This document shows, one piece after another, positions 1 through 64,000 of a DNA stretch of 64,000 nucleotides. Within the stretch, counting starts at the first letter, position 1. Each line of letters begins with the position of its first letter. The notes under the pieces are model-generated. The model saw nothing but the letters and a program-made list of their open reading frames with translations, did not search any database and was not told the DNA's origin. A program made the translations under genes and the position numbers. Source of the stretch: Candidatus Aenigmatarchaeota archaeon (GTDB lineage: Archaea; Aenigmatarchaeota; Aenigmatarchaeia; CG10238-14; SCSR01); the NCBI GenBank assembly GCA_038998335.1, contig JAVZHQ010000001.1, forward strand, positions 512,001 to 576,000, read 5' to 3'.

Positions 1-1
1 T

Positions 2-379
2 ATTCTCTCGAAGTTTGATCCAAGTGTTTCTTTTAAAGATTATTATCTCTATGTTCCTTTTAAAACAGAAAAGGGTTTACAAGTAGAGACTTTCATTATT
101 TCTTTTGACTGCACTGGATGGAAAACTATGTACTTACTTTTTGCCTTAGTCTTGGCAACTCCTTCTGAGCTGAAAAAAAAGTTCAAAGTTTTAGTTATTG
201 GTTCGCCTTTTCTTTTTTTCTTGAATTTCATAAGAATTCTCACCACTATTCTTTTTTGCATGAGCTTTGGCTTACAATACTTAGAAGTTATCCATAACTT
301 TCTCTGGAGAGAAGGTTTAATTTTAGTAGTAGCAGCTATATGGTATATATGGTTAAAAAAGGAAAATATAATTAGATAA
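2..379 (+). CDS. Archaeosortase/exosortase family membrane protease, 5' truncated by window edge
   Basis: Frame open from base 2 (ILSKFDP...IISFDCTGWKTMY...FLNFIRI...EVIHNFLW); Cys/Arg/His catalytic pattern and TM helices. Confidence 0.8.
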   Translation: MLSKFDPSVSFKDYYLYVPFKTEKGLQVETFIISFDCTGWKTMYLLFALVLATPSELKKKFKVLVIGSPFLFFLNFIRILTTILFCMSFGLQYLEVIHNFLWREGLILVVAAIWYIWLKKENIIR

Positions 380-381
380 AA

Positions 382-1308
382 ATGGATTTTGAAGACCAGC
401 CTGAATTCGCTACTCGGCCTGAAACTTTTGAAAAAGGCCAGGATATTGAAAGTAGAGTTCTGTTTCTTGAAAGAAGAGTAGAAAGAATTCTTGCAGAACT
501 AGAAAAAATAAGAGAAAAGCCTAACGTTGAACAAATAATAGTAGATTTTCTTGAAGACTTAGAAAAAATCAAAAAAGAATGGAAAAAGGAAGAGGAAAAA
601 ATAAATTACATAAAAAGTTTTATGGAAGAGTTTGATAGGAAAGTTGAAGAAATAAGAAAAATTGACATAAAAGGTTTTGAAGAAAAAGTTGAAATGCTAA
701 ACCAAGCTTTAAAAAGGTTGGAGGAGCAAAAAAAGATGGTAGAAGGAGTATACGATACCATTTTTTCAGCAACAAAACCCTTAAACGAAAGAATAGCTGT
801 AGTAGAAAATGAAATCAAAAATTTAGAAGCAAAATCAGTTGGACTAAAAGAATTTGACCCTTCTAAAATAAGTGAATTGGAAAATAGAGTTAGCTCTTTA
901 GAAGATGATTTAAGAAGGCTTGGTTCAACGATCTCAACTTTACCAAACCAAGGAACAAGAGAATTTGAAGAAAGGATGGAAAGTATTGAAAGAAAAATTT
1001 CTAGCTTAGAGTTAAGCTTAACAAGTTTTAAACCAGTTGAGGTTAAAGAAGGTGTTACAACAACAGATGAAATAGCAAAAAACTTTTTGACTTTAAACTC
1101 GAGAATCGATGAGCTAGAGAAAAAAATAAAACTGCTTGAAGAAAGTTTTGATAGAAGTATGGAAGAAATTAAATCTTCGGTTCAAAAAAGTAAAGAAGCA
1201 AAAAAAGCTGAACTTTCTTCTGTTATAGAAGATATAACAAAAAAGATCTCTTCGATAGAAGAAAGGTTAGAAGCTAAGAAAAAAGTCAGCCCAATAGTTA
1301 TAGAGTAA
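382..1308 (+). CDS. Long coiled-coil hypothetical protein
   Basis: 308 aa, E/K-rich heptads. Confidence 0.7.
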   Translation: MDFEDQPEFATRPETFEKGQDIESRVLFLERRVERILAELEKIREKPNVEQIIVDFLEDLEKIKKEWKKEEEKINYIKSFMEEFDRKVEEIRKIDIKGFEEKVEMLNQALKRLEEQKKMVEGVYDTIFSATKPLNERIAVVENEIKNLEAKSVGLKEFDPSKISELENRVSSLEDDLRRLGSTISTLPNQGTREFEERMESIERKISSLELSLTSFKPVEVKEGVTTTDEIAKNFLTLNSRIDELEKKIKLLEESFDRSMEEIKSSVQKSKEAKKAELSSVIEDITKKISSIEERLEAKKKVSPIVIE

Positions 1309-1330
1309 AGTTTAAAAGCTTCTTCTCCCA

Positions 1331-1356
1331 TAATTATTATAATAATTATAATTATT
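1331..1356. promoter_or_regulatory. AT-only overlapping palindromes in the promoter of the 1369 gene/topA operon
   Basis: taattattataataatta (1331-1348) and aataattataattatt (1341-1356), followed by SD-like aaggtg. Confidence 0.5.
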
Positions 1357-1368
1357 AAGGTGAAAAGG

Positions 1369-1672
1369 ATGGAGAAAAAATTTGAGAGCAACTGGGAAAA
1401 GTATGAAATATTCCCCCTAGGCGGATAAGCCTTCCGCAATCTGGGCAGTTTGTGTGGGAATAGTTAAAGATAACCTAGGAATAAGAAAGTTAAGGATAGC
1501 CAAAGGTAAGATTAAAGGAAAAGTTTTCAGAGATGAGAAAGGAAAAATCAACTTTGAGTTATCAGACGAGAAAAATCCCATAACTCAAGTTAACAGGCTA
1601 AACATTAAAAGTTATGAAGAATGGGAAAAAATTAAAAGCTTGGTTGACAAGTGGATAAAAAAGCTTAAGTGA
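1369..1672 (+). CDS. Hypothetical 96-aa protein interrupted by a putative 13-nt BHB/BHL intron (exons 1369-1426 and 1440-1672)
   Basis: SD plus ATG at 1369; in-frame TAA at 1426-28; removing 1427-1439 gives MEKKFESNWEKYEIFPLGGFWAVCVGIVKDNLGIRK...; stop overlaps topA start (GTGA). Confidence 0.75.
1427..1439 (+). other. Putative mRNA micro-intron aagccttccgcaa
   Basis: cctag/ctggg outer helix, gcgg/ccgc 4-bp central helix, 3-nt bulge aa|t. Confidence 0.7.
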
Positions 1673-3750
1673 AGTTCATGGGCTACACTTTAATAATCGC
1701 TGAAAAGCCAGACGCAGCAAGAAGAATAGCCGAAGCTTTAGCTGATAAAAAGCCAAAAGTCGTTAAGAAAAGAGAAGTAGAGTATTACGAATTTACAGTT
1801 AACGGAAAAAAGCATGTTTGCGTTCCTGCTGTTGGCCATCTATTTACTCTTTCTCCTTTGTCTAAAAGTAAAAAATGGAACTACCCAATTTTTTCTTATG
1901 AATGGACTCCAACTTATACAAAAAAAGGAACCGAGTGGACAAGGAAATACTTTGAGAATATTGTGGATTTAGCAAAAGGTGCTGACGAGTTTATAGATGC
2001 TGCAGATGTTGACACAGAAGGAGAAGTTTTGCTTTACAATATTTTAAGATTCATTTGTAAGGTTAAAGATGCTAAAAGAATACAATTCTCAACTTTAACA
2101 AAAGATGAACTTGTTGAGGCATACAGAAATATGTCAAACCATATTCTTTTTCCAATGCTTGAAAGCGGTTTAACAAGGCATGAGCTTGATTGGCTATGGG
2201 GAATTAACTTAACTCGAGCTCTAACTCTTGCTCTAAAAAATCATGGCGCTAAAGCTTTTGCTATTCTATCAGCAGGAAGAGTTCAAAGCCCAACTTTAAA
2301 CCTTCTTTTGGAAAGAGAAATTGAAATAAGAAATTTTAAACCAAAACCTTTCTGGCAGCTCGAGCTAAGAGCAAAAGTTGACAATCAAGAAATAGTTGCG
2401 ATGCATGAAAAGGATAAATTTTGGAAGAAAGAAGAAGTTGATAAAGTTTTGAATGACTGTAAAGGAAAGGATGCTTTGGTAAAGGATGTGAAAAAAAGAG
2501 AATATAAACAAAAACCTCCTTTTCCTTTTAATACTACTGATTTGCAAGCAGAAGCTTATGCTTGCTTTAAGTTCTCTCCCACTCAAACCCTACAAATTGC
2601 TGAATCACTTTACCAGCAAGGTTTTATTTCTTACCCAAGATCTTCAAGCCAAAAATTGCCTCCAGTAATAAATTATGAAAAAATTTTGAAAGCTTTAGCA
2701 AGTTTAAAACCTTATGAAAAGTTTGCTAAGGAATTACTAGAAAAAGAAAAACTCATTCCTAATGAAGGTCCAAAAGAAGATCCTGCACACCCAGCAATTT
2801 ATGCTACTCATGAAATTCCAGAATTAAGCAAGCTGACTCCTCAACAAAGGAAGCTTTATGATCTAATTGTGAGAAGGACCTTAGCAACTTTTGCCGAAGA
2901 AGCTTTAAGGGAAAGTATAAACGCAATTTTGGCAATAGATGATAATAAATTCATAGCTGTAGGGAAAAGAACAATAAAGCCTGGATGGACAGAAATCTAC
3001 TCTCCTTATTTGACTTTTGAAGAACAAATCCTTCCTGAGCTTAAGGTTGGACAAACCGTTAAAGTTATTAAAATCAACTTGCTTTCAAAACAAACTCAAC
3101 CCCCTCCAAGGTATACTCAAGGAAGTATAATAAAAGAACTTGAAAAAAGAAATCTCGGGACAAAAGCAACTAGGGCAGAAATTTTGCAAACACTTTATGA
3201 TAGAAAGTATATTTTTGGGAAGAGCATTCAAGTTACAAAGCTTGGGGAAGTTGTTGCTAAAACTTTGAAGGAGTTTGTTCCAAGTATAGTTAGCGAAGAA
3301 TTAACAAGACATTTTGAAGAAGAAATGGAACAGGTTTTTAATGGAAAGAAAAAAAGAGAAGAGGTTGTAGAGGAAGCAAAAGAAGTTTTAAGCAAGATTT
3401 TGGAAGAATTTAAGAGCAAGGAAGAAAGAATTGGAAAAAAATTGCTCGAAGGTTTAACTCTTTCCAGACAAGAAGAAAGAAGACTTGGTATATGCCCAAA
3501 TTGCAAAGGCGAGCTAAGAATACTTTTTTCAAGAGCTAGTGGTAAGCGTTTTGTTGGTTGTTCAAACTATCCAAAATGCAAAACAGGCTTTCCTTTGCCT
3601 TTGGTTGGACAAATAACTTCTTTGAACAAAAACTGCGAAGTTTGTGGTTTGCCTATGATTCAAGTTTGGAGGAAAGGTAAAAGACCTTTTAGAATGTGTA
3701 TTAATCCTAACTGCAAAACAAAAGAAAGTTGGAATAAAAATAAAAGCTAA
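1669..3750 (+). CDS. topA: DNA topoisomerase IA (archaeal TopA) with C-terminal Zn ribbons
   Basis: IAEKP TOPRIM, DxDxEG, SAGRVQSPTL, ISYPR active-site Tyr, C-terminal C4 ribbons. Confidence 0.97.
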   Translation: MKFMGYTLIIAEKPDAARRIAEALADKKPKVVKKREVEYYEFTVNGKKHVCVPAVGHLFTLSPLSKSKKWNYPIFSYEWTPTYTKKGTEWTRKYFENIVDLAKGADEFIDAADVDTEGEVLLYNILRFICKVKDAKRIQFSTLTKDELVEAYRNMSNHILFPMLESGLTRHELDWLWGINLTRALTLALKNHGAKAFAILSAGRVQSPTLNLLLEREIEIRNFKPKPFWQLELRAKVDNQEIVAMHEKDKFWKKEEVDKVLNDCKGKDALVKDVKKREYKQKPPFPFNTTDLQAEAYACFKFSPTQTLQIAESLYQQGFISYPRSSSQKLPPVINYEKILKALASLKPYEKFAKELLEKEKLIPNEGPKEDPAHPAIYATHEIPELSKLTPQQRKLYDLIVRRTLATFAEEALRESINAILAIDDNKFIAVGKRTIKPGWTEIYSPYLTFEEQILPELKVGQTVKVIKINLLSKQTQPPPRYTQGSIIKELEKRNLGTKATRAEILQTLYDRKYIFGKSIQVTKLGEVVAKTLKEFVPSIVSEELTRHFEEEMEQVFNGKKKREEVVEEAKEVLSKILEEFKSKEERIGKKLLEGLTLSRQEERRLGICPNCKGELRILFSRASGKRFVGCSNYPKCKTGFPLPLVGQITSLNKNCEVCGLPMIQVWRKGKRPFRMCINPNCKTKESWNKNKS

Positions 3751-4280
3751 GGCTCAATCATTTCTCTCCTTCTCAAATCGTAAAGCATTCCTTGAAGAAT
3801 TCTATCAATATCCTCCGAAGAAAGTTTCACCGTTAGTTTTCGCTTAACTAATTTTCCAACTTTTTGTTTTGTTTTGTAAATTCCGTTGTATCCTCTATAA
3901 CCTCTGTGAGTTACTGGCACCATTCTTTTGACCAAGCTTTTAATTTCTTTTGCTGGACTTTTAAAAGAAAGAGCTGCTTTCATCACATAAAAAGCGATTT
4001 GGTTGCAAACATAAACTTTTTCCGGTTTATAATCGTGACTTTTGTTAAGAATTAATTCAAGGGTTTCTTTTCCGAGCAAACTCCAATAACCATTTCCATT
4101 CTTACATTTATTGTTTCCGTTAGGCTGATAATAAGCTATTCCTCGCCAGTCAAGCAGTTCAACATTATCAGTTTTTATTCCAACTCCAGCCCCTATAAGA
4201 TTAATTTTTCTTTTATGCTTGTCTGGTAAATTTAAAGTTTTAACGCTTTCGTCAACGTAAAGGTTTCCGTCCCAACTCAT
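3747..4280 (-). CDS. Hypothetical protein
   Basis: 177-aa ORF, no recognised motif. Confidence 0.55.
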   Translation of the reverse strand: MSWDGNLYVDESVKTLNLPDKHKRKINLIGAGVGIKTDNVELLDWRGIAYYQPNGNNKCKNGNGYWSLLGKETLELILNKSHDYKPEKVYVCNQIAFYVMKAALSFKSPAKEIKSLVKRMVPVTHRGYRGYNGIYKTKQKVGKLVKRKLTVKLSSEDIDRILQGMLYDLRRREMIEP

Positions 4281-4391
4281 CCAGATTAAAATTGAGAAAA
4301 ATAATTAAAATCAAATTTTGTGAAAGAAAAAATATTTTTAAAAACAAAAAAATTTATTTTTTTCTCGACAAAAAATTAAATGTATCGACTT

Positions 4392-4961
4392 CTATAGCTT
4401 AATTTCAACGTCTTTCTTTTCCTCTTCCGTAGCTTTAAACAACTCTACAGGCTTAAACTTGAAAATCTCTGCAACAAATCTATCAGGAATTGATTGTATT
4501 TTTATATTGTAAGTGTTTACGCATTCGTTATAAAACTCTCTTCTGTCTGCAAGCTCATTTTCCAAACCAGAAATTCTTGCTTGCAACTGCAAGAAGTTTT
4601 CGTTGGCCCTTAGCTTTGGATAGTTTTCCACTACTGCAAACAAAGTTTTTAAAACACTTGAGATTTTATTAGAAATTTTAATTCTTTCTCCTTTGGTAGA
4701 AGCTTCTGCCCATTTAGACCTTAATCTTGTAATCTCTTCCAAAACACCCTTCTCATGCTTCATATAACCTTTACACACTTCTACAAGTTTTGGTAGTTCG
4801 TCATGCCTTTGCTTGAGCACAACTTCAACGTTAGCCCAAGCCTTGTCTATGTTCCTTCTCAACCTTATCAAATTATTGAAAACAACGATAACATAGCCTA
4901 TAATTGCTATTAAAACCAAAGCTATTATTACCCCAAGAATAATTTCAATTCCCAATATCAT
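4392..4961 (-). CDS. lemA: LemA family protein
   Basis: N-terminal TM, AWANVEVVLKQRHD, ENYPKLRANENFLQLQ, RREFYN. Confidence 0.95.
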   Translation of the reverse strand: MILGIEIILGVIIALVLIAIIGYVIVVFNNLIRLRRNIDKAWANVEVVLKQRHDELPKLVEVCKGYMKHEKGVLEEITRLRSKWAEASTKGERIKISNKISSVLKTLFAVVENYPKLRANENFLQLQARISGLENELADRREFYNECVNTYNIKIQSIPDRFVAEIFKFKPVELFKATEEEKKDVEIKL

Positions 4962-4980
4962 TTTTGAGCCCTATTTAAAA

Positions 4981-5742
4981 TTATAATAGCCTGAAGTATA
5001 ATAAAATAACTACTACACCAATAACTATTATTATTGCTCCCAAAACAATTTCCAACAAAGACCTTTTTTTAAGTCTACTCAAAATTTCCTTTTCACTTCT
5101 GTTAGAAATGTAATAAATTTCACCACCTTTTTGTATCATTATATCTTCTACGCCACGAAGGGCCCATCCCTCTTTAACAAAAGGGTTGTCACCTGCATAA
5201 CCCATTATAAAGAGTTTGTCCTTAGGAGCTATATGATATTCGTAAAACTTCATGGTTTTACTGTTGCCAAAATTGTCTTGAAAACTTATATTATTGTTTA
5301 AGAGATAGGCTTTTACTGGCTCAGGAGGTTCTTTATCTCCTCCAGACTTAAACTCAAAATTTGCTGGCAAATCTACTTCAGCACCCCTTGGGTCAACTAG
5401 TACTAAATCTGTTTCGTCTCTAAGGTAAAAATAATCTCTTTTTTCTTCCTCCTTAACAGTTATCCAAATTCTCTGGCCTCTTCTTCCTCTCTTTTCTTCC
5501 TGAACCACGCACTTATAATAAACGCAATCCTCATTCGTGAAAGGAGCCTTAAAAATTCTACCTTCGGCAGGAATTACTTCGCCACGTATTTCAACAAGGC
5601 CAATAGGCAGTGAACGAATCTTAGAAGTTGGTGTACCTTCTATTATCTTTTTCTTCTTGAAAACCTTGAAGCCATGGATAAAAAAAATTAGTCCGCTAGC
5701 AATCCAAACTATGCACCAAAGAGTGAGTAAAAAAAGCGACAT
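4981..5742 (-). CDS. GIDE-domain (MULAN-like) membrane protein, LemA partner
   Basis: TPTSKIRS...GLVEIRG, APFT..CVYY, FYLRDETD.VLVDP; two terminal TMs. Confidence 0.8.
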   Translation of the reverse strand: MSLFLLTLWCIVWIASGLIFFIHGFKVFKKKKIIEGTPTSKIRSLPIGLVEIRGEVIPAEGRIFKAPFTNEDCVYYKCVVQEEKRGRRGQRIWITVKEEEKRDYFYLRDETDLVLVDPRGAEVDLPANFEFKSGGDKEPPEPVKAYLLNNNISFQDNFGNSKTMKFYEYHIAPKDKLFIMGYAGDNPFVKEGWALRGVEDIMIQKGGEIYYISNRSEKEILSRLKKRSLLEIVLGAIIIVIGVVVILLYFRLL

Positions 5743-5798
5743 ATAATAAAATAAAGTTTTTACGCTAATAATTTAAATTGCTTCAAAAATTGCAAGAA

Positions 5799-7616
5799 TT
5801 ATTTCTTCTTTTCTAGCTTTATCGTTAAAAATACCAATATTATAACCAGAAAAATCAAGAAAATTAAAAAGGCAGTTATTGGATTGAAAAATAGAGCTAC
5901 TAACATACCAGTTATCCCTAAAGGCACTTCTTCTGGCTTAACTTCTTCCTCGCATTCTTCAATTTCTATAGGTTTATTAAGAGTCGTGTTACAGTTGTTC
6001 AAGTCAAAACAAAATCTTGTTCTTGTTTTGTTTGTACATTCGCTCCAATCTGTACAGAACCAACTCTCTTCACAAATTACAGGCTTGAAATAAACGCAAG
6101 ACTGAACTTCTTTTGGTTTCGTTTCATTTTTCCCGCAATTGTTTTTATCGTAGCAAACTCTTGTTTGAATTCCTTTTTCATTACAAGCGCTCCACTCAGA
6201 GCAAATCCATTCAGGAACACAAACCTCAATATAATATACAGGAGCTTCAGGTTTTTTTGCTAAAGGTTTTGGTTCGGTAGTCACATTTATTACCGAAGAG
6301 TTTGCTGAATTTCCTGAAGTATCAAAAACAGAAACAAAGTAATGGTAAGTTTTGCTGTATTGCAAGCCAGAATCTACAAAGCTTGTTTGGTTTGAGCTCA
6401 AATTTCCTGAAATATCTTGGAAAACAGAATCCTCTGCTCTAAAAACTATGTAATGGCTTATAGCTACGTTATCGCTAGCGTTTATCCAAGTTAATGTTAT
6501 GGAATTGCCTGAGACCGAGCTATATAATATAGGTGGAATTGGTGCTTCTGTATCTTTTGGTCCATTCAAAGGATCGCACTCGTTATTCCCTTGCATTAAA
6601 GTTTTGTTTAGAGTACAGCCTTGCTCTGAGCAATCCTTTTCACCCCAATAACAATAGCCTTCATGAATCGTGCCTGGCTCAGGGCAAAATTCTTTTTCTG
6701 AATAATTGCAAGTGCAAGAATTTAAATCACATTCATCCTTAAAGTAGCAGTAGTCTCCTTCTATTCTTGCTTCGCACTTATTTTCTTCGTCACATTCTGC
6801 GTCGCAAACTCCTTTAACGCAGTAACTAACAGGCAAAACTAAGCAGTCTGGAGTGCAATTAGTGCAAGTATGGTTTTCTTGACAAGAATTCTCGCAAGAG
6901 TTTTCTGTCGTTATATTATCTAAAATTTTGTTCGAGTTAAAATCTACAAGCTTCCTTCCTTCACAATAGTCAAAGTAAGTTTGCGAGCAATAGTTTGGTT
7001 TGCAATCCTCATCGCTTTTACACTCATAATAAGCACAAAGAACCTCAAGGTAAGGGTCCCAGTTATGGCAGGAAGTATCTTTGCTGTAAAAGTATTGCAC
7101 AGCACTTTTTCCTGTCTCGTTTAAAAATTTTAAAGAAATGCTTAAGATTTTGCTTCCTTCGAAAGCCTCGCTAGCTGCTTTTGTAACGTTAAAGCTTTTG
7201 TAGCCGGTCGAGCTTATGTTTAAAGAATCTAAAAATTCAAAGTCTGTTGGAGCATTATTCCAGTTTATTCCTGACTCATTCCATTGTTGGTTAGAATCTT
7301 TATAGAATTCTGAAGTTTTGTAAGCTCCTACGTACTCTTTTGAAGCTGAAGTGCTGTAAATTTTAAGAGTTGCTTGCTGAATAGCATCGCAAGTTAAAGA
7401 GCTTAGGTTGAATTTTAAGTAAGACCTTTTTGTACCAGACTCTCTTCCTACTATTAGAGAAGTTGAATTTCCGTAATTTTTGCTTGGATTATAAGCGTCA
7501 ACGTAAGAATCATCGCTAGGATAAATTTTTATTAAATTATCGCCATTGGCAAAAACTAAAGTTATTGAAACAAACAACAAAATTCCTAAAAGTATTGCCA
7601 AAAGCCTTGCTTTCAT
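5799..7616 (-). CDS. Surface protein: DNRLRE/CBM96-like domain, Cys-rich region, FN3, WxCxxWxxC repeats, C-terminal TM
   Basis: Signal peptide, DSYVD..NPSKNYG, RSYLKFNL, WNESGINWNNAP, C-terminal ITG motif plus TM plus KKK. Confidence 0.85.
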   Translation of the reverse strand: MKARLLAILLGILLFVSITLVFANGDNLIKIYPSDDSYVDAYNPSKNYGNSTSLIVGRESGTKRSYLKFNLSSLTCDAIQQATLKIYSTSASKEYVGAYKTSEFYKDSNQQWNESGINWNNAPTDFEFLDSLNISSTGYKSFNVTKAASEAFEGSKILSISLKFLNETGKSAVQYFYSKDTSCHNWDPYLEVLCAYYECKSDEDCKPNYCSQTYFDYCEGRKLVDFNSNKILDNITTENSCENSCQENHTCTNCTPDCLVLPVSYCVKGVCDAECDEENKCEARIEGDYCYFKDECDLNSCTCNYSEKEFCPEPGTIHEGYCYWGEKDCSEQGCTLNKTLMQGNNECDPLNGPKDTEAPIPPILYSSVSGNSITLTWINASDNVAISHYIVFRAEDSVFQDISGNLSSNQTSFVDSGLQYSKTYHYFVSVFDTSGNSANSSVINVTTEPKPLAKKPEAPVYYIEVCVPEWICSEWSACNEKGIQTRVCYDKNNCGKNETKPKEVQSCVYFKPVICEESWFCTDWSECTNKTRTRFCFDLNNCNTTLNKPIEIEECEEEVKPEEVPLGITGMLVALFFNPITAFLIFLIFLVIILVFLTIKLEKKK

Positions 7617-7690
7617 TTTTATCGTTAAATAAATAAACAGTTAAAGATTTAAGCTCATCGTTAAGTAGTAAAAAAGCGAAAAAATAATTT

Positions 7691-8329
7691 ATGAGAAAAA
7701 TCGAATTAGCAGCTTTAATCATAGTAATTTTCTCTTTTTTTCTAGCTTTTTACCTTTACCCTCAAATGCCAGAAACCATGGCTTTTCATTGGAATATAGA
7801 AGGAAAAGTAGATAGCTATGCTTCAAAATCTCTTGCTCTATTTTTAATGCCAGCTATAAGCTTTTTACTCTTCTTGCTTTTCTTGGCAATTCCAAGAATT
7901 GATCCTTTGAAGAAAAACATCGAAAAGTTTAGGAATTATTTTGATAGTTTTTTCATTTTGATTCTTTTGTTTTTGCTTTATCTTTACTCTTTAACAATTC
8001 TTTGGAACCTTGGTTTCACTTTTAACATGATTAAAAATTTAGTTCCCGCCTTTTCTGTTCTCTTCTTCTACACAGGAGTTTTGGTCGAAAACGCAAAAAG
8101 GAACTGGTTTGTTGGAATAAGAACACCTTGGACTTTAAGCAGTGAAAAAGTTTGGAACAAAACTCACAAGTTTGGTGGAAAGCTAATTAAAATCGTAGCC
8201 TTTATTTCTTTGCTTGGCTTCTTTTTTGAAAACCTTGCTTTTTACTTCTTGATTTTACCCATCCTTTTTGCTTGCTTTTACTCTGTAGTTTACTCTTACT
8301 TTGAATTCAAGAAAATCGAAAAAAGATGA
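7691..8329 (+). CDS. SdpI/DUF1648 family membrane protein
   Basis: HWNIEGKVD, RNWFVGIRTPWTLSSEKVWNKTH. Confidence 0.92.
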   Translation: MRKIELAALIIVIFSFFLAFYLYPQMPETMAFHWNIEGKVDSYASKSLALFLMPAISFLLFLLFLAIPRIDPLKKNIEKFRNYFDSFFILILLFLLYLYSLTILWNLGFTFNMIKNLVPAFSVLFFYTGVLVENAKRNWFVGIRTPWTLSSEKVWNKTHKFGGKLIKIVAFISLLGFFFENLAFYFLILPILFACFYSVVYSYFEFKKIEKR

Positions 8330-8330
8330 G

Positions 8331-9056
8331 TTATTTTTTTCTTCTTGAAATGAACAAGGTTAAAACTAGGATTATAACTGCGATTAATCCTAGGATAAAG
8401 CTTAAGGCATAAACTGGGTTTGAAAGTAAGGCAAAAAAGCCTGTTATTGAGGAAGTTGGTGCTTGTGTTATTGCTTCTTCTTTTTCTTCTCCTATCTCTT
8501 CTATCGGAGGTAATGTTTCACCTTCGCTTTCAGGAATTTGAGGCTGCTCAGGAACCTCTTCTTCACTTGGTTGAGTTTGGCTTTCTTGGGTGCTAGAAGT
8601 TGAATAGCCTCCAGAACTACCACCAGAACCTCCACCGCTTTGAGGAGGAGATGATGGAGCTAGGCCTACAATCACAGACTCGATTATTCCTTCTCCTTCA
8701 TGAGGCTTGTCTTTTACATTATCAACTGCTGTCACTTTGTACCAATACTTTCCTTCAGGCAAAGAAGAAAAGTCGTCAAAGCTTGTTGAATTAGTTATTC
8801 CTATCAAAACAAAATTTGTGCCATCATCACTTCTATAAATTTTATAATAGGCTACGGCAGAAGTGTTGCATGGCCCATCAGTAGCAGGATCCCAAACTAG
8901 AGTTATATTCCCATCAGAATCATAAGGACTATCGTAAATTTTCAAGTTTTTTGGTGCTGAGGGCGGAGTTCTATCTATACAAAAAGCATAAGCGTTACTA
9001 CAAAAAAGAAAGAGAGAAATCACAGTTAAAAATAAAAGTTTTTTGTTGTTTGTAAT
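8331..9056 (-). CDS. FN3-domain surface protein with Ser/Gly linker and C-terminal TM; probable ATT start
   Basis: TPPSAPKNL, YKIYRS, YWYKVTAVD; SD gaggtga just before in-frame ATT at 9056 (ORF track starts at GTG 9023). Confidence 0.8.
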   Translation of the reverse strand: MTNNKKLLFLTVISLFLFCSNAYAFCIDRTPPSAPKNLKIYDSPYDSDGNITLVWDPATDGPCNTSAVAYYKIYRSDDGTNFVLIGITNSTSFDDFSSLPEGKYWYKVTAVDNVKDKPHEGEGIIESVIVGLAPSSPPQSGGGSGGSSGGYSTSSTQESQTQPSEEEVPEQPQIPESEGETLPPIEEIGEEKEEAITQAPTSSITGFFALLSNPVYALSFILGLIAVIILVLTLFISRRKK

Positions 9057-9060
9057 AGAA

Positions 9061-12000
9061 TCACCTCATGGCACAATGGTAAGGATCTACTGAATTAACA
9101 GTAAACAATACTGGGTCGTAAAGGGAATCACAACCTCTTATCGATAAGAAATAAAACTTACCTTCTTCTAGTTCGCTTGCATCAAACATATCTTGATAAG
9201 TTCCAGTTGTACTGTTGTATGTTGCTGTTCTCCAACCACTATCGTAAGGACAAATTCCAAAGAAGCAATAGATTGGACTATACCATGCTGGTGGTTCGAA
9301 AACCCTGTACTGAACTGTTTCACTCGCTATTGGTGAAATTTCATCCGTTACATTTATTTCTATCGGAACTAATGAATCGTAAGTATCTTCATCTTGTGGC
9401 TGTAATAATTCTATTGTTGGTGGAGTGTTATCAAGCATGAAATTGATGCTATCACTAAGCCAGTTTCCAGCTTCATCTTGAACTTTAATCATAAACTTTA
9501 CAATACCATCAGGCAAACCGAATGGAACGTCATAATAGCCTGAGCATTCGTTTCCTATTATTGGTGAAGCATCCCATCTTGTTTCGTTTATGCTTATGTA
9601 GCATGGACTAACTATTCCAGACATGTCTTGCTCAAAGGTTATTCTATACCAAATTCTTTGGCCGGATTTTATTGTTGAGCCTTGCTCAGGATTGGTTTCA
9701 AATGAAACTTTTATTGGAGGCGTGTTGTCTATTCCTATAAGTATAGAAACTTTATCTCTGTAATTACCTGCACTATCCCAAGCATCAACATAAAGGTTTG
9801 CTGGGCTTTCGTTAAACGTTTCGTTAACTGTAACAAAACCTGTACATTTGCCTATTCTTCTATCAAAAGTTAAATTACTGTCAAGTACACTCTCCTTGCC
9901 TGTATTGTCAACTATTCTTGCTATGCAAGTTATTTCTGGTTCACAAATTTCTTTGAATGAAAGCGAATTATCGCTTACTTCAGCCGCTACGTAGAATGTT
10001 GTTCCATAGCCAACCCAGTCTTTTCCTGAGAAAATCCAATGAATTATGGGCTTGGTGTTGTCAAGATTAACAAAAGCTTTGTTATCCAAAAATACTTTGT
10101 TATTTAGTTTATCCACAGCTTCTATATCTATGTAGTAAGTGCCTTCTTGTAAGCAGCAACTCGGCGTCCAGCTACCTTCGTACAATCCTGTTTCTGGATT
10201 GTATACCAAATCTATCTGGTACTTATAAGTACTGATACAGCCTTTGTGTATTGTTATGTTTACTCTTTTCACACCAACCTTTTCATCAGTAACATTAGCA
10301 TAAATCTTCACCGTCTTTCCACAGTGTATAGCACAATCACTAACCCACAATTTTATTTCTGGTGGTTTGTTGTCTACGTCATCTATTTCTGTTTTTGTTT
10401 GTTCTTCATTGCCTAGGGCGTCTACGCAGTAGTATTCAACAATATGCCTGCAGTCTTCTGGTATCTTGAAAGTTACTTGACTACCATCGACTTCAGTAAA
10501 TTCAGGCTTTTCTCCACCTTCTAAGTAGTACCTGTAGTAGATTTTAACTTGGTTTACTGGATGTGGCTGTTGATCTGAACAGCTCAAGGTTATTTCTGTG
10601 TTGCTTGTTATATACAAGCAGTTTTCACCGCACGGGTATTGTGGTTGACCGACATACTTTGTTGTTATTGGTGGCGTGGTGTCGACTATGTCTACTTCTA
10701 CATGCTCGTGCTCTTTATTGCCTAGAGCATCGACACAGTACCAAGTCAGTCTGTGGAACGAGTCTTGAGAATACTTTATGCTCACAAAATTAGAATCTTC
10801 TATCCACGAGCCTTCTGTCCATTCGTCTCCTAAGTTTTCTTTCCAGTCTATCTTGTAGTAGATTTTAACTTGGTCTACTGGATGTGGCTGTTGATCTGAG
10901 CAGGATAGATTGATTTCTGTTTGTTGTGTGACGTACCAGTCGCAAATTTCTTCTATGCATTCTACCTTTGGTTCACCTATTGTTTTATCTGAAATTGGTG
11001 CTTTGTTATCAACATAAACACACTGTATCTTTATTTGTTCAGCCTTATCAACATTATCAACTGAATAATATTCTATCAAGTGACAGGAGTCGTCTTTGAT
11101 TGTAAATGGTTCTGTGTAAGTTAGCCATGAGCCTGAGCCTGTTGCTTCTTCACAAGCCGCTTGGCTCTCACAAAAGCTATCGCTAACTTGAGTTACTCTG
11201 TAGTATGTTGCCTTTATTCCTGATTTGTGTGTGCCTGTATCCTCGACTGATAGTGTGATTGGTGTTTGCGATGTTATCCACTTCGGGTAGCCACTATCTG
11301 TTGTGACAAGTGGTGTACCGTAGGTCTTAGTGGTAGTTGGTGGTGTTTTATCTACGATGAATGTTTCTAAATCAGTTACTGAATTGCCTAGAGCATCTCT
11401 ACATGTGATTGTTAGGTTATGCGTAGATTCTTCTGGGAAGGTTATGTCGAATGGTGGGGTTACTCCTGTTTGACCTTGTCCTTGTTTTTCACCGCCAGTT
11501 ACTGTATAATCCCAGTCACATGTTACATGATTCACTGGGTGAGGCTCGGGGTCTGTTGCTTCTACATGAATGGTTGTCGAGCCGTCTATGTAGCATTCAT
11601 CGATCAAACCAATTTTTGCAACTGCAAATTCGGAGCAGCCATCTTTTTCTGCGTAAAATACAATTTTGTCGGCAACAATAGGCGTCGTATAACTTTTACT
11701 CCAAATGCCGTTCCCTCCTGTCTGAACACCAACAGGATCTTCACTACCAACTAAGTTTTCATTCAAGTAATAACGGATATGAGCCTTTTCTCCACCACCA
11801 TTGCATTCTCCTGCATACAAGCTTCTCAATTCAACATAATCGATTGCATATGCTCTATCAAATGTTATTTCGATTTTCTCTGGGTCGTCTACCTCGTCAA
11901 TCTCACCTGGATATACACCTAAACCTCTTGTACCTCTGTGAGTTAAGTTTCCTAGACCACCATTCTTAAAACCTGTTACTGCTCCGTGGCCAGAAAGAAT

Positions 12001-15000
12001 GCTGAGGGTTGATTTACCAAGATTTACAACATTATCAGTTGTAGATAATCCTGTAGTACTATCAACACCTTCAAAATTATCTGCGTAAAGGAAGCTTACT
12101 TGGCTTGCTTCTGGTGGACAATTGCCGTAACTTGAACCTATAATCGTTTTAGTTATAATTGGTGGTTTGGTATCAACTATATCATATTCTGTGTGCAATT
12201 GCTCTGCGTTACCTAGAGCATCGACACAGTACCATTTAAGTATATGAGCCGAATCTTGGGTCTTTGTTATAGTTACTTGCTCGCTGTTTACTATCGTCCA
12301 TTCAGGCTCTTGTTGCCCAACAATCCAGTCTTTGTAGTAGATTTTAACATGATTTACTGGATGAGGTTGCTGGTCTGAACAGCTCAAGGTTATTGGGGTT
12401 TGCTGTGTTATGAAATAGCAACCATCTGTTGGGTTAGGCAAGCCGGAATAGTAGGCTGATTGTTCTGATTGTGTACATTCATGCTTAGGCTCACCTATTG
12501 ATTTAGTTGAAACCGGTGGCTTGGTGTCGACTATGTCTAGTTCAACATGCTCCTGCTCTTTATTGCCTAGAGCATCGACACAGTACCAAGTCAGTCTGTG
12601 GAATGATTCATCATTTGGTAAATCTTCGTAATAGAATTTAGTATAATTGCCAACAGTTTCTTCTTTTACAGTTTGCCAATTATCTTCCCAATTCATCTTC
12701 CACTCAATCTTATAGTGGATCTTCACGTCATCTACTGGATGAGGTTGTTGGTCAACACAAGAAAGTTCGATGGGAGTTTCGTCTGTCATAAACCAGCAAT
12801 CATCAATTCCATATTGTGACTTTTCCTCTTCTGTACACTCGTGCTTTGGAGTTCCTAATGATTTCTGCGAAATAGGTGGCTTATTCTCTACGAATACACA
12901 TTGTGCTTTTATTTGTTCCTTGTTTCCGAGCTTATCAACACTGTAATATTCTATCATGTGACACGACTCCGTCGTTTTGTAGAAAGGTCCTCTGTATTCA
13001 TTCCATCCTTCGCTTTCGTAGCTGTGAATAGGTTGACAGTATATATCTGGATCGAGACAATAATTATCATCAACAAGTGTGTTCATCCAGTAGATTTTGT
13101 CCACACCAACAGCGCAAATCTCCCCGCCGTCCGTTGCTGTGAGTGTTATCGGTGTGCTCGAGTTTATCCACTTTGGATAGCCACCTTGCGCCACAACAAG
13201 AGGCTGGCCATAAGTCTTTGTAGTCGTTGGTGGTACAGAATCAACATAATCATACTCTACATAAGGTCCAGCTGTATTCCCAAGAATGTCCACACACTTG
13301 TATTCTAAAGTATGAAGAGAGTCTTCATTAAAGTGGAAAGGTCCAGTGTATGTTATCCAATCTGTGTATTGACCATCATCTACCTTGTATCGGTAATAAA
13401 TTGTTACGTGGTCCGATGGATGTGGCATGTCATCAACACAGTTCAATGTTATCATCGTGTTCTGTGTTATGTACCATTTACCATCTTCTACCGGCAGCTT
13501 AGGATCACCTATTTCCTTTGTAAGAATAGGTGGTTTGTTGTCAACAATATCCAATTCAAAATGATGAACTTCTTCCCAACCACAAGCATCAACTGCCCAG
13601 TATTCAACCAAATGATAAGAATCTTTGTTTAATGTGATAGTTACGCCTTGATTCTCATCTCCAACTCCTTCTTGGTCAATAACCCATGGGTCATTTGGAT
13701 TTACCTTATACCAAACTCTCCAATGTATTCTAGTTTTATCAGCATGTTCGCCTGTTTGTTGTGGGTCAGGATCTTCGGCATGGAGAGTTATCTGTGTTCC
13801 TGTTTTTACAAATTGGCAACCGTCTGTTAGTGAAACATCTTGAGGCAAATTAGCAGCATCTATTTCACTTTGTTCGCAAGAATGTGAAACTCCTCCTGCT
13901 GGAGTTAAGGTTTTGGTTGTTTGTGGTGCTAAAGTGTCTTTAACAAAAGAAATGTTCTGCCCACATTGTAACATTTTACCCCAGTTTTCTACTATATCTT
14001 TGCCTCTCAGGTTTATGTAATGAGTTCCTTCAGAGAGGCTTGATACATCAACTTCAGCCCCTATTATAGCACACAACAAACCGTTAGACTGGAAATTGTA
14101 AAGTGGATTCATCCAGTATCCAGACCATGGAGCAGGAACTTCTGCGCTAAGGTTGTAATCAACAAAATATTCTCCGCCTTGTATTGGTGACTGGTCATCA
14201 CAAACTGTTGCATTAAGCCATGGGTTATTTCCGCAAACTAAATATTCTCTTGGGTTTAGTACATCGTTAAGATAAATGTTGTAAGGACATTCTGGAGGTT
14301 CTATGTCTGTTTCAAAGTAAGTACAGACACAATTGCCCCAGTTGTCTGCTACATCTTGAGATTTTACACATACAAAATTTACACCATCGTGGAAGAAGCC
14401 TGCATTGTTTACATAGACATCCTCTATTAGTTCATCGTAACTTCCATCCGCAGGAGACATATTACCAATTACTAGAAATGGATCAGAATCGATGCATCTC
14501 CCATAACTGCCAGCACCTATGTAATATCTGGCAACCTTTATGTTGGAGCATTCGTCTTCTACATGAGCTGTAAAGTTGAAAATGCCGTTGTTAAACAGCG
14601 GGCTGACAAAAACATTTGAAGTAGTTGGTCCGTTGGTATCGAATAAAGTGTGTTGGCAGCCTTGTTGAACATCACATATATCTTCTGTGCATGGATTTCC
14701 GTCATCGCAAAGGGAATTATTTGGCGTATGAATACAACCTTGTAGAGCATCGCAAGAATCGATGGTACATTCAATTCCATCGTCACAACTCATCTGAGAA
14801 TATGAACAAGTACAATTGCTTTGACATTTTCCACCATAAAACCTAACATTTCCTTCACAATAATCCTTACAATCCTCGTCTTTCTCACATTCTGCTCCGC
14901 ATTGACCTTTCACACAACTGAAAGAAAAGCTATCATAAACACATCCACAAGCAGCATCACAATTACCATAAGCGTCCCTTGTTCCTAGCTTATAACCAGA

Positions 15001-16002
15001 ACATTCTTGTGTTGTTTGAGAACAATAAGCATTATTAGTAGTATTTGGAAGTTCGCATTGCTCGTTTCCTTCTAAAACACCATTACCACATTGCGGCTGA
15101 CAATACGGATCATTTACACAATCCGGATCAGCACAATCCACTAAATTATCACAATCGTCATCCACTCCATTATTACAAATCTCTTGTATTCCAGGGATTA
15201 AAATGAAACTTACCATTGCATCTCCTGACTGTTCTGCACCTGGTGGTTGTCCATGGTATAGTTTCACTGTAACATTGACTTGCTTACAGAGATGACTAAT
15301 TCCATAATTATGCGAAAATGTTCCTCTGTTACAATCATCTTTTCCGTCGTTGTCATTACATCCTATCAATGGTAATGTACTGAAATTTCCATAAAATACC
15401 TCATCTTGTTGCCCACCACCTGTTTTAGTTCTATTTATATTAATAGCATCATTTACAGTTCCATCACCCCAATTTACTTGAACCTCGTACTGCCATACTT
15501 GTCCCTCAGGTCGTATAACATGCCAAATACCTTTGATATCAACTGGGTTGATAACAGTAGAGCCAGGTGTTGGTTCTTGTACAATTATCGTATAGATTCT
15601 AGGAGCAGTATCACTAAAACTTGTTGTCGCTGTATTTACCCCATCACTTGCTTCAACAGTATAAGTCCCTAAAATTCCGTTCAGCTTGTAAGCATAATTT
15701 GAAAAAGAACCTGATTCGTCTGTGATTGGTAACTCGCCACATCTTCCTTCAACAGGACAAATATCAACACCGTCTGGCCTTGTAACATTTATGCTAATAG
15801 TTGAACCAGGATTAAAACCTGAACCTGAAATCAAAACAGTTTCCTCAGGGGAATACTCTAACTTATCTGTCCAAATTCTTGTCTCTCCTTCAGGAGCCAA
15901 AACAGGCAAAACAAAATTCAAAACAAAAAACCCAACTAAAAATAAAGCAAAAACTATAAGAGAAATTTTCGCTATACCCTTAGCTAAAGCTTTACTATTC
16001 AT
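9061..16002 (-). CDS. Giant (2313 aa) secreted Cys-rich protein with tandem Ig-like beta-sandwich repeats
   Basis: Signal peptide, DDDCDNLVDCADPDC, CDDGNPCTEDIC repeats, about 10 repeats ending YCVDALGNxE..xDxKPP. Confidence 0.9.
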   Translation of the reverse strand: MNSKALAKGIAKISLIVFALFLVGFFVLNFVLPVLAPEGETRIWTDKLEYSPEETVLISGSGFNPGSTISINVTRPDGVDICPVEGRCGELPITDESGSFSNYAYKLNGILGTYTVEASDGVNTATTSFSDTAPRIYTIIVQEPTPGSTVINPVDIKGIWHVIRPEGQVWQYEVQVNWGDGTVNDAININRTKTGGGQQDEVFYGNFSTLPLIGCNDNDGKDDCNRGTFSHNYGISHLCKQVNVTVKLYHGQPPGAEQSGDAMVSFILIPGIQEICNNGVDDDCDNLVDCADPDCVNDPYCQPQCGNGVLEGNEQCELPNTTNNAYCSQTTQECSGYKLGTRDAYGNCDAACGCVYDSFSFSCVKGQCGAECEKDEDCKDYCEGNVRFYGGKCQSNCTCSYSQMSCDDGIECTIDSCDALQGCIHTPNNSLCDDGNPCTEDICDVQQGCQHTLFDTNGPTTSNVFVSPLFNNGIFNFTAHVEDECSNIKVARYYIGAGSYGRCIDSDPFLVIGNMSPADGSYDELIEDVYVNNAGFFHDGVNFVCVKSQDVADNWGNCVCTYFETDIEPPECPYNIYLNDVLNPREYLVCGNNPWLNATVCDDQSPIQGGEYFVDYNLSAEVPAPWSGYWMNPLYNFQSNGLLCAIIGAEVDVSSLSEGTHYINLRGKDIVENWGKMLQCGQNISFVKDTLAPQTTKTLTPAGGVSHSCEQSEIDAANLPQDVSLTDGCQFVKTGTQITLHAEDPDPQQTGEHADKTRIHWRVWYKVNPNDPWVIDQEGVGDENQGVTITLNKDSYHLVEYWAVDACGWEEVHHFELDIVDNKPPILTKEIGDPKLPVEDGKWYITQNTMITLNCVDDMPHPSDHVTIYYRYKVDDGQYTDWITYTGPFHFNEDSLHTLEYKCVDILGNTAGPYVEYDYVDSVPPTTTKTYGQPLVVAQGGYPKWINSSTPITLTATDGGEICAVGVDKIYWMNTLVDDNYCLDPDIYCQPIHSYESEGWNEYRGPFYKTTESCHMIEYYSVDKLGNKEQIKAQCVFVENKPPISQKSLGTPKHECTEEEKSQYGIDDCWFMTDETPIELSCVDQQPHPVDDVKIHYKIEWKMNWEDNWQTVKEETVGNYTKFYYEDLPNDESFHRLTWYCVDALGNKEQEHVELDIVDTKPPVSTKSIGEPKHECTQSEQSAYYSGLPNPTDGCYFITQQTPITLSCSDQQPHPVNHVKIYYKDWIVGQQEPEWTIVNSEQVTITKTQDSAHILKWYCVDALGNAEQLHTEYDIVDTKPPIITKTIIGSSYGNCPPEASQVSFLYADNFEGVDSTTGLSTTDNVVNLGKSTLSILSGHGAVTGFKNGGLGNLTHRGTRGLGVYPGEIDEVDDPEKIEITFDRAYAIDYVELRSLYAGECNGGGEKAHIRYYLNENLVGSEDPVGVQTGGNGIWSKSYTTPIVADKIVFYAEKDGCSEFAVAKIGLIDECYIDGSTTIHVEATDPEPHPVNHVTCDWDYTVTGGEKQGQGQTGVTPPFDITFPEESTHNLTITCRDALGNSVTDLETFIVDKTPPTTTKTYGTPLVTTDSGYPKWITSQTPITLSVEDTGTHKSGIKATYYRVTQVSDSFCESQAACEEATGSGSWLTYTEPFTIKDDSCHLIEYYSVDNVDKAEQIKIQCVYVDNKAPISDKTIGEPKVECIEEICDWYVTQQTEINLSCSDQQPHPVDQVKIYYKIDWKENLGDEWTEGSWIEDSNFVSIKYSQDSFHRLTWYCVDALGNKEHEHVEVDIVDTTPPITTKYVGQPQYPCGENCLYITSNTEITLSCSDQQPHPVNQVKIYYRYYLEGGEKPEFTEVDGSQVTFKIPEDCRHIVEYYCVDALGNEEQTKTEIDDVDNKPPEIKLWVSDCAIHCGKTVKIYANVTDEKVGVKRVNITIHKGCISTYKYQIDLVYNPETGLYEGSWTPSCCLQEGTYYIDIEAVDKLNNKVFLDNKAFVNLDNTKPIIHWIFSGKDWVGYGTTFYVAAEVSDNSLSFKEICEPEITCIARIVDNTGKESVLDSNLTFDRRIGKCTGFVTVNETFNESPANLYVDAWDSAGNYRDKVSILIGIDNTPPIKVSFETNPEQGSTIKSGQRIWYRITFEQDMSGIVSPCYISINETRWDASPIIGNECSGYYDVPFGLPDGIVKFMIKVQDEAGNWLSDSINFMLDNTPPTIELLQPQDEDTYDSLVPIEINVTDEISPIASETVQYRVFEPPAWYSPIYCFFGICPYDSGWRTATYNSTTGTYQDMFDASELEEGKFYFLSIRGCDSLYDPVLFTVNSVDPYHCAMR

Positions 16003-16060
16003 CCAATCAGCTTATTATTACTAAGAAGAAGTAAGTTTATTAAACCAAATGCTACAGAAA

Positions 16061-16091
16061 TATGACAATATTATGACAATTTTCTGACAAA
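16061..16091. promoter_or_regulatory. Three tandem TGACAA repeats (11-bp period) upstream of the giant gene's TATA box
   Basis: tatgacaatat tatgacaattt tctgacaaaa. Confidence 0.6.
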
Positions 16092-16095
16092 AAGC

Positions 16096-16527
16096 TTATA
16101 AGCTTTTAAAATTTCTAAAAGCTTTGTTTTTACTAGTTATCTCTTCCAATTCCTTTTCAGTAAAGAAATAATTCCTTATGTTTTTATAGCACTCTAAAAT
16201 CCAGTTAGGATACTTTAAGTTCAAGCCCCAAATGCTTCTTCTGCTTTTCTCCCCATACTTTCTACTTTTTCTAACTTCTACAAGCTTCCAATCAGCTAGC
16301 TTTTCTAGATGATGAATGCAAACTGAAGGTTTAATTCCAAGTTTAAAACAAAGTTCCTCAACTTGCATCGCATGTAAACTTTCTGGAGAATTTATTAGCA
16401 AATGTAAAATCCCTGCCCTTATTTTGTTGTTACATATAACTCTTATCTCAGGCAAGAACTCAAGCATAACTTGCATTTCAGCATTTTCGTCAACAGGATC
16501 TAATACCCTTAAAGCTACCTTTGCCAT
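16096..16527 (-). CDS. ArsR-like winged-helix transcription regulator
   Basis: NKIRAGILHLL...VEELCFKLGIKPSVCIHHLEKL..WKLVEV. Confidence 0.85.
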   Translation of the reverse strand: MAKVALRVLDPVDENAEMQVMLEFLPEIRVICNNKIRAGILHLLINSPESLHAMQVEELCFKLGIKPSVCIHHLEKLADWKLVEVRKSRKYGEKSRRSIWGLNLKYPNWILECYKNIRNYFFTEKELEEITSKNKAFRNFKSL

Positions 16528-16561
16528 AAAAAATAAAATGTGGAATTAAAGATTTAAATAG

Positions 16562-16577
16562 GTTTACCATAGTAAAC
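16562..16577. promoter_or_regulatory. Palindromic operator in divergent promoter
   Basis: gtttac-cata-gtaaac directly after tttaaata. Confidence 0.55.
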
Positions 16578-16592
16578 TTATAGGTCTTTTGC

Positions 16593-16772
16593 TTGGAAGA
16601 GAGAAAAAAGCCTGAAGAATTCAAATTAGAAACAGTAACAGTAGCCTCAAAAATACCGAAAAAATTTTTTGAAATAATAAACGAGAAAATAATTAAAATT
16701 GAGTACACAACTATTTCGGATTACATAAGGGATTTGATAAGGGAAGATTTAAAGAAAAGAAATTTGCTCTAA
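16593..16772 (+). CDS. Ribbon-helix-helix (CopG-like) protein, 59 aa, not in ORF track
   Basis: TTG start; ...TVTVASKIPKKFFEII...YTTISDYIRDLIREDLKKR. Confidence 0.8.
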   Translation: MEERKKPEEFKLETVTVASKIPKKFFEIINEKIIKIEYTTISDYIRDLIREDLKKRNLL

Positions 16773-16803
16773 ACTCTTATTTTTTTGATCCAAATAATTA
16801 AAT

Positions 16804-17070
16804 ATGGCAAAAAGTCAGGAAGAAAGGCTTTACTTTATAGTCAGAAGCTACTTGATGGGTTGCGTAGGTGGAATAATTTTCCCAGCAATAGTTTTTATTC
16901 TAGGAAAAATAAACTGGATTCAATCAATAATAATAGGTACTTTCGTTTACATCATTTCCCTAGCAATTTCCAGAGTTTTTGAAAAGCAGATAGACAAAAT
17001 TACCCAAAAAATTTTGATTCACTTGAATAAACACAAAAAAATCAAAAACTTTATTTTGAAGTACTTTTGA
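16804..17070 (+). CDS. Small membrane protein
   Basis: 88 aa, two TM segments. Confidence 0.7.
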   Translation: MAKSQEERLYFIVRSYLMGCVGGIIFPAIVFILGKINWIQSIIIGTFVYIISLAISRVFEKQIDKITQKILIHLNKHKKIKNFILKYF

Positions 17071-17389
17071 CTTTCACGTAAGAATTTTTTTCCAAAGTAA
17101 CAGCAATTTCTTTTAAACAAAAACAAACATCCTTTAAACCTTTTCTAGCTACTTGTTCGCTTACTTTTTCTAGGTTGTATTGGTTACATTTTAAAACCTG
17201 ATAAATTCTTGATTTGTAAACATTTTTCTCTTCCTTAGGAAGGTTTGAAGCTTCTATAGAATCTTTAATTCTCAGCAAATAATTAAAAATTTCTTTCAAA
17301 TCTTTACCTTTTACCTTATAGCTGTTTTTTCTCTCTATTCTATCTAAAGCTGAGTTTATTTTAGAAACAAGCTTTTCTCTTTCTTCCAT
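17051..17389 (-). CDS. Hypothetical protein
   Basis: 112-aa ORF downstream of udg. Confidence 0.55.
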   Translation of the reverse strand: MEEREKLVSKINSALDRIERKNSYKVKGKDLKEIFNYLLRIKDSIEASNLPKEEKNVYKSRIYQVLKCNQYNLEKVSEQVARKGLKDVCFCLKEIAVTLEKNSYVKVKSTSK

Positions 17390-17393
17390 TTTT

Positions 17394-17972
17394 TTAAAAT
17401 TTAGTCGAAAAAGAATTTATTTTTTTGTTTAGCTTAATTAAAATCTTTTTCAACTTTTCCGTATCTTCTTCCATAAGTTCTCTTATTCTTGGAAACCTCA
17501 TCGCGCTAGCAGGATGAAAAGTTGGAAAGCAAATTCTGTTTCCTTTTCTCAAAACTTTTCCATGAACTTCCGAAACTTTTAGCTTTTTTTCAGGAAATAG
17601 ACCTTTTAAAGCAACATTTCCGAGCAAAACAATTATTTTTGGGTTTATCGCTTCAATTTGCTTTAAAGTATGAGTCATACCATGCTCTATTTCTTCCTTA
17701 GTTAAATCCCTTTTTCCAGGGTAGTACTTTACAGGCGAAGTAATAAAAACTTCTTCTCTTTTTATCCCTATTTCATTCAAAACTTTTGTCAAAAATTTTC
17801 CTGCTCTTCCAACAAAAGGCTTTCCTGTTTTTGCCTCTTCTTTTCCCGGAGCCTCTCCCAGGAAGAAAATTTTAGCCTTAGGGTTTCCTTCCCCAGGAAC
17901 AGCCAAGCCAAACTTTCCCTTTTTACATTCTTTGCATTCTTCAATTTCCTTTCTAATTTCTTCCAAACCCAT
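17394..17972 (-). CDS. udg: Family 4 uracil-DNA glycosylase
   Basis: CxxC, GEAPG, PFVGRAG, TFHPAS; start adjusted to MGLEE. Confidence 0.95.
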   Translation of the reverse strand: MGLEEIRKEIEECKECKKGKFGLAVPGEGNPKAKIFFLGEAPGKEEAKTGKPFVGRAGKFLTKVLNEIGIKREEVFITSPVKYYPGKRDLTKEEIEHGMTHTLKQIEAINPKIIVLLGNVALKGLFPEKKLKVSEVHGKVLRKGNRICFPTFHPASAMRFPRIRELMEEDTEKLKKILIKLNKKINSFSTKF

Positions 17973-18027
17973 GCTAATCTTTTGTTTTGAGAAAAGCTTA
18001 AGTTTTTTAACTTTCTTTTTTATTTTC

Positions 18028-18429
18028 ATGTCCCAGTTAATAAAAGATGGCAGAAAAAGTCAGGAAAAGTATGAAATAATTTTTAGGGCTGACGAAAAAT
18101 GCTTGCTTTTCCCTTTCAATTTAAGCGAAGAAGAAATGAAAGAATTAGAAAACGAGATTAAAAATTTTTATGAAGTTGAAAGAAATTATGTAGGTTTAAA
18201 AGTTATAACAGAAAGAGGAAGCGTTCATTTTTCTCGAAGACTTTATGGTTTCGAAAAAAGGTTTGCGATAGAATCTTTTGTTTATGGTTGTGCAATAGAA
18301 GATTTTAAGAAAGTAGCTAATACAGCAATACAAAAAACAATAGTTGGCGAAAAACTTTTTGGCTACTGGGCAAAAGAAGTTGGAAAGGAAGAAGCCGAAA
18401 AAAGATTAAAAGAAATAACAAAAGATTAA
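18028..18429 (+). CDS. Hypothetical protein
   Basis: ORF from MSQLIK, divergent from udg. Confidence 0.55.
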   Translation: MSQLIKDGRKSQEKYEIIFRADEKCLLFPFNLSEEEMKELENEIKNFYEVERNYVGLKVITERGSVHFSRRLYGFEKRFAIESFVYGCAIEDFKKVANTAIQKTIVGEKLFGYWAKEVGKEEAEKRLKEITKD

Positions 18430-19817
18430 TCTTTAATTCCACTTAACCCAATAAACAAAGTCATTATTTCTACTCTTCCTGCGATCATAAGAAATATCAA
18501 AAGCCATTTTAACTCTAAAGGTAAAGAAAGAGAAGTTATTCCTATGGAAATTCCTGCAGTGCTGTAAGCTGACAAGCTCTCAAAAATAGAATCTTCAAAA
18601 GAAAAACCGTAAAAAGTAAAGATAAAAGCTGAAAGGAAAATTATGAAAACTGAAAGTATGACAGTTAAGAAGTGCTTCATAAGCTCAGAATCTTCAACAA
18701 CATTCCCTTCATAAACTAATTTTTCATCTTTTTTAGTTATTTCTCTTTTAATAAGAATCGGAATCGATTTAAAAAGGAGAATAATTCTTTTTATTTTTAT
18801 TCCTCCTGCAGAAGAAAAAGCGCAACCTCCAACAAACATCAAAAGAATGAAAATCATTTTCAACGATTGAACTAAATTAGGAGAAGCAATTCTGTTAAAA
18901 TCAACATAGCTTAAGCCAGTAGTTGAGGAAGTGCTAACCACATGGAAAAGTGATGAAAACAAATCTAAGTTTGAAAAAGCGAAAACAAAGAAAGTTGCGA
19001 GAAGAATTATAAGAATAAAAACTTCAAACTCTTTAGTTATTTGCCTTTTTCTTCCTATGTAGAAGAGCTTATAAATAACCCAGAAGTTTGTCGCACCTAT
19101 TATCATAACCACTATCAAAAGAGCTTTCAAAATCAAGCTTTCAGGAATTGTTTGAATCGGCAAGCTTCCGGTGACTATTGTACTCATTATAAGGGAAGCG
19201 CTATCTATCAGATCGCCATAATTCAAAAAGAAAAACATTGCTGTGAAAATAATCGTCAACACAGCATAAGCTAAAACAACTATAACAAAAGACTTTTTGA
19301 TTTGCTCTGTTATTTTATCAATATCTATAAGCTTGCTAATTCTATCTGCAAAGTCAGCTGGGTAAAAAAAGCTTAAGAGAATAAAGATTAAGCCAATACC
19401 TCCAACCCACTGGATAACGCTGCGATAAAGAATCAAAGATTTTGAAAGTGTAGTGCTTTTCATGAAAGTTAAGCCTGTTGTTGTTGAAGTTGAAACACTT
19501 TCAAAATAACAAACTGTAAATTTTTCTACAGGGTTAGAAATTTCCAAAGGATTAAGGTATTGGCAAGGAATTGAGGTAAACAAGGGAAGAATTAAGAATA
19601 CCAAAACAAGCAATAAACAAGAATTTTTAAAGCTCAAAACTTTTCTCTCACACAAGGCGTTAAGGAAAAAGCCAGAAACAAGCAGGGAAACAGAAGTAAT
19701 GAAAAGAGGGGTTAAAGCTTGATTTTCATTCAAGTAAAAAGCGGCGATTATCGGAATAAGAATAAAGAAGCCTGCAAACTGAAGAACAAAGCCTAGGTTA
19801 GCAAGCAAAGGTTTCAT
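18426..19817 (-). CDS. trkH: TrkH-type potassium uptake membrane subunit
   Basis: FESVSTSTTTG, QWVGGIG, SSAGGIKIKR, FESLSAYSTAG, LMIAGRVE. Confidence 0.93.
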   Translation of the reverse strand: MKPLLANLGFVLQFAGFFILIPIIAAFYLNENQALTPLFITSVSLLVSGFFLNALCERKVLSFKNSCLLLVLVFLILPLFTSIPCQYLNPLEISNPVEKFTVCYFESVSTSTTTGLTFMKSTTLSKSLILYRSVIQWVGGIGLIFILLSFFYPADFADRISKLIDIDKITEQIKKSFVIVVLAYAVLTIIFTAMFFFLNYGDLIDSASLIMSTIVTGSLPIQTIPESLILKALLIVVMIIGATNFWVIYKLFYIGRKRQITKEFEVFILIILLATFFVFAFSNLDLFSSLFHVVSTSSTTGLSYVDFNRIASPNLVQSLKMIFILLMFVGGCAFSSAGGIKIKRIILLFKSIPILIKREITKKDEKLVYEGNVVEDSELMKHFLTVILSVFIIFLSAFIFTFYGFSFEDSIFESLSAYSTAGISIGITSLSLPLELKWLLIFLMIAGRVEIMTLFIGLSGIKD

Positions 19818-19849
19818 AATTTTTCTTTTGATTTATTTTAAAATAAAAG

Positions 19850-20236
19850 TTACTTTGCTCCTAGCCTAAACCTAACACTTTTATAGCCAAAGCTCTTTAG
19901 ATAATCCCTAAAGGTTTTCATTTCTTCTTTTTTTACTTTTTCAAAATATCTTACCAAAACTTTAAGAGTTTCAGAAATTTCTACATCAAACTCATGAGGA
20001 AAAATTCCTTTTATTCCTTCCTCAACTTCTATTTCAACTGATTTACAATCAAACTCTGCCTTAGAAATTGGATAACCTGAAAAGAAAGTTATGTTTAAAT
20101 CGTAATTGCTACCGCTTTCAAGCACCTTTACTTCAAAATTTTCAGGAAAGTTACTTCTATTAAAATACCCACAACTCTTAACTATCCTTACTCTTTTCTT
20201 TTTCAAATCTTCTATCAAAGGTATAGCATAACTCAT
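19850..20236 (-). CDS. Hypothetical protein
   Basis: 128-aa ORF. Confidence 0.55.
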   Translation of the reverse strand: MSYAIPLIEDLKKKRVRIVKSCGYFNRSNFPENFEVKVLESGSNYDLNITFFSGYPISKAEFDCKSVEIEVEEGIKGIFPHEFDVEISETLKVLVRYFEKVKKEEMKTFRDYLKSFGYKSVRFRLGAK

Positions 20237-20316
20237 ACCATTAAAAGAAAAAGTAAACTTTAAATAGTTTTCAGAACAATTAGTTAGTGTTTAAATAATC
20301 TAAAAAAGGGAAGGAA

Positions 20317-20667
20317 ATGAAAGGAAAAAAAGCTATCTTAATTTGCTTTTCAGTAAAGTCTGGAAAATTTGAAAGTTATTCTGAAAGAAACAAGTTTTTC
20401 AAAAAATTATACGGCTGGAAGCAAGTAATAAAAAAGGAAGTTAGAATGGAGAAAAAAGAGAAGGCTTATGTTTATAAAAGAGAAGGCTTACTAGATGAAA
20501 TTCCTCACTTAAAAGTTGACCAGAGCTCTTTTATTGTTCCTGAAGAAGAGTTTGAAAGAATAGCAGAATTTTTAAAAGAATGGCACGATAAAGTTATTTG
20601 GAAAACTTTCAAAGTTTTATTAGATAAAGAGTTTGAAGAATTAATTAAGGAGGAAATTCATGGCTGA
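20317..20667 (+). CDS. Hypothetical protein, possible Cas2/VapD-like ferredoxin fold
   Basis: ILICFSV..ERNKFFKKLYG...KVDQSSFIVP pattern; overlaps cdc48 start. Confidence 0.55.
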   Translation: MKGKKAILICFSVKSGKFESYSERNKFFKKLYGWKQVIKKEVRMEKKEKAYVYKREGLLDEIPHLKVDQSSFIVPEEEFERIAEFLKEWHDKVIWKTFKVLLDKEFEELIKEEIHG

Positions 20668-23600
20668 GAAAAGTGAAAAGGAAGTAAGGCTTAAGGTTGG
20701 CGAGCTAACAGCAAGAGAAGAGGCTGGAAGAGGAATAGTTAGGCTTGATTCTTCTGCAATGCAAAAGCTTGGAGTAAAAGAAGGGGATGTTGTTGAAATT
20801 GAAGGAAAGAGGAAAAGTGCAGCGATAGCAGTAAGGGCTTATCCTGCAGATGTTGGTTTAAACTTAATAAGAATGGATGGAATAACAAGAAGGAATTGCG
20901 GAGCAGGAGTTGGAGATTTTGTAAAAGTGAGAAAAGCAGAGGTAAAAGAAGCTAAAAAAGTTGTGTTAGCTCCTGCTGAAAAAGGGATAATGATTCATAT
21001 TTCTCCGAACTTGATCAAACAAAACATTTATATGCGTCCTTTGGTTAAGGGAGATATAATCATTCCCTCTCCTGTGGTTAGGAAAAGAAGGCCCTCTGGA
21101 GGAATTCTTGAAGATTTCTTTGGAGAAGAGTTTTTCACCGATATTTTTTTCACACCTTTTCCTGGAGAAACAAAGTTTATAGTTGTGAATACTGAACCAG
21201 GGGGAATAGTAAGAGTTGAAGACATAACAGAACTTGAAATTTTGCCTGAAGCTCCTGAAAAAATTGAGGAAAGAGCAATTCCTACAGTTACTTATGAGGA
21301 TATAGGAGGAATAAAGGATGTTATAGCAAAAGTTAGGGAAATGATAGAATTACCTTTAAGGCATCCTGAGCTTTTTGAGAGATTAGGAATAGAACCTCCA
21401 AAAGGAGTTTTGCTTTATGGACCTCCAGGTTGTGGAAAGACTTTGCTTGCAAAGGCTGTAGCTAACGAAAGTGGAGCTAACTTTATTTCAATCTCAGGCC
21501 CAGAGATCTTTAGCAAGTGGTACGGGCAAACAGAGGAAAACCTAAGGAAAATCTTTGAGGAAGCGGAAAAGAATGCTCCAAGCATAATTTTTATCGATGA
21601 GATAGATGCAATCGCTCCAAAAAGAGAAGAGGTTACTGGCGAGGTAGAAAGAAGAACTGTTTCTCAACTTTTAACTTTAATGGATGGTCTTAAAACAAGA
21701 GGAAAAGTTATAGTAATAGCAGCAAGCGTAACTGGTGATACGCCAATTCTGGTGAAGGAAAAAAATAGGATAAAGCTAGTACCAATAGGAAAATTTGTAG
21801 ACAGATTCTATGAAAAAGGAGAGGAAGGAGTAGAGAAATTTGTAGAAGGAATTTATGTTTTGGGAATGGAAAAAATGAAACCTAAGAGAAATTTCCCATG
21901 GACATTCTTCAAGTGCAGCGCGTTCAAGCCGGTTAGAAGTGTATTTAGACATAAAGTCAAAGAAATTTTTGAAATTGAATTTAACGGCGGAAAAATTAGA
22001 GCAACGGGAAATCACTCCGTTTTTGTTAGAACCAAACACGGAATTGAACCAAAAAGAGTAGATGAGCTTAAAGTTGGTGAATGTCTTGTAGATTTGCCGT
22101 ATAAAGTTAACAGGACAAGCAAGGCGGAAATAAGATCGCACATTTTCCCGAACAATGTAAAACTAGTATTACCTGTCTATAATTTCGAACCACAAATAGC
22201 TTTTGAAACAGCCATTTCAGGTATTTTTTCTGTTCCAGAAATTTGCAAGGAATTTGGCGTGCATCCCTCTACCGTACAAAGATGGCAAAAAGGAATTCAA
22301 CAACCAAGAATTATGAGATACGTTGGAAAAATACCTGTGTATGTTGATGTTACGCCTGAATTAATGAGCCTTTTTGGTTATTATGTCGCAGAAGGGTCTT
22401 CAACAAAAGCACTTGATTTCTGTTTTGGTGCGCACGAGAAAAATCTAATAGAGGATGTTCAAAAGAAAATGAGGAAAGTCTTTGGAGTTAAACCTAGCTC
22501 TGTTAAAGTAACTAAAAACAGATGCAACATAACATACAATATAAAGCCTTTGGCAGAGTTTTTCAGCAGATATTGCGGCAAAGGTGCTAAAAATAAAGAA
22601 GTGCCTTGGTTCCTGTTTGAATTACCTCGAGAACATTTCTTAGAGTTCTTGAAAGCGTATGCTTTGGGGGATGGGCATTTTGACAAAAATGGCAGAATTG
22701 AAATAACTTCTGTCAGCAAAAAGCTCATAGTAGAGTTGAATTGGCTATGCAGAATGCATGGTATAAAATCCTACATAAGTAAGTTTAAAGTTAAGGCTGG
22801 GAGAAAAATTGGAGAACAAACTATAAAGAAAGAAACCATAGCCTATAGGTTAGGGATCGGAAAAACAAACAACCCATTTTCCAACCAAAAAAAGAAAGGT
22901 TTTCAAAAGCTCGCCAGAATAAAAAAGATTACTAAGAAAAAGTATAATGGTTATGTTTATGATTTATGTGGATGTGAGGAAGAAGCTTTCTTTGGCGGAG
23001 AAACTCCTGTACTTTTACACAACACAAATAGGCCCAATGCCTTAGACCCTGCTTTGAGAAGAGCTGGCCGCTTCGATAGAGAAATAGAAATTCCTGTCCC
23101 TGATAGGAATGGAAGACTAGAAATTTTCAAGATTCACACTAGAAACATGCCTTTGGATAAAGATGTTGATTTGAACTGGCTTGCAGACATAACTTATGGT
23201 TACGTAGGAGCAGACATAATGGCTTTGTGTAAGGAAGCAGCAATGTCTGCTTTGAGAAGAGTTTTACCTGAAATAAAATGGAAGGAAGAAGAAGAACTAC
23301 CAAAAGAAGTTATGGAAAAACTTGTTGTTAAGAAAGAAGATTTTGAGAATGCTTTAAAAGTTGTTGAACCAAGCGCAATGAGAGAAGTTTTGATCGAGAT
23401 TCCAAAGGTTAAATGGGAAGATATTGGCGGATTAGAAGAAGTTAAACAACAATTAAGAGAAATGGTTGAATGGCCTTTGAAAAACCCTGAAGCTTTTGAA
23501 AGAATGGGAATAACCCCACCAAAAGGAATTTTGCTCTATGGGCCTCCAGGTTGTGGAAAGACTTTGCTTGCAAAGGCTGTAGCTAATGAAAGTGGAGCTA

Positions 23601-25585
23601 ACTTTATAGCAGTAAAAGGACCAGAAGTTTTAACGATGTGGGTTGGTGAAAGTTTACCTTACGATGAAAAAATACTCATTATAAACGATGGTAAAGTTAA
23701 AAGAATCGACATAAGCAAATATCCAGAAGATAAAAAAGTTTTTGTACCTACGATTGACGATAATTTTAAGGCAAAGAATTCAAAATCTATCAGATTAATT
23801 AAGCATCCTGCCCCGCCTTTTGTTTACAAAATAAAAACTGAAACTGGTAGGGAGATAAGAGTTACTGGAGGACATAGCTTGTTTATTAAAGAAAAAAATA
23901 GCTTCAAGGAAATTTTTGCAGAACAGGTTGAACCTGGAAAAACAAGAATTGCTGTACCAGCCAAGATTGTTGCTCCAGAAAGTGAGAAAGAAATAAACCT
24001 TATCGAGTATCTCAAAAACAAAGGTCATTATATTTTCGTAAAAAACTCTCAGAGGTACTTGAAAGAAGCAGTTAAAAAAATTGGAACAAAAAAAGTTGCA
24101 GAAATACTAGCGATTGAACCAAAAAATATTTACTCTTACTTGAAAAAATCTAACGTTAAATTAGACAAGTTCTTAAAGGTAATGGAAAAGGTTGGAATTG
24201 ATTATAACCCAAGAAAGCTAGAGCTAATTAGTAGAAAGGCTAAGCTACCAGCTGTTATAAAGTTAAACGAAGACTTAGGCTTACTGCTTGGTCTATGGAC
24301 AGCTGAAGGAAGTTATTTTAATCATGGTGTGAGAATTAGCACTAATGAAAAAGAATTAGAAAAAGTGAAAGAAGTCTGTGAAAAATTTGGACCAGTTTGT
24401 GTCTATAAGAAAGGCAAAGGAAGAGATGTCTACATCGATTCTACTCTTCTAAAAATTTTCTTTAAAGATGTTCTTGGCTTGAAGGATGGCGCAAGAAATA
24501 AGCACGTCCCAGAAATTATCTTCTCTTCTCCTCTTCCAACAATAGCAAGTTTCTTAAGAGGATATTTCAGTGGTGATGGGTATTTCAGTAACAAATTTAT
24601 TGAAGCTACTACAGTAAGTAAAGAGTTAGCTAACGACATCTTAACATTATTATTGTACTTTGGAATAGTAGCAAGAGTAAAAGAAAAGAAGGAGAGAAAC
24701 GGAAGCATAAGCTATAGGATTAGATTTGTATGGCAAAAATGGTTAAAAGAGTTTTTAGATAAAATAGGCTTCCTAAGTGAAGAAAAAAACAACAAGCTAA
24801 AAAGATATTTAGAAAAATTGTGGCAAAAAACTAAGGAAAGAACTCCTGAAAAATTTATGGATAATGATGTTTATTGGGATCTGGTAGTTGAAAAGAAAAT
24901 CGAACCTTACAATTATCCTTATGTTTTTGACATAAGCGTAAACCCAACAGAACGCTTTGTAGCAGGTTTTGGCTGTGTTCTTGTTCATAATTCTGAGAGA
25001 AAAATAAGGGAAATCTTCAGAAGAGCAAGGCAAGTTGCTCCAGCTATAATTTTCTTCGATGAAATAGATGCTTTAGCCCCAAGAAGAGGATTTTACAGAG
25101 GAAGCGCAGTAACAGAAACAGTAGTATCTCAACTTTTAACAGAAATTTCTGGAATAGAAGAAACTAAAGGCGTAGTATTAATAGCAGCAACTAACAGGCC
25201 AGACATAGTTGACCCTGCCTTGCTTAGGCCTGGGAGAATTGATAGGTTTGTTTTGGTTCCTGCTCCTGACGAAAAGTCGAGACTAGAAATTCTAAAAGTC
25301 CATACAAGAAACATGCCTTTGAAAAACGTTGATTTAAAAGAATGGGCAAAGAAAACAGAAGGATTTTCAGGAGCAGACTTAGAGGCTTTATGCAGAGAGG
25401 CTGCTATGAACGCTTTGAGAGAAAATATAAAGGCTAAGGAAGTGACTAACAAGCATTTTGAGCAAGCTTTTAGCAAGATTACTCCGAGCATTACAAAAGA
25501 TGTTATTGCTCACTATCAAAAATTTGTTGAAAGGTCGAAAAAGATAAGAGAAGAAGAGAAAGAACCTCTTGGTTACATAGGTTAA
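20660..25585 (+). CDS. cdc48: CDC48/VAT AAA+ ATPase with two inteins (mature about 761 aa)
   Basis: N domain, two GPPGCGKT Walker A motifs, [19 protein letters not shown] motifs. Confidence 0.97.
21725..23023 (+). mobile_element. Intein 1 of CDC48 (433 aa, LAGLIDADG) at the D1 AA|TNRP site
   Basis: Starts SVTGDTP, ends LHN before T; GYYVAEG and AYALGDG motifs. Confidence 0.93.
23651..24991 (+). mobile_element. Intein 2 of CDC48 (447 aa, LAGLIDADG) at the D2 WVGE|SE site
   Basis: Starts SLPYDE, ends VHN before S; GLWTAEG and GYFSGDG motifs. Confidence 0.93.
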
Positions 25586-25624
25586 TTTAAAATTTTTCAA
25601 AACCTAAATAATTAATGTGATATT

Positions 25625-26053
25625 ATGTTGATAAAAGACGTGATGAATAGAAATGTTATCGCAACAAAACCAGAAACTAGTGTAAGAGAAGCTGCAAAGA
25701 TAATGTCAAAGTATCACATAGGCAGCTTAATAGTTCTTGAAGAAGAAAAGATTGCTGGAATAATTACAGAAGGTGACATTTTAAAAAAAGTTATTGTTGA
25801 AGGAAAAGACTTGGACGAAACAAAAGTAAGAGATATAATGACTGAAAATGTCATAACGATTACTCCAGATAAAACAATAGACGATGCGGTAAAAATTATG
25901 ACAGAAAAAAGGATTAAAAAATTGCCAGTAGTTGATAACGATAAACTAATTGGAATAATAACAGCAAGCGATATAATGGTTGTTGAACCAAAGCTTATAG
26001 AAGCTATAGCTGGTTTAATTTCGCTAAAGATTCCAGGTTATCAGGGCGGTTAA
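25625..26053 (+). CDS. CBS-pair domain protein
   Basis: DVMNRNVI, GIITEGDI, LPVVD. Confidence 0.95.
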   Translation: MLIKDVMNRNVIATKPETSVREAAKIMSKYHIGSLIVLEEEKIAGIITEGDILKKVIVEGKDLDETKVRDIMTENVITITPDKTIDDAVKIMTEKRIKKLPVVDNDKLIGIITASDIMVVEPKLIEAIAGLISLKIPGYQGG

Positions 26054-26054
26054 A

Positions 26055-26222
26055 GTGAAAGCAAGATGCTTTTGCCCTAAGCATGGTAAACTCGAGTTTG
26101 AAGAAATAGTAATAAAAGACCATACTCCCTTATGCGCAAAATGTCATTCTGTTTTGGAGTATTGTACAGTAAAGCCAAGGTTTGATGTTAATGGCGGCGA
26201 AAGGAAAAAAAGTAAGAAATAA
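26055..26222 (+). CDS. Small Zn-finger-like protein, 55 aa, not in ORF track
   Basis: GTG start; MKARCFCPKHG...PLCAKCHSVLE. Confidence 0.7.
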   Translation: MKARCFCPKHGKLEFEEIVIKDHTPLCAKCHSVLEYCTVKPRFDVNGGERKKSKK

Positions 26223-26224
26223 GT

Positions 26225-27955
26225 CTAACTTATTACTTCAAAAATATTTTTATAACCTCTTGACTTAAGATATTTTTTCATTCCTTCTTTTATTTCTTCA
26301 AAAACCTTTATGCCTTTATAACCAATAGCACTTCCTATTTGACAAGCAGAAGCTCCACTAGTGAACCTTTTTAAAGCATCTTTCCAATCAAAAATTCCTC
26401 CTGCCGAAATTATAGGCAACTCTATTTCTCTATGCAAGTCTTTCAAAATTTTCTCACTCAATTTTTTTATTCCTTTTCCAGAAATTCCACCAAAGCCAGA
26501 AGAGCTTCCTAACATTTTAACATTAAGCTTTTTGTTTATAGGTTTATACCTTAAAGTGTTTATAGCAACTATACCGTTTGCCCAACCTTCTTCTGCTGCC
26601 TTTGCAACATCAATATAATTTGAATTTGGGGAAACTTTCACTAGAACCGGAACTCCAAAAGGATGTGAAACCTTTGCAATCCTTTTAGTAACTTCTTTAA
26701 CTAAATCAGGATTTTCTTCTATACTTGCAACTTCTGTATGAGGACAAGAAATGTTAACTTCAATAGCATTAACTCCAAAACCTAAACCAATTTCAGCAAC
26801 TTTCTCGTACTCTTCCGGGCTTTTTCCAAAGATACTCAAAATTATCGGAACGTTTGCCTTCTTCATATCTTCTATTTCAGGTTTCATGTTTTCTATTCCT
26901 GGGTTTGGAAGACCCATAGCATTTATTGGCGTGAATTTTTTCAGTTCAAAAAAATTTGGTCCATCAAAACCTTCCCTTTCTTCTAAACAAACAGATTTTG
27001 TAACAATTGCTCCAGCTCCTCCCTCCTTTACGTATCTGTACAAAAGTTTACCAGAAACCCCAAAACCAGAAGAATTCATGAAAGGATTGGGAAATTTTAT
27101 ACCAAACAATTCCATTTCAAAAAACTCATCGTACTCAGGGAAAAATTCTTCAAGAGGAATTTCTTTTTCATCTTTTATTTTAATTCTTTTTCCACTTTTA
27201 GCTCTTATCCATTTTCCAAACTCAGTTTCCAAAATTTTTTCAGAATCAAAAACTGGTCCTTCTTTACATATCCTGTATCCTCCCAAGTCACAAGAACCAC
27301 AAAAACCTTGAGCACATTTTATAACTCTTTCAGTTAAAACTTGAGTTTTAATTCCATACTTTTTTGTAATATCGCAAACTTTTCTCATCATCAACTCTGG
27401 ACCACAGGTTAAAACTAAATCAAATTTCTCTTTTTTTATTTCTTGAGAAAAAAGATCTGTTACCAAACCTTTGTAACCCTCGCTTCCGTTTTCTGTGGCA
27501 ACCTTAACCCTTGCAAAATTTTCTATTTCATCTCTGTAAAGCAATTCTTCTTTTGTTTTTGCTCCAAGAAAAACTGTTAAATCCTTTTTTCTGTTTTTTT
27601 CTGTATAAAATCTTATTGGAGCTGAGCCGTAACCTCCTGCTACTGCGCAAACTTTTTCTCCTTCAAAACTAAACCAATTTCCATAAGGTCCTCTTATTCC
27701 TATGTAATCACCAGCTTTCTTTTCATGTAAAGCTTCCGTTCCCCTTCCAACTTTTGCAACCGCAATTTCTATTGTTTCGTCATACACAGAAGCTATGCTT
27801 ATAGGAAATTCGTCACAACGTGGAACCCAAACCATTAAAAATTGACCAGGCTTTGATTCTTCTGAAATTTTTTTAGAGTTAAACTGAAAACTTTTTACTG
27901 ATGGAGTTTCTTGTTTTACTCTCTTAATCTTGTAGAGTTTTGGTTTATACATCAA
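26225..27955 (-). CDS. pyrK-pyrD: Fused dihydroorotate dehydrogenase electron-transfer subunit (PyrK) and family 1B catalytic subunit (PyrD)
   Basis: RGPYG, CGPELMM, CAQGFCGSC..C Fe-S motif, then INAMGLPNPG, NISCPH, GGISG. Confidence 0.92.
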   Translation of the reverse strand: MMYKPKLYKIKRVKQETPSVKSFQFNSKKISEESKPGQFLMVWVPRCDEFPISIASVYDETIEIAVAKVGRGTEALHEKKAGDYIGIRGPYGNWFSFEGEKVCAVAGGYGSAPIRFYTEKNRKKDLTVFLGAKTKEELLYRDEIENFARVKVATENGSEGYKGLVTDLFSQEIKKEKFDLVLTCGPELMMRKVCDITKKYGIKTQVLTERVIKCAQGFCGSCDLGGYRICKEGPVFDSEKILETEFGKWIRAKSGKRIKIKDEKEIPLEEFFPEYDEFFEMELFGIKFPNPFMNSSGFGVSGKLLYRYVKEGGAGAIVTKSVCLEEREGFDGPNFFELKKFTPINAMGLPNPGIENMKPEIEDMKKANVPIILSIFGKSPEEYEKVAEIGLGFGVNAIEVNISCPHTEVASIEENPDLVKEVTKRIAKVSHPFGVPVLVKVSPNSNYIDVAKAAEEGWANGIVAINTLRYKPINKKLNVKMLGSSSGFGGISGKGIKKLSEKILKDLHREIELPIISAGGIFDWKDALKRFTSGASACQIGSAIGYKGIKVFEEIKEGMKKYLKSRGYKNIFEVIS

Positions 27956-27979
27956 AACTATTAAGGAGGGAAAAAGATT

Positions 27980-29167
27980 TTAGCTTATTCTTCTTTTAAG
28001 AACAAGAAAAATCAATAAAGCAAAAATTTGTGTTACGAGAATAAAAATTGTTAGGTAGAAAATTGAAAATTCGTAAAAGATTCCAATTAAGGCTGAGCCA
28101 ATAAGGGAGGCAAAACCATAGAATGCGGTAAAAATCCCGTAAGCTGAACCTCTTTTTGAAATTGGTGTTATGTCAGCGATAGCAGCTCTCATTATCGTTT
28201 CGTGCGAACCAATCACTATACCAAAAATTACAACTCCTAAAATTATTAAAGCAAAACTGTAAGCAAAAACTAAGAACGGAATCGTTAAAGTTAACAAAGG
28301 AAGCAAGATTAGAAGAAGCAACCCTAATTTTTTACCTTTTTTCTCAAGCTTATCGTAAGCTTTTCCTATTAGCAAAGCAGTTATCGCATCAACTATCATG
28401 GCTAAGGAATAAATCAAAGGAATTTGAGCTTCAGGAATTATTTTATTAAACTTGAAATGATAGCCTAGAATTACAAAGTTTATAAAGCCGAGTGTTGTTG
28501 CAAAGACAAATAAAACATAAAGCCAAAAAATTCTTGTTAATTTTTTACTTTCCTTTTTTCTTTCTTTTTCAATTTTAGCATGTCTGAAGAAAAGATAAGC
28601 AAACAAAAGAAAAATCATTAAAACAAAAAAAGGAATTAAAAGAAGAGAAAAAGCCTGTTTATATTCTGCTAAGCTTACTGTTTTAAAATTCAAGAAAAAA
28701 ATTGAAATCAACAAAGGACCTAATAAAGCACCAATTTGATCCAAAAATTCATGAATTCCAAAACCAAAGCCTGTGCCAACTTTTTTTGCAGAATAAGAAA
28801 TTATAGTATCTCTTGCAGGATTTCTGATTGCTTTACCAATTCTTTCTAGAATTATGAAAAATATAGCAACTTGCCAGTTTCCTGCAAGAGCAAGCAAAGG
28901 AATAGAAACAAGCAAAGCATAACCAAGAAAAGTTAACAGCCAGTAAGATTTTGTTTTGTCTGAAATGTAACCAGAAACTGCTCTCAAAGCATAGCCAAGA
29001 AATTCTCCCAAACCAGTGAAAAAACCAATTATTGCTGCACTTGCCCCAAGAATTTGCAAGTATTGACCGGTAATTCCTCTTGCCCCTTCATAAATTACAT
29101 CTCCAAGCAAGCTAACTAAACCAAAAATTGTTATCAAGACTAACGCTTGCTTTACCAATTTCTTCAT
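27980..29167 (-). CDS. MFS transporter
   Basis: About 12 TMs, ERIGKAIRNPARD, RGSAYG. Confidence 0.9.
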   Translation of the reverse strand: MKKLVKQALVLITIFGLVSLLGDVIYEGARGITGQYLQILGASAAIIGFFTGLGEFLGYALRAVSGYISDKTKSYWLLTFLGYALLVSIPLLALAGNWQVAIFFIILERIGKAIRNPARDTIISYSAKKVGTGFGFGIHEFLDQIGALLGPLLISIFFLNFKTVSLAEYKQAFSLLLIPFFVLMIFLLFAYLFFRHAKIEKERKKESKKLTRIFWLYVLFVFATTLGFINFVILGYHFKFNKIIPEAQIPLIYSLAMIVDAITALLIGKAYDKLEKKGKKLGLLLLILLPLLTLTIPFLVFAYSFALIILGVVIFGIVIGSHETIMRAAIADITPISKRGSAYGIFTAFYGFASLIGSALIGIFYEFSIFYLTIFILVTQIFALLIFLVLKRRIS

Positions 29168-29205
29168 ACAAACACAAGAAATTTTTATTTTTCAAACCTT
29201 AAAAA

Positions 29206-29898
29206 CTATTCTAAGCTTAGGTCATAAAGAAAGTTGTAAATGTCAACATGAGCTCTATATTCTTTCATCAAACTTTCTATAACTTTTTTATTGGGCTTCA
29301 ATTTTTCTATAGCAATTGGTAAGATATTTCTTGCTCTACTCATGCAATATACTGGTACTCCCAAGTAGTTTGTGATGTATTTTTCAGGAAAAGCTCCTCC
29401 CCATCTTCTATCTTCTCTGTAGCAAACTACTATTATTGAATTAACTTTTGCTCCACCTTCGTACAAATGCAGAGCAGTTGTTATAACAGAATCGCCAGTT
29501 GTGGCTGTATCTTCAAGCAAATTGAAAGTTTTGCCTTTAACATCTATGGGTGAAAGACTGTAGGGAAACTTTCCAGAAACACCGTGAGATTTGAGTTGGG
29601 AACGTAGAAAAATAAAATCTTTAAAGTCAAGCTTTTTATTTACTTCTATGGCTGGAAGAGTTGCAGATTCAGGAACTCCAACTAATGGATATTTGTCAAG
29701 ATTTCTTGAAACCACAAAATCCTTAACAAAACTAGCAAATTTATCAAGTTTTTCAAAATTTTCTTGAAGCTCTCTTAAGTTGACATACCATGAACTTTCT
29801 TGTCCAGAGGAAAGTTTTATGGGTTCTTCAAAAAAACCGATACATTTATTTTCCACTAAGAATTCTATAAAATTTTTTTCGTCAAATTTTGCTTCCAT
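29206..29898 (-). CDS. pyrE: Orotate phosphoribosyltransferase
   Basis: LSSGQESSWYVN, PRPP motif LLEDTATTGDS. Confidence 0.85.
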   Translation of the reverse strand: MEAKFDEKNFIEFLVENKCIGFFEEPIKLSSGQESSWYVNLRELQENFEKLDKFASFVKDFVVSRNLDKYPLVGVPESATLPAIEVNKKLDFKDFIFLRSQLKSHGVSGKFPYSLSPIDVKGKTFNLLEDTATTGDSVITTALHLYEGGAKVNSIIVVCYREDRRWGGAFPEKYITNYLGVPVYCMSRARNILPIAIEKLKPNKKVIESLMKEYRAHVDIYNFLYDLSLE

Positions 29899-30730
29899 CT
29901 CTTATAGCCTCCTTCAAAATTTTATCCCATTCTTCTGCCTTCTTTTTTATTACCTTGAAAGGGTCTTCCTCCGGATATTTTCTCCATTCCCCAGCAATGT
30001 CTCTTCCAACATTCCCAATTACTCCAGGAAAACTTATTCCTTCTTTTTTAAGATATTTTAAAACTCTAACAGGAACTCCTTGAGCACCTAGACCAGGAGC
30101 AAGTATCACTTGAGTATCGCAAACACCTCTTATTTCGCATGCTAATTCTTCATCTCTTGGACCTGCTACTATTCCAATCGGGGAATAATCCTGTTTAGGA
30201 AGCTTTTGGCTCCATTCGTTCGCAACTTTTAAAGCCAAAAATCTCCACATAGGAATTTCATTTATATTCAAGCTCCAAAACATTTCTGAATTAGGACTTG
30301 TCGTATAAACAAGAACAAAAATTCCTTTTTCATCCAAGTAAGGAGTGAAGGAATCTATTACATCATTTAACCATGGTAATGCGTTTACTGTGCAGGCATC
30401 TGCATCTATTTCTTTCAAATATCTCCTTGCATATTCTGCTGCAGTAAACCCAACATCATTTGCTTTCGAATCGACGATAAACAATCTTCCTTTATCCTTA
30501 GCATATTTGCATATTTCCTTTAGGGAATCTAAATCCTTCCCACTACCCACATAACCTGATAAGTTTGCTTTAAAAGCAAGAGCTACATTATAAGTTGAGT
30601 TGATCATCTCTCTAGCCCACTCTCTTAGGTCATAACTTGGGGGAATAACTTCCGGTAACGGATCCAAACCAACGCAGAGAATACTTTTTGCCTCTTTATA
30701 TGCAGCTTTTACTCTATCTTCAAAAAGCAT
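29882..30730 (-). CDS. pyrF: Orotidine-5'-phosphate decarboxylase
   Basis: LCVGLDP, DSKANDVGFT, APGLGAQG; start adjusted to MLFEDR. Confidence 0.9.
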   Translation of the reverse strand: MLFEDRVKAAYKEAKSILCVGLDPLPEVIPPSYDLREWAREMINSTYNVALAFKANLSGYVGSGKDLDSLKEICKYAKDKGRLFIVDSKANDVGFTAAEYARRYLKEIDADACTVNALPWLNDVIDSFTPYLDEKGIFVLVYTTSPNSEMFWSLNINEIPMWRFLALKVANEWSQKLPKQDYSPIGIVAGPRDEELACEIRGVCDTQVILAPGLGAQGVPVRVLKYLKKEGISFPGVIGNVGRDIAGEWRKYPEEDPFKVIKKKAEEWDKILKEAIRDGSKI

Positions 30731-30771
30731 ATTAACTAAATAAAGGATTAAAAATAAATAATTTGCCAAAT

Positions 30772-31572
30772 TCAAGGATAAGAATAAATTAAGACCAACC
30801 TTCCTTCTCCATCTTTCAGATAAAGTGTATCTTCATCGTTATTCCAAACTGGGTATTTGCTGTTTAGAAAAATTTCATTTTTAGTGTTATTTCCAAAACC
30901 AGAAAGAATTTTTACTTCTGAGTTAGGTTGAAGTAAAAACTCAGAAAGATAAAAAGAGCTAAAGCTTCTATCCCTAACATTCCATTTAGTGATGTTTATA
31001 GAAAAGTTACAGACATTTTTCAAAACAAAGTATTCGTCATTTAAATTCTTGCTGTCATCACCTTTAGCATCGTAATGAAACTCTTTTACTTTAATACAGT
31101 CGCTAAACTTGGAAAATTTTCCCCAGATTCCAAGCTTGTTCTTTCTTGCGTATTCCTCTGCTTCTAAAAGTTGAGAAGAATATTTTTGGTTTGAAGAAAC
31201 TATGTAAACGCTTGCAAAACCTTGCCTAACCATTTCCAAATTAACAAAAGTATCGCCAACAAAAACATACCTCAAAAGCCTTCCGCTTGAATCTGAATTT
31301 GTAGTATCAGCCTCAAGAAAAACGTTTTTATTTTCTACCATTTCCCTTAACTTTTCCTTTGCTTCTTGGTAAAAGTACTTGTTCTTTTCTGGAGCATCCA
31401 CTCCTAAAAGTCTAACCTTTTTTCCATTAGCTAGTTCAAAAGTATCGCCATCTATAACCCTTGCAACAGTAACAAGAGTTTTGTTCGAAGAATTCTTAGA
31501 AAAAAGAAAGTAAGAGAAAGCTAAAATTAACAGTAAGACAATCAAAATTGGTAGAATTACCTTAAGCTTCAT
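30772..31572 (-). CDS. Membrane-anchored thermonuclease (SNase) with lamin-tail domain
   Basis: VIDGDT, RLLGVDAPE, GRLLRYV; LNDEYFVL..VWNNDEDTLYL. Confidence 0.92.
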   Translation of the reverse strand: MKLKVILPILIVLLLILAFSYFLFSKNSSNKTLVTVARVIDGDTFELANGKKVRLLGVDAPEKNKYFYQEAKEKLREMVENKNVFLEADTTNSDSSGRLLRYVFVGDTFVNLEMVRQGFASVYIVSSNQKYSSQLLEAEEYARKNKLGIWGKFSKFSDCIKVKEFHYDAKGDDSKNLNDEYFVLKNVCNFSINITKWNVRDRSFSSFYLSEFLLQPNSEVKILSGFGNNTKNEIFLNSKYPVWNNDEDTLYLKDGEGRLVLIYSYP

Positions 31573-31658
31573 GTTTTTCTGTTTAAACTTTTACCAATTA
31601 ACTTAATCTCACTACCAAAGGTGGTAATTTTAAGATTTTGTCTAACGAAATTTAAAAA

Positions 31659-32636
31659 GTGAGGCTTTTCGAGATAAACTCAAACTCTGGAATTCCTTTG
31701 GTTGGAGCAATTTGTTTTGGTATAATAGATAGAGGCACAAATCTTTTACAGATTAGACCGAGTACACTTTGCAGTTTAAGCTGCGTCTTTTGCTCAACAG
31801 ACTTAGGACCAAACTCAAGAACAAGGGTTACTGAATATATTGTTGAGCTTGATTATTTGCTTGAGTGGGTAAAAGAAGTTGCAAAATTTAAAGGAAAAAA
31901 ACTTCAGGCTCACGTGGATTTTGGCGAGCCAACTTTATACCCTAAGTTAATAGAGCTCGTTCAAGGATTAAAAGAGATAGAAGGAATAGAAATCGTTTCC
32001 ATGGAATCAAAAAACTTGCATCTTAACTTTAGAAAAATAGATGAACTTGCTGAAGTTGGGCTTGATAGAATCAATTTATCTATAGATGCTTTAGATCAAG
32101 AATTAGCAAGAAAGTTGGCAGGAACTGAAAGTTATGATGTTACTAGAATAATAGAACTTGCAGAGTATATAGTAAAAACTAACATCAAACTTTTGTTAGC
32201 TCCTGTATGGGTTCCTGGTTTGAATGATCAAGAAATTCCTAAAATAATTAGGTTTGCAAAAGAAATAGGAGCAAAGCTTGGGATTCAAAAGTACGAAGCT
32301 CACAAGTTTGGTAGAAAGCCTGAGGGTGTTAAGCCGATTAGCTGGTGGAAATTTTATCGAAAGCTTGAAGAATGGGAAAAGCAGTTCAACGTTAAGCTAA
32401 GAATTACACCAAAAGATTTTGGAATAGAAAAGAGAAAAATGCTTCCTATTCTTTTCGAAAAAGGGCAAAAAGTTAGAGTTAAAATAAAAGCTCCTGGATG
32501 GATTAGAAACGAAATGATTGGAGTAGCTAAGAATAGATGCATAAGCATAGTTGATTGTCAAGCAGAAATTGGAGATGAAGTAAAAGTGGAAATTCTTGAG
32601 AACAAGCATAACCTTTATGTTGCAAGAATGGTTTGA
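31659..32636 (+). CDS. Archaeal radical SAM protein with C-terminal TRAM-like domain
   Basis: GIIDRGTN, CSLSCVFC. Confidence 0.88.
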   Translation: MRLFEINSNSGIPLVGAICFGIIDRGTNLLQIRPSTLCSLSCVFCSTDLGPNSRTRVTEYIVELDYLLEWVKEVAKFKGKKLQAHVDFGEPTLYPKLIELVQGLKEIEGIEIVSMESKNLHLNFRKIDELAEVGLDRINLSIDALDQELARKLAGTESYDVTRIIELAEYIVKTNIKLLLAPVWVPGLNDQEIPKIIRFAKEIGAKLGIQKYEAHKFGRKPEGVKPISWWKFYRKLEEWEKQFNVKLRITPKDFGIEKRKMLPILFEKGQKVRVKIKAPGWIRNEMIGVAKNRCISIVDCQAEIGDEVKVEILENKHNLYVARMV

Positions 32637-32713
32637 AGAAACATTAAGTGGGTTGGAATTTTACCGGAATTAAACCTCCGAAATAAAAGTATATTTATAG
32701 CTTTATACTATTT

Positions 32714-34024
32714 ATGATGAACGTTTGGCTTTCCAAGGTAATAGATAACGGAAAAGTTTTGAGTGAGTTAAGTACTCAAGAGATTAAAACTGTCGAAAGA
32801 GATTTTAGATGTATACTTTGCAAAGGTTCAAGACTTCTTTGTGGAAAGGCTAGATGCCCTATTTTAATAAGAATTTATACTCAAATAAAAATTCAACCTC
32901 TCGTTCAAAAGACAGAACTAGAAGGCTCAAGTCCTCCTGACATTTTTGTGGGCAGAATAGGATATCCTTATGTTTATGTTGGACCTTTAATCCCTCCTTT
33001 GAAAGGAGATACATCAATCCTTTCTTGTCCAGAATTTTGGCACGGAAAAAGTATAGATGAAATAATTAACCTAAGGTTTCAGCTTGTTAGGGGAAAGTAT
33101 CGCACGCATGTAAAAAATTTTGAAGGAAAAATTGTTGAGTTAACAAGAGAAATAGCTTTAAGCAAAAGCTCAGTAGAAAGTGAGGCTCATTTTAAAAGAA
33201 AGCCTTCTGGAACAATAGTTTTAGACGATGAAGTTCAACCTTTTGGTCCTTCTGCTCCTTTAAAAAACTTGTTTGTTGGTAGCATAAAAACAGATCAAAA
33301 AATAGAAAAAGCTTATAACGATACTGACTTGAAAGCTAGCGAAGCAGTATTTTGGCTTTATGAAAAAGGGGTTTTAATTTCAAGAATCCAAAGAGCTTTC
33401 TCTGCTGGATTGTTTGGAATAGAAGAAAACCGAAAGCTAGTTCCTACTAGATGGTCTATAACTGCTATCGATTCAATAATTTCTCAAAAACTCTTGGAAC
33501 AAATAAAAACTTTTCCTTTGATAAACGAGTTTAGAGTTTACGAGCATGAAGCCTTGGACAATAAATGGATTGTTTTAATGATTCCTGATTATTGGAGCTA
33601 TGAACTGATAGAAGCTTGGTATCCTGGAACAACTTGGAACCCAAAAGGAAAAAATATATGGATAATTTCTGATTGGGAGGGATTTGAAGGAAGGAGCAGC
33701 TATCCTAGTATAGGAGGGTGTTACATGGCTAGTAGGCTTAGTATATCATCAAAATTGAAAGAAGAAAAAAGACAGGCATCAGTGATAGTATTGAGAGAAA
33801 TACACCCAGGCTTTATCATGCCGCTAGGAGTATGGAATGTTAGGGAAAATGTAAAAGAGGCCTTGAAAAATAAACCATTGATATTTGATACTTTAGAAAA
33901 AAGTTTACAATACATCTCCACAAAATTGAATATCCCTTTAATAAAATGGATTAGAAATAGCTTTCTTCTAAGAAAGTTTCTATTTCAAAAAAGACTTTCT
34001 CATTTTTTAAAAACCACAGCGTAG
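32714..34024 (+). CDS. nreA: Nre family DNA repair protein with C-terminal PIP-like box
   Basis: CILCKG..LCG...CP, GSSPPDIFVG, LVPTRWSITA, QKRLSHFL. Confidence 0.93.
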   Translation: MMNVWLSKVIDNGKVLSELSTQEIKTVERDFRCILCKGSRLLCGKARCPILIRIYTQIKIQPLVQKTELEGSSPPDIFVGRIGYPYVYVGPLIPPLKGDTSILSCPEFWHGKSIDEIINLRFQLVRGKYRTHVKNFEGKIVELTREIALSKSSVESEAHFKRKPSGTIVLDDEVQPFGPSAPLKNLFVGSIKTDQKIEKAYNDTDLKASEAVFWLYEKGVLISRIQRAFSAGLFGIEENRKLVPTRWSITAIDSIISQKLLEQIKTFPLINEFRVYEHEALDNKWIVLMIPDYWSYELIEAWYPGTTWNPKGKNIWIISDWEGFEGRSSYPSIGGCYMASRLSISSKLKEEKRQASVIVLREIHPGFIMPLGVWNVRENVKEALKNKPLIFDTLEKSLQYISTKLNIPLIKWIRNSFLLRKFLFQKRLSHFLKTTA

Positions 34025-35153
34025 GCTTTTTGCTATTATCTTTGGAAACTATATTTTCTTTTAATAGTTGCCTCATATGTGCCCAAATAAGTGTTTGGTT
34101 TAATCCGGTCAACCTTGAAAGTTCTGGTACGGAAGAAGGTTTATTTAACAACATTTTTAATATTTTCTTCCTATTTTTATGGATATCTACAAAACTTTTT
34201 ACTGCTTCTTGGAGTAATAGACTCTTCTTAGGATGAGTAAAACCAATTTTATTTAAAAAATTTTCTAAACTCTTTTTTCCAAAAACACTAAACCTTAAGA
34301 CGATTTTATTTCTTTCCCTCTTATCTCTAAAAATCTCTTGTTTTGTTATTTTACCTGATTTGATTCCAAACTCTGATAGTATTTCTTTTATCGAACATAG
34401 AAAATTTTCTAGGGAACCCTTTAGTTCAAGTAATTTTCCTTGTGCAAAAATTATTGCCTGACTTCTACTCTTTTTATTTTTCTTCTTAACACATCCTTCA
34501 TCATCAAAAATTCCACGTAGAAAAGATAATTTAATTTCTTTAGAACCATTTTTAATCCATTCTGGAACATCAAAGCATTGAAGAGTTTTATTGCCAACAG
34601 GAACTCCTGCTCTATGAAGTACAAAACCAACGAAAGGGCAAAATTTAACTTGAATTCTTCCATCCTTAAGTTTAATGATAGTTCCTCTCGTTCTGCCTAT
34701 AGCTTTATTAACACAATCACATACTTCTTTAACTAATTTCCTTTCATTATTCCAAAAAGAAAATCTAAATGTGTCTTTTTCTATACTTCCATCCCCCATA
34801 CCTTTAGCAACAAGTAATGCTAATTCTGGAGATTCTATAATGGGAAGCTTAACTTCAGTTACTTTTCCTGACATTCCACCTTTGATAGCAACTACATGCT
34901 TTTCTAATTCTTCTTCGGAAATTTCAGTAATCGCAATTAATTTTTTGAGTATTTGCCATTTTATAAACTTTGTTTGACCTATTTTCATTAACCTTATAGA
35001 GTCCGGGTCACATTCTAGTTTTTTTGCCAAATTTTTAATCATGCCTTCTTTTTCGATAGCTTTTCTAAATAGTTCTAACCTAAACTTGTCCTCGATCAAA
35101 AATCTAAAGCTCCTACACATTAAATCTTTCAATCTTACTTCCATCTTTCTCAC
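33951..35153 (-). CDS. Free-standing double-motif LAGLIDADG protein with HTH domains at both ends
   Basis: LVAKGMGDG and FLRGIFDDEG; no intein splice motifs; C-terminal wHTH. Confidence 0.85.
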   Translation of the reverse strand: MRKMEVRLKDLMCRSFRFLIEDKFRLELFRKAIEKEGMIKNLAKKLECDPDSIRLMKIGQTKFIKWQILKKLIAITEISEEELEKHVVAIKGGMSGKVTEVKLPIIESPELALLVAKGMGDGSIEKDTFRFSFWNNERKLVKEVCDCVNKAIGRTRGTIIKLKDGRIQVKFCPFVGFVLHRAGVPVGNKTLQCFDVPEWIKNGSKEIKLSFLRGIFDDEGCVKKKNKKSRSQAIIFAQGKLLELKGSLENFLCSIKEILSEFGIKSGKITKQEIFRDKRERNKIVLRFSVFGKKSLENFLNKIGFTHPKKSLLLQEAVKSFVDIHKNRKKILKMLLNKPSSVPELSRLTGLNQTLIWAHMRQLLKENIVSKDNSKKPTLWFLKNEKVFFEIETFLEESYF

Positions 35154-35256
35154 TTTTAATTACTTGATTGCTATCTTTCAGTATATTACTTTCGGGGGTT
35201 CACTTCCGATGAAAAATAGCCTGAAGATTTTTATAAGTAGCAATTAATCTAAATTT

Positions 35257-36057
35257 ATGCAAGTAAAAGAAATAAAGTGCAAATCCATTTTAAACAGAAG
35301 CAAGCTTGCTGATTATTGTATAAATTGTTATGTTGGCTGCGAGCACGCTTGTGTTTATTGCTATGCAGAATATTACACAAAAAAATACACTCAGCATAAA
35401 GAAGAGTGGGGAAGTTTTGTTGACGCTAAAATAAACTCTCCTGAAATTTTAAGAAAGGAAATCTTGAACAAGAAAAAAGGTAGCGTTTTCCTTTCTTCTT
35501 TAACAGACCCCTATCAGCCTTTAGAAAAAAAGTATGAACTAACAAGAAAATGTTTAGAGATTCTACAAAGAAACAATTTTTCTGTTTGCATACAAACAAA
35601 ATCTTCTTTAGTCTTAAGAGACCTTGAAATTCTTAAAAAGTTTAAAGATTGTGAGGTTGGCTTTACAATAACAACATTAGAAGAGAAAATAAGAAAAAAT
35701 TTTGAGCCTTTTTCTTCTAGCGTTGATGAAAAATTAGAAGCTTTAAGTATATTGAAAGAAAATGGAATCAAAACTTTTGTTTTTTTCGGTCCAGTTTTGC
35801 CTTTTCTTTCTGATAAAAATTTAGAAGAATTTTTTGAAAAACTTTCTAGCTTAACTGATTATTTTTTTGTCGATAAGCTTAACATTAAACCTGGAACTTG
35901 GGAAAAATGCGAAAAGATTTTGAAAGAGAAATATCCTGAGCTTCTAGAAAAATGGCAGAGAATATTTTTTGAGAAAAACGATTACTATAAAAATTTGAGG
36001 AAAAAGATAGAGGAAATTGCAAGAAAAAATAAACTGAAAGTTATTTTTTGTTACTAG
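35257..36057 (+). CDS. SPL-like radical SAM protein
   Basis: GCEHACVYCYA, SSLTDPYQP, IQTKS. Confidence 0.92.
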   Translation: MQVKEIKCKSILNRSKLADYCINCYVGCEHACVYCYAEYYTKKYTQHKEEWGSFVDAKINSPEILRKEILNKKKGSVFLSSLTDPYQPLEKKYELTRKCLEILQRNNFSVCIQTKSSLVLRDLEILKKFKDCEVGFTITTLEEKIRKNFEPFSSSVDEKLEALSILKENGIKTFVFFGPVLPFLSDKNLEEFFEKLSSLTDYFFVDKLNIKPGTWEKCEKILKEKYPELLEKWQRIFFEKNDYYKNLRKKIEEIARKNKLKVIFCY

Positions 36058-36268
36058 TTACTTTTACACCTTCTTCAAAAGCCTTTTCATCTTTTTCTCC
36101 AAACTCTTCTATAACTTCAGAAGTTTTCATATCTCCGAGCCTTTCAGCACAATCTTTACAAATAGTTACTGTTTTTTTAGTATCTTCGTCGCCAGCGGTA
36201 AAAACTATTCCTTCCTTCCCGCAAATAGAGCATTTGCCTTCAAAAGTAGCTGAAAGCTTAATCCTCAT
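36041..36268 (-). CDS. Small CxxC-CxxC zinc-finger protein
   Basis: CSIC...CKDC. Confidence 0.75.
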   Translation of the reverse strand: MRIKLSATFEGKCSICGKEGIVFTAGDEDTKKTVTICKDCAERLGDMKTSEVIEEFGEKDEKAFEEGVKVTSNKK

Positions 36269-36350
36269 ACTTAATTTTTGTTTTTCATACTTAAAAACAA
36301 ATTTTTAATTTTAAAATTATAATTTTATCATGTAGCTAAAGGAAGAAAAG

Positions 36351-37670
36351 ATGTCTAATGCGTTAAAAACCATAGTTCACTTTTCAATAGGCTATAGATG
36401 TGGCGACGAATACTATCAAAATTTTATTCCTTATAGTGGTGGGCTTTGTGATGTTGTAAAAGGAATAGCTGAAAGAACTCCTTATAATGTTATCGTATAC
36501 ACAAGAAGAAGGGATAAGCTCTGGGTAAACGAGAACGAGCTTGGTCTTGATACTGTAGTTAACTATTACCCTGCTCCAAACGTTAGAGTTGTAGGGGTGC
36601 CTGCGGTCAAGTTATTGAGATGGGAAGAGGAAATTCTCAGCAGCTTGAATTACCTTTACAGTATACCAATAAATGAAAAACAAGAAAGAAGGGACGAAAT
36701 AGTAAGGGAAATAGATTATAATGCAACTGTGGTTAAAAGGTTAATTAAAGGTTATGACGGAATTAAAATCGATAACAATGAAATTATAATTCATGGTCAT
36801 GATTGGCTTAATGCTGCTTCTCTTTATTTGATTAAAAAACATTACCCAAAAACCAAAACAGTTTTTCAAGTTCACTTAAGTAGCACGAGAAACGATTATT
36901 CAGACAAAAGGCTTGTTTACGAAAAAATTGGATGTGAAGCTAGCGATAGAATTGTTGCAGTTTCAAATTCTCAAGCAAGTTCACTTTTTCTACACAAGCT
37001 AGATGAGAAAAAAATAAGGGTTATACCCAATGCAATAGACACAAGAAAATGGGCACCTCCTTCGACTGAACTTGAGTTTAAAGAAATAGAAGAAGTTAAG
37101 GCAAAGTATGGAATAAAAGGCCCTTACATTCTTTCTACGGGAAGGTATGTTGAGGAAAAGGGTCATGCTGCGCTTCTTCTTGCCTCTTCAATATTTCTTA
37201 AAGAGCATCCAGATTTCTACTTAGTAATAGCAGGTTTTGACGGAAACAAAGTGTTTTACGATTTTCTGAGAGAAGTAAGGGAAAGGATGGAAGATAATAT
37301 TAAGGAAAGGGTAATACTTTTCCCTCAAGAAACAACTTTAAACGAGAGGGAAGAGATAAGGTTAAACCAAGGCTGTGAAGCCTATGTTTGCCTTTCTCAT
37401 TATGAGGCTTTTGGTTTGGTTGCTATAAAAGCAATGGCATGTGGTAAGCCTGTTGTAGCGAGCAATATACCTACTTTTGAAGAAGTTATTGGAGATACAG
37501 GAATAAGAGTGAGGATTGAAACAAAGGAAATTGCTAACGGGCTAGAAAAAGCAATAGAAGAGAGAAATTGCTACGGGGAAAAGGCTAGAAGAAGAGTAAG
37601 CGAAAAGTTTTCTTGGGATGTTATATCAAAGGAATACAAAAGACTTTACGACGAGCTTTACGAAACATAA
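36351..37670 (+). CDS. GT4 family glycosyltransferase
   Basis: HGHDW, VIPNAID, GRYVEEKG, YEAFGLVAIKAMACG. Confidence 0.9.
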   Translation: MSNALKTIVHFSIGYRCGDEYYQNFIPYSGGLCDVVKGIAERTPYNVIVYTRRRDKLWVNENELGLDTVVNYYPAPNVRVVGVPAVKLLRWEEEILSSLNYLYSIPINEKQERRDEIVREIDYNATVVKRLIKGYDGIKIDNNEIIIHGHDWLNAASLYLIKKHYPKTKTVFQVHLSSTRNDYSDKRLVYEKIGCEASDRIVAVSNSQASSLFLHKLDEKKIRVIPNAIDTRKWAPPSTELEFKEIEEVKAKYGIKGPYILSTGRYVEEKGHAALLLASSIFLKEHPDFYLVIAGFDGNKVFYDFLREVRERMEDNIKERVILFPQETTLNEREEIRLNQGCEAYVCLSHYEAFGLVAIKAMACGKPVVASNIPTFEEVIGDTGIRVRIETKEIANGLEKAIEERNCYGEKARRRVSEKFSWDVISKEYKRLYDELYET

Positions 37671-37813
37671 AAAATTGAGAATCTATATTCTATAGAATAA
37701 AAAAATATTTATTGAAGTTGCCCTCCTTATTTTCTTTAGAAAATAAAAAGAGGTGGAAAAAATGGCAAAGAAGAAAAAGAAGCCTTGCTAATTTCTAAAC
37801 TTCTTTTCTTTTT

Positions 37814-38410
37814 TTATATTCTTGCTTTGCACCCTAGCTCAAAAATTTCTTTGTTCATGCTAAAATACTTCTCTGGGACTATTCTTCTTATTCCTTCGAA
37901 CAGGCTTTCCTTTTTTAAAGGAATCAAGCTTGAACAACTAGCAACGCCAAGCATAAAAACATTAGCCCCTGTTGTGCTTCCGAATTCTTTTTTCAAGGTT
38001 TTACTTGCGTCTACAAAGAAAACTTTTGAAGAAAATTCTTTCAAAATCTTTTTTATTTCCTCGTTGGAAGGATATTTCTCGCCAAGAGCAGAAGATGAAA
38101 TAGGAACTATTCTCTCAGAATCTATGAGGAAAACAGTTTTTTCTTTTGAACCATAAACACAAGCTCTTAAAGCTTCCAAAGGCTCTAAACCAATTATTAA
38201 ATCTGCCTTTCCTACTCTTACTGTTGAAGAATAAATCTTTTTTCCAAACCTTACATGGCAAGGAATGCTTCCTCCTCTTTGTGAAAGTCCATGAAGCTCT
38301 GAAGTTTTCACGTCATAGCCTTCTATTAAAGCAGCTTCTGCTATTATCAAAGCTAAAGTTAAGGAGCCTTGACCACCAACTCCTGCTATCACAAGGTTAA
38401 ACTCTTTCAT
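37814..38410 (-). CDS. iorB: Indolepyruvate:ferredoxin oxidoreductase beta subunit
   Basis: GVGGQG, ELHGLSQRGGS, LEPLEALR. Confidence 0.95.
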   Translation of the reverse strand: MKEFNLVIAGVGGQGSLTLALIIAEAALIEGYDVKTSELHGLSQRGGSIPCHVRFGKKIYSSTVRVGKADLIIGLEPLEALRACVYGSKEKTVFLIDSERIVPISSSALGEKYPSNEEIKKILKEFSSKVFFVDASKTLKKEFGSTTGANVFMLGVASCSSLIPLKKESLFEGIRRIVPEKYFSMNKEIFELGCKARI

Positions 38411-39000
38411 TTTTTATACCTTAAGCTTCTAGCTTTTGCAAGTACCATTACAACAAATACGTAAGCTAAAAACTCGATTAGAGAAGCTAAAAAGAGTAAA
38501 GATTGTAAAAAGAAAAGGCCAAAAAGAGAGGTTAAGCTGCCTAGAATTAAAAACATAAATGAAAGCGATGCAAAAATTCCAAGCCTATGCCTAAGGATAA
38601 ATAAGCTTATGCTTAAAACAATTAACGCCAAAATATACAATACTCTAAATATAAGAGGAATGTATATGAAGGGTGGAAACGCTTGTATTTCCCAGTAAAA
38701 ATAAATACTTCCTAACGAAAACGCTGCATAAAATATTAATCCAAACCCTGAAACATAAGCTAAGTATAAAATTAACTTGTTTTTTAAAATTTCTCCTATA
38801 GCTACGAGACCTATTAAAATTCCAACATAAAACAATAAAACAAAAAAGTATCCTAATATTAAAAATAAATAAGTTAAGTTAATGTTATCCTGAGCAGCAA
38901 AAGCCCCTGAAACAAACCCTAAGATAAGGCTTAGAACTAAAGCTGATAAGCTCATCCAAAAAGCTAAATCAATTCTCTTTAATCTATTTGGTTCTTTCAT
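38407..39000 (-). CDS. Multi-pass membrane protein inserted between iorA and iorB
   Basis: MKEPNR start, about 6 TMs, ATGA overlaps on both sides. Confidence 0.75.
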   Translation of the reverse strand: MKEPNRLKRIDLAFWMSLSALVLSLILGFVSGAFAAQDNINLTYLFLILGYFFVLLFYVGILIGLVAIGEILKNKLILYLAYVSGFGLIFYAAFSLGSIYFYWEIQAFPPFIYIPLIFRVLYILALIVLSISLFILRHRLGIFASLSFMFLILGSLTSLFGLFFLQSLLFLASLIEFLAYVFVVMVLAKARSLRYKK

Positions 39001-40841
39001 TCTTTCACCCTTATCGCATTGTATGGACAAACTTGAAAGCAAACAGCACAACCTGTACAAAGCTCTTCGTCTATGACAAAATCTTCTCCTTCTTTTTTAA
39101 TAGCTGGGCAAGCAAACTCATTTAAACAAATCCCGCACTTAGTGCACTTTTCCTTTGAAATCTCAAACTTTGGAATTTTTATTCCTTCTTTTTTCTTGTC
39201 CCTTACAGCAAGCAGCTGACAATACCTTCTTGCTATTATAACAGAAACCTTATCCTTTTCCAAAAACTCTTTAATTGCTTCTTCCATTTCTTTTAAATTG
39301 AAAGGATCTACAACCTTAACATTCTCTACACCACAAGCTCTGACTAAATTTTCCAAGTCTATTGCTTTTGTTTCCTCGTTTAAACCAGTTTTTCCTGAAC
39401 CAGGATGTGGTTGATGACCTGTCATAGCAGTTACTCTGTTATCCAAAATTATTACTAAAGGATTTGACTTGTTAAAAACCATGTTTATTAAAGCTGGAAT
39501 TCCTGCATGGAAAAAAGTAGAATCGCCAATAAAAGCTATCGCTTTCTGATTTGTTGCTTTTTTTATTCCGTGCACAACTCCTTCTCCTGCTCCCATAGAA
39601 ATTATAAAATCTAAGGTTTTCAAAGGAGGTAAAATTCCAAGCATGTAACAACCAATATCACCGCCAAAAACAGCATCTTTTGCAACTTTTTTCACAGCAT
39701 AAAAAGTTGCTCTATGTGGGCAACCAGGACACATTACAGGAAACCTTCTTGCAATTTCTATTTGCTTGTACTTTTTGGAGATCTCTTCTATTTTGTTCAA
39801 ATTCTTTCCAAGAATTTTTCCTATAGCAAGAAAAACTATTTCTTGGCTTAGCTCGCCAGCTTTTGGAATTAGTTCTTTTCCGTAAATTTTAACTTTCGGG
39901 TTTGCATCTTTAGCTATTGCCTTAACTTTTTCCTCAAGGATATCGTCAAGTTCTTCTACTATTAAAACCTTTTTTAAGTTTTTAAGGAATCTTGCAATCT
40001 TTTTTTCAGGCAAAGGATTAGTAAGGCTTAGTTTTAGAACTGGAACTTTAACTTTTAAGTCTTCTAGAGCTTCCATCACATAGGCAAAAGAAACCCCTGA
40101 AGCTATTATTCCAAACTTGCTCTTAGATTTTTCGTTAACTACAAAATTAATTTCTGTTTTTTCTGAAAATTCCTTTATTTTTTCCATTTTTTCTAGAAGC
40201 TTTTTGTGCAACTCAATAATTTTTGGAGCAAGGTTAAAGTACTTTTCATCCTTCTTGAAAAAACCTTTAGCTTCTTCTTTCTTTATTTCATCCAATAAAA
40301 CTATTCCACGAGTATGGCTTACCCTAGTTGTTAGTCTTATTAAAACTGGAATTTTATATTTTTCTGAAATTTCAAATGCAATCTTTGTAAAATCTTTGCA
40401 TTCTTGCGGGCTAGAAGGTTCTATCATAGGAACATGGGCTAAAAAAGCATAATGCCTAGAATCTTGCTCACTTTGGGCTGAACTAAAGCAGCTTGGATCG
40501 TCAGCAACAACTATTACTAAGCCTGCGTTCAAATCAAAGTAAGCTACAGGAAAGAAACTGTCAGAAGCAACATTCAAGCCAAAATTTTTAAAAGAAACTA
40601 TTGATTTTAAGCCAGAAAAAGAGGCTCCTGCTGCAGCTTCTAAAGCAACTTTTTCGTTAACTGAATACTCGAAATAAATTCCTGTTTGTTTTGCTATCTG
40701 AGCAAAAGTGTCGCCAATTTCAGAAGCTGGAGTGCCAGGATAAGTTGTTGCAAACTTTACTCCAGCTTCCAAAGCACCTCTTACAATTGCTTCATTTCCT
40801 AAAAGAATGACTTTTTTTCCTTTTTCTTCTAATAGCTTCAT
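38997..40841 (-). CDS. iorA: Indolepyruvate:ferredoxin oxidoreductase alpha subunit
   Basis: GNEAIVRG, YPGTP, CPGCPH, GDIGC, IGDSTFFH, 2x[4Fe-4S] C-terminus. Confidence 0.96.
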   Translation of the reverse strand: MKLLEEKGKKVILLGNEAIVRGALEAGVKFATTYPGTPASEIGDTFAQIAKQTGIYFEYSVNEKVALEAAAGASFSGLKSIVSFKNFGLNVASDSFFPVAYFDLNAGLVIVVADDPSCFSSAQSEQDSRHYAFLAHVPMIEPSSPQECKDFTKIAFEISEKYKIPVLIRLTTRVSHTRGIVLLDEIKKEEAKGFFKKDEKYFNLAPKIIELHKKLLEKMEKIKEFSEKTEINFVVNEKSKSKFGIIASGVSFAYVMEALEDLKVKVPVLKLSLTNPLPEKKIARFLKNLKKVLIVEELDDILEEKVKAIAKDANPKVKIYGKELIPKAGELSQEIVFLAIGKILGKNLNKIEEISKKYKQIEIARRFPVMCPGCPHRATFYAVKKVAKDAVFGGDIGCYMLGILPPLKTLDFIISMGAGEGVVHGIKKATNQKAIAFIGDSTFFHAGIPALINMVFNKSNPLVIILDNRVTAMTGHQPHPGSGKTGLNEETKAIDLENLVRACGVENVKVVDPFNLKEMEEAIKEFLEKDKVSVIIARRYCQLLAVRDKKKEGIKIPKFEISKEKCTKCGICLNEFACPAIKKEGEDFVIDEELCTGCAVCFQVCPYNAIRVKE

Positions 40842-40891
40842 GTTTTTCGCTAATTAATTTTTGAATAACTTAAAGAAAAAGCTATTTCTTT

Positions 40892-43435
40892 TTATCTCTT
40901 CTTTTTTGGCTTCTTTTTTAGTTCAACTTTTGGTTTCTCTTTAGGTTTAGGCTTCTCTTCAACTTTTGTTTGTAATTTTTTGGCTATTATTTTTGTGATG
41001 ATAAAAATAGCTAAAATAACAACTATTATTCCTAACCAGAAAACTAAAATTGGTAGTTTTCCCTCTTCAGGTTTTTCTTCGCAAATCCTTTCTTCTTCTG
41101 GTTTATTAGCTACAGTTCCACATCTATTCCTATCCATACAAACTCTTGTTTGTTTCCCTCCTATACATGCAGTCCATTCAGAACAAACCCAATCTTCTGT
41201 GCAAGGAGTAACTATAGGAACGCAAGCATGATTCTCGCATTTGTAGCCAGAAGCGCAAGCTTTATCATAATACTCGGCTTCTCCTACACAACATTCATAA
41301 GGACAAGTTTGCTTAGATTTTTCTCCTGCTATTGCAAAGTAGCTTAGCCCTGGACTAGAAGCTTCAAAGTAAATGTCCTCTGAATCCTCTCCTATTCTTA
41401 GAGTGTTAAGCTTTTCCCATCTGTAAGTGTACCTGTATAAAGCTATTGAATCGAGTTTTATGTTATTGGAGTTAATCCAAGATTTTTGAACTCTAAACCT
41501 AAGCTTAACTTCTGTTATGTTTTCGTCATGAATATTCTTCTTGTCAACTCTTATGTAGCGATAAACGTTAGCTAAAGCAGGAACTTCTTCTGGTTTTTCA
41601 TCTAGTTTTGTTATGTTTATTTGAACAGAAGTTACTCTATTTCTAACTGAAATAACTATTTGAGTAAAATCTATTCCTTCTGTTTTTTGTATGCTAACAT
41701 TAGCTTTGCTCATGGCTGCTATTAAAGGAATAAAGATAATAGCTTTTCCTGGAGTTGTTGATACTGTTGTTAGAGGAGCTCCTGCCCCTGGACCTAGAGA
41801 TGGTAGTGAAGGTGAAGGTGGTGAAGGTGCTACATATTCGTCGCTTAAAGGCCAGAAATCAACATTTTCTCCACAATCTACCCCAGGAGTACAAGGTTGC
41901 ATGTTTGATATGTTTAAAGCAGAATCACAGAACCCATCTTTATTGTTATCTGTACATATGTCGGAGTATCCGTCGTTAGTCGAATTTGTCCAGTAGTTAC
42001 CTCCTATATAGTTCCCAGGGGAGTGGATTCTTGTTCCTGATTGCTTTGTGGTATTCCAGAAATTTGGGAGTATAGTTGCCCCAGAAAGAAATACATTATC
42101 TGTATTGTTAAGTAAATTGTTAAACAGAAAGTTATTTTCTGAATATCCTATCTTTATACCATAGGAATTGTTTTGGATTATGCACGAATTTACTTTGTTA
42201 CTACTAGAATTTTGTATGTAAATTCCATTTTTGTTAGAACCAATTATCGAATTTATAACTTTATTATCGGGACTTTTAAAAAGATGGATTCCATAGTCTT
42301 CATTTGAAATGAATGTAGAATTGATGATAGTGTTTTTTGAACTATTAAAGAGAATTATACCATTTCTGTTATAGGAAGAATTAATATTAGTGAAGTTTGA
42401 ATTATCAGTTCTATGAACATATAGTGCGTTATTTTTTGTTGCTGGATAAGACTGAATTGTTACATTTATTATATTTGAATTGTCTGCGTTACATAGAACG
42501 AGTTCAGAAAGAACTTCATTAGTAAGAGTTACAGAAGAATTAAAATATTTTATCGGTGCACCTGTACCTTTAACATTTTCTAAATAGTTATTACATTCTG
42601 AATCTACGGAAGCAAAAATACTAAAATCAAATACCAAATTTCCTGAAAAAGTTGAATTGATGATTTTGTTGTTAGAGCTTGAATAGATTAATATACCATG
42701 ATTGGGGCTCGAAATACTTGTTATATCTTGGAGAGTATTGTCGTTCGCATGCATTATTAGAATGTTAGTAGTAGACCAATTTGTTACAGTACAATTTTTT
42801 ACAGTTATATTTGTACTTTCTTGAGAGGTTCGATTAATATAAATTCCAATTCCAAAGGATGCCGAAGCATTTCCTTTTATTGTGTGACCTTGACAATCTA
42901 GAATAACATTCTTGGCAGAAATGTTCATACATATTAACACTGATGATTCGATGTCATTATCTAAATAGTAAGTTGCTCCATCTTCGTCTAAGTCAGAGCA
43001 GCCAAACAAGTAAAATGGCGAGACTGCATCGATTATCACAGTCCTGTTGTTTTCAGCATATTCGTAAACTTCTTCTGTTTCGTTAAAACAATAAACATTC
43101 CATTCATAAGCACCATCTTCCAAATTTTCTAAGTAAATTCCGTTTTCTCCTTCAACGATTTCAGTTTGGTTTGTTTCGTTAGCAGCCCATTCACCGGTAA
43201 AATTTCCAAATAAAGTACAATTTTTAATTACTATAGAAGAATCATCCCATTCAACTTCAAAAGTAAAGTTTACATTTTTTGTGTTAACAACTTTATTGTT
43301 CTCAGGAGATAATAGGGTAACGTTTAAATCGTCTCTTAAGCCAGCATCAGGAAAAGCTTTTAAAACAAGAATTAGAAAGAACGAAAAGGAAAACAAGATA
43401 ATAAGAAAAAATTTACTTGAAATATTTAATTCCAT
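40892..43435 (-). CDS. Surface glycoprotein: NosD-like beta-helix, PGF-pre-PGF domain, Cys-rich repeat, TM anchor
   Basis: LDCQGHTI, GGNYW..YSDIC.D...DGFCD, FEASSPGLSYFAI. Confidence 0.88.
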   Translation of the reverse strand: MELNISSKFFLIILFSFSFFLILVLKAFPDAGLRDDLNVTLLSPENNKVVNTKNVNFTFEVEWDDSSIVIKNCTLFGNFTGEWAANETNQTEIVEGENGIYLENLEDGAYEWNVYCFNETEEVYEYAENNRTVIIDAVSPFYLFGCSDLDEDGATYYLDNDIESSVLICMNISAKNVILDCQGHTIKGNASASFGIGIYINRTSQESTNITVKNCTVTNWSTTNILIMHANDNTLQDITSISSPNHGILIYSSSNNKIINSTFSGNLVFDFSIFASVDSECNNYLENVKGTGAPIKYFNSSVTLTNEVLSELVLCNADNSNIINVTIQSYPATKNNALYVHRTDNSNFTNINSSYNRNGIILFNSSKNTIINSTFISNEDYGIHLFKSPDNKVINSIIGSNKNGIYIQNSSSNKVNSCIIQNNSYGIKIGYSENNFLFNNLLNNTDNVFLSGATILPNFWNTTKQSGTRIHSPGNYIGGNYWTNSTNDGYSDICTDNNKDGFCDSALNISNMQPCTPGVDCGENVDFWPLSDEYVAPSPPSPSLPSLGPGAGAPLTTVSTTPGKAIIFIPLIAAMSKANVSIQKTEGIDFTQIVISVRNRVTSVQINITKLDEKPEEVPALANVYRYIRVDKKNIHDENITEVKLRFRVQKSWINSNNIKLDSIALYRYTYRWEKLNTLRIGEDSEDIYFEASSPGLSYFAIAGEKSKQTCPYECCVGEAEYYDKACASGYKCENHACVPIVTPCTEDWVCSEWTACIGGKQTRVCMDRNRCGTVANKPEEERICEEKPEEGKLPILVFWLGIIVVILAIFIITKIIAKKLQTKVEEKPKPKEKPKVELKKKPKKKR

Positions 43436-43470
43436 AAATATTTTTTAAAAATTTGGGCTAATAAACATTT

Positions 43471-43893
43471 CTAAACCCTAAATTCTTCCCACTTTACCTT
43501 TTTTTCTTCAACTATTTCCTTAACTTTCTTCTGAGCTTGGGTAAGCCTGCTTTCTCCAGATTTCACTTCACAAAAAACTATTTGCCTTAAATTTTTTCCT
43601 TCAGAAGAAGAATAACCATCAAAAATTATTAGGTCTATTGGGTCGCCTAGCCATCTTATGTCATGAGCATCGTAAGGAAAATTCTCAAGAAAAGGTACAA
43701 GCTTTTCCAAAGCCTTTCCAGACAAAGCTCTTGCACTTCTTTTTATAGCATCTTCCCTTATTCTTTCCTCTTCCTTTTCCTTCCACTCTTTTATTCTTTG
43801 CTCAAACTTCATTTTCCACTCTCTATTCTTAAAAAGAAGGTAGAAAATTATGGCCAAAAGAAAAATTATTAAAACAAAAAGTAGCTCGCCCAC
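43471..43893 (-). CDS. Holliday-junction-resolvase-related endonuclease with N-terminal TM
   Basis: EDAIKRS..LSG...EKLVP, LGDPIDLIIFDG, EVKSG. Confidence 0.9.
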   Translation of the reverse strand: MGELLFVLIIFLLAIIFYLLFKNREWKMKFEQRIKEWKEKEEERIREDAIKRSARALSGKALEKLVPFLENFPYDAHDIRWLGDPIDLIIFDGYSSSEGKNLRQIVFCEVKSGESRLTQAQKKVKEIVEEKKVKWEEFRV

Positions 43894-43922
43894 AATAATT
43901 TATTGGAAAACTTAGGATAAAT

Positions 43923-44384
43923 CTATAAGCCTAGAAAAGCTTTAAGCAAGTTGAAAATTCCAAATATTGATAGAAGAATTATTAGTCCTCCTATAAAAGA
44001 CCCTATGAAAATAGCAAGCAAAGATTTTTTCCAGTCAAGGTTTAAAAGCCAAGCTAAAGTGCTTGCAGTGTAGGTTCCGCTAAAAGGCGAAGGCAAGAAC
44101 ATTAGAAAAGCTATTCCTATTGTTCCGTATTTCTCGACATAAGGCTTTCCTTTGTTCCTTATTTTCTCCAAATATTTTCTAAAAATGCCTATTCTTGAAA
44201 GAAAAATTTCGTAGAAAAAGTTTAAACCAAAGAAAACCGGAAAGAACAAAAAACAATTAACTGCTATTGAAATAGAAAAAACTGTTATTGGGTCAAGACC
44301 TAAAGCTAAGCCTAAGGGTATTGCTCCGACTTGCTCAACAGTTGGGATTAGATTTGCAAGAATAACGTATAAAGTTTTTTCCAT
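43923..44384 (-). CDS. Small multidrug export family membrane protein
   Basis: IPTVEQVGAIPLG, LPSPFSGTYT. Confidence 0.8.
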   Translation of the reverse strand: MEKTLYVILANLIPTVEQVGAIPLGLALGLDPITVFSISIAVNCFLFFPVFFGLNFFYEIFLSRIGIFRKYLEKIRNKGKPYVEKYGTIGIAFLMFLPSPFSGTYTASTLAWLLNLDWKKSLLAIFIGSFIGGLIILLSIFGIFNLLKAFLGL

Positions 44385-44442
44385 GATTAAAATTTTGTTT
44401 GAAAGGTTAAAAGATTTTTTTATCTTTTAACAAAATAGAATA

Positions 44443-44997
44443 ATGCTCGAAAGTTTAATCGAAGCGATAAAATCCTTCATAATATCCTCTGGGGATTTTG
44501 GAATTTTTTTCGGTAATTTCTTGGCTTCAAGTATAATACCAATTCCTTCTGAAGCTGTTTTGTTTGTTCAAGGTGCTTCTGGTTTAGAAATAGTTAAAGT
44601 AACAATTCTAGGAGCAGTAGGTTCAACCTTGGGCTCCTTAGTTTGTTATTATCTTGGAAGATATGGAAGAAATTTTTTGGAAAAATATGGGAAGTACTTT
44701 TTTGTTTCTTCTGAAAAGTTAAAGTTTAGCGAGAAATGGTTTAAAAAATGGGGAAGCTATACTGTTTTGGTAAGCAGGATTATACCAGTAATTCCTTTCA
44801 AAATATTTTCAATAGCTTCCGGGATTTTAAAAATGAAGCTAAAAACTTATTTTATTTTAACTCTTATTGGCTCGTTTCCAAGATGCTTCTTACTTGCTTA
44901 CTTTGGCTTTTTAGCTTCTTCTAATATTTACCTTTCGATTTTGGCAATAGCAATTCTTTTTGCTGTTCCTGCTTTGATAGATAGAATAAAAAGATAG
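44443..44997 (+). CDS. DedA/VTT family membrane protein
   Basis: PIPSE, GSTLGS..YYLG, RIIPVIP. Confidence 0.92.
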   Translation: MLESLIEAIKSFIISSGDFGIFFGNFLASSIIPIPSEAVLFVQGASGLEIVKVTILGAVGSTLGSLVCYYLGRYGRNFLEKYGKYFFVSSEKLKFSEKWFKKWGSYTVLVSRIIPVIPFKIFSIASGILKMKLKTYFILTLIGSFPRCFLLAYFGFLASSNIYLSILAIAILFAVPALIDRIKR

Positions 44998-45113
44998 CCC
45001 CGAGCGGATTCGAACCGCTGTCACGAGGGTTCTTCCTCATCTTTTTTCAGAGCTTTGATGAGACCAAAGCCTTATACTAAGCTTCGTATGCTTGGCCGCT
45101 GCACCACGGGGCT
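44995..45113 (-). tRNA. tRNA-Gln(TTG) with two introns: 12 nt at 29/30 (45072-45083) and 34 nt at 37/38 (45030-45063)
   Basis: 73-nt cloverleaf after removal of both; central helices atac/gtat and cttt/gaag. Confidence 0.92.
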
Positions 45114-45160
45114 TTTCGAAACTTATAATTAATAAAGAAAAAGAAAATAAAAATTTTTTC

Positions 45161-45316
45161 CTAGCTTATTTTTGGAATAAACTGAATCGCAGGAACAAGT
45201 TCACAATCAAAATTATTGCAGTATATTACGTAAGAAAGGCACAAATCCAAAACGAAAAATATGAATAGCAAAATTACAAAAGTTAAAAAAACTTTAAGGC
45301 TTGTTCCAGCTTTCAT
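45161..45316 (-). CDS. Small membrane or pilin-like protein, 51 aa, not in ORF track
   Basis: SD ggaggt; MKAGTSLKVFLTFVILLFIFFVLDLCLSYVIYCNNFDC... Confidence 0.6.
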   Translation of the reverse strand: MKAGTSLKVFLTFVILLFIFFVLDLCLSYVIYCNNFDCELVPAIQFIPKIS

Positions 45317-45539
45317 TTACCTCCCTCATACCTTTTTGAGTTATTGCATAGCAAGTTTTACCTATAACTTCAACATAAGTTACTAAACCTTTATCTATTA
45401 AAAGCTTAACTATTGTCTCAACTGTAGAAACAGGATTTTCTACCTTTTTTTCCAAAAATAAGACCAATTCTTCCTTTTTTACAAGCATTTTCCTTGCTAT
45501 TTCCTCTAAAACCTCTTTTTCTAACCCATCTTGAATCAT
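45294..45539 (-). CDS. Small winged-helix protein
   Basis: LIDKGLVTYV...YAITQKG. Confidence 0.75.
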   Translation of the reverse strand: MIQDGLEKEVLEEIARKMLVKKEELVLFLEKKVENPVSTVETIVKLLIDKGLVTYVEVIGKTCYAITQKGMREVNESWNKP

Positions 45540-46073
45540 TTATACCACTAAATCTCTTTTAAGTTGCATGGCCTTTTCTTTTCCCAAAAGTTTTTCAACA
45601 ATTTTTAAAGCAAACTCTATTGCAGTACCAGGAGCTTGAGAAGTTATTACATTTTTATCAACAACAACTCTTCCTTCTCTTGGATGAGGCAACTCTTTTT
45701 CCATTCCAGGATAAATTGTTGCTTCTTTATCCTCTAAAACTCCTGCCTTTGCAAGAATAGAAGGAGAAGCACAGATTGCAGCTATGAGCTTATTTTTTTC
45801 ATCAAAGTTTTTTATTATCTCGATAATCTTCTGGCTTTTCCCCAAGTTTATATAGCCTGGGTTTCCTCCTGGCAAAACTATTCCATCATAATCTTCAGGA
45901 TTAATTTCATCTAGCCTTTTGTCAGCCATTACGCTTATTCCTCTTGCGCTTTTGATTACTGTTCCCACTACACCTACAGTATCAACCTTAATTCCTGCCC
46001 TTCTTAAAATGTCTATAATAGCGAAAGCTTCTATTTCCTCAAAACCCTCAGCTAAGGGAACTAGGATTTTCAT
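45540..46073 (-). CDS. DJ-1/YajL family protein
   Basis: GFEEIE, LPGG, AICASP, ITSQAPG. Confidence 0.95.
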   Translation of the reverse strand: MKILVPLAEGFEEIEAFAIIDILRRAGIKVDTVGVVGTVIKSARGISVMADKRLDEINPEDYDGIVLPGGNPGYINLGKSQKIIEIIKNFDEKNKLIAAICASPSILAKAGVLEDKEATIYPGMEKELPHPREGRVVVDKNVITSQAPGTAIEFALKIVEKLLGKEKAMQLKRDLVV

Positions 46074-46088
46074 ATAAATAATTTGGTT

Positions 46089-46616
46089 TTATGAGGTTAA
46101 TACTTTTGCTATTTCCTTGCCGAATTCTTCTGCAGCTTCTGGACCAGAAGCAGTTATTATATTTTCATCTCTAACAACGCTTTCTTCTAAATATTCTACC
46201 CCTGCTCTTCTAAACTCTGCTAAGACAAAATCTGCAGGAAAAGCTGTTGCTTTTTTTCCTTTCAAAATTCCTGCCTTTGTTAAAACATAAGGAGCAACAC
46301 AAATTGCAGCTATTAGCTTTTTCTGCTCAAAAAATTTTCTAACTAAGTTTAAAACTTCTGGATACTCTGCAAGCTTTGGACTTCCTGTTCCCCCTGCTAT
46401 TATCAAAGCATCGTATTCGTTAGGGTTTACCTCTCTAACTGTTATTTCTGGTTTTACTTTCATTCCCAACATACCTCTTGCCTCTTCTTTTGTTATGCTT
46501 GCAACAGTAACTTTTATTCCTCTTTCCTCCAAAATTTTCTTCGGAATTTTTAATTCTTCATCTCTAAAATTTTGCTGGGCTATTATGTAAAGGGTTTTTT
46601 TCATGTTTTTCACCAT
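46089..46616 (-). CDS. PfpI/DJ-1 family protein
   Basis: FRDEE, AGGTG, AICVAP, ITASGP. Confidence 0.93.
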   Translation of the reverse strand: MVKNMKKTLYIIAQQNFRDEELKIPKKILEERGIKVTVASITKEEARGMLGMKVKPEITVREVNPNEYDALIIAGGTGSPKLAEYPEVLNLVRKFFEQKKLIAAICVAPYVLTKAGILKGKKATAFPADFVLAEFRRAGVEYLEESVVRDENIITASGPEAAEEFGKEIAKVLTS

Positions 46617-46645
46617 TATATACTTTAAAGAATTAATTGATATTT

Positions 46646-47134
46646 ATGTTAGAGACTTTTCTCTCCCAAGCTTTAGAGTGGATAAGAGTTTTTTCCTATC
46701 CTGCAATATTTTTTGTAAGTTTTCTTGGAACTTCAACCATTTTCTTACCTTTCCCTATTTACTTGATAATTTTCTTTTCAAAAGAACTTGGGCTACATCC
46801 TTTTCTTGTTGGAATGTTAGCAGGAATTGGTTCAGCACTAGGAGAATTTACTGGCTATGGAATAGGTTATGGAGGAAGAAAACTTTTAAAGAAAAAAAGC
46901 AGATGGCTCAAAATTGCAGAAGCTTGGTTTAAGAGAAACGGCTTTATAACAGTTTTTATCTTTGCCTTAACTCCTTTACCAGATGATGTTGTGGGAATAA
47001 TAGGAGGAATTACAAAGTATGATGTAAAAAAATTTTTTATCGCTTCTTTACTTGGAAAAACCTTGCTTTGTTTGAGTATTTCTTATCTAGGGTATTTAAT
47101 TCTTCCTCACTTAGAAGGTGTACCTTTGCTATGA
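46646..47134 (+). CDS. VTT/DedA-like membrane protein
   Basis: GSALGE.TGY..G, LTPLPDD. Confidence 0.88.
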   Translation: MLETFLSQALEWIRVFSYPAIFFVSFLGTSTIFLPFPIYLIIFFSKELGLHPFLVGMLAGIGSALGEFTGYGIGYGGRKLLKKKSRWLKIAEAWFKRNGFITVFIFALTPLPDDVVGIIGGITKYDVKKFFIASLLGKTLLCLSISYLGYLILPHLEGVPLL

Positions 47135-47475
47135 AGCTTAAGCAAGTTATTATAGTTAGAAAAGATTTGGAAATAGGAAAAGGGAAGCTTGCAGCTAGCG
47201 TTGCTCATGCTTCTGTGGCATGTGTAAGAAAAAGCGAGAAAAAAACAATTGAAGAATGGGAAAAGCAAGGATCAAAAAAAATTGTTTTAAAAGTTAGTAG
47301 TTTAAAAGAACTAAAGAAAATTTATAAAAAAGCTAAAGATTCTGGTCTAGTTTGTTTTTTGGTTAAGGATGCAGGTTTAACCCAAGTTAAAGCAGGAGAA
47401 ATTATTTGTTTGGGGATAGGCCCTGCTGATGAAAAAGAAATAGATAAGATAACTGGAAAATTAAAGCTTCTTTAG
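47131..47475 (+). CDS. pth2: Peptidyl-tRNA hydrolase Pth2
   Basis: KQVIIVRKDL..GKGKLA..VAHA, DAGLTQ, GIGP. Confidence 0.95.
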   Translation: MKLKQVIIVRKDLEIGKGKLAASVAHASVACVRKSEKKTIEEWEKQGSKKIVLKVSSLKELKKIYKKAKDSGLVCFLVKDAGLTQVKAGEIICLGIGPADEKEIDKITGKLKLL

Positions 47476-47477
47476 GA

Positions 47478-48134
47478 TTAACACTTAAGATACTTTTCCA
47501 GTTCTTCTTTTGGAGTTAACCCTTGAAAAACTTTTTCGTCAATAATCACAGAAGGATAAGTTGTGACGTTAAACCTTTTTGTTAAATAATCTACAACCAA
47601 CAAATCAACATCTGCAGTGAGCGGAACTAGCATCATTTTTCTTCCGCATTTTTCTTTTAAATCAAGCAAAATTGCTGATTGTAGTTTATTATTAATTTCT
47701 TCTTCACTTGTTAAATTTTTCTTTTTAAACAAGTGAATAACAATACTATAATCAAGCTTACACCTTTCTTTAAGCTCGATGGAACCAAAAAGAAACTGAA
47801 CTTGGAGCAGAGTATACCTTCTCCACTCTTGCTCAAGCTCAGGAGTAAACCTGCTTGCTTCTATAGCTTGCTCTATAACTTTCCCATAACTATAAATTTT
47901 TTCGTTGTACTCTAAATTTTCCTCAAAAGCTAAATCACAGTTGTTTTTTTCAAGGTTAATAAAGTAGTAGTTTAACAATCTGGCATCATTCCATCTTATC
48001 TCACTTTCGCTTATGCTTTTTCTTATGCCTGACAACCTATAATTTTCAACTATTATTCCTATCATTAACCCTATGAGGAAAATTAAGACAGTGAAAATTG
48101 TTGGAGCATAATGAATACTTACTTTGTAAACCAT
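47478..48134 (-). CDS. Membrane-anchored hypothetical protein
   Basis: N-terminal TM, C-terminal thioredoxin-like NVTTYPSVII. Confidence 0.7.
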   Translation of the reverse strand: MVYKVSIHYAPTIFTVLIFLIGLMIGIIVENYRLSGIRKSISESEIRWNDARLLNYYFINLEKNNCDLAFEENLEYNEKIYSYGKVIEQAIEASRFTPELEQEWRRYTLLQVQFLFGSIELKERCKLDYSIVIHLFKKKNLTSEEEINNKLQSAILLDLKEKCGRKMMLVPLTADVDLLVVDYLTKRFNVTTYPSVIIDEKVFQGLTPKEELEKYLKC

Positions 48135-49351
48135 CTTCTTTCTCCTTTTAAGTACTTGTAAGCTCCGATAATAAGAATAATTGGGGCAAGAAAAGCATAA
48201 ATAGTTATGAAGCATAGCAGTTCAAAAAAATTTAACTTGTAACTATGCTGCTTAAGAGATATTCTAAGCCAAACCATAGCTAAGAGAAAGGTTATAACTC
48301 CTAGTATAAACTTAATGTCTGGGTTAAAAACAAGCTCCCATCTTGTAAAAGGGTTAAGACCTAAGGAAAAGCTTTTACCAAGAAAAGTTAGAAAGTCAAA
48401 AGTGCTTAACCCTAATAAAACCATGAATATTCCTATACCAACAAAACTACCTAAGTAACCAAGAATAGAAAATGGTAGAAGAAAAGTCCCTAGGCCATAA
48501 CTCTTTTTATTTAAAGATTTTACATGTTTAAAAAGGGTTTGAAAACCACCGATAGTCCACCTTACTCTTTGCCTTAGCCATTTTTTGAAGTTAGAGGGAA
48601 CAAAAGAATAAACCTTAGATTCTAGGCTCATCCTTATTTTATAACCATAGGCTATTATTCTCCAGGCAATTTCTATATCTTCTGTTAAGTTTTCCTCGTC
48701 AAAATATCCTATTTTTTCAAGAACGTTTTTTCTGTAAACAGACATTGCTCCAGGGGTTGCTCCTATAACATTGGGAAACTCTTCAGCCTTTCTCATAGAA
48801 GCTGTAAACATATACTCTAGAGACTGCATCCTTTCGAAAAAAGTTTTTTTTCTCGCTATCAAAACAGTAGAAGTTACTGCAGCAACATCTTTATCAAAGT
48901 ATTTCATACAGTTTAACAAAGCGTCCTTTTCCAAGAAAGAGTCAGCATCAATAACAGCTACAAAATTATTCTTAGACTTCTTTACTCCAAAGTTTAGGGC
49001 AGAAGCTTTTCCTCCTCTACTTTTTTTGAAAACTTTTACTCGCTTAGAAGCAAACTTTTTAGCTATTTCATAAGTTTTATCAGTGCTTCCATCATCAACT
49101 ACAATAATTTCAAGCTTATTTTTTGGATAGTTTATTTCTTTCAACTTCTTAATAGTTTTACCTATTATTTTCTCCTCGTTGTAAGCAGGAACTACTATGG
49201 AAACTCCTGGTAAATTTTTTTCCCTTATTTTCTTTTTACCAGCAAACTTTTCTCCTTCAAACCAGTAAAACAGGTGAAAGACAATGTAATAAGCTGAGAA
49301 AAAAAGCAAGAATATGTAGATTATTTCAAAGATTATTAGCATTTCATTCAA
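48119..49351 (-). CDS. Processive GT2 glycosyltransferase (PgaC/cellulose-synthase-like)
   Basis: PAYNEE, DDGSTD, DAD, TED, QRVRW. Confidence 0.93.
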   Translation of the reverse strand: MNEMLIIFEIIYIFLLFFSAYYIVFHLFYWFEGEKFAGKKKIREKNLPGVSIVVPAYNEEKIIGKTIKKLKEINYPKNKLEIIVVDDGSTDKTYEIAKKFASKRVKVFKKSRGGKASALNFGVKKSKNNFVAVIDADSFLEKDALLNCMKYFDKDVAAVTSTVLIARKKTFFERMQSLEYMFTASMRKAEEFPNVIGATPGAMSVYRKNVLEKIGYFDEENLTEDIEIAWRIIAYGYKIRMSLESKVYSFVPSNFKKWLRQRVRWTIGGFQTLFKHVKSLNKKSYGLGTFLLPFSILGYLGSFVGIGIFMVLLGLSTFDFLTFLGKSFSLGLNPFTRWELVFNPDIKFILGVITFLLAMVWLRISLKQHSYKLNFFELLCFITIYAFLAPIILIIGAYKYLKGERRWFTK

Positions 49352-49919
49352 CCGTTATGTTTAAGCCAATCATAATTAATTTTATTGTAACTAAATCGAA
49401 ATCAGAATAATCTTTTGCTTTAACGAATATCACACGATCTTTTAGCTCGATCAAGGTTTCGTTAGAATAAACTGGATGGACCAAAGCTATTACAAGATTT
49501 TCTTGAGTGCCAGAAAGGTTTTCATAAGATTCTACTTCTAAGCCATTAAAATTTGGCTTCATGTTTTTAATTTTGTAAGCTAGATAAAGTTTTTGAATCA
49601 TTTCTGATTCTTCTACTATATAATAAGGGTTTTCTTTTTCCCCTGCTGACTTAAAAGCTATTGTTATATTTTTTAAGTCAGAGTTGAAAAGCTCTTGATA
49701 AATTGCTTCTTCAGAAGGGTAAGCTTTTATTTTTTGAGCTTCCCTTAAGTCTGCTCTAAATTCAAGAAAATAGCCATTATAAATCAAAGAAGTTATGGGT
49801 TTTTTAGATTCTCGATAGTTTAAGTAGCTTATTAAAATTGCTACTAGAACACAAAATACTGCAAGAAATATTAACCTATTCTTAGAAATTTTCAACTTTA
49901 TTTTTCCATCCATTTCCAT
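49344..49919 (-). CDS. Membrane-anchored hypothetical protein
   Basis: N-terminal TM; in operon with the GT2 gene. Confidence 0.65.
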   Translation of the reverse strand: MEMDGKIKLKISKNRLIFLAVFCVLVAILISYLNYRESKKPITSLIYNGYFLEFRADLREAQKIKAYPSEEAIYQELFNSDLKNITIAFKSAGEKENPYYIVEESEMIQKLYLAYKIKNMKPNFNGLEVESYENLSGTQENLVIALVHPVYSNETLIELKDRVIFVKAKDYSDFDLVTIKLIMIGLNITVE

Positions 49920-49989
49920 CAGAATTAAATTACATTTCAAAAATAAAAAAGGAAAAAAGCCGTCCAAAAGTTTTTCAAGGCTGCGATTT

Positions 49990-52104
49990 TTAAGCTATGG
50001 GTGTAGCTGTTGCAGTAGCTACAGTAGTACCAGTTACTTCAACAGCTTTTGCTGTGCTTCCTTCAAGCTTGCCTGCCTGCAAGTACTGAGCTGCAAGTAA
50101 TGTATCTTGAGCTCTCGTACCTGCAACTACTAGAACAACTTTTCCTGTTGTGCCGTAAGCATCTTCTATTAGCTGGATTAGAGCAAAGTCTCTTCCTGGC
50201 CATGCTTCACATGATGTTATAGTATAGCCAGTTGAGTCTTTGAGCTTGCCATCAGCTGCTAACTCTGCAACTAATTCGTTAACACATGGTCCTCCAACTA
50301 ATACAAATGCTTTTGTTGATGTTTTGTCGCTTGCAGTTATTTCATCTGCAAACCTTGTTACTGGAGTCTTGATTGGAACCATTTCTTTATAGGTTCCACC
50401 TGTTGTTACTACTTCACCTATCTTACCCATGTAAACGAATGCTTTTTGTTGCTCAGCTGGAAGCTCAACAACAACTTTCTGAGCTCCTGCGTTTGCTTTG
50501 ATGTTTGATTTAAGTACTGAACCGTAGCTTGAAGTGAGGTCAGGACCTTCGTAATCTCCTACACCGGTTGTACCGTCCCACTCTGTAACATCTCCTGCTT
50601 CTGGTGAAGTTGATGCTCCTAGAATCACAGCGCTACTTGTAAATGTATAATTCATAGCTATACTTTCGTGTCCTCCGTCCTCAAGAACCAATCCAGCGAA
50701 AGTGCTTGAAACGTTTTGTGGATCTATTACAAATTCGTGAGTGTCAAACTTTCCTTCAATGTTGTCTAGATCAGCTGGATCGGCCTCCATATCTGTTTGT
50801 ATTATTCTGCCCAAAATTTCATTGTAATAACCTATTACATACAATGAACCATTGTAAGCTATGTAAGCTTTCTTTGCGTTCTGGTTATTGAAAACATAGT
50901 CTGTTGCTTCAATTATTATTGCTGGTTTGTTTGAGAATAACGGCTTTGTTGCTGTTTCGTCTTCATAAATAGTTGCTGTACCTGCGCTAAATGTTACTTT
51001 TGTGTATGTCTTAACTAACAAGTCTTGCAAACCAAACTCAAAGTAATCGTTGGGTGCAACTATTTTCTTTCCTAGAGTTACGTACTTTGCTGTTTCGTCC
51101 TCGCTGAGACTTGGCTTATACTCTACTTTTATTGATGTTAGGCAATCTCCAGTTGTTGTAATGTCAAATACCCAAAGCTCACTTCCTGGGAATGGTTCAC
51201 CATCTTCGTAAACTTCGTCAACTTCTGGACCAACTACTAATGTTGCATAAATTACTCCACTAGTTGGAGAACCTCTAACAGCAATTAACTTTGCTTTAAT
51301 TGTTTGACCACCTAGCGTAAATTCTACTGTCTCACCTACGTTTGGCCATGCAGAATCAATCTCATTTCCTGCAGCATCTTTAACTACTAAGTAAGCCCAT
51401 CCTTCTGCTCCGTTACCGTCTGGAACGCAGAAGCTATAGTCACCATAAACTACACATTTGGGAGTTACCGAATCTGTGTCGCCCATCACACCTGTTAAGG
51501 CAGTAAATTTATCTGCTTCTGCTCCGGTTATCTGGAACAGTTTTCCTAGTATTTGAACTTTGAGCGGGTTTTTGTAATTATTTGTATAGAGGGTTCTGTT
51601 TATATCAGGTAACTCAATCTCGTAGTACAAATCACCGTCTGCTAACTGCATCACTATAGTTCCATTGTAATCCTTACCAAGTGCGTTTACTGAAACAGCA
51701 GGAACTCCCACTTTCTCTGTTACTAAGTATTCTTTTCCACCATAGGTTATTTTCTTTGGTCCCAAACCTATGGCTGTTGTTAATTCATTTCCCATTGTAT
51801 CATTAAGAAGACCGTCGTTCAGGGCAACTTCTGCTTTTTTGCAACTTCCATACTCACAACCAATCGCTACTCCTCCTGGAACCTGCTTCACATCATAGTT
51901 CATCTCTGCAATCCTTACTGCTAAGTCAATTCCTCCCAATACATCTGAAGCAGCTGCGCTTCTTCCTACTATCACATAAGCGTTTGCTCTGCTGGTTGTG
52001 TCAGTTTTTGTTGCTAGGAAACCTGGAAATTCTCCTAGCGTTGCAGCCATTGCTACTGGTACTAACATTATCGCAGCCAAAAAGGTTGCGATTAACTTTT
52101 TCAT
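49990..52104 (-). CDS. S-layer protein
   Basis: Signal peptide, VIVGRSAAASDV, LVGGPCVNELV, VVAGTRAQDT; SD gaggta. Confidence 0.92.
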   Translation of the reverse strand: MKKLIATFLAAIMLVPVAMAATLGEFPGFLATKTDTTSRANAYVIVGRSAAASDVLGGIDLAVRIAEMNYDVKQVPGGVAIGCEYGSCKKAEVALNDGLLNDTMGNELTTAIGLGPKKITYGGKEYLVTEKVGVPAVSVNALGKDYNGTIVMQLADGDLYYEIELPDINRTLYTNNYKNPLKVQILGKLFQITGAEADKFTALTGVMGDTDSVTPKCVVYGDYSFCVPDGNGAEGWAYLVVKDAAGNEIDSAWPNVGETVEFTLGGQTIKAKLIAVRGSPTSGVIYATLVVGPEVDEVYEDGEPFPGSELWVFDITTTGDCLTSIKVEYKPSLSEDETAKYVTLGKKIVAPNDYFEFGLQDLLVKTYTKVTFSAGTATIYEDETATKPLFSNKPAIIIEATDYVFNNQNAKKAYIAYNGSLYVIGYYNEILGRIIQTDMEADPADLDNIEGKFDTHEFVIDPQNVSSTFAGLVLEDGGHESIAMNYTFTSSAVILGASTSPEAGDVTEWDGTTGVGDYEGPDLTSSYGSVLKSNIKANAGAQKVVVELPAEQQKAFVYMGKIGEVVTTGGTYKEMVPIKTPVTRFADEITASDKTSTKAFVLVGGPCVNELVAELAADGKLKDSTGYTITSCEAWPGRDFALIQLIEDAYGTTGKVVLVVAGTRAQDTLLAAQYLQAGKLEGSTAKAVEVTGTTVATATATPIA

Positions 52105-52128
52105 TTTTTTACCTCTTTTTTATCTTTT

Positions 52129-52164
52129 CTGTTTACTGTTTCATCTTTTATCTACAGTAAACAG
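52129..52164 (-). promoter_or_regulatory. 5'-leader hairpin of S-layer gene
   Basis: Perfect 11-bp inverted repeat ctgtttactgt / acagtaaacag. Confidence 0.65.
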
Positions 52165-52358
52165 TTCTCGGGACTTTTTCCTAACTTTAATTAAGCTTTG
52201 TATAATATTTAAGAATTTCTTGAAACAATTTTTATCTCTTAAAATCTCCTTAGTTAAGCTTCCTTTTTTAGGAAAATAAATCAAAAAAAAGTTTCTAATT
52301 GTTTCCAGAGTAAAAAAAATTTATTTTTTAAAAAAATAAGCTTTATTTTAACTTTTCA

Positions 52359-53282
52359 TTAAAGCTTGAATTTCTTCTTCACAAGCTTGAGCTTGTTAGT
52401 TCTTCCTAAGCTTTCAACCTCTATTAAACCCCTTTCAACCAAGCTTTTAACCACTCTACTAACCTTAGCTTTCGAAAGGTTAGTTTGCTCCACAACTTTC
52501 TTTTGAGTTATCATTCCGCCTGCAGCTATTATAGCGTCCATAACCTTCCTTTCAAACTCGTCTAGGACAGAAAGAACAAGCTTTTCTGGTTTCTTGAAGA
52601 ACCTCACATAAGCAAAGATGGTAATTAAACCTATCGCAAGCCCAAGAATAATAATAGGAATTAAGTTTAAGCTTTCAGCTTCCGCTATTTGCTCGTACAG
52701 AAACTGAAGTTTTAAAGGTTGGTTTGCTTTTATTCCTTCCAGCTTCCAAATAACTATTATCCTTCTTCCTAAGGTAGAAGTGCTCGCATTTTCAGGAAAA
52801 GAAACTTTGCTTGCGATTAAATTTTCTTCTATCAAAGCCATTCCTTCTGGTAGCTTGACAGAAGCGAAAACCCTTTCTATTTCCTCTTTTAAAGAAAAAT
52901 CACCATCAAAATAATACTTCTCTTCCAAGCTTTTTACAAAATCGCTTGTTTCGTAATAAATTTTAACTGTTCTTCCTACTGAAATGTTTATATCGCACTT
53001 TACTTCAGAAATCCCTTTTCCATAAGCTTTGCAAGTTATGTTTCCAAACTCTGAGCTTGCTCTCAAGCCTTCAACTCTTCCTATAACATCAAACTCAAGC
53101 CTATCCTTTATCTCGCTAAAAGTTACAGTTAAAGTAACAAAACTTCTTCCACTTTTATCCACGTTAACGTCTATACCATAAAACTGGACTTGAGCTAAAG
53201 AAATTGGAATAAAAAAAATTAAAGCTAGAAAAAATGAAACTATTGCTAAGAGCTTCACAAAAACTAAATGCATTTGAACCAA
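52359..53282 (-). CDS. Membrane protein with extracellular domain and cytoplasmic winged-helix
   Basis: Signal, TM, ITQKKVVEQTNLSKAKVSRVVKSLVERGLIE. Confidence 0.85.
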   Translation of the reverse strand: MVQMHLVFVKLLAIVSFFLALIFFIPISLAQVQFYGIDVNVDKSGRSFVTLTVTFSEIKDRLEFDVIGRVEGLRASSEFGNITCKAYGKGISEVKCDINISVGRTVKIYYETSDFVKSLEEKYYFDGDFSLKEEIERVFASVKLPEGMALIEENLIASKVSFPENASTSTLGRRIIVIWKLEGIKANQPLKLQFLYEQIAEAESLNLIPIIILGLAIGLITIFAYVRFFKKPEKLVLSVLDEFERKVMDAIIAAGGMITQKKVVEQTNLSKAKVSRVVKSLVERGLIEVESLGRTNKLKLVKKKFKL

Positions 53283-53293
53283 TTTATTTTTTG

Positions 53294-55684
53294 CTATTCT
53301 GTTATTACATCAATTTTGAAACCGCATTTAGGGCATCTGTCTTTAACTAAGTTTATTTTCCTGACGAAAAAGCCTTCTCTTAAGATCAAAGGCTCTCTGC
53401 AATTATAACAATAAGTATTTTCGTCAGCATGCCCAGGAACGTTTCCTATGTATACATACCTTAAGCCTGCACTTCTTGCCTCTTCTATACATTTTTCTAG
53501 AGTACTTACAGGAGTGAAAGGCAAATCCAAAAGCTTGTAATCAGGATGGAATTGTAAAATATGAAAAGGAATATGAGGGCCAAGCTCGTAGTTGATCCAT
53601 TCTGCAAGCTTTCTGCAAAGCTCTATGTTATCGCCAATTTGAGGAACTATCAGATTAGTAATTTCTATGTGAACTCTTTGTTTTCTCATTTGCTTTAATG
53701 ATTCGAAAATTGGCTCGACACTTGGGACTGACATGAACTTCTTGTAAAATTCTGGATCTCCTGAAGCCTTAAAATCGACAGTTGCTGCATCTAAGTACTT
53801 AAACTTCTTTAAAGCTTCTGGTGTTATATAGCCGTTAGTTACAAAGGAATTGAATATATTGCTTCTATGTGCCAATTTTGCAACTCTAAAAGCAAACTCG
53901 TAGAATATTGTTGGCTCTGTATAAGTGTAGCTTATTACTTTACATTTATTTTTTTCAGCAAGCTCAACAACTTCTTCAGGAGAATATTCCTCGCCAGGAA
54001 CTTTTTCGCTTTTTTCTAAAACTAAGGCTTGGCTTATCGAAGCATTACAGCAATTTGCAACAAAAACAAAGTTGGAAGGATAAGAATGATCTTCATCCTT
54101 TACCTCAAGGTTATAAACAAAACCAGAATAAGGTTCTTTTTCTATTTTGTCTATTTCAACAAAAAAGTAATTCCCGTTTTCTGCAAATTTACTTTGTTTT
54201 TTATGAAGCATTTGTAAACTAAACCCATTTAAAAAGTTAGCTATCGCATCTTTTCCAAAGATTTTGACTCTAAAATAGGGTGAAAAGCAAATATTTCTGC
54301 CTTCAACAGAACCTTTACTTGAAGGAAATTCGTAGAAAGAAGGCAATAAGCCTAATTTAAGAAGAAGTAAGAAAATACCGTAAGCTAAATTTTTTGAACT
54401 TGTTGAAAACTCTAAAACATCAATCCCTTTATAGCCATCACCCTCAAAATAAGCTTTTGAAAAACTGTGAATTATTTTTCTATTTTTACAATTCAAGAGT
54501 ATTTCAGGAATTTTTTTATTATGACTTTTATCACCACACAAGACCTTAAACAGGATAGCTACAGAAGATTTCCATACTTCTACTGTAATTGTCGACCTTC
54601 TTTCGACAATCTTTGGTTCAATAGAAAAGATTTTCCTAATTAGTTCTGCTGTTTTTTTGGCTTTATCTTTTTCATGTTTTCCGAAAGAAAAAACTAAGCA
54701 GTGGGAAGTTACTCTACCTTTACTTTTTGTTACATGACCTTCTGCACAATAATAACCAAAAAGTATAGCAAGATTTTCATCTAGGGGAATGTACCTTTTT
54801 ATAAAGGTTTTTTCTGTTTTATACTTTATTAGTTGGCCTCTCTCTACAACTCTATTATCTTCGTAAATAAGGTTTTTTGAAATTCCTTCTTTTTTAAACT
54901 TCCCAATTAATTTTCTTACATAAGTTGGGTGAAAATTAAAAATCTTAGCGATTTCTTTAGATGTTTTCCCTCCCTTATAAAGATTTAAAATTTCCTTTGC
55001 TTTTTCCTCGTTTATTTTGGTTTTTTTTCTGTATTTTGTCTTGAAACTCGAAAGAATTTCCTTCAAATCAATTATTAAATTCTCCTTAGTTTCTGTTTGA
55101 AACTTAGGGATTATTAAAAGATGATTCTTTGTTAACTCTCTTGCAGGAATTTTTTTAATTTTCTTATCTCTTTTATCGTAAACAAAAAATTCATGAGAAG
55201 GTGTAGCTTTTATTTTTGGTAAATGAAAAGGTTTGATTACAATTAGTTCGCCCTCATAATAATGTTTGTAAACTTTCTCTATTTCTGAAACTTTAGCCAA
55301 ATGAGTAAAAGTTTTTATGTTATTTAAAAAACTAACATAACCTCCTTCTATTTCATAAGCTTTCCCTTTGTTAAAAAGTGTTTCAAAGTCAAAAATTCCT
55401 TTATCAGTTAAAATCATTGTGCTTGGATCAAAACAAAACTGACATCTAAAATTGCAACCAGCAGAAGCGATAGAAAGAGCAGAGGAACCAGGGTAGAAAT
55501 GGAACAAAGGTTTTTTCTCTATGGGATCGACGTTAACTGCAATAAGCTTGCCATAATTTAAAGTGTAAAGCTTGTTATCTTTATTAACTCTTACTAAGCA
55601 AAAGCCTTTTCCCCCTTTTGGGATAAAGCATCTTCTAGCACAAAGCTCGCACCTTATACCATTCCTTTCCTTTTGCCATAGCAT
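53294..55684 (-). CDS. AmmeMemoRadiSam radical SAM enzyme with intein (mature about 335 aa)
   Basis: CELCARRC, DPIEKKPLFHFYPG, GCNFRC, YTYTEPT, YVYIGNV. Confidence 0.93.
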   Translation of the reverse strand: MLWQKERNGIRCELCARRCFIPKGGKGFCLVRVNKDNKLYTLNYGKLIAVNVDPIEKKPLFHFYPGSSALSIASAGCNFRCQFCFDPSTMILTDKGIFDFETLFNKGKAYEIEGGYVSFLNNIKTFTHLAKVSEIEKVYKHYYEGELIVIKPFHLPKIKATPSHEFFVYDKRDKKIKKIPARELTKNHLLIIPKFQTETKENLIIDLKEILSSFKTKYRKKTKINEEKAKEILNLYKGGKTSKEIAKIFNFHPTYVRKLIGKFKKEGISKNLIYEDNRVVERGQLIKYKTEKTFIKRYIPLDENLAILFGYYCAEGHVTKSKGRVTSHCLVFSFGKHEKDKAKKTAELIRKIFSIEPKIVERRSTITVEVWKSSVAILFKVLCGDKSHNKKIPEILLNCKNRKIIHSFSKAYFEGDGYKGIDVLEFSTSSKNLAYGIFLLLLKLGLLPSFYEFPSSKGSVEGRNICFSPYFRVKIFGKDAIANFLNGFSLQMLHKKQSKFAENGNYFFVEIDKIEKEPYSGFVYNLEVKDEDHSYPSNFVFVANCCNASISQALVLEKSEKVPGEEYSPEEVVELAEKNKCKVISYTYTEPTIFYEFAFRVAKLAHRSNIFNSFVTNGYITPEALKKFKYLDAATVDFKASGDPEFYKKFMSVPSVEPIFESLKQMRKQRVHIEITNLIVPQIGDNIELCRKLAEWINYELGPHIPFHILQFHPDYKLLDLPFTPVSTLEKCIEEARSAGLRYVYIGNVPGHADENTYCYNCREPLILREGFFVRKINLVKDRCPKCGFKIDVITE
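54053..55435 (-). mobile_element. Intein (461 aa, LAGLIDADG) inside the CxxxCxxC motif
   Basis: Starts CFDPST, ends FVAN before C; GYYCAEG and AYFEGDG motifs. Confidence 0.92.
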
Positions 55685-55744
55685 AGCTTCTTTCGTTTTA
55701 TCACCGTATAATAATATATTGGTTTACCATAATATTATAGATAA

Positions 55745-55826
55745 GCCCCGATAGCATAGTGGTAATGCGCCCGCCTCGTATATTCAAGAAAGCGGGAGAT
55801 CGAGGGTTCGAATCCCTCTCGGGGCT
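55745..55826 (+). tRNA. tRNA-Thr(CGT) with 10-nt intron at 37/38 (55781-55790)
   Basis: gccccga/tcggggc acceptor, cccgc/gcggg anticodon stem, ttcgaat T-loop. Confidence 0.9.
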
Positions 55827-55846
55827 TTGAAAAAAGGAGGAAAAAA

Positions 55847-56137
55847 ATGGAAATAGTGCTTCAAGTTGAAACAAAAGATTATCAGAAAGTAAGAGAAATT
55901 TTGCTTAAAGATGATTTGGTTTCTAGAGCAAGCGTAACTTTTAGAGAAGGGAAAGGTTATGGTGGAGAAGGTTATTTTTGCTTTATTTTTGGTTCAGAAG
56001 AGCAATGCAAAAAAGCTTTGGAAGTAACAAAAGAGCTAGCGAAAGAAATTAAAGATGAAGAAAAAGAAAAATTAATAAGTAAGATAAAAGAAGAGGAAAA
56101 TAAAGCCTTAGAAGGTTTTGGTTCGATATTTGGTTGA
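55847..56137 (+). CDS. Hypothetical protein between two tRNA genes
   Basis: SD ggagg, 96 aa, stop abuts tRNA-Gly. Confidence 0.75.
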   Translation: MEIVLQVETKDYQKVREILLKDDLVSRASVTFREGKGYGGEGYFCFIFGSEEQCKKALEVTKELAKEIKDEEKEKLISKIKEEENKALEGFGSIFG

Positions 56138-56223
56138 GCGCTGGTAGTCCAGCCTGGTTAAGACGCAGAACTTAGCGGAACCCTGCCACGGCTGAAACGC
56201 GGGTTCAAATCCCGCCCAGCGCA
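56138..56223 (+). tRNA. tRNA-Gly(GCC) with 12-nt intron at 29/30 (56169-56180)
   Basis: gcgctgg/ccagcgc acceptor; cagcc/ggctg stem restored after removing aacttagcggaa. Confidence 0.9.
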
Positions 56224-56231
56224 TAATTATT

Positions 56232-56489
56232 TCAAAACTTTTGATAGAGTTTCTTTCTATGCCCAACTTCCAGGACAAAAACAATCAAACTTTTACCTTC
56301 TATGGCTAAAATAGCTCTATAATCTCCAACTCTTAAAGTGTAGAGGTTTATTCCCTTAAGTTTCTTTACAAACTTGAACGGGTTTTCGCTAATTCCTTCA
56401 ACTTTTTCCACAATTTTTTTACTTATACATTTTTCAAGCTTCTTAAGCTGTTTTAAAGCTGTTTCTGTCCACTTAACTTCATACTTCAT
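56232..56489 (-). CDS. relE: RelE/ParE family toxin
   Basis: YEVKWTETALKQLKKL, LRVGDYR, VGHRK. Confidence 0.92.
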   Translation of the reverse strand: MKYEVKWTETALKQLKKLEKCISKKIVEKVEGISENPFKFVKKLKGINLYTLRVGDYRAILAIEGKSLIVFVLEVGHRKKLYQKF

Positions 56490-56716
56490 CTTATTCCCAG
56501 TTTTTTCTTCACTTCTTTTGTAGAAAATACCCTACCTTCCTTTATGTCTTTTAATGCTTTCTCTATATTTTTTAATGTTTTTTGACTTAGTGGCTCTTCG
56601 TCGATTCTGGCTTCGATTAAACGTTTGATTACCAAGTTGTAGGACTCTTTAGGATGAGATTTTAACTCTTCTAACATTTTTTTAACTTCTTCTTCTACTT
56701 GTATGGTAGTTGCCAT
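56486..56716 (-). CDS. Antitoxin paired with RelE
   Basis: TTIQV..LK.HPKESY..VI.RLI, ALKDIKEGRVFS; ATGA overlap. Confidence 0.85.
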   Translation of the reverse strand: MATTIQVEEEVKKMLEELKSHPKESYNLVIKRLIEARIDEEPLSQKTLKNIEKALKDIKEGRVFSTKEVKKKLGIR

Positions 56717-56822
56717 AAGTAACTATAGATAGCTATAATATTTAAACCTTGTGAATTCCAATACTTTATACTACTAACGCAAAAAGTTATATTAATTCTA
56801 AACAAAATATTAAATGATTTGA

Positions 56823-57428
56823 ATGCCTGTTTTTGGAAAAAAGGAAGAAGTAAAAAGAGGGTATGTTCCTACTGAAGAAGTTCTTGAGATGATGGAAAAG
56901 AAAATTCCTGAAGGAGAAATAATTGAAAGTTTAAGAAGAGGTGGGTTTTCACCAGATGAGATAGCTCAGGCTTTTGTCGAAGCTTCTAGGAAAATTTTTG
57001 CTAAGCCTGAAGTAGTTGAGAAAAAAGTTGAGGAAGTTAAACCAAAATTGGAAGAGAAGCCTAAAGAGAAAAAGGAAGAGAAGATTGAAGAAAAAAAAGA
57101 AGAGAAGCCTGAAAGTCCTCCAGTTTTTATAAAAGTTGAAAAGTATGATGAAATAGTTCTTGAGATGGGAAAGATAAAGGATATTCTAGAAGAATTAAAA
57201 AATATCCTTGTTTCCTTAAAAGAACTTGAGAAAACTAGAAAAGAAACTCTAGAGGAAATTCACAACATAAGTAAAGATTTGGAAGAAAGGGTTTCCAAGC
57301 TTTACTCTACATTTTTAAAACCTTATAGCTATGAGGAAGTACCTATAGAAGGAACAGAAGAAGTTGAGAATATAATAGATGAGCTTAAAAGCCAAATAGA
57401 AGAGTTGAAAAGCGAGATAGAAGTTTAA
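56823..57428 (+). CDS. Hypothetical coiled-coil protein
   Basis: PPVFIKVEKY followed by coiled coil. Confidence 0.7.
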   Translation: MPVFGKKEEVKRGYVPTEEVLEMMEKKIPEGEIIESLRRGGFSPDEIAQAFVEASRKIFAKPEVVEKKVEEVKPKLEEKPKEKKEEKIEEKKEEKPESPPVFIKVEKYDEIVLEMGKIKDILEELKNILVSLKELEKTRKETLEEIHNISKDLEERVSKLYSTFLKPYSYEEVPIEGTEEVENIIDELKSQIEELKSEIEV

Positions 57429-57470
57429 AAATAAAAGTTTAACTTTTTTAAAAGATTAAATCTTATTTAG

Positions 57471-57588
57471 GCAGGGGTTCCCGAGTCTGGTTAAAGGGGC
57501 AGGACTCAAGTCAGACTTGAGTTTTGATTCAAGATGAAAGAAATCCTGTGGCTTAGTGCCTTCCTGGGTTCAAATCCCAGCCCCTGCA
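57471..57588 (+). tRNA. tRNA-Leu(CAA) with 32-nt intron at 37/38 (57511-57542)
   Basis: gcagggg/cccctgc acceptor, cagga/tcctg stem, long variable arm. Confidence 0.92.
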
Positions 57589-57597
57589 TTTACAAAA

Positions 57598-57936
57598 CTA
57601 ATCTACTTTTTTCTTGGTATAAAACACAGTATTCTCTTGAGAAAAAAGCTCCTTAGGCATTATTCCACCTTTTTTAAGAGGAAAAAGATAAACTTCTCCT
57701 TTTTCTTTATCATAATATCTTGCAATAAGTAAATTGTTCTTGCAGATTATTGACATGAAATCATCAAAAGGAAGTTCGCTAAATTTCGTGTTAGAATTTT
57801 CAAAGGGGTTTATCCACTTCGCTTCTTCGATTATCTTTCCTTTTTCATCTGTTCTATGTGGCACCCAAAAAACATCTACAGGATAAAAAACTTCATCCTT
57901 GTACTTTATCTTATCCCAAAATTTCATTCGAATCAA
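57598..57936 (-). CDS. Hypothetical protein
   Basis: 112-aa ORF convergent with tRNA-Leu. Confidence 0.5.
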   Translation of the reverse strand: MIRMKFWDKIKYKDEVFYPVDVFWVPHRTDEKGKIIEEAKWINPFENSNTKFSELPFDDFMSIICKNNLLIARYYDKEKGEVYLFPLKKGGIMPKELFSQENTVFYTKKKVD

Positions 57937-58029
57937 TTAGTTAATGTTAGTAAACAATTTAAGTTTTGCTACAAGAGCAAAAGGCAAAAGTTTTATTAGG
58001 CTTAAAACCATGGTTTAATTATCGAAAAA

Positions 58030-58293
58030 ATGGAAGGCAAGCCTTTAAAAGCAAAAAACCTTAAGGTTATAGACCACTTGGGTACTCTTTATGCTACTTT
58101 TAACGGTAGCAGCATGTGGAAGCTTGACAAAGTTGCTTTTGGGATTTTAAGGATGTGTGACGGAAAAAGAAGTGTTGAAGAAATCGTTAACGAAATAGCG
58201 AAAAGAATTTCTCATAAGCCAGAAGACGTTAAGCCAATTGTAGAGGAAATTTTAAACGAATTAACAAGAATGAAGTTTATAGAATGGGTTTAG
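58030..58293 (+). CDS. PqqD-like/RRE domain protein
   Basis: WKLDKVAFGILRMCDGKRSVEEIV. Confidence 0.8.
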   Translation: MEGKPLKAKNLKVIDHLGTLYATFNGSSMWKLDKVAFGILRMCDGKRSVEEIVNEIAKRISHKPEDVKPIVEEILNELTRMKFIEWV

Positions 58294-58547
58294 AGCTTTT
58301 TTCTTAACTTTTCTAGGATTTCTTCTTCTTTAACAAGCTCAGCAAACCTTTCTTTTAAGAACAAAAGTCTTGCTATCCCTATTTTCCTTTCAACAACTTT
58401 TCCTTCGCCTATAAGCTCATGCACGTATTTTGTTGCGGTAATTCTGCTCATCTTTGCTATTTTTGAGAGCTCTTGAATCGTTAGCCCATCAGGATGCTCT
58501 TTTAGAATGTTTAGAATAATTTCTTTTGAATATTGTTTTTTCCTCAT
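58290..58547 (-). CDS. Winged-helix DNA-binding protein
   Basis: HPDGLTIQELSKIAKMSRITATKYV. Confidence 0.88.
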   Translation of the reverse strand: MRKKQYSKEIILNILKEHPDGLTIQELSKIAKMSRITATKYVHELIGEGKVVERKIGIARLLFLKERFAELVKEEEILEKLRKKL

Positions 58548-58589
58548 ATTTAATAATAGTGTTAAACATCAATATATAGTTTTTGATAG

Positions 58590-58643
58590 CTTGATATCGA
58601 GAATATCAAGTACTTAAATATTATTTGATATTGGGAATATCAA
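58590..58643. promoter_or_regulatory. Twin palindromic operators TTGATAT-N5-ATATCAA
   Basis: cttgatatcgagaatatcaag (58590-58610) and ttgatattgggaatatcaa (58625-58643). Confidence 0.7.
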
Positions 58644-59383
58644 TAGAAAAGGCTCTTAAGCCTTGAAATAAAGCTTGGTTTTTTGTAGTCTAAACCAGAA
58701 AGAAAATGAGCTATTTTAACAAACTCTTCAGCTTTTTTTCTTTTATAAAAAATTAAGGGCATCCTTGCTGCTTCGCTTCTCAAAAAGTCTTCATCCTCTT
58801 TTATTACCCCAAGCAAAGGAAGCTCTACAAGTTGAGAAATTTCTTTTGGTTTAAGCTCAAAATCCTTTTTCCTGTACTTGTTAACTATTATTCCCAAAGG
58901 GTTTATTCCAAGCTGAAGAGCAAGGTTTCTGCATTTTATAGCATCTACTACCGAAGCTATGCTCGGGTTTGTCACTATTATTATGTCATCGCTTGCTTGA
59001 ATTGAAGCTAAGGCTTCTCTTCCAAAACCAGGAGCAGAATCAAGCAAGACTATTTCAAAATCTTTCATAAAATTTTTAATTCTTGCTTTTAAATCAATAG
59101 TCTCTATTCCTGACAAATCTGCTAAGTTTAAGGAAGCAGGCACAACATAAATGTTAAAAACTGGATATAAAGCCTTTTCTATTCCAATCTCATTTCTCAA
59201 AACGTTGTTTAAAGTATTTCCTGGGAGCATCCCAAACTCTAGAGCTAAATGGGAAGTTGTGAAGTTAAAGTCTATTAAACCAACTCTCTTGTTTAGCAAG
59301 CCTAAGGCACAAGCTAAGTTTATTGCCACTGTTGTTTTTCCTACTCCTCCTTTTCCTGCTATTATTCCTATTGTTCTTGTCAT
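58640..59383 (-). CDS. minD: MinD/ParA family ATPase
   Basis: GKGGVGKTT, DSAPG, C-terminal amphipathic FISRLKSLF; start adjusted. Confidence 0.9.
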   Translation of the reverse strand: MTRTIGIIAGKGGVGKTTVAINLACALGLLNKRVGLIDFNFTTSHLALEFGMLPGNTLNNVLRNEIGIEKALYPVFNIYVVPASLNLADLSGIETIDLKARIKNFMKDFEIVLLDSAPGFGREALASIQASDDIIIVTNPSIASVVDAIKCRNLALQLGINPLGIIVNKYRKKDFELKPKEISQLVELPLLGVIKEDEDFLRSEAARMPLIFYKRKKAEEFVKIAHFLSGLDYKKPSFISRLKSLFY

Positions 59384-59739
59384 TTCTTCACCAGCTTGTA
59401 GTATTTCTTTCTGTCTATCAAAACTCCTTCTGTTATTCCTTCTGCTGTTAGCTCTCTGAAGTATTCGTTGCATCGCGTTCTTGAAAGGTTTATTAGCTTG
59501 CTAAGCTGAGAAGAAGTTAGCCTTTTATGCTGCTCAAGCAAGGAAATTATTTGTTCTTTTATCTTTGCTTTTCTCACGCTTTCGTTTTCTTTTCCTTCCT
59601 GAAGCATAGCCTCAAGCTTTTCTATCCTTTTCAAAAGATCTTCTAGTGTTATTTCTTGTTTTGCTTCTTTTTTTGTCGGAACCAAAAAGTTTTTTACTCT
59701 CTGAACAAAGAAAAACTGCTCTTCTCTTAAGCTTTTCAT
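59380..59739 (-). CDS. Coiled-coil plus winged-helix regulator
   Basis: LTSSQLSKLINLSRTRCNEYFREL. Confidence 0.8.
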   Translation of the reverse strand: MKSLREEQFFFVQRVKNFLVPTKKEAKQEITLEDLLKRIEKLEAMLQEGKENESVRKAKIKEQIISLLEQHKRLTSSQLSKLINLSRTRCNEYFRELTAEGITEGVLIDRKKYYKLVKK

Positions 59740-60040
59740 AATTATAATATGTCGAATTGTCGAATTAAATCTTATTATTCGACTGATTGTTGGAGCTCGA
59801 CAGTCAGATTTTTTCCAGCCTTAGATTACTGACTAAAAAATGCCTTGTTTTTAAAAAGCTTTTTTCTTGATTTTTTAAGGTTTAAAGATGGTTTTTTCTA
59901 TCGACACAAAAACTGCTTCTAAATTCTAATACTTCGACAAAAATAGTTAACATTAATGTTAGCCATTAGTATACAGAATAGTCGAGATTTTCTTTGCTCG
60001 AGAAAAAATCGACTGTTTAGAATGGAAAAAATTTTGAGGT

Positions 60041-60466
60041 TTGAAAAAAATGAAAGCTTTGAGCAAGCTTAAGTCGCAAAGTGCAATTTTACCAATCTTT
60101 ACAGTAATCTTAGTAGGTTCGCTTACAGCTTATTCTGTTCAAAACCTAAGCCTTTTAAACAGCTCAGAAAACCCTGAGATAAAAGAAACTGTCGAGACGA
60201 AAAAAGTCGAAATATTCTTGACAGAACCTCAAAAAATTACCAGAGGAGAACAAACAACGATAAAAGCAGAGGTTAAAGCTCTTTCTCAAGTAAGAAACTT
60301 GAAAGTTTATTGGCAAGTTCCTGAAGGTTTGGAAGCTAGTGAAAGAGAAAAGGATTGTGGAGATTTGGAAGCAAACTCTTCTTGCATTTCTGAAATTTTG
60401 GTCAAATCTTCTCTTCTTACTGAGCTAGGAAAAAATGAGATAAAGGTTTTGGTGAGCTATGAGTAG
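60041..60466 (+). CDS. Secreted Ig-like domain protein
   Basis: KSQ plus hydrophobic N-terminus, PQKITRGE, WQVPEGL. Confidence 0.75.
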   Translation: MKKMKALSKLKSQSAILPIFTVILVGSLTAYSVQNLSLLNSSENPEIKETVETKKVEIFLTEPQKITRGEQTTIKAEVKALSQVRNLKVYWQVPEGLEASEREKDCGDLEANSSCISEILVKSSLLTELGKNEIKVLVSYE

Positions 60467-60481
60467 AAAAAAACAAAAAAT

Positions 60482-60901
60482 TCATTTGGATTTGAGTAAG
60501 TCTTCAACTTCCTTATCTGTCAATACTTTAATGAATCTTTGTCTTTTCAATTTTGCGTCTCTTGACCAAATAGGAGCTTTTTTAAAAGCTAAGGATAAGG
60601 CAAAGAATGGAATGTCTTTTTTGTGTGGAGATATTTTTTTAGCTTCTTCTAAAAATTCCAAGTATTTCGACTTAGGAACAATTTCAACAACTTTTTCTAG
60701 CTCCTCTATAAATTTTTTAAACTCAACCTCGCTAAACCCGGTAAATTTTATCAAATCTTTTTTAACCTTCAATAATTCTTCTTTACTAAACTCAGGACTA
60801 ATAACCCTTACTCCTTTATTCCAGAGTTGTTTAAGTAATTTCAGGACTCTACCTTTTCCTGCCAAAGAAAACAATATATTTGTATCTGCAATTAAAAACA
60901 T
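60482..60901 (-). CDS. PIN-domain (VapC-like) toxin
   Basis: IADTNILFS, PHKKDIPFFAL, IWSRD. Confidence 0.92.
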   Translation of the reverse strand: MFLIADTNILFSLAGKGRVLKLLKQLWNKGVRVISPEFSKEELLKVKKDLIKFTGFSEVEFKKFIEELEKVVEIVPKSKYLEFLEEAKKISPHKKDIPFFALSLAFKKAPIWSRDAKLKRQRFIKVLTDKEVEDLLKSK

Positions 60902-61159
60902 CTACAATAACCCATGTTTTTTTGCAATCTCTTCTTTCAGTTTATCACCAAGAATTAATGCTTGTTTTTTTGTTAATTTAGACTTGGACGCAACTCTTTT
61001 AAGTTCTTTAAACGCTAATTCCCTCTCTAACCTTTCTCTTAAAGAGCCTTCGATTCCTTTGGCTATTATTTCAGGTAAGAGTTTTTCCATATCAAGACTT
61101 GCTATAAGTTTCTTAACACTCTTTTCTACTTCTTTTGGTACCTCTAATTCAACTTTCAT
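60902..61159 (-). CDS. Putative antitoxin of the PIN toxin
   Basis: Start adjusted to MKVELEV downstream of TATA tttataaa; KSKLTK..A..LG..LK motif. Confidence 0.75.
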   Translation of the reverse strand: MKVELEVPKEVEKSVKKLIASLDMEKLLPEIIAKGIEGSLRERLERELAFKELKRVASKSKLTKKQALILGDKLKEEIAKKHGLL

Positions 61160-61255
61160 AATTATTTCTTCTTTAACTAGGTTTATAAACCTTCTTTTTT
61201 CAACTCTTGGTTCAATTTTAAAACTTTTCATACAAGCTTGGAAAGGAAGTTTGTT

Positions 61256-64000
61256 ATGAGTAGAAAGTCTGAAGTAGGACAAAGCCAACTTTTCTTAGCA
61301 TTTCTTGTACTCTTGTCAGGAATTACTCTAGTAATAGCAACAAATTCAAGTTTAACAGGAAACTTTGTTTTTAGAAATGAAGATTTAGCTTCTACTTTTA
61401 TAGAAGTCTGGGCAAACACTTCTATTAACCTTGAGTCTAATAAGAATCTTATAATAGCAAGATTACTATTGGATAATTCTTCTGTTTTGCCTGAACAAGA
61501 AATTAAGTTTTACCTTAACGATTCTTTAATTTTTTCCAGTTTTACTGATTCTGAAGGGAAAGTTGAGTTTGAGTTGAAGGAAAGTGGGATTTTAAAAGCA
61601 GTTTTTGAAGGAAATTCTTCTTTGTTTTTAAACCCTTGCTTTTCAGAAATTGAAGTTAAAAAAGTTGAAGAGAATTTAAGCGAAGAAAACGTAACAATTC
61701 CTGAGGTTAATTTAAGCTATTTGACAATTTTTACTGATAAGGAAGAGTATAGTTTGAACGAAACTGTCAATGTTTTTGGAGAGCTTATTTTTGAAGGAAA
61801 AAGAGAAAATGCTCATGCCAATTTAACCTTAGAATTCAACTCTTCTGTTATTTTTTCAGAAGAAGTAGAAATAATAAACGGAAGCTTTAGCTATTCTTTT
61901 GCTGCAAATCTTGAAGAAGAAGGAGTTTATACTTTAGCGATTAAAACTTTAAATCTAACGAACAAAACAAGCTTTTACTTTTCTTTACCCAGAATAAACG
62001 TAACAAAAAACTTAACTCAGCTTTTGGATGTAAATGCTTTCGTTTTTGTAGAGAACATTACTAAAGGAAATAAAACTTTTAAGCTTGTTAAGATTTTTGG
62101 AAATGTTAGTTTTAATCAGAGCTTAACTTTTGCTAATGTTTTTGCTAGAGTAAAAGACCCTGAAGGGGAAACGATTTTTGAAGATGAAACTTTTAGTGAA
62201 AACTTTTTGTTTAGTTTTGAGCTCTTGCCTAAGCGTTCTGGAACTTATGTTGTAGAAATTTTTGCTAAAACAGAGCTTGGAAACGCAAGTAAAAGCTTAA
62301 GTTTTGACGTTTTTAAACACTTAAGACTTAAACCTAAGATTAAGCAAGAAAAATTTAACTATGAGTTGGGAGAAAAAATAAGGTTTGAAATTTTGGTTAT
62401 AGATGAAGATACTAACAAGCTTTATCCTAATGCAAACTTAAAAGTTTTTGTCATCGATCCTGAAGGAAATGAAAAGGAAGTTAGTTTTGATGGAAAAGAT
62501 GGAAAGTATTTTGTAGAAGTAGATATAGGTAAAACCTTTAGGCCGGGGTTGTACAAATTAAAAGTTAAAATTGTGAGGGAAGAACCTACTGAAAAAAGTA
62601 AGGGACAATTCAAACTTTTGAAAACTGAAGAGGAAGTTTTAACTGAAGAGGAAACAAGTTTTGGGGTTGGGTTAGTAGTTATTAATACTCCAAAATCAAT
62701 CTATCTGCTAAAAGAAACTGCTAAAATAATCGTTGGAGTTGTAAATGAAATTGGGAAGAGGGTTGATGATGCAGAAGTTAATGTTTTAGTTTCTTCTCCT
62801 TCTGGGAAGATTTACACATTTTCAACAGTAACTAACTCGGTCATTAACAACGAGGACGGAACTTATGAAATATATTTTAAAGAGTTAGACGAAATTGGCA
62901 ACTACACTATTTTGGCAGACGTTCATACTGATAGTTTTATTGTCAACCAAACATCTTTCTTTGAAGTTAGAGATTTTGTCGAGTTTGATGTTGAAAGAAA
63001 AATGCCAACAATGAGCGAGATTGCATCAGTATTTCAAGTCAAAATTAAAATTGTCCCAAAAATCAATGCTTCTAACGTTTCAGTAGTAGAAAGAGTTCCG
63101 AAGGGCTTTTCCCACATTACTGCTAAAAACGCGAAAATAGAATATGGAGATGATGAATACAGAATTGTTTGGAATTTCGATTATCTTAATTCAGAAAACC
63201 TGATAGAATTAGAGTACTTTTTGGAAAATTATTTTGAATCTCCTGTAATTTTTAAATTTGGACCTTTAACAATAAATTCTTCAGAAACTAGTTTTGTTGA
63301 GCTGAAAGAATGGAACCTTATAGTTACTGATGTTATTTATTACACAATTTTCTGGGAATTTTATAGAGATTCGGAAGCTGTTCATCCGATGGCTTTGTGC
63401 AGAGGAATGAACTACACGATAAGATTTTCCATTGTTGACACAGCAATGGACGAAGATATGGCTTCAAATCAACAAGGAACTTTAAAAATTATGCTAGAGA
63501 ACGAAGGCAGCTTCCAAACATTACCGTACAAAGGTTTTATTTCACAAAACCCACAAACTGTTCAAAGAACAAGAAATGATGCATCTACCTGTTCGGAAAC
63601 AGCCGATAACGATCCTTGTGTTTATAATTTAATTTGGAATTTTAACATTTCTAATACTGCACCTACTGGCTCACATACATTGAAACTGGAACTTTCAACA
63701 ACACCGCAAGCACCAAGATATTTAACTGAGAGAATTAACATCTATGTAACTGATTGTGACCCAATAGGTTTAGCAAGAGATGCACTAATATTGGGTCCGC
63801 AAGATAACGTTGAAATTGACCAAAAAGCTCCAAACTTTTATTCTTATAGAGTAATTGCTGGTAGTTTAGCCAGGTTTGTTTTACCTTTAAAAAATTATGG
63901 AACAAGCTCTGTAAATGCAAATGTATCAATAAAAATATTAAGTGAAGAGAAGGAAGTTAGCTGGTATTTCCCTGAAGGAAACACCCAATCAATAACCCTT
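61256..64000 (+). CDS. Large secreted glycoprotein with MG2/Ig-like domains, runs off window end (not in ORF track)
   Basis: MSRKSEVGQSQLFLAFLVLL...; no stop seen in the parts translated by hand and frame still open at the window end; TDKEEYSLNETV motif; many NxS/T sites. Confidence 0.85.
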   Translation, partial: MSRKSEVGQSQLFLAFLVLLSGITLVIATNSSLTGNFVFRNEDLASTFIEVWANTSINLESNKNLIIARLLLDNSSVLPEQEIKFYLNDSLIFSSFTDSEGKVEFELKESGILKAVFEGNSSLFLNPCFSEIEVKKVEENLSEENVTIPEVNLSYLTIFTDKEEYSLNETVNVFGELIFEGKRENAHANLTLEFNSSVIFSEEVEIINGSFSYSFAANLEEEGVYTLAIKTLNLTNKTSFYFSLPRINVTKNLTQLLDVNAFVFVENITKGNKTFKLVKIFGNVSFNQSLTFANVFARVKDPEGETIFEDETFSENFLFSFELLPKRSGTYVVEIFAKTELGNASKSLSFDVFKHLRLKPKIKQEKFNYELGEKIRFEILVIDEDTNKLYPNANLKVFVIDPEGNEKEVSFDGKDGKYFVEVDIGKTFRPGLYKLKVKIVREEPTEKSKGQFKLLKTEEEVLTEEETSFGVGLVVINTPKSIYLLKETAKIIVGVVNEIGKRVDDAEVNVLVSSPSGKIYTFSTVTNSVINNEDGTYEIYFKELDEIGNYTILADVHTDSFIVNQTSFFEVRDFVEFDVERKMPTMSEIASVFQVKIKIVPKINASNVSVVERVPKGFSHITAKNAKIEYGDDEYRIVWNFDYLNSENLIELEYFLENYFESPVIFKFGPLTINSSETSFVELKEWNLIVTDVIYYTIFWEFYRDSEAVHPMALCRGMNYTIRFSIVDTAMDEDMASNQQGTLKIMLENEGSFQTLPYKGFISQNPQTVQRTRNDASTCSETADNDPCVYNLIWNFNISNTAPTGSHTLKLELSTTPQAPRYLTERINIYVTDCDPIGLARDALILGPQDNVEIDQKAPNFYSYRVIAGSLARFVLPLKNYGTSSVNANVSIKILSEEKEVSWYFPEGNTQSITL

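What the first reader, a model, noticed from the sequence alone, without database searches (positions are those of the whole stretch)
1369..1672. Protein-coding gene split by a 13-nt tRNA-type micro-intron, coupled to topA
Seen: an SD-led ORF at 1369 stops after 19 codons, and a +1 frame continues to 1672. The junction is a GC-rich patch folding as cctag-gcgg-at|a-agcctt-ccgc-aa|t-ctggg: a 5-bp outer helix (one G-U), a 4-bp central helix and an exact 3-nt bulge. Cutting at the standard splicing-endonuclease positions removes 1427-1439, destroys the TAA and joins the frames as ...EIFPLGGFWAVCVGIVKD... (96 aa). The element is similar in size to the local 12-nt tRNA introns and, like them, ends in AA. 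Known: archaeal mRNA introns are rare, crenarchaeal cbf5 being the classic case. Inference: this is a new mRNA intron. Because the spliced ORF ends in a GTGA overlap with topA, splicing could also affect topA translation.
Basis: partly seen in the sequence, partly recalled or inferred. Interest (0 to 1): 0.9.

Follow-up and report, generated by a model that had tools for sequence, protein, structure and literature searches.

The report
13-base intron inside an archaeal protein gene
A small conserved protein gene of an uncultivated hot-spring archaeon (Aenigmatarchaeota) is broken by a 13-base insert that looks like the tiny introns of this organism's tRNA genes and is most likely cut out of the messenger RNA, which would make it one of very few spliced protein genes known in archaea and the shortest such intron.

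Summary
ATG 1369 opens a frame that stops at TAA 1426-1428 after 19 codons, and the +1 frame runs on to TGA 1670-1672. The junction folds as a 5-bp outer helix, a 4-bp helix, a 9-nt loop and a 3-nt bulge.

Uninterrupted homologues read ...PLGGFWAVCVG... with no extra residue (P0004, and 10 more with GG-x-W or ES-Y-W).

Further support:
- The insert stands at the same site in 7 DNA loci and is absent from 16.
- One helix pair covaries (C-G to U-A).
- Both exons are under purifying selection, each in its own frame.
- The genome's tRNA genes carry 10-12-nt introns of the same build.
- Its RtcB ligase gene, and those of relatives, carry 16-29-nt inserts whose cuts by the same rule restore the active-site motif. 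One of them is a textbook bulge-helix-bulge.
- EndA and RtcB are both present.

Best reading (about 0.8): a relaxed bulge-helix-bulge (bulge-helix-loop) mRNA micro-intron.

Not shown:
- Splicing on RNA. The one RNA run does not reach the junction.
- Any effect on topA.

The scan has noted BHB mini-introns in rtcB, proteasome and porA genes of other DPANN genomes before, but not in this gene.

The parts
1359..1363 (+). Shine-Dalgarno-like GGTGA, 5 nt before the start codon
   Evidence: read
1369..1426 (+). Exon 1: 19 codons (MEKKFESNWEKYEIFPLGG) plus the first base of the split Phe codon
   Evidence: Variable sites by codon position are 1/1/9 of 19 codons and pN/pS is 0.08 in this frame, against 1.31 or undefined (no synonymous changes) in the two other frames.
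1426..1428 (+). In-frame TAA that ends translation of unspliced RNA. It straddles the 5' cut (1426|1427).
1416..1420 (+). Outer helix, 5' strand (exon 1). Pairs with 1441-1445.
   Evidence: 7 of 7 sequences are paired, with one A-U to G-U change.
1421..1424 (+). Central 4-bp helix, 5' strand (exon 1). Pairs with 1434-1437.
   Evidence: Pair 1422/1436 is C-G in 2 sequences and U-A in 5.
1427..1439 (+). Putative 13-nt intron. It comprises the last 7 nt of the 9-nt loop, the 3' strand of the central helix (1434-1437) and the first two bulge bases (AA).
   Evidence: Its precise absence in homologues gives GGFW.
1438..1440 (+). 3-nt bulge (AAT) holding the 3' cut (1439|1440)
1441..1445 (+). Outer helix, 3' strand (exon 2)
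1440..1672 (+). Exon 2: last two bases of the Phe codon, 76 codons (WAVCVGIVKD...KKLK) and TGA
   Evidence: Variable sites are 13/10/52 of 76 codons and pN/pS is 0.10.
1409..1415 (+). Possible extension of the exon-exon helix. Pairs with 1456-1462 across a 10-nt internal loop.
   Evidence: RNAalifold. One pair is U-A in 5 sequences, C-G in 1 and U-G in 1. Weak.
1669..3750 (+). topA (DNA topoisomerase I, 693 aa from GTG 1669; an ATG follows at 1678). It overlaps the stop of exon 2 by 4 nt if GTG is the start.

Best explanation
Window 1427-1439 is a 13-nt intron of the archaeal endonuclease-spliced class, in its relaxed bulge-helix-loop form. It lies inside a conserved 96-codon gene of unknown function.

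Proposed mechanism, in the transcript:
1. Exon 1 and exon 2 pair with each other (1416-1420 with 1441-1445).
2. The end of exon 1 pairs with the intron's 3' part (1421-1424 with 1434-1437).
3. This presents a 3-nt bulge (1438-1440) and, four base pairs away on the other strand, the start of a 9-nt loop.
4. The single EndA of the genome would cut after the second base of the bulge and after the second base of the loop.
5. RtcB would join the exons.

The result would remove the TAA, build a Phe codon from T + TC and shift the reading by +1, so that the full protein (...PLGGFWAVCVG...) is made. Unspliced RNA yields only a 19-residue peptide.

Shown: the anatomy; conservation of the insert and its helices; precise absence in homologues; selection on both exons in different frames; the same kind of insert in tRNA genes and in rtcB of this lineage; presence of the two enzymes.

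Inferred: that cutting and joining happen on this RNA, and at exactly these bonds.
For: (1) Protein homologues. Of 23 homologous proteins (sequences):
- 11 are continuous and read GG-F/L/M-W (one reads ES-Y-W) with one residue where the window has the insert. P0004 is the closest and matches the predicted junction letter for letter.
- 6 are calls that begin inside the insert of an interrupted gene.
- 6 start further downstream and say nothing.
In a wider alignment of 41 proteins there is no gap column between GG and W. By motif, 34 of 41 have exactly one residue there and 7 do not fit my pattern.

(2) DNA. The insert is 13 nt long at the same site in 7 loci. These are all 6 genomes of the genus, own genome included, out of 371 genomes of the phylum searched, plus one metagenome contig. 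It is absent from 16 other loci.

(3) Structure across sequences. 63 of 63 cells pair. There is one compensatory pair (C-G in 2, U-A in 5) and one A-U to G-U change. The same paired changes at 1422 and 1436 stand in contigs of runs X2 and X3. The three variable insert positions all lie in the loop.

(4) Selection. Exon 1 has variable sites 1/1/9 by codon position and pN/pS 0.08. Exon 2 has 13/10/52 and 0.10. Off-frame readings give ratios above 1 or no synonymous changes. Sums are over 15 non-independent pairs of 6 sequences; L005 was left out for its 21-nt deletion.

(5) Cut rule checked in the same lineage.
- rtcB of the own genome carries an 18-nt in-frame insert with two TAA inside the motif that intact rtcB of G134 reads HFGYGFPIGGV.
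- Relatives carry 16, 19, 20, 20 and 29-nt inserts there.
- The 29-nt one is a canonical bulge-helix-bulge: two 3-nt bulges, a 4-bp helix and a 9-bp inner helix.
- Cutting after the second bulge base restores the motif in each.

(6) tRNA genes of this genome have 10-12-nt inserts. At least three fit outer helix, 4-bp helix, loop and AA|N bulge.

(7) Enzymes. One EndA (188 aa, best PDB relative the M. jannaschii homotetramer, E 1.5e-29) and RtcB.

(8) The tree of 33 rows needs 4 gains or losses of the insert. Insert-free DNA loci (L010, L011) are nested among insert-bearing proteins, and P0004 sits next to insert-bearing P0002. That means repeated precise loss or gain, as reported for cbf5 (PMC2738675, passages).
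Against: - No RNA evidence. The only RNA run found (X10) has contigs over 1504-1721 only, so it neither shows nor excludes the spliced form.
- The motif is not the strict bulge-helix-bulge. There is no inner helix, and the 5' cut would lie in a 9-nt loop. RNAfold and RNAalifold add a fifth pair (1425 with 1433), which would leave a 7-nt loop.
- The genome's EndA is of the single-subunit, alpha4-like size. The literature long held that this type cuts only strict motifs (PMC5829648, passages), although the same paper links loop-bearing alpha4 enzymes of DPANN with disrupted tRNA genes.
- Covariation rests on a single compensatory event among close relatives (29 of 500 shuffles reach the score).
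- A genome-wide search found no excess of frame-restoring motifs: 3839 at the true cut against 3795-3901 in shifted controls.
- The AF2 model puts the site in a beta-hairpin turn (residues 18-21), where a few extra residues from a frameshift product might be tolerated.
- Whether P0004 and other insert-free close relatives come from DNA or from RNA libraries is unknown to me.
Confidence: 0.8

Rival explanations
1. Programmed +1 ribosomal frameshift at GGA-TAA. The ribosome stalls at the stop, shifts by one base and reads on, giving a 100-residue protein with four extra residues (G-G-K-P-S-A-I-W).
For: The frames differ by +1 and a stop codon sits right at the shift site, as in known +1 sites (recalled: prfB). 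The hairpin could act as a stimulator. The site lies in a predicted hairpin turn, so an insertion might be tolerated.
Against: - The would-be extra residues are not conserved as protein: K/N, then P/L/F/S/C. The positions that are kept are those of the RNA helix.
- No continuous homologue has extra residues there.
- GGA in the P site cannot re-pair in the +1 frame (GAT).
- The same lineage has inserts of 16, 18, 19, 20 and 29 nt in rtcB. The 18-nt one has two in-frame TAA, which no frameshift can cure. One mechanism, excision, explains all of them.
Confidence: 0.08
2. The gene is broken or split. Either it is a decaying pseudogene, or it is two independent small ORFs (a 19-aa peptide and a 72-aa protein from GTG 1454), with no recoding.
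For: Gene callers split it this way: 72-aa and 83-aa calls P0001-P0003, P0005-P0009, P0014 and P0017.
Against: - Both parts show strong third-position bias and pN/pS of about 0.1, each in its own frame, across 6 genomes.
- The break is kept unchanged in length in 7 loci.
- The only indel in exon 1 is in frame (21 nt, L005).
- Residues between 1440 and 1453, upstream of GTG 1454, are conserved family-wide (W nearly invariant).
- I saw no Shine-Dalgarno-like motif before GTG 1454.
Confidence: 0.04
3. A DNA-level element. The 13 nt are a small mobile or hairpin insertion that is present or absent in DNA. The functional protein is made only by cells or strains lacking it.
For: Presence is patchy on the tree (4 changes). 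Aenigmatarchaeota carry small palindromic repeats according to earlier notes of this scan (unchecked).
Against: - In runs X1-X3 no contig joins across the insert, and the insert-bearing contig has the full depth (34 in X1).
- All 6 genomes of the genus carry it, and selection on both exons persists in the carriers. The carriers must therefore still make the protein.
Confidence: 0.04
4. Translational bypass (hopping) from the GGA take-off codon over the stop and hairpin, as in phage T4 gene 60.
For: A GGA codon followed by a stop inside a hairpin resembles the gene 60 take-off site (recalled, not tested).
Against: No matching landing codon lies in the right frame. Landing on TGG 1442-1444 would lose the Phe and the conserved Trp (reading). 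A Phe codon assembled from T + TC can only arise by joining nucleic acid. The insert-free homologues have that codon.
Confidence: 0.01

Closest known systems
cbf5 (pseudouridine synthase) pre-mRNA intron of Crenarchaeota (Watanabe 2002, recalled title; Yokobori 2009, PMC2738675, passages read)
   Same: Both are short introns inside a protein-coding gene with a bulge-helix-bulge-type motif, presumed to be cut by the tRNA splicing endonuclease. Both are patchy among relatives (gain and loss). Both were mis-annotated as a split or frameshifted gene.
   Different: - Different gene (a 96-aa protein of no known family) and different lineage (DPANN, Aenigmatarchaeota).
- 13 nt, against 16-44 bp reported for cbf5.
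- No inner helix.
- The genome has one alpha4-like EndA rather than the heterotetramer linked with cbf5 splicing.
- cbf5 splicing was shown on RNA; this one was not.
Relaxed (hBH / HBh' / bulge-helix-loop) mini-introns of archaeal tRNA genes, including those of this genome
   Same: Same build: exon-exon helix, 4-bp helix between exon and intron, 5' cut in a loop, 3-nt bulge with the 3' cut. Same size class (10-12 nt here) and the same AA at the intron's 3' end.
   Different: The host RNA is an mRNA. The outer helix is made of two coding stretches instead of an anticodon stem. There is no mature tRNA body to help recognition.
BHB intron in the 5' UTR of HVO_1309 mRNA of Haloferax volcanii (PMC7714728, passages read)
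   Same: An mRNA substrate of the archaeal splicing endonuclease.
   Different: That one lies in the UTR and does not interrupt the reading frame. It is cut by an alpha'2 enzyme at a strict motif, as shown in vitro.
Unconventional HAC1/XBP1 mRNA splicing in eukaryotes (recalled)
   Same: A very short intron is removed without a spliceosome, the exons are joined by a tRNA ligase (RtcB in animals), and removal shifts the reading frame.
   Different: The endonuclease is IRE1 acting on twin stem-loops, not EndA on a bulge-helix motif. It is stress-regulated, and no regulation is shown here.
Programmed +1 frameshift sites and T4 gene 60 bypass (recalled)
   Same: Two frames joined at a stop codon next to a hairpin.
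   Different: No slippery re-pairing, no conserved extra peptide and no in-frame landing codon. Homologues lack exactly the 13 nt.

Membership tests
Archaeal endonuclease-spliced introns, strict hBHBh' motif | Two 3-nt bulges on opposite strands separated by a 4-bp helix, each flanked by a further helix | tested here: not met
   The 3' bulge, the 4-bp helix and the outer helix are present. There is no inner helix. The 5' site lies in a 9-nt loop, or a 7-nt loop if 1425 pairs with 1433.
Archaeal endonuclease-spliced introns, relaxed bulge-helix-loop (BHL) form (as defined in PMC5829648, passage) | One intact 3-nt bulge, an adjacent 4-bp helix and a flanking helix, with the other cut site in a loop | tested here: met
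   Outer helix 5 of 5 pairs, central helix 4 of 4, bulge of 3 nt. All are kept in 7 of 7 sequences.
Archaeal endonuclease-spliced introns (either form) | Cuts after the second base of each bulge position give the functional mature sequence | tested here: met
   Removal of 1427-1439 gives GGFW, identical to insert-free P0004 and to DNA loci without the insert. Shifting the cut by one base either way would give GGIW or GGYW (reading). The rule itself is recalled. It was checked here on a canonical 29-nt rtcB intron and on tRNA introns.
Archaeal endonuclease-spliced introns (either form) | Splicing endonuclease and RNA ligase encoded by the organism | tested here: met
   PF01974: 1 match, 95 bits. 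PF01139: 1 match, 547 bits, itself interrupted by an 18-nt insert.
Archaeal endonuclease-spliced introns (either form) | An endonuclease type able to cut relaxed motifs | tested here: inconclusive
   A single 188-aa EndA, closest to the alpha4 enzyme 1a79. It has a 6-residue Lys-rich insertion between 'LYERG' and 'EH' relative to 1a79. Whether this is the L3 loop of PMC5829648 was not determined.
Archaeal endonuclease-spliced introns (either form) | Excision and exon joining seen on RNA | not testable with these tools
   One RNA run was found. Its contigs cover only 1504-1721.
cbf5 intron family | Intron located in the cbf5/TruB-type pseudouridine synthase gene | tested here: not met
   The host gene has no Pfam family and is a 96-aa protein.
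Programmed +1 frameshift sites | A shift-prone codon that can re-pair in the +1 frame, and a conserved protein sequence read through the site | tested here: not met
   GGA to GAT gives no re-pairing. The inserted residues vary freely, and continuous homologues lack them.

The most novel reading that the evidence does not exclude
The 13-nt element is the shortest spliced intron of any protein-coding gene, and it works as a gate. With a stop codon placed on the 5' cut, synthesis of the 96-aa protein depends on the cell's EndA/RtcB capacity. So, through the 4-nt stop/start overlap, would coupled translation of topoisomerase I. RtcB's own message needs the same splicing. Together these would form a splicing-dependent expression circuit in a reduced-genome archaeon. 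These introns would also spread to sites with a shared exon context (5' exon ending in AU, three sites at GGA T|T).
Probability: 0.15. Interest if true: 0.85.

Novelty: new member of a known kind. Interest (0 to 1): 0.68.

Why it matters
In the papers I could read, spliced protein-coding genes in archaea amount to one gene family, cbf5 of Crenarchaeota, plus one 5'-UTR intron in Haloferax (PMC2738675 and PMC7714728, passages).

A second, unrelated gene with a conserved intron would matter in four ways:
- It comes from a different superphylum whose endonuclease is of the simple single-subunit kind. That widens where mRNA splicing occurs.
- It lowers the known size limit from 16 to 13 nt.
- It shows that a bulge-helix-loop made purely of coding sequence can suffice.
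- It has a practical side. Such genes are annotated as fragments (72-aa and 83-aa calls here), so small interrupted genes in DPANN genomes are under-read.

Together with the interrupted rtcB genes seen in passing, it gives a concrete set of substrates for testing what a DPANN alpha4-type EndA can cut.

Tried and rejected
- RNA evidence. One run search gave a single RNA run (X10, share 0.08). Laid with three DNA runs, its 3 contigs cover 1504-1721 only, so it says nothing about the junction. Record 9 (1643-1721) bridges the end of the small ORF and the start of topA. A contig from an RNA library does not prove one transcript.
- Genome-wide search for more frame-restoring motifs found no excess over shifted-cut controls. 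With the strict filter there were 3 hits at the true cut, this one plus two that look like chance.
- A coding-potential scan for ORFs that lack a start was swamped by ordinary adjacent genes and was dropped.
- ARAGORN's intron placements were often implausible. I re-read five by hand. The 12-nt intron of the second tRNA in the window fits the template poorly: 3 of 4 central pairs and a weak outer helix.
- Function of the protein:
  - No Pfam family.
  - Foldseek found no match at E <= 0.001.
  - The best VIA-align Z was 4.8, among mixed PH/EVH1-like and other small beta folds. That is below the level at which a fold can be named.
- DNA for the second insert-bearing clade (P0009, P0014, P0017) was not returned by either collection scan. 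Its helix sequence is inferred from the protein calls only.
- The proteasome genes of this genome are uninterrupted.
- Four literature searches gave no paper on BHB introns in DPANN protein genes or on this family. I saw only listings and abstract starts of most hits.
- The additional file of PMC2738675 that lists intron lengths could not be opened, because supplements are closed.

Full report
**What is there**

The window lies in a 1.0-Mb, 9-contig genome (G000, contig C1 512001-576000; 90% complete). Its relatives are labelled Candidatus Aenigmatarchaeota. The runs that hold it are hot-spring metagenomes.

At 1369 an ATG preceded by GGTGA opens a frame that ends at TAA 1426-1428 after 19 codons. 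The +1 frame is open from 1421 to TGA 1670-1672. It overlaps GTG 1669 of a 693-aa topoisomerase I ORF.

RNAfold of 1405-1460 gives:
- outer helix 1416-1420/1441-1445,
- a 3-nt bulge 1438-1440,
- helix 1421-1425/1433-1437,
- a 7-nt loop.

**Is it more than chance?**

Not by folding energy: z is -0.96. Not by motif count either. Loose versions occur 2173 times and 71418 times. Removing them restores frames as often at shifted cuts (3795-3901) as at the true cut (3839).

The G+C-rich form is rare. There are 9 in the genome, and only this one restores a long frame. The real weight comes from comparison with other sequences.

**Homologues**

A search with the 83-aa downstream reading gave 23 proteins (sequences).
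- Eleven are continuous 96-113-aa proteins. They read GG-F/L/M-W (one reads ES-Y-W) where the window has the insert.
- Six are calls that begin inside an insert (M/V-D-N/K-x-S-x-I-W).
- Six begin downstream and are uninformative.

An exhaustive search with P0004 found only 34 cluster representatives at E <= 0.001. In the 41-row alignment no sequence has extra residues between GG and W.

**DNA of relatives**
- 8 of 371 genomes of the phylum hold the gene.
- All 6 of the genus carry a 13-nt insert at the same place. The other two lack it.
- Of 15 metagenome loci, one carries it and 14 do not.
- The genome-contig scan added one more locus without it.
- In all, 7 loci have the insert and 16 do not. 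Some are near-identical, and L007, L013 and L030 are one contig.

Across the seven carriers the length is constant. The three variable positions lie in the loop. The helices pair in 63 of 63 cells, with one compensatory pair (1422/1436: C-G in 2, U-A in 5) and one A-U to G-U change. This is a single event among kin (29 of 500 shuffles reach the score), so it supports the structure but is not strong alone. RNAalifold recovers the same structure without being told. It adds a possible outer extension 1409-1415/1456-1462 with a second covarying pair.

**Not an artefact, not a dead gene**

Logan's own assembly of run X1, which may be the source of this genome, matches 1000-2100 without a difference at depth 34. 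Contigs from two other studies (X2, X3) carry the insert in its U-A variant. No contig joins across it.

In six carriers (L005 left out for an in-frame 21-nt deletion in exon 1):
- Exon 1 varies at codon positions 1/1/9 and has pN/pS 0.08.
- Exon 2 varies at 13/10/52 and has pN/pS 0.10.
- In the other frames the ratios exceed 1, or there are no synonymous changes.

Two stretches under protein-level selection in different frames, separated by a conserved 13 nt, call for a recoding step.

**Which recoding step?**

The lineage answers this itself.

First, the tRNA genes of this genome carry 10-12-nt inserts. Read by hand, tRNA-Arg(UCG), tRNA-Thr(CGU) in the window and a 19-nt case fit the same template: anticodon stem, 4-bp helix, loop with the 5' cut, AA|A bulge. 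The 12-nt intron of tRNA-Gly(GCC) in the window fits less well.

Second, while checking for the ligase I found that rtcB of this genome is interrupted. It carries 18 nt with two in-frame TAA inside the motif that intact rtcB of G134 reads HFGYGFPIGGV.

Among 70 genomes of the family, 61 have an rtcB match. Many of those matches are split or hold stops. I looked at 17 loci plus the own gene:
- No insert at this site in G134 and G137.
- 18 nt in G000, G076 and G136.
- 29 nt in G087, 20 nt in G092 and 16 nt in G118.
- 20 nt in G124 and 19 nt in G125, four bases further on.
- About 30 nt after the His codon in G114 and G105, not resolved.

The 29-nt insert is a canonical bulge-helix-bulge. The 18- and 20-nt ones are shorter versions whose inner helix changes by a compensatory pair. 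In each, cutting after the second base of each bulge restores the motif. An 18-nt insert with two stops cannot be cured by frameshifting. Excision explains all cases, and the finding's element is the best-paired of the set (5/5 and 4/4).

The enzymes are present: one EndA of 188 aa and RtcB. All these inserts end in AA and follow an exon ending in AU, except in the tRNAs. Three sites (this gene, rtcB in G124/G125, and a second rtcB site in G136/G125) sit at GGA T|T.

**Rivals**

A +1 frameshift would add four residues that vary freely and are absent from every continuous homologue. GGA also cannot re-pair in the +1 frame. Bypassing cannot build the Phe codon. A pseudogene or a pair of small ORFs is contradicted by the selection pattern. 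A DNA-level polymorphism is contradicted by full-depth insert-bearing contigs and by carriers that keep both exons intact.

The weak points of the intron reading are these:
- There is no RNA evidence. Run X10 stops at 1504.
- There is no inner helix.
- The endonuclease is of alpha4-like size. Papers describe that type as strict, although loop-bearing alpha4 enzymes of DPANN are linked with disrupted tRNA genes (PMC5829648, passages). This EndA has a 6-residue Lys-rich insertion relative to 1a79, and I could not tell whether that is the loop in question.

**Evolution**

On a tree of 33 rows the insert needs 4 changes (bootstrap range 4-5; well-supported branches force at least 2). Insert-free P0004 sits beside insert-bearing P0002. 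Insert-free DNA loci L010 and L011 are nested among insert-bearing P0009, P0014 and P0017. The sequences are short and the tree is weak. Even so, the pattern is repeated precise gain or loss, as described for cbf5 (PMC2738675). I do not know whether P0004 was assembled from DNA or RNA.

**The gene and topA**

The protein has no Pfam family. AlphaFold gives a confident model (pLDDT 92.9) of five strands and a C-terminal helix, with the intron site in the first hairpin turn. No fold match is clear: Foldseek finds none at E <= 0.001, and the best VIA-align Z is 4.8. Its function is unknown.

topA follows directly in the genus and in L014 and L023, which lack the insert. It does not follow in at least nine other loci with over 1.4 kb of downstream flank. 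The intron is therefore not tied to topA. Coupling of topA translation to splicing is possible in this genus but untested.

**Comparison with what is known**

It works like the cbf5 intron and like relaxed tRNA mini-introns. It meets the bulge-helix-loop definition but not the strict motif.

In the papers I could read, cbf5 introns span 16-44 bp, and no other archaeal protein gene had confirmed splicing (PMC2738675). In 2020 cbf5 was still called the only example besides a Haloferax 5'-UTR intron (PMC7714728). My four searches listed nothing on DPANN protein-gene introns.

Earlier notes of this scan report BHB mini-introns in rtcB, proteasome-alpha and porA genes of other DPANN genomes, and a 12-nt tRNA intron in this genome. 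I found the rtcB case here before reading those notes. They agree with it.

**Verdict**

A real, conserved 13-nt interruption, most likely a spliced bulge-helix-loop intron (0.8). It is a new member of a rare known kind, notable for its size, its host gene and its lineage. RNA proof is still needed.

Noticed in passing
L033:1576-1593 (= G000 contig C1 about 120826-120843, outside the window): rtcB, the RNA-splicing ligase gene of this genome, is interrupted in frame by 18 nt holding two TAA. The insert lies inside the motif that intact rtcB of G134 reads HFGYGFPIGGV. It folds as a small bulge-helix-bulge: a 4-bp central helix with two G-U pairs and a 4-bp inner helix. The ligase message would need the ligase.
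   Followed up: yes
L046-L062 (rtcB of 17 relatives in the same GTDB family): Inserts of 16, 18, 19, 20, 20 and 29 nt sit at or 4 nt after the same rtcB site, and inserts of about 30 nt sit after the His codon in G114 and G105. A second break site lies near GGIGFDIN in G136, G125 and G118, with inserts of about 13-19 nt. G134 and G137 lack the first insert. In-frame TAG or TAA stops in G110, G111, G113, G100 and G091 were not examined.
   Followed up: partly
window 55745-55826 and 56138-56223: Two tRNA genes carry mini-introns. tRNA-Thr(CGU) has a 10-nt intron at 37/38, with one C.A mismatch in the central helix. A tRNA that I read as Gly(GCC) has a 12-nt intron at 29/30 in the anticodon stem, where ARAGORN called Gly(TCC). 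Both introns end in AA.
   Followed up: partly
window 1409-1415 with 1456-1462: RNAalifold extends the exon-exon helix by 7 pairs across a 10-nt internal loop. One pair covaries (U-A in 5 sequences, C-G in 1, U-G in 1), although both strands are coding.
   Followed up: no
window 1423-1441; L051, L052, L046: Shared exon context. The 5' exon ends in AU at all the mRNA sites seen. Three independent sites (this gene and two rtcB sites) split a Gly-Phe pair as GGA T|T. This could reflect the needs of the motif or an insertion preference.
   Followed up: no
L005:1468-1510 (G136): Exon 1 of the same gene has a 21-nt in-frame deletion (MQKSYEIIPLGG). The insert and exon 2 are intact.
   Followed up: no
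L024:1474-2040 (-): The only EndA found is 188 aa and closest to the M. jannaschii homotetramer (1a79). It has a 6-residue Lys-rich insertion between the LYERG and EH stretches. It may or may not be the DPANN 'L3' loop of PMC5829648.
   Followed up: partly
window 1211-1363: In runs X2 and X3 a relative's contig replaces these 151 bases, which span the end of the upstream coiled-coil gene and the spacer, with 152 other letters. The flanks still align.
   Followed up: no
G000 contig C1 653838-654731 (-): ARAGORN calls a tRNA-Leu(CAG) with an 800-nt intron. This is possibly a false call or a long-intron tRNA.
   Followed up: no

Follow-up and report, generated by a model that had tools for sequence, protein, structure and literature searches.

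The canonical intron of the tRNA-Gln(UUG) gene in the window (the whole 64,000-nt stretch of DNA analysed here) is probably a minimal one-arm guide of the box C/D type, in which a single K-loop of D'- and C'-like boxes would direct the 2'-O-methylation of nucleotide (nt) 34 of the same tRNA before splicing, in alternation with the bulge-helix-bulge. The same design is found in five tRNAs of this Aenigmatarchaeota (DPANN) genome (1.0 Mb, 9 contigs, 33% GC), namely Gln(UUG), Leu(CAA), Leu(UAA), Trp(CCA) and elongator Met(CAU), and with seven anticodons over 41 genomes; the family of mini-introns proposed from two examples in the sequence-only reading of this DNA thus exists and extends beyond them. 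The sequencing runs that contain the genome are hot-spring metagenomes (DNA).

The Gln(UUG) gene was missed by default ARAGORN and by Rfam at its gathering score. It was recognised by ARAGORN with introns, which mislabelled it as Leu, by reading the sequence and cloverleaf, and as a sub-threshold Rfam tRNA match. Its parts are as follows:

44995-45113, minus strand: tRNA-Gln(UUG) gene, 119 nt, with two introns
45072-45083, minus strand: first, non-canonical intron of 12 nt interrupting the anticodon stem on its 5' side (about 29/30; boundaries +/-1 nt)
45064-45071, minus strand: tRNA nt 30-37 (GGCUUUGG / GGCTTTGG; ggctttgg), the proposed target strand, with U34 at 45067 (from the sequence)
45030-45063, minus strand: canonical 37/38 intron of 34 nt (from the sequence; all bulge-helix-bulge pairs form)
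45057-45062, minus strand: 5' strand of splicing helix h' (CUCAUC), overlapping the start of the antisense; 6/6 pairs with GAUGAG
45051-45058, minus strand: antisense element, intron nt 6-13 (UCAAAGCU), in which A9 (45055) pairs with U34; 8/8 pairs
45047-45050, minus strand: D'-like box CUGA, intron nt 14-17; NNGA at the same offset in 90/91 related introns
45042-45046, minus strand: A-rich 5-nt loop between the boxes, varying in length and sequence in relatives
45037-45041, minus strand: C'-like box GAUGA, intron nt 23-27, also within the 3' strand of h' (from sequence and pairing)
45030-45036, minus strand: purine tail GGAAGAA, in which GAAG pairs with C32-U35 (central helix) and the last AA together with nt 38 make the 3' splice bulge (from pairing)

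The acceptor stem and T arm of the gene are intact, and removal of the 12-nt intron brings together CGA and GG, which pair 5/5 with CCTCG. This extra anticodon-stem intron is present in both Gln genes of the genus and missing from the Gln genes of other genera, and the Gln(CUG) paralogue (C2:98147-98245, minus strand) has a canonical intron of just 13 nt that contains no boxes. Rfam has no family for the Gln(UUG) intron, its other matches being at chance level.

Read on the minus strand (45063-45030), the canonical intron has the layout TCTCA-TCAAAGCT-CTGA-AAAAA-GATGA-GGAAGAA. The sequence is as the sequence-only reading quoted it, with the antisense to nt 30-37 and both boxes where that reading placed them. 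TCAAAGCT pairs with tRNA nt 37-30 through six Watson-Crick and two G-U pairs, and the count upstream from CTGA confirms that A9 is the fifth nucleotide and that its partner is U34. The fifth-nucleotide rule, the C'/D' K-loop and guides of 10-12 nt are standard for box C/D sRNAs (PMC7994747). The layout of this one intron is rare in controls: among 200,000 mononucleotide shuffles of the intron, a 7-bp antisense to nt 31-37 occurred in 10,343, antisense together with GA at the box position in 1,041, and both with an ATGA downstream in 39. Its recurrence in other tRNAs and genomes, described below, likewise shows that it is not a product of chance.

A second intron of this design lies in the window:

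57471-57588, plus strand: tRNA-Leu(CAA) gene (ARAGORN with introns, and sequence)
57511-57542, plus strand: its 32-nt intron, with a 5-nt spacer, an 8-nt antisense (57516-57523), TTGA (57524-57527, nt 14-17) and GATGA (57533-57537, nt 23-27)

Its register and D-box position agree with those of Gln, as had been claimed. The canonical introns of Leu(CAA), Leu(UAA), Trp and Met are 32-36 nt long, and each is composed of a 5-nt spacer, a 7-8-nt antisense to nt 30/31-37, a first box (TTGA, TAGA, ATGA and TTGA, respectively), 5-6 nt, GATGA and a purine tail whose last three letters are GAA. These two Leu genes share 88% identity, and C34/U34 in their exons is matched by G/A in the antisense. Altogether nine introns of at least 30 nt occupy the canonical position in this genome: five with the layout, that of Cys with boxes and a shifted antisense, two of Ser with complete C-D'-C'-D sets, and that of Tyr, the sole one of the nine without boxes. 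The earlier expectation that other introns of 30-35 nt would carry the pattern is therefore borne out for most of them and fails for Tyr. The canonical introns of 10-19 nt (Arg, Thr, Gly, Ile and Gln(CUG)) have no boxes and possess the GAA-type tail.

Several further genes with introns or possible insertions were observed in this genome. A tRNA gene at 55744-55827 (plus strand, in the window), called Ala(cgc) by default ARAGORN, reads as Thr(CGU), its canonical intron being 10 nt long with GAA at the end, and another tRNA gene containing an intron lies at 56138-56223 (plus strand) of the window. A 125-nt gene at C2:74907-75031 (minus strand) combines an acceptor stem of initiator type with a CAT anticodon and apparently contains several non-canonical introns, and the 23S rRNA match at C1:412614-415875 (plus strand) spans 3262 nt against a model of 2987 positions and may hold an insertion or intron. 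The tRNA-Cys(GCA) gene (C1:371540-371646, plus strand, outside the window) has a 31-nt intron with TTGA-N5-GATGA, the 5' end of which (TTGGTCTT) is antisense to nt 36-42, so that the fifth-nucleotide position falls on C39. This arrangement is kept in 6 genomes of 4 genera, and in relative G015 a T-to-C change improves the pairing.

For comparison, 40 relatives were searched with the whole Gln, Leu, Trp and Met genes of this genome (at most 30 loci for each search), and the fetched loci were read by a custom tRNA parser into 94 genome-by-tRNA rows from 41 genomes. Three rows were left out, namely a Cys gene that had been taken for Lys, a truncated Leu gene, and a Trp row in which a tie hid the helix and which fits by eye, and the remaining 91 comprise Met 22, Gln 19, Trp 17, Leu(CAA) 16, Leu(UAA) 12, Glu(UUC) 4 and Lys(UUU) 1. 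Among these loci, which were picked by similarity to the genes of this genome and come from related genomes that are non-independent observations, the best intron-exon helix covers nt 34, and in 90 of the 91 introns an NNGA begins at +5 from the partner of nt 34. The first box is TTGA in 47, CTGA in 23, ATGA in 9, CAGA in 5, TCGA and CCGA in 2 each, and GTGA and TAGA in 1 each, the exception having CTAA; the consensus CUGA is thus found in just 23/91. GA occupies the expected offset in 90/91 introns as against 0-9/91 at the neighbouring offsets 1-6 and 8-13. An ATGA follows the first box by 1-8 nt in 88/91 (as GATGA in 68 and as ATGA alone in 20), and 81/91 end in GAA, which fits a G:C32 pair and the 3' splice bulge. 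The 5' spacer is 2-15 nt, the intron length 23-54 nt, and the antisense helices are 4-10 bp, mostly 6-9.

Over the seven anticodons and 41 genomes the antisense varies with the anticodon and its distance to the NNGA box is fixed, which bears out the earlier statement, made from Gln and Leu, that the guide sequence is adjusted to a different anticodon. Within a single identity it is kept, for instance as C[C/U]AAAGC across the 19 Gln introns. As a control for circularity, 92 rows were re-anchored on the box motif alone, and 89 could be anchored. In the fixed register 590/703 cells pair (84%), and a shift of 1-3 nt brings this down to 23-54%. Nt 34 pairs as U-A in 34 rows and as C-G in 46, and the Watson-Crick pair types number three at position 35 and four at position 36. 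All these figures are lowered by a small number of anchors located within the Met antisense (ATGAGC-N-ATGA). GATGA and the GA of the first box are retained whether or not the 5' spacer can pair with them.

The Gln(UUG) layout was found in at least 19 genomes of 13 genera and four families; the Gln(UUG) genes of two relatives are intron-less, and in the Gln(CUG) paralogues the introns are short or absent and have no boxes. A mini-intron in Glu(UUC) was observed in four relatives and one in Lys(UUU) in a single relative; both tRNAs are intron-less in this genome, indicating gain or loss. The tRNA-Thr(UGU) intron of G015 contains the element TTTGAGC-T-ATGA, which is not antisense to its own anticodon loop. 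On a broader scale, an exact Trp pattern (CTCCAG, 2-20 nt, GGAGC, NNNGA, 2-9 nt, ATGA) occurs in 89/371 genomes (48/170 genera) of a sample taken from the phylum, the reversed pattern giving one match. When 12 distant matches were cut out, 9 lay in tRNA-Trp genes and 3 elsewhere; a supposed complete C/D version of the Trp intron in one genome was ruled out, the match not being in a tRNA gene. A Met pattern, searched in a single genome per species (185,579 species), matched 91 stretches. Of these, 61 can be read as tRNA-Met genes whose introns measure 24-55 nt, among them 2 of the 20 titled as bacterial. Among the 80 titles listed of the 91, there were 38 Aenigmatarchaeota, 18 'archaeon' or 'uncultured archaeon', 3 Nanobdellati, 1 Micrarchaeota and 20 bacterial ones. 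No cultivated model archaeon appears among the matches listed, and since the pattern fixes nine exon bases it says little about other phyla.

The Gln intron can adopt two folds. Because GAUGAG is also the 3' strand of h' and GAAG pairs with C32-U35, it is able to form a textbook bulge-helix-bulge as well, with the 4-bp central helix H (CUUU of nt 32-35 with GAAG), the inner helix h' (CUCAUC with GAUGAG) and two 3-nt bulges containing the splice sites (GG|U and AA|C) at 37/38. All of these pairs form, and the motif is more relaxed in the Leu(CAA) and Trp introns as judged by eye. The double duty of GAUGAG, as box and as strand of a splicing helix, was passed over in the sequence-only reading. 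[quoted passage not shown] A guide-like element thus sits in the 37/38 intron of the very tRNA it would target, where it is an alternative to the splicing fold, as in the known intron-encoded pre-tRNA guide.

The core proteins of archaeal box C/D sRNPs are all encoded in the genome: L7Ae, Nop5 (357 aa, with N-terminal and Nop domains) and fibrillarin (222 aa), the last adjoining Nop5. The loss of the Nop5 coiled-coil was considered as a cause of a one-armed RNP and rejected, the domains of this 357-aa protein being usual. In comparison with complete guide RNAs, the intron has at the sequence level an internal D'/C' short loop with two GA dinucleotides (CUGA-AAAAA-GAUGA), and an antisense directly upstream of D/D' with a fifth-nucleotide target is seen in the 90 of 91 introns and all seven anticodons. 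What it does not have is the terminal K-turn of box C (RUGAUGA) and box D (CUGA) closed by a terminal stem, the 34 nt containing a single NNGA/GAUGA pair; nor does it have guides of 10-12 nt (the helices being 4-10 bp) or the complete C/D and C'/D' set with two guides for C34 and U39, there being one antisense and one box pair. We counted the single box pair, the missing terminal K-turn, the short helices, the degenerate boxes, the second role of GAUGAG in splicing, the intron-less Gln(UUG) genes and the box-less Gln(CUG) introns against the guide interpretation.

In other archaea nt 34 of the same tRNAs is a known target of stand-alone C/D sRNAs. Pyrococcus has guides of this kind for Leu(CAA), Leu(UAA), Met and Trp (PMC7994747), sR27 and sR26 of Pyrobaculum aim at U34 of tRNA-Gln and C34 of Trp (PMC6009581), and in S. 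acidocaldarius a C/D sRNA aims at U34, with Um34 seen in tRNA-Gln(UUG) (PMC7668247). As far as these accounts go, they share with the mini-introns the target nucleotide, largely the same set of tRNAs and the fifth-nucleotide rule, but are separate trans-acting genes of full two-motif architecture, whereas the guide proposed here is inside the intron of its target. Most of the tRNAs with mini-introns thus have counterparts elsewhere in which nt 34 is a C/D sRNA target; the exceptions are Glu and Lys, in a few relatives.

We suggest the following course of events. In the precursor tRNA, intron nt 6-13 would pair with nt 30-37 in a hairpin whose loop is the variable 5' spacer, and CUGA and GAUGA, directly 3' of the antisense helix and about 5 nt apart, would form a K-loop in the manner of internal C'/D' boxes. 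L7Ae may bind this K-loop and Nop5-fibrillarin be recruited, whereupon fibrillarin would methylate the 2'-hydroxyl of U34, the partner of the fifth guide position. The RNA would then refold into the bulge-helix-bulge and the intron be excised, which accords with M. kandleri, where modifications come before intron removal (PMC3695527). Presentation of the target in cis may let a short guide and a single K-motif suffice, and the excised or circular intron might act in trans as well. Single-domain function has a precedent in a Drosophila snoRNA, as quoted in PMC7994747.

It seems unlikely that the guide is real and works in trans only after excision, other precursors or mature tRNA being the substrates of the linear or circular intron, which might work as a dimer that brings two K-loops to each Nop5 dimer; this would in any case be a variant of cis guiding rather than a true rival to it. 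The intron of H. volcanii tRNA-Trp does work in trans, both marks being lost on its deletion (PMC7994747, PMC11408192), and two introns together would restore two-fold symmetry. However, A/U-rich duplexes of 6-9 bp would probably be weak for trans pairing in a hot-spring organism, and some spacers are so short that a hairpin loop is the sole fit.

We regard as rather improbable a structural or timing device that methylates nothing, in which the K-loop would bind L7Ae and the antisense mask the anticodon loop, so that the precursor is held non-spliceable until other maturation is done or the loop is shielded from nucleases or other enzymes. The exclusiveness and similar energy of the two folds, as well as the short antisense helices, would suit such a device, and a single K-loop is enough for L7Ae binding and not for site-specific methylation in vitro (PMC1635284). 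What it leaves unexplained is the +5 register at nt 34 in 90/91 introns when the other spacers vary, the choice of tRNAs that have a C/D-guided nt 34 elsewhere, and the Cys intron, which places the same boxes at +5 on C39.

Least of all do we expect the layout to be a by-product of splicing needs and common descent, its conserved parts being merely the bulge-helix-bulge helices of spreading introns: GAUGAG/CUCAUC and GAAG/C32-U35 are textbook elements of that motif, the 81/91 GAA ends fit it, and the introns share sequence across tRNAs (the Gln query found a Trp gene), yet an antisense to nt 30-37 is no part of the bulge-helix-bulge and competes with it, the latter needing pairs with the 3' end of the intron, the antisense tracks seven different anticodons, GATGA and the first-box GA are kept where the 5' spacer cannot pair, and the 10-19-nt canonical introns have a GAA-type tail without boxes. 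On balance, the interpretation of the mini-introns as putative self-guiding devices for wobble methylation is supported on comparative grounds.

Complete guide RNAs are also harboured by introns in this genome. A complete C-D'-C'-D regex applied to the whole genome matches just two tRNA-Ser introns, those of Ser(UGA) and Ser(CGA) (59 and 53 nt; loci C1:281225-281370 and C1:504696-504833, both minus strand and outside the window), with spacers of 10-12 nt and a 3-nt K-loop. 16S rRNA contains complements to both guides of the Ser(UGA) intron: the stretch CCCGUCAAGCCA at the top of helix 44 pairs with one, and UCACCUCC at the 3' end makes 8 Watson-Crick pairs with the second. Targets of the Ser and Cys intron guides were sought in rRNA and tRNA, a whole-genome target search being too noisy. 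An RNA of the Ser(UGA) type, 87-94% identical, recurs in three relatives, in two of them within an insertion that interrupts the 3' region of the 16S rRNA gene and in one in another context, which suggests that this putative guide RNA is mobile between introns. Strict and relaxed box regexes and a scan for rRNA 9-mers, which are insensitive to degenerate boxes, gave no stand-alone C/D sRNAs above controls: C-to-D box pairs were not enriched (16 vs 18-29 in shuffles), and the rRNA-complement scan gave 776 candidates vs 696 with reversed targets. Within the limits of these box and rRNA scans, the recognisable guides of the genome are all intron-borne.

The closest known system, present in Haloferax volcanii, Pyrococcus (sR50) and other Euryarchaeota, is the pre-tRNA-Trp intron, a box C/D RNA that directs the formation of Cm34 and Um39 (PMC7994747, PMC11408192). 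As published accounts describe it, it is likewise a 37/38 intron that targets its own tRNA, with antisense to the anticodon loop and alternating guide and splicing folds. It differs in that methylation of nt 34 is established there and predicted here, in having a complete C/D set with both box pairs and guides for C34 and U39 where the introns here have one pair and one guide in 23-54 nt, and in being confined to Trp, whereas the mini-introns occur in seven tRNA identities. In H. volcanii, moreover, the C34 guide lies upstream of the terminal D box and not before the D'-C' loop.

Another DPANN archaeon, Nanoarchaeum equitans, has a 66-nt intron in elongator tRNA-Met that was proposed to be a C/D sRNA, tRNA-Trp introns having been the only ones known as such before it (PMC3491384). 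It resembles the introns here as an intron-borne C/D-like RNA in tRNA-Met, but has a box C, a box D and a GC hairpin and is about twice as long, and no multi-tRNA family is described in that paper. A synthetic parallel is the 'hemi' box C/D RNP of Hardin and Batey (2006), with one K-motif and one guide; these authors stated that the two-motif architecture of natural sRNAs is absolutely conserved, found single-motif RNA active but non-specific in vitro, and cited earlier constructs as barely active (PMC1635284). The hemi RNP is engineered, whereas the introns here are natural, conserved and able to present their target in cis as a hairpin. Canonical archaeal bulge-helix-bulge introns share the 37/38 position, the two 3-nt bulges, the 4-bp helix and the inner helix, but have no need of an antisense-NNGA-GATGA module, and the 10-19-nt canonical introns of this genome are without it. 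Our literature search found no account of intron guides with one box pair or of Aenigmatarchaeota tRNA introns, and supplementary tables may list intron-borne sRNAs.

A more far-reaching proposal is tentative and in our judgement somewhat doubtful as a whole: that the detectable C/D guides of Aenigmatarchaeota are almost all intron-borne, as one-armed hemi-guides acting in cis in as many as seven tRNAs, and as full C/D RNAs in tRNA-Ser or 16S rRNA introns, that a single-K-loop enzyme would break the two-motif rule, and that 37/38 introns may persist as wobble-methylation guides. The narrower view, in which the mini-introns would be a version of the tRNA-Trp intron guide pared down to a single arm and found in several tRNAs of a DPANN lineage, is supported as a reading of sequences from these genomes.

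Why tRNA genes retain introns at 37/38 is a long-standing question with one clear archaeal answer, the tRNA-Trp intron guide, and a 2024 review names tRNA-Trp alone (PMC11408192). As a whole set of tRNAs in this DPANN lineage carries the stripped-down device, its function is testable on RNAs of 25-50 nt. If the introns work, they would be a natural single-motif box C/D guide, of a kind that in vitro studies judged non-specific and absent from nature, according to the account in PMC1635284. If true, this would bear on how the RNP measures its target, on a minimal guide for engineered RNA methylation and on the movement of guide RNAs between introns. The finding is also relevant to annotation, default tRNA finders having missed the tRNA-Gln(UUG) gene, and self-guiding methylation, if true, would give these tRNA introns a job.

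Follow-up and report, generated by a model that had tools for sequence, protein, structure and literature searches.

In Pyrococcus, nucleotide 34 of the tRNAs for Leu (anticodons CAA and UAA), Met and Trp is the target of four box C/D sRNAs, one of which is the tRNA-Trp intron itself (PMC7994747), and C34 of Leu(CAA) in P. furiosus and U34 of Gln(UUG) in S. acidocaldarius are likewise predicted targets (PMC7668247). The pre-tRNA-Trp intron, described in Haloferax volcanii and as sR50 in Pyrococcus, lies at position 37/38 and sets its own C34 at the fifth guide position upstream of a box (+5), with the bulge-helix-bulge (BHB) competing with the guide pairing and the pre-tRNA being the substrate (PMC7994747, PMC4090602, PMC11408192). 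It measures about 65 nt or more and holds complete C, D', C' and D boxes with two guides, one for Cm34 and one for Um39. Indeed, Yoshihisa (2014) calls the Trp case 'a unique example' (PMC4090602), and the Trp intron is the only guide-bearing one named in the reviews of 2014 and 2024 (PMC4090602, PMC11408192). Another case was put forward by Randau (2012), who reported, only Trp being known before, a C/D-like RNA in the 66-nt intron carried by elongator tRNA-Met in N. equitans (PMC3491384). This RNA is stable and abundant, contains one C-like and one D motif together with a GC hairpin, and was proposed to act as a guide (PMC3491384).

Three further lines of work concern the size to which such an RNA can be reduced. 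In archaeal sRNAs the D' and C' boxes can be joined by a short loop with no canonical stem, the K-loop (Nolivos et al. 2005, as cited in PMC1635284), which in the known cases is the internal half of a two-motif sRNA. Hardin and Batey (2006) observed that a single-site 'hemi-complex' is active and site non-specific, that specificity requires C/D plus C'/D', and that half constructs made earlier had not been viable (PMC1635284), while half-mer RNAs assemble with L7Ae, Nop5 and fibrillarin in crystal structures (PMC6239191). Finally, the mammalian tiny SNORDs and intronic K-loop RNAs are 20–50 nt long, derive from spliceosomal introns, carry one kink motif, are bound by 15.5K/Snu13 and are mostly orphan and poorly conserved (bioRxiv 2026). 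Some of them are reported to repress excision of the host intron, and one 36-nt mouse example is reported to keep guide activity, so that small size alone would be no bar to guiding (bioRxiv 2026).

The intron studied here would share its target with the stand-alone Pyrococcus sRNAs, which are aimed at nucleotide 34 of the same tRNAs, C34 of Leu(CAA) included; however, those sRNAs, except sR50, are separate full-size genes acting in trans, whereas the putative guide described below is half-size and lies inside the intron of its own target. The sR-tMet of H. volcanii is likewise a stand-alone C/D sRNA aimed at nucleotide 34. The position 37/38 and the placing of the own C34 at +5 are common to the Trp intron, but the introns considered here have 25–47 nt and one guide and occur in up to eight tRNA species and not in Trp alone. 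The N. equitans Met intron, compared here by its description, is likewise a DPANN and non-Trp case, although at 66 nt and with its GC hairpin it concerns one tRNA of one species (PMC3491384). The order of D', short loop and C' is that of the archaeal K-loops, for which recognition of the L7Ae type is expected, the difference being that here the K-loop half stands alone. Unlike the mammalian tiny SNORDs, finally, these are strongly conserved and apparently self-targeting introns of archaeal tRNAs.

The locus lies in the window, i.e. the whole 64,000-nt stretch of DNA that was analysed, which belongs to an assembly of ~1.0 Mb (33% GC, 9 contigs, 90% complete); the closest relatives of its fibrillarin in public records, at 92% identity, are labelled Candidatus Aenigmatarchaeota. 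The runs listed for the stretch are DNA runs labelled as hot-springs metagenomes, with no RNA run among them. ARAGORN run with introns places a class II tRNA-Leu(CAA) gene at contig positions 569471–569588, corresponding to window positions 57471–57588. The same gene was missed by ARAGORN without introns and by Rfam at the gathering score, with which two other tRNAs of the window were found. The intron-aware run (ARAGORN -i) mislabels some neighbours, giving Met as Ser, Leu(UAA) as Ser and Gln as Leu. The features of the locus are as follows.

57471–57588, + strand: tRNA-Leu(CAA) gene with its intron (ARAGORN -i, sequence, RNAfold cloverleaf)
57471–57510 and 57543–57588: 5' exon and 3' exon of the gene
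57503–57510, + strand: target strand, tRNA nt 30–37 (GGACTCAAG minus its first G), from direct reading, guide pairing and co-variation
57507, + strand: wobble C34 of tRNA-Leu(CAA)
57511–57542, + strand: intron TCAGACTTGAGTTTTGATTCAAGATGAAAGAA, 32 nt, canonical position 37/38, shared by orthologs
57511–57515, + strand: variable 5' intron segment TCAGA, loop of the cis hairpin
57516–57523, + strand: putative guide CTTGAGTT, intron nt 6–13, antisense to nt 37–30
57524–57527, + strand: D'-type box TTGA (NNGA)
57528–57533, + strand: spacer TTCAAG, loop of the predicted K-loop
57534–57540, + strand: C'-type box ATGAAAG in the corrected register, RUGA core at 57534–57537
57538 and 57539, + strand: N5 and N6 of C', pairing with N2 and N1 of D', respectively
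57538–57543, + strand: tail ..AAGAA/A, 3' strand of a predicted relaxed BHB

In the anticodon arm, nt 27–31 (CAGGA) correspond to 57500–57504 and C32, U33, C34, A35, A36 and G37 to 57505–57510, the arm being resumed after the intron by A38 (57543) and nt 39–43 (TCCTG, 57544–57548). The first-pass annotation, made from the letters alone, had described a tRNA-Leu(CAA) intron whose nt 6–13 are antisense to nt 30–37 of the tRNA and are followed by TTGA at 57524–57527, with G57519, the fifth base upstream of this box, facing C34. ARAGORN -i returns the same 32-nt intron and the arithmetic is right, so that the observation is confirmed: the guide CTTGAGTT forms seven Watson-Crick pairs and one G-U with nt 37–30, and G57519 pairs with C34 (57507). 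The interpretation given to it, a minimal guide with a single box pair aimed by the +5 rule at its own C34, is partly supported, its core passing the sequence-level comparisons reported below and one detail needing correction. The detail is the register of the second box. A K-loop box pair had been proposed, with the C-like box read as AAGATGA (57531–57537) after a 3-nt spacer; the box pair stands, but the true box is ATGAAAG, 3 nt downstream, which leaves 6 nt between the boxes. Indeed, the AAGATGA reading needs a G before ATGA, which is present in 74/94 introns and missing in the other 20/94, and it shows no co-variation with D'.

Taken by itself, the fold of the arm is a weak indication. 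RNAfold gives a 12-bp hairpin in which nt 27–37 plus the first intron base pair with intron bases 5–16, and since this hairpin only mildly beats shuffled sequences (z = −1.97) the case for an intron guide rests on comparison. Four further 37/38 introns of the same genome, those of Leu(UAA), Trp(CCA), Gln(UUG) and a CAU tRNA (which looks like elongator Met, although it may be Ile2), share the layout: a variable 5' segment, 6–8 nt antisense to the own nt 30–37, NNGA, a spacer of 3–7 nt, ATGA plus two bases, and an A-rich tail ending in GAA. The antisense follows the anticodon (CTTGAG for CAA, CTTAAG for UAA, CTGGAG for CCA, TATGAG for CAU and CAAAG for UUG), and in every one of these paralogs the partner of nucleotide 34 is the fifth base upstream of NNGA. 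When the source genome and 10 others were searched whole, the hosts amounted to Leu (CAA and UAA), Trp(CCA), the CAU tRNA, Gln(UUG), Lys(UUU), Glu(UUC) and Arg(UCU). In the standard genetic code these eight hosts cover all seven sense split boxes with a purine-ending codon. A Ser(UGA) intron carrying the module was also seen in a Micrarchaeota-labelled genome.

The layout extends well beyond the source genome. BLAST with the Leu and Trp genes as queries over 60 relatives, followed by a motif parse, recovered it in dozens of genomes. The 94 parsed introns referred to below were selected for at least 5/6 guide pairs and a TGA; these have 25–47 nt, one box pair and one guide each. Their 5' segment varies from 2 to 16 nt and is not conserved in sequence, and the spacer has 2–8 nt, being swapped for a 17-nt stem-loop in 2/94 introns. 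Two alignments were used, since MAFFT misaligns the C' box of introns with short spacers: a MAFFT alignment of the long-spacer subset (A4; 31 arms, not fitted to structure) and a covariance-model alignment (A5; 58 rows from the source genome and 10 further genomes). A covariance model (R1) built from A4, with Leu and Trp arms only, recovers in the source genome the untrained introns of Gln (E 2.4e-7), Met (1.7e-5) and Cys (2.2e-4), and it matches 115 of the 118 genomes of the order at E <= 1e-5. In a sample of the phylum 91/151 genomes have a match, i.e. 51/52 of the own order and 40/99 outside it, patchily by family; the model leans towards Leu- and Trp-like arms, and the loci come mostly from the Leu and Trp queries. 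Five genomes of other labels reached through their fibrillarin loci (two Micrarchaeota, two Woesearchaeota, one Nanoarchaeota), too few to gauge the spread, gave one match, in a Micrarchaeota-labelled genome. A plain pattern for the Leu(CAA) intron, CTCAAG-N(1-25)-TTGAG-NNNNGA-N(2-12)-RTGA, was found in 79/118 genomes of the order, whereas its reversal, used as a control, gave 5 hits; on inspection by eye, some 8 of the 87 places listed are something other than the tRNA module.

The pairing of nt 30–37 with the guide and of D' N1N2 with C' N6N5 was scored on A4. Paired cells make up 87.4% of the total, as compared to 75.1% in shuffles, 0/500 of which reach the observed value; when the partners are slid by ±1 the pairing falls to 48–61%. 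Related genomes are not independent, and the shuffle tests thus overstate significance. The individual columns show bases replaced in pairs: in A4 position 34 and its partner are C-G in 22 arms and U-A in 9, position 35 is A-U in 17 and C-G in 14, and position 31 is G-C in 20 and A-U in 9; in A5, 30 rows have C-G at position 34 and another 25 have U-A. Among the orthologous introns, therefore, the boxes are retained and the antisense changes together with the anticodon, as would be expected from the interpretation first proposed. In respect to the boxes themselves, D'N1 and C'N6 are U-A in 20 arms of A4, C-G in 6, A-U in 3, U-G in 1 and otherwise in 1, and in A5 they are U-A in 42 rows, C-G in 11 and A-U in 2, none being unpaired (55/55); the pair is present in 93 of the 94 parsed introns. 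The second pair, D'N2 with C'N5, is U-A in 41 of the 94 or U-U in 40. U-U is the usual C/D pair at that position.

The D' box itself is TTGA in 67 introns, CTGA in 16, ATGA in 4, CAGA in 3, CCGA in 2, and TAGA and CGGA in one each, so that the canonical D' form (CTGA, or CUGA in RNA) is found in 16/94. Changes in one box are matched in the other, the pairs CUGA/AUGAAG, UUGA/AUGAAA, CCGA/AUGAGG, AUGA/AUGAAU and UAGA/AUGAUA all being seen, and the ATGA of C' (RUGA core) and the GA of D' are invariant in the full CM-aligned rows. A C/D kink motif consists of sheared G-A and A-G pairs, followed by a U-U or Watson-Crick pair and then by a Watson-Crick pair. The tandem GA/AG, the flanking co-varying pairs and the invariant UGA of a K-loop or K-turn are thus all present at the sequence level, and D' and C' joined by a short loop constitute, as read from these alignments, the signature of a K-loop. 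In three relatives (L141, L147 and L134) a capped stem replaces the loop and gives a full K-turn (GCAGGA-CAA-TCCTGC, GCAAG..CTTGC and GC-TTCG-GC). With reference to an archaeal box C/D sRNA, the intron contains the internal D'/C' pair and lacks the terminal K-turn of C (RUGAUGA) and D (CUGA), neither of which was seen in the intron or in the flanking exons. We also considered the spacer TTCAAG as a decoy that mimics the anticodon loop and sequesters the guide, a hairpin within the intron being part of the minimum free energy (MFE) structure. This was ruled out: the Leu(UAA) introns keep TTCAAG with no co-variation, and an xAAG spacer is common to all hosts.

The distance between guide and box was analysed in silico by a scan that ignores the position of the box, taking any 5-nt antisense to nt 32–36 and then the next GA...RTGA. 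In 94/101 cases D' starts exactly 5 nt after the base that pairs with nucleotide 34. Two exceptions (L133 and L134) are Glu(UUC) introns with C33 and a compensating guide, which on re-reading by hand fit nucleotide 34; in one (L144, Lys UUU) the D' box is degenerate, and the remaining four are wrong reading frames of the parser, as judged from the frames only. The co-variation, the layout and the D'/C' pairing, taken as properties of the aligned sequences, are far more than chance would give.

These results make it probable that the pre-tRNA contains, in its intron, a naturally occurring C/D guide for Nm34 with a single K-loop (a 'half-mer'). Three parts would do the work: the 8-nt antisense (57516–57523), the D' box TTGA, and the C' box (AUGA plus two bases) six bases further on. 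The boxes would fold into a K-loop, with tandem sheared G-A pairs flanked by two Watson-Crick pairs. In archaea, L7Ae binds the K-loop motif first and Nop5-fibrillarin follows. The same three proteins would be expected to bind the K-loop of the intron, and the guide, lying on nt 30–37, would set C34 opposite its fifth position and in the active site of fibrillarin, giving Cm34. Methylation would come before splicing, for which the tail ..AGAA may pair with nt 32–35 instead and form a relaxed BHB that the splicing endonuclease would cut. The guide may act in cis, or in trans either as pre-tRNA or as the excised linear or circular intron. The C/D machinery, which the first-pass annotation had listed among the points to be checked, is encoded in the genome: fibrillarin (1.2e-84), Nop (9.4e-69) and L7Ae (5.4e-32) are all above the Pfam cut-offs, and the nop5 and fibrillarin genes are adjacent. 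By analogy, the strongest functional argument for guiding is that the host tRNAs match those targeted at nucleotide 34 elsewhere.

A number of observations speak against a guide. The intron holds one box pair only; the duplex is short and AU-rich for a hot-spring organism (8 bp, or 10 in trans); and the nearest-neighbour energies, which ignore the K-loop and the proteins, do not favour the guide form, with values at 37°C of −37.3 kcal/mol for the guide form, −39.6 for the BHB-like form and −46.6 for the MFE structure. Also, it is ordinary in pre-tRNAs for the intron to pair with the anticodon loop.

The question of which molecule would be guided was addressed through the intron start. The segment TCAGA is self-complementary, and a guide acting in trans could gain 2 bp into the beginning of the intron. 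Both extension pairs are possible in 28/80 introns as compared to 12.5 ± 3.0 in shuffles, a difference inflated by relatedness; among the introns with a 5-nt 5' segment, where the second pair cannot form in cis, both are possible in 9/25. A related case is the Cys(GCA) intron, whose guide pairs with the last 2–3 intron bases and nt 38–42 and puts C39 in the +5 position; co-variation of this guide is seen in one distant relative, where the guide fits the pre-tRNA better than the spliced tRNA. The extension pairs and the Cys guide hint at the unspliced pre-tRNA as the substrate, and they give a similar hint of guide action between molecules.

The canonical BHB comprises a 4-bp central helix, formed by nt 32–35 with intron bases N-5..N-2, and two flanking bulges of 3 nt (PMC4090602). 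In the intron under study the tail contributes G57540 paired with C32 and A57539 paired with U33, A57538 lies opposite C34, and the 3' bulge (57541–57543) contains the 3' splice site. The tail ends in GAA/A in 74/94 introns and supplies C32-G and U33-A always, plus a co-varying partner for position 35, and the base opposite position 34 is an A, which is a mismatch in 63/66 C34 hosts and a pair in 26/28 U34 hosts. The central helix accordingly reaches 4/4 pairs in 21/28 U34 hosts and only 2/4 in the Leu(CAA) gene of the window. As both the guide form and the splicing form use nt 32–35 they are mutually exclusive, and in introns of 25 nt, the shortest ones, it is the C' box that provides the 3' strand of the BHB helix.

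This competition is also what would be expected if the K-loop bound L7Ae as a switch, timing or regulating the splicing or the folding of the pre-tRNA, and guided no methylation, with L7Ae and the antisense helix keeping the anticodon loop off the tail and blocking the BHB until release. Such a switch accounts for the sharing of nt 32–35 by the two forms, and in short introns of the C' box itself; a single K-loop would suffice for it, which removes the specificity problem of half-mers, and human intron-derived K-loop RNAs bound by 15.5K reportedly suppress excision of their host introns (bioRxiv 2026). However, it offers no account of the fixed distance that puts nucleotide 34 at +5, of the match between the hosts and the tRNAs with known or predicted guide-dependent Nm34, or of the Cys intron that aims +5 at nucleotide 39. 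We thus regard a switch in place of a guide as unlikely, although a splicing switch could hold in addition to guiding.

It is far less likely that the elements represent a requirement of the endonuclease, i.e. a lineage-specific substitute for the BHB, or the remains of a mobile intron, with a coincidental likeness to C/D RNAs. The imperfect central helix, with A facing C34 in the majority of C34 hosts, fits this explanation, as do the finding of one splicing endonuclease ORF only (193 aa) in the genome and the spacer and tail sequences shared among introns of different tRNAs, as for a spreading element. Nevertheless, the tail alone gives a BHB-type helix that co-varies at position 35, short introns of 10–12 nt in the same genome are presumably spliced with neither guide nor boxes, and the guide is matched anew to every anticodon, which speaks for selection acting on the pairing with nt 30–37. 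Even slighter is the chance that the antisense helix presents C34 or U34 to a protein-only intron-dependent enzyme, as in the case of Trm4/NSUN2 and m5C34, the box pair being a structural hairpin: intron-dependent m5C34 is established in yeast and human for tRNA-Leu(CAA) (PMC1635329, PMC11408192), the very tRNA of this finding, but the tandem GA/AG core, the co-varying flanks and the invariant RUGA are the signature of a K-turn and not of a generic hairpin, and the design is common to eight anticodons, U34 as well as C34 among them.

If the intron is a single-K-loop guide, as we favour, what would be new, to the extent that sequences can tell, is a C/D guide pared down to one K-loop and carried by the introns of many tRNAs. 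In the literature searched, with most subscription journals outside its reach, the only intron-borne C/D guides found were those of Trp and of N. equitans Met, and that search returned no short single-K-loop guide introns in Leu or other hosts and no description of the tRNA introns of Aenigmatarchaeota. The novelty initially assumed for tRNA-Leu applies to the intron-borne single-K-loop form and not to the target, C34 of Leu(CAA) being already a predicted target of a Pyrococcus sRNA.

It has long been asked why tRNA introns persist in archaea and in eukaryotes, and Trp provides the one accepted case of an intron that guides modification of its own tRNA. The same logic, stripped down, may hold here for as many as eight tRNA species in a genome, and across the DPANN phylum sample. 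That the hosts cover every purine-ending split box suggests that these introns help very small genomes to keep wobble reading strict. A broader proposal, which we put forward tentatively and rate as less likely than not, is that in Aenigmatarchaeota wobble methylation is run from tRNA introns by single-K-loop guides and a half-mer RNP, methylation being checked before splicing. Each tRNA for a purine-ending split box would carry its own single-K-loop guide, the half-mer RNP (with two introns joined through a Nop5 dimer, perhaps, or a single one in cis) would methylate nucleotide 34 of the unspliced pre-tRNA, and release of the RNP would be needed before the tail can form the BHB. If true, this would constitute a selective reason for keeping tRNA introns, and nature would have solved the specificity problem that defeated the single-site C/D complexes made by engineering. 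A minimal guide of the C/D type that occurs in nature, of 25–47 nt and with one kink motif, would bear on the two-motif specificity rule established in vitro and would offer a compact scaffold for the study of guide binding in competition with splicing on one RNA.

A few further observations concern other RNAs of the source genome. Lys(UUU), Glu(UUC) and Arg(UCU) are intron-less there, and a search for stand-alone guides against nucleotide 34 of these three tRNAs gave hundreds of chance hits under loose criteria. The guide/box module is absent from the 42-nt Tyr intron and from the introns of 10–12 nt. Four longer RNAs were searched for targets of their guides, with only self-matches and chance-level hits: two of them are Ser introns of 59 and 53 nt, which resemble complete C/D sRNAs, and the other two are candidate full-size C/D RNAs in the rRNA operon, which have the same D'-xAAAG-AUGA module.

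The module formed by an antisense guide, a D'-type box, a short loop and a C'-type box, as found in the other guide introns, is also present in the intron of tRNA-Cys(GCA), both in the genome holding the window (G000; C1 is its contig 1) and in relatives (loci L153-L160):

L040:91-197 (G000:C1:371540-371646), + strand, tRNA-Cys(GCA) with intron

Here the guide, TTGGTCTT, is complementary to the last intron bases plus nt 38-42, and C39 occupies the +5 position. In the distant relative L160 the guide co-varies with the stem, and it fits the junction of the pre-tRNA, not the spliced one.

The module is found beyond the Aenigmatarchaeota sample as well, in a genome labelled Candidatus Micrarchaeota, with U34 at +5 in a tRNA that reads a four-codon box:

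L207:1501-1542, - strand, tRNA-Ser(UGA) intron carrying the guide and the K-loop

Variation is also seen within the module itself, as in three relatives (L141:1501-1551, L147:1501-1558 and the tRNA-Glu arm of L134) a capped stem, closed in one of them by a UUCG tetraloop, takes the place of the D'-C' loop, which from the sequence is predicted to turn the K-loop into a standard K-turn. The tRNA-Glu(UUC) genes L133:68-111 and L134 have C at position 33, not the near-universal U, and the intron guide carries a compensating G opposite it in both.

Two further introns of G000, in tRNA-Ser genes, have the look of full C/D sRNAs that comprise C, D', C' and D boxes:

L041, G000:C1:281225-281370, - strand, tRNA-Ser(UGA), 59-nt intron
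L042, G000:C1:504696-504833, - strand, tRNA-Ser(CGA), 53-nt intron

A search for targets of the guides of both yielded no assignment. A weak match of 7 bp was seen between the D guide of the latter and the T-loop, and it would place C56 at +5; a search for the Trm56 family in G000, a 90%-complete genome, found none. Comparable elements lie at the 23S rRNA gene:

L165:8610-8725 (G000:C1:~415110-415225), C/D-sRNA-like element inside the gene, ATGATTA..ATGA..ATGAGTA..ATGA
L165:~5990-6100, second such element, shortly before the 5' end of the 23S

The internal element is flanked by a helix of 11-12 bp, the Rfam match to the gene spans 3262 nt against a model of 2987 nt, and the element may be a small rRNA intron.

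Shorter introns are carried by other tRNA genes:

Window 56138-56223, + strand, tRNA-Gly(GCC), 12-nt intron AACTTAGCGGAA at about 56169-56180
G000:C1:556995-557113, - strand, tRNA-Gln(UUG), similar 12-nt stem intron
Window 55744-55827, + strand, tRNA with 10-nt anticodon-loop insertion TATTCAAGAA, at 55781-55790 if at 37/38

The tRNA-Gly(GCC) intron is placed between nt 29 and 30, within the anticodon stem, and has a CTTAG core in common with that of tRNA-Gln(UUG), the two looking like members of a small stem-intron family. For the third tRNA, the ARAGORN identities disagree (Ala cgc without introns, Ser cga with introns), and an insertion at 37/38 would make it Thr(CGU). It shares the acceptor stem AGCCCCG (A1-U72) with tRNA-Gln(UUG).

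Stem-located introns and imperfect bulge-helix-bulge motifs are usually tied to heteromeric or three-unit splicing enzymes, and despite the presence of both in G000 a single endonuclease ORF was detected:

L149, G000:C1:649574-649852, - strand, splicing-endonuclease ORF, 193 aa
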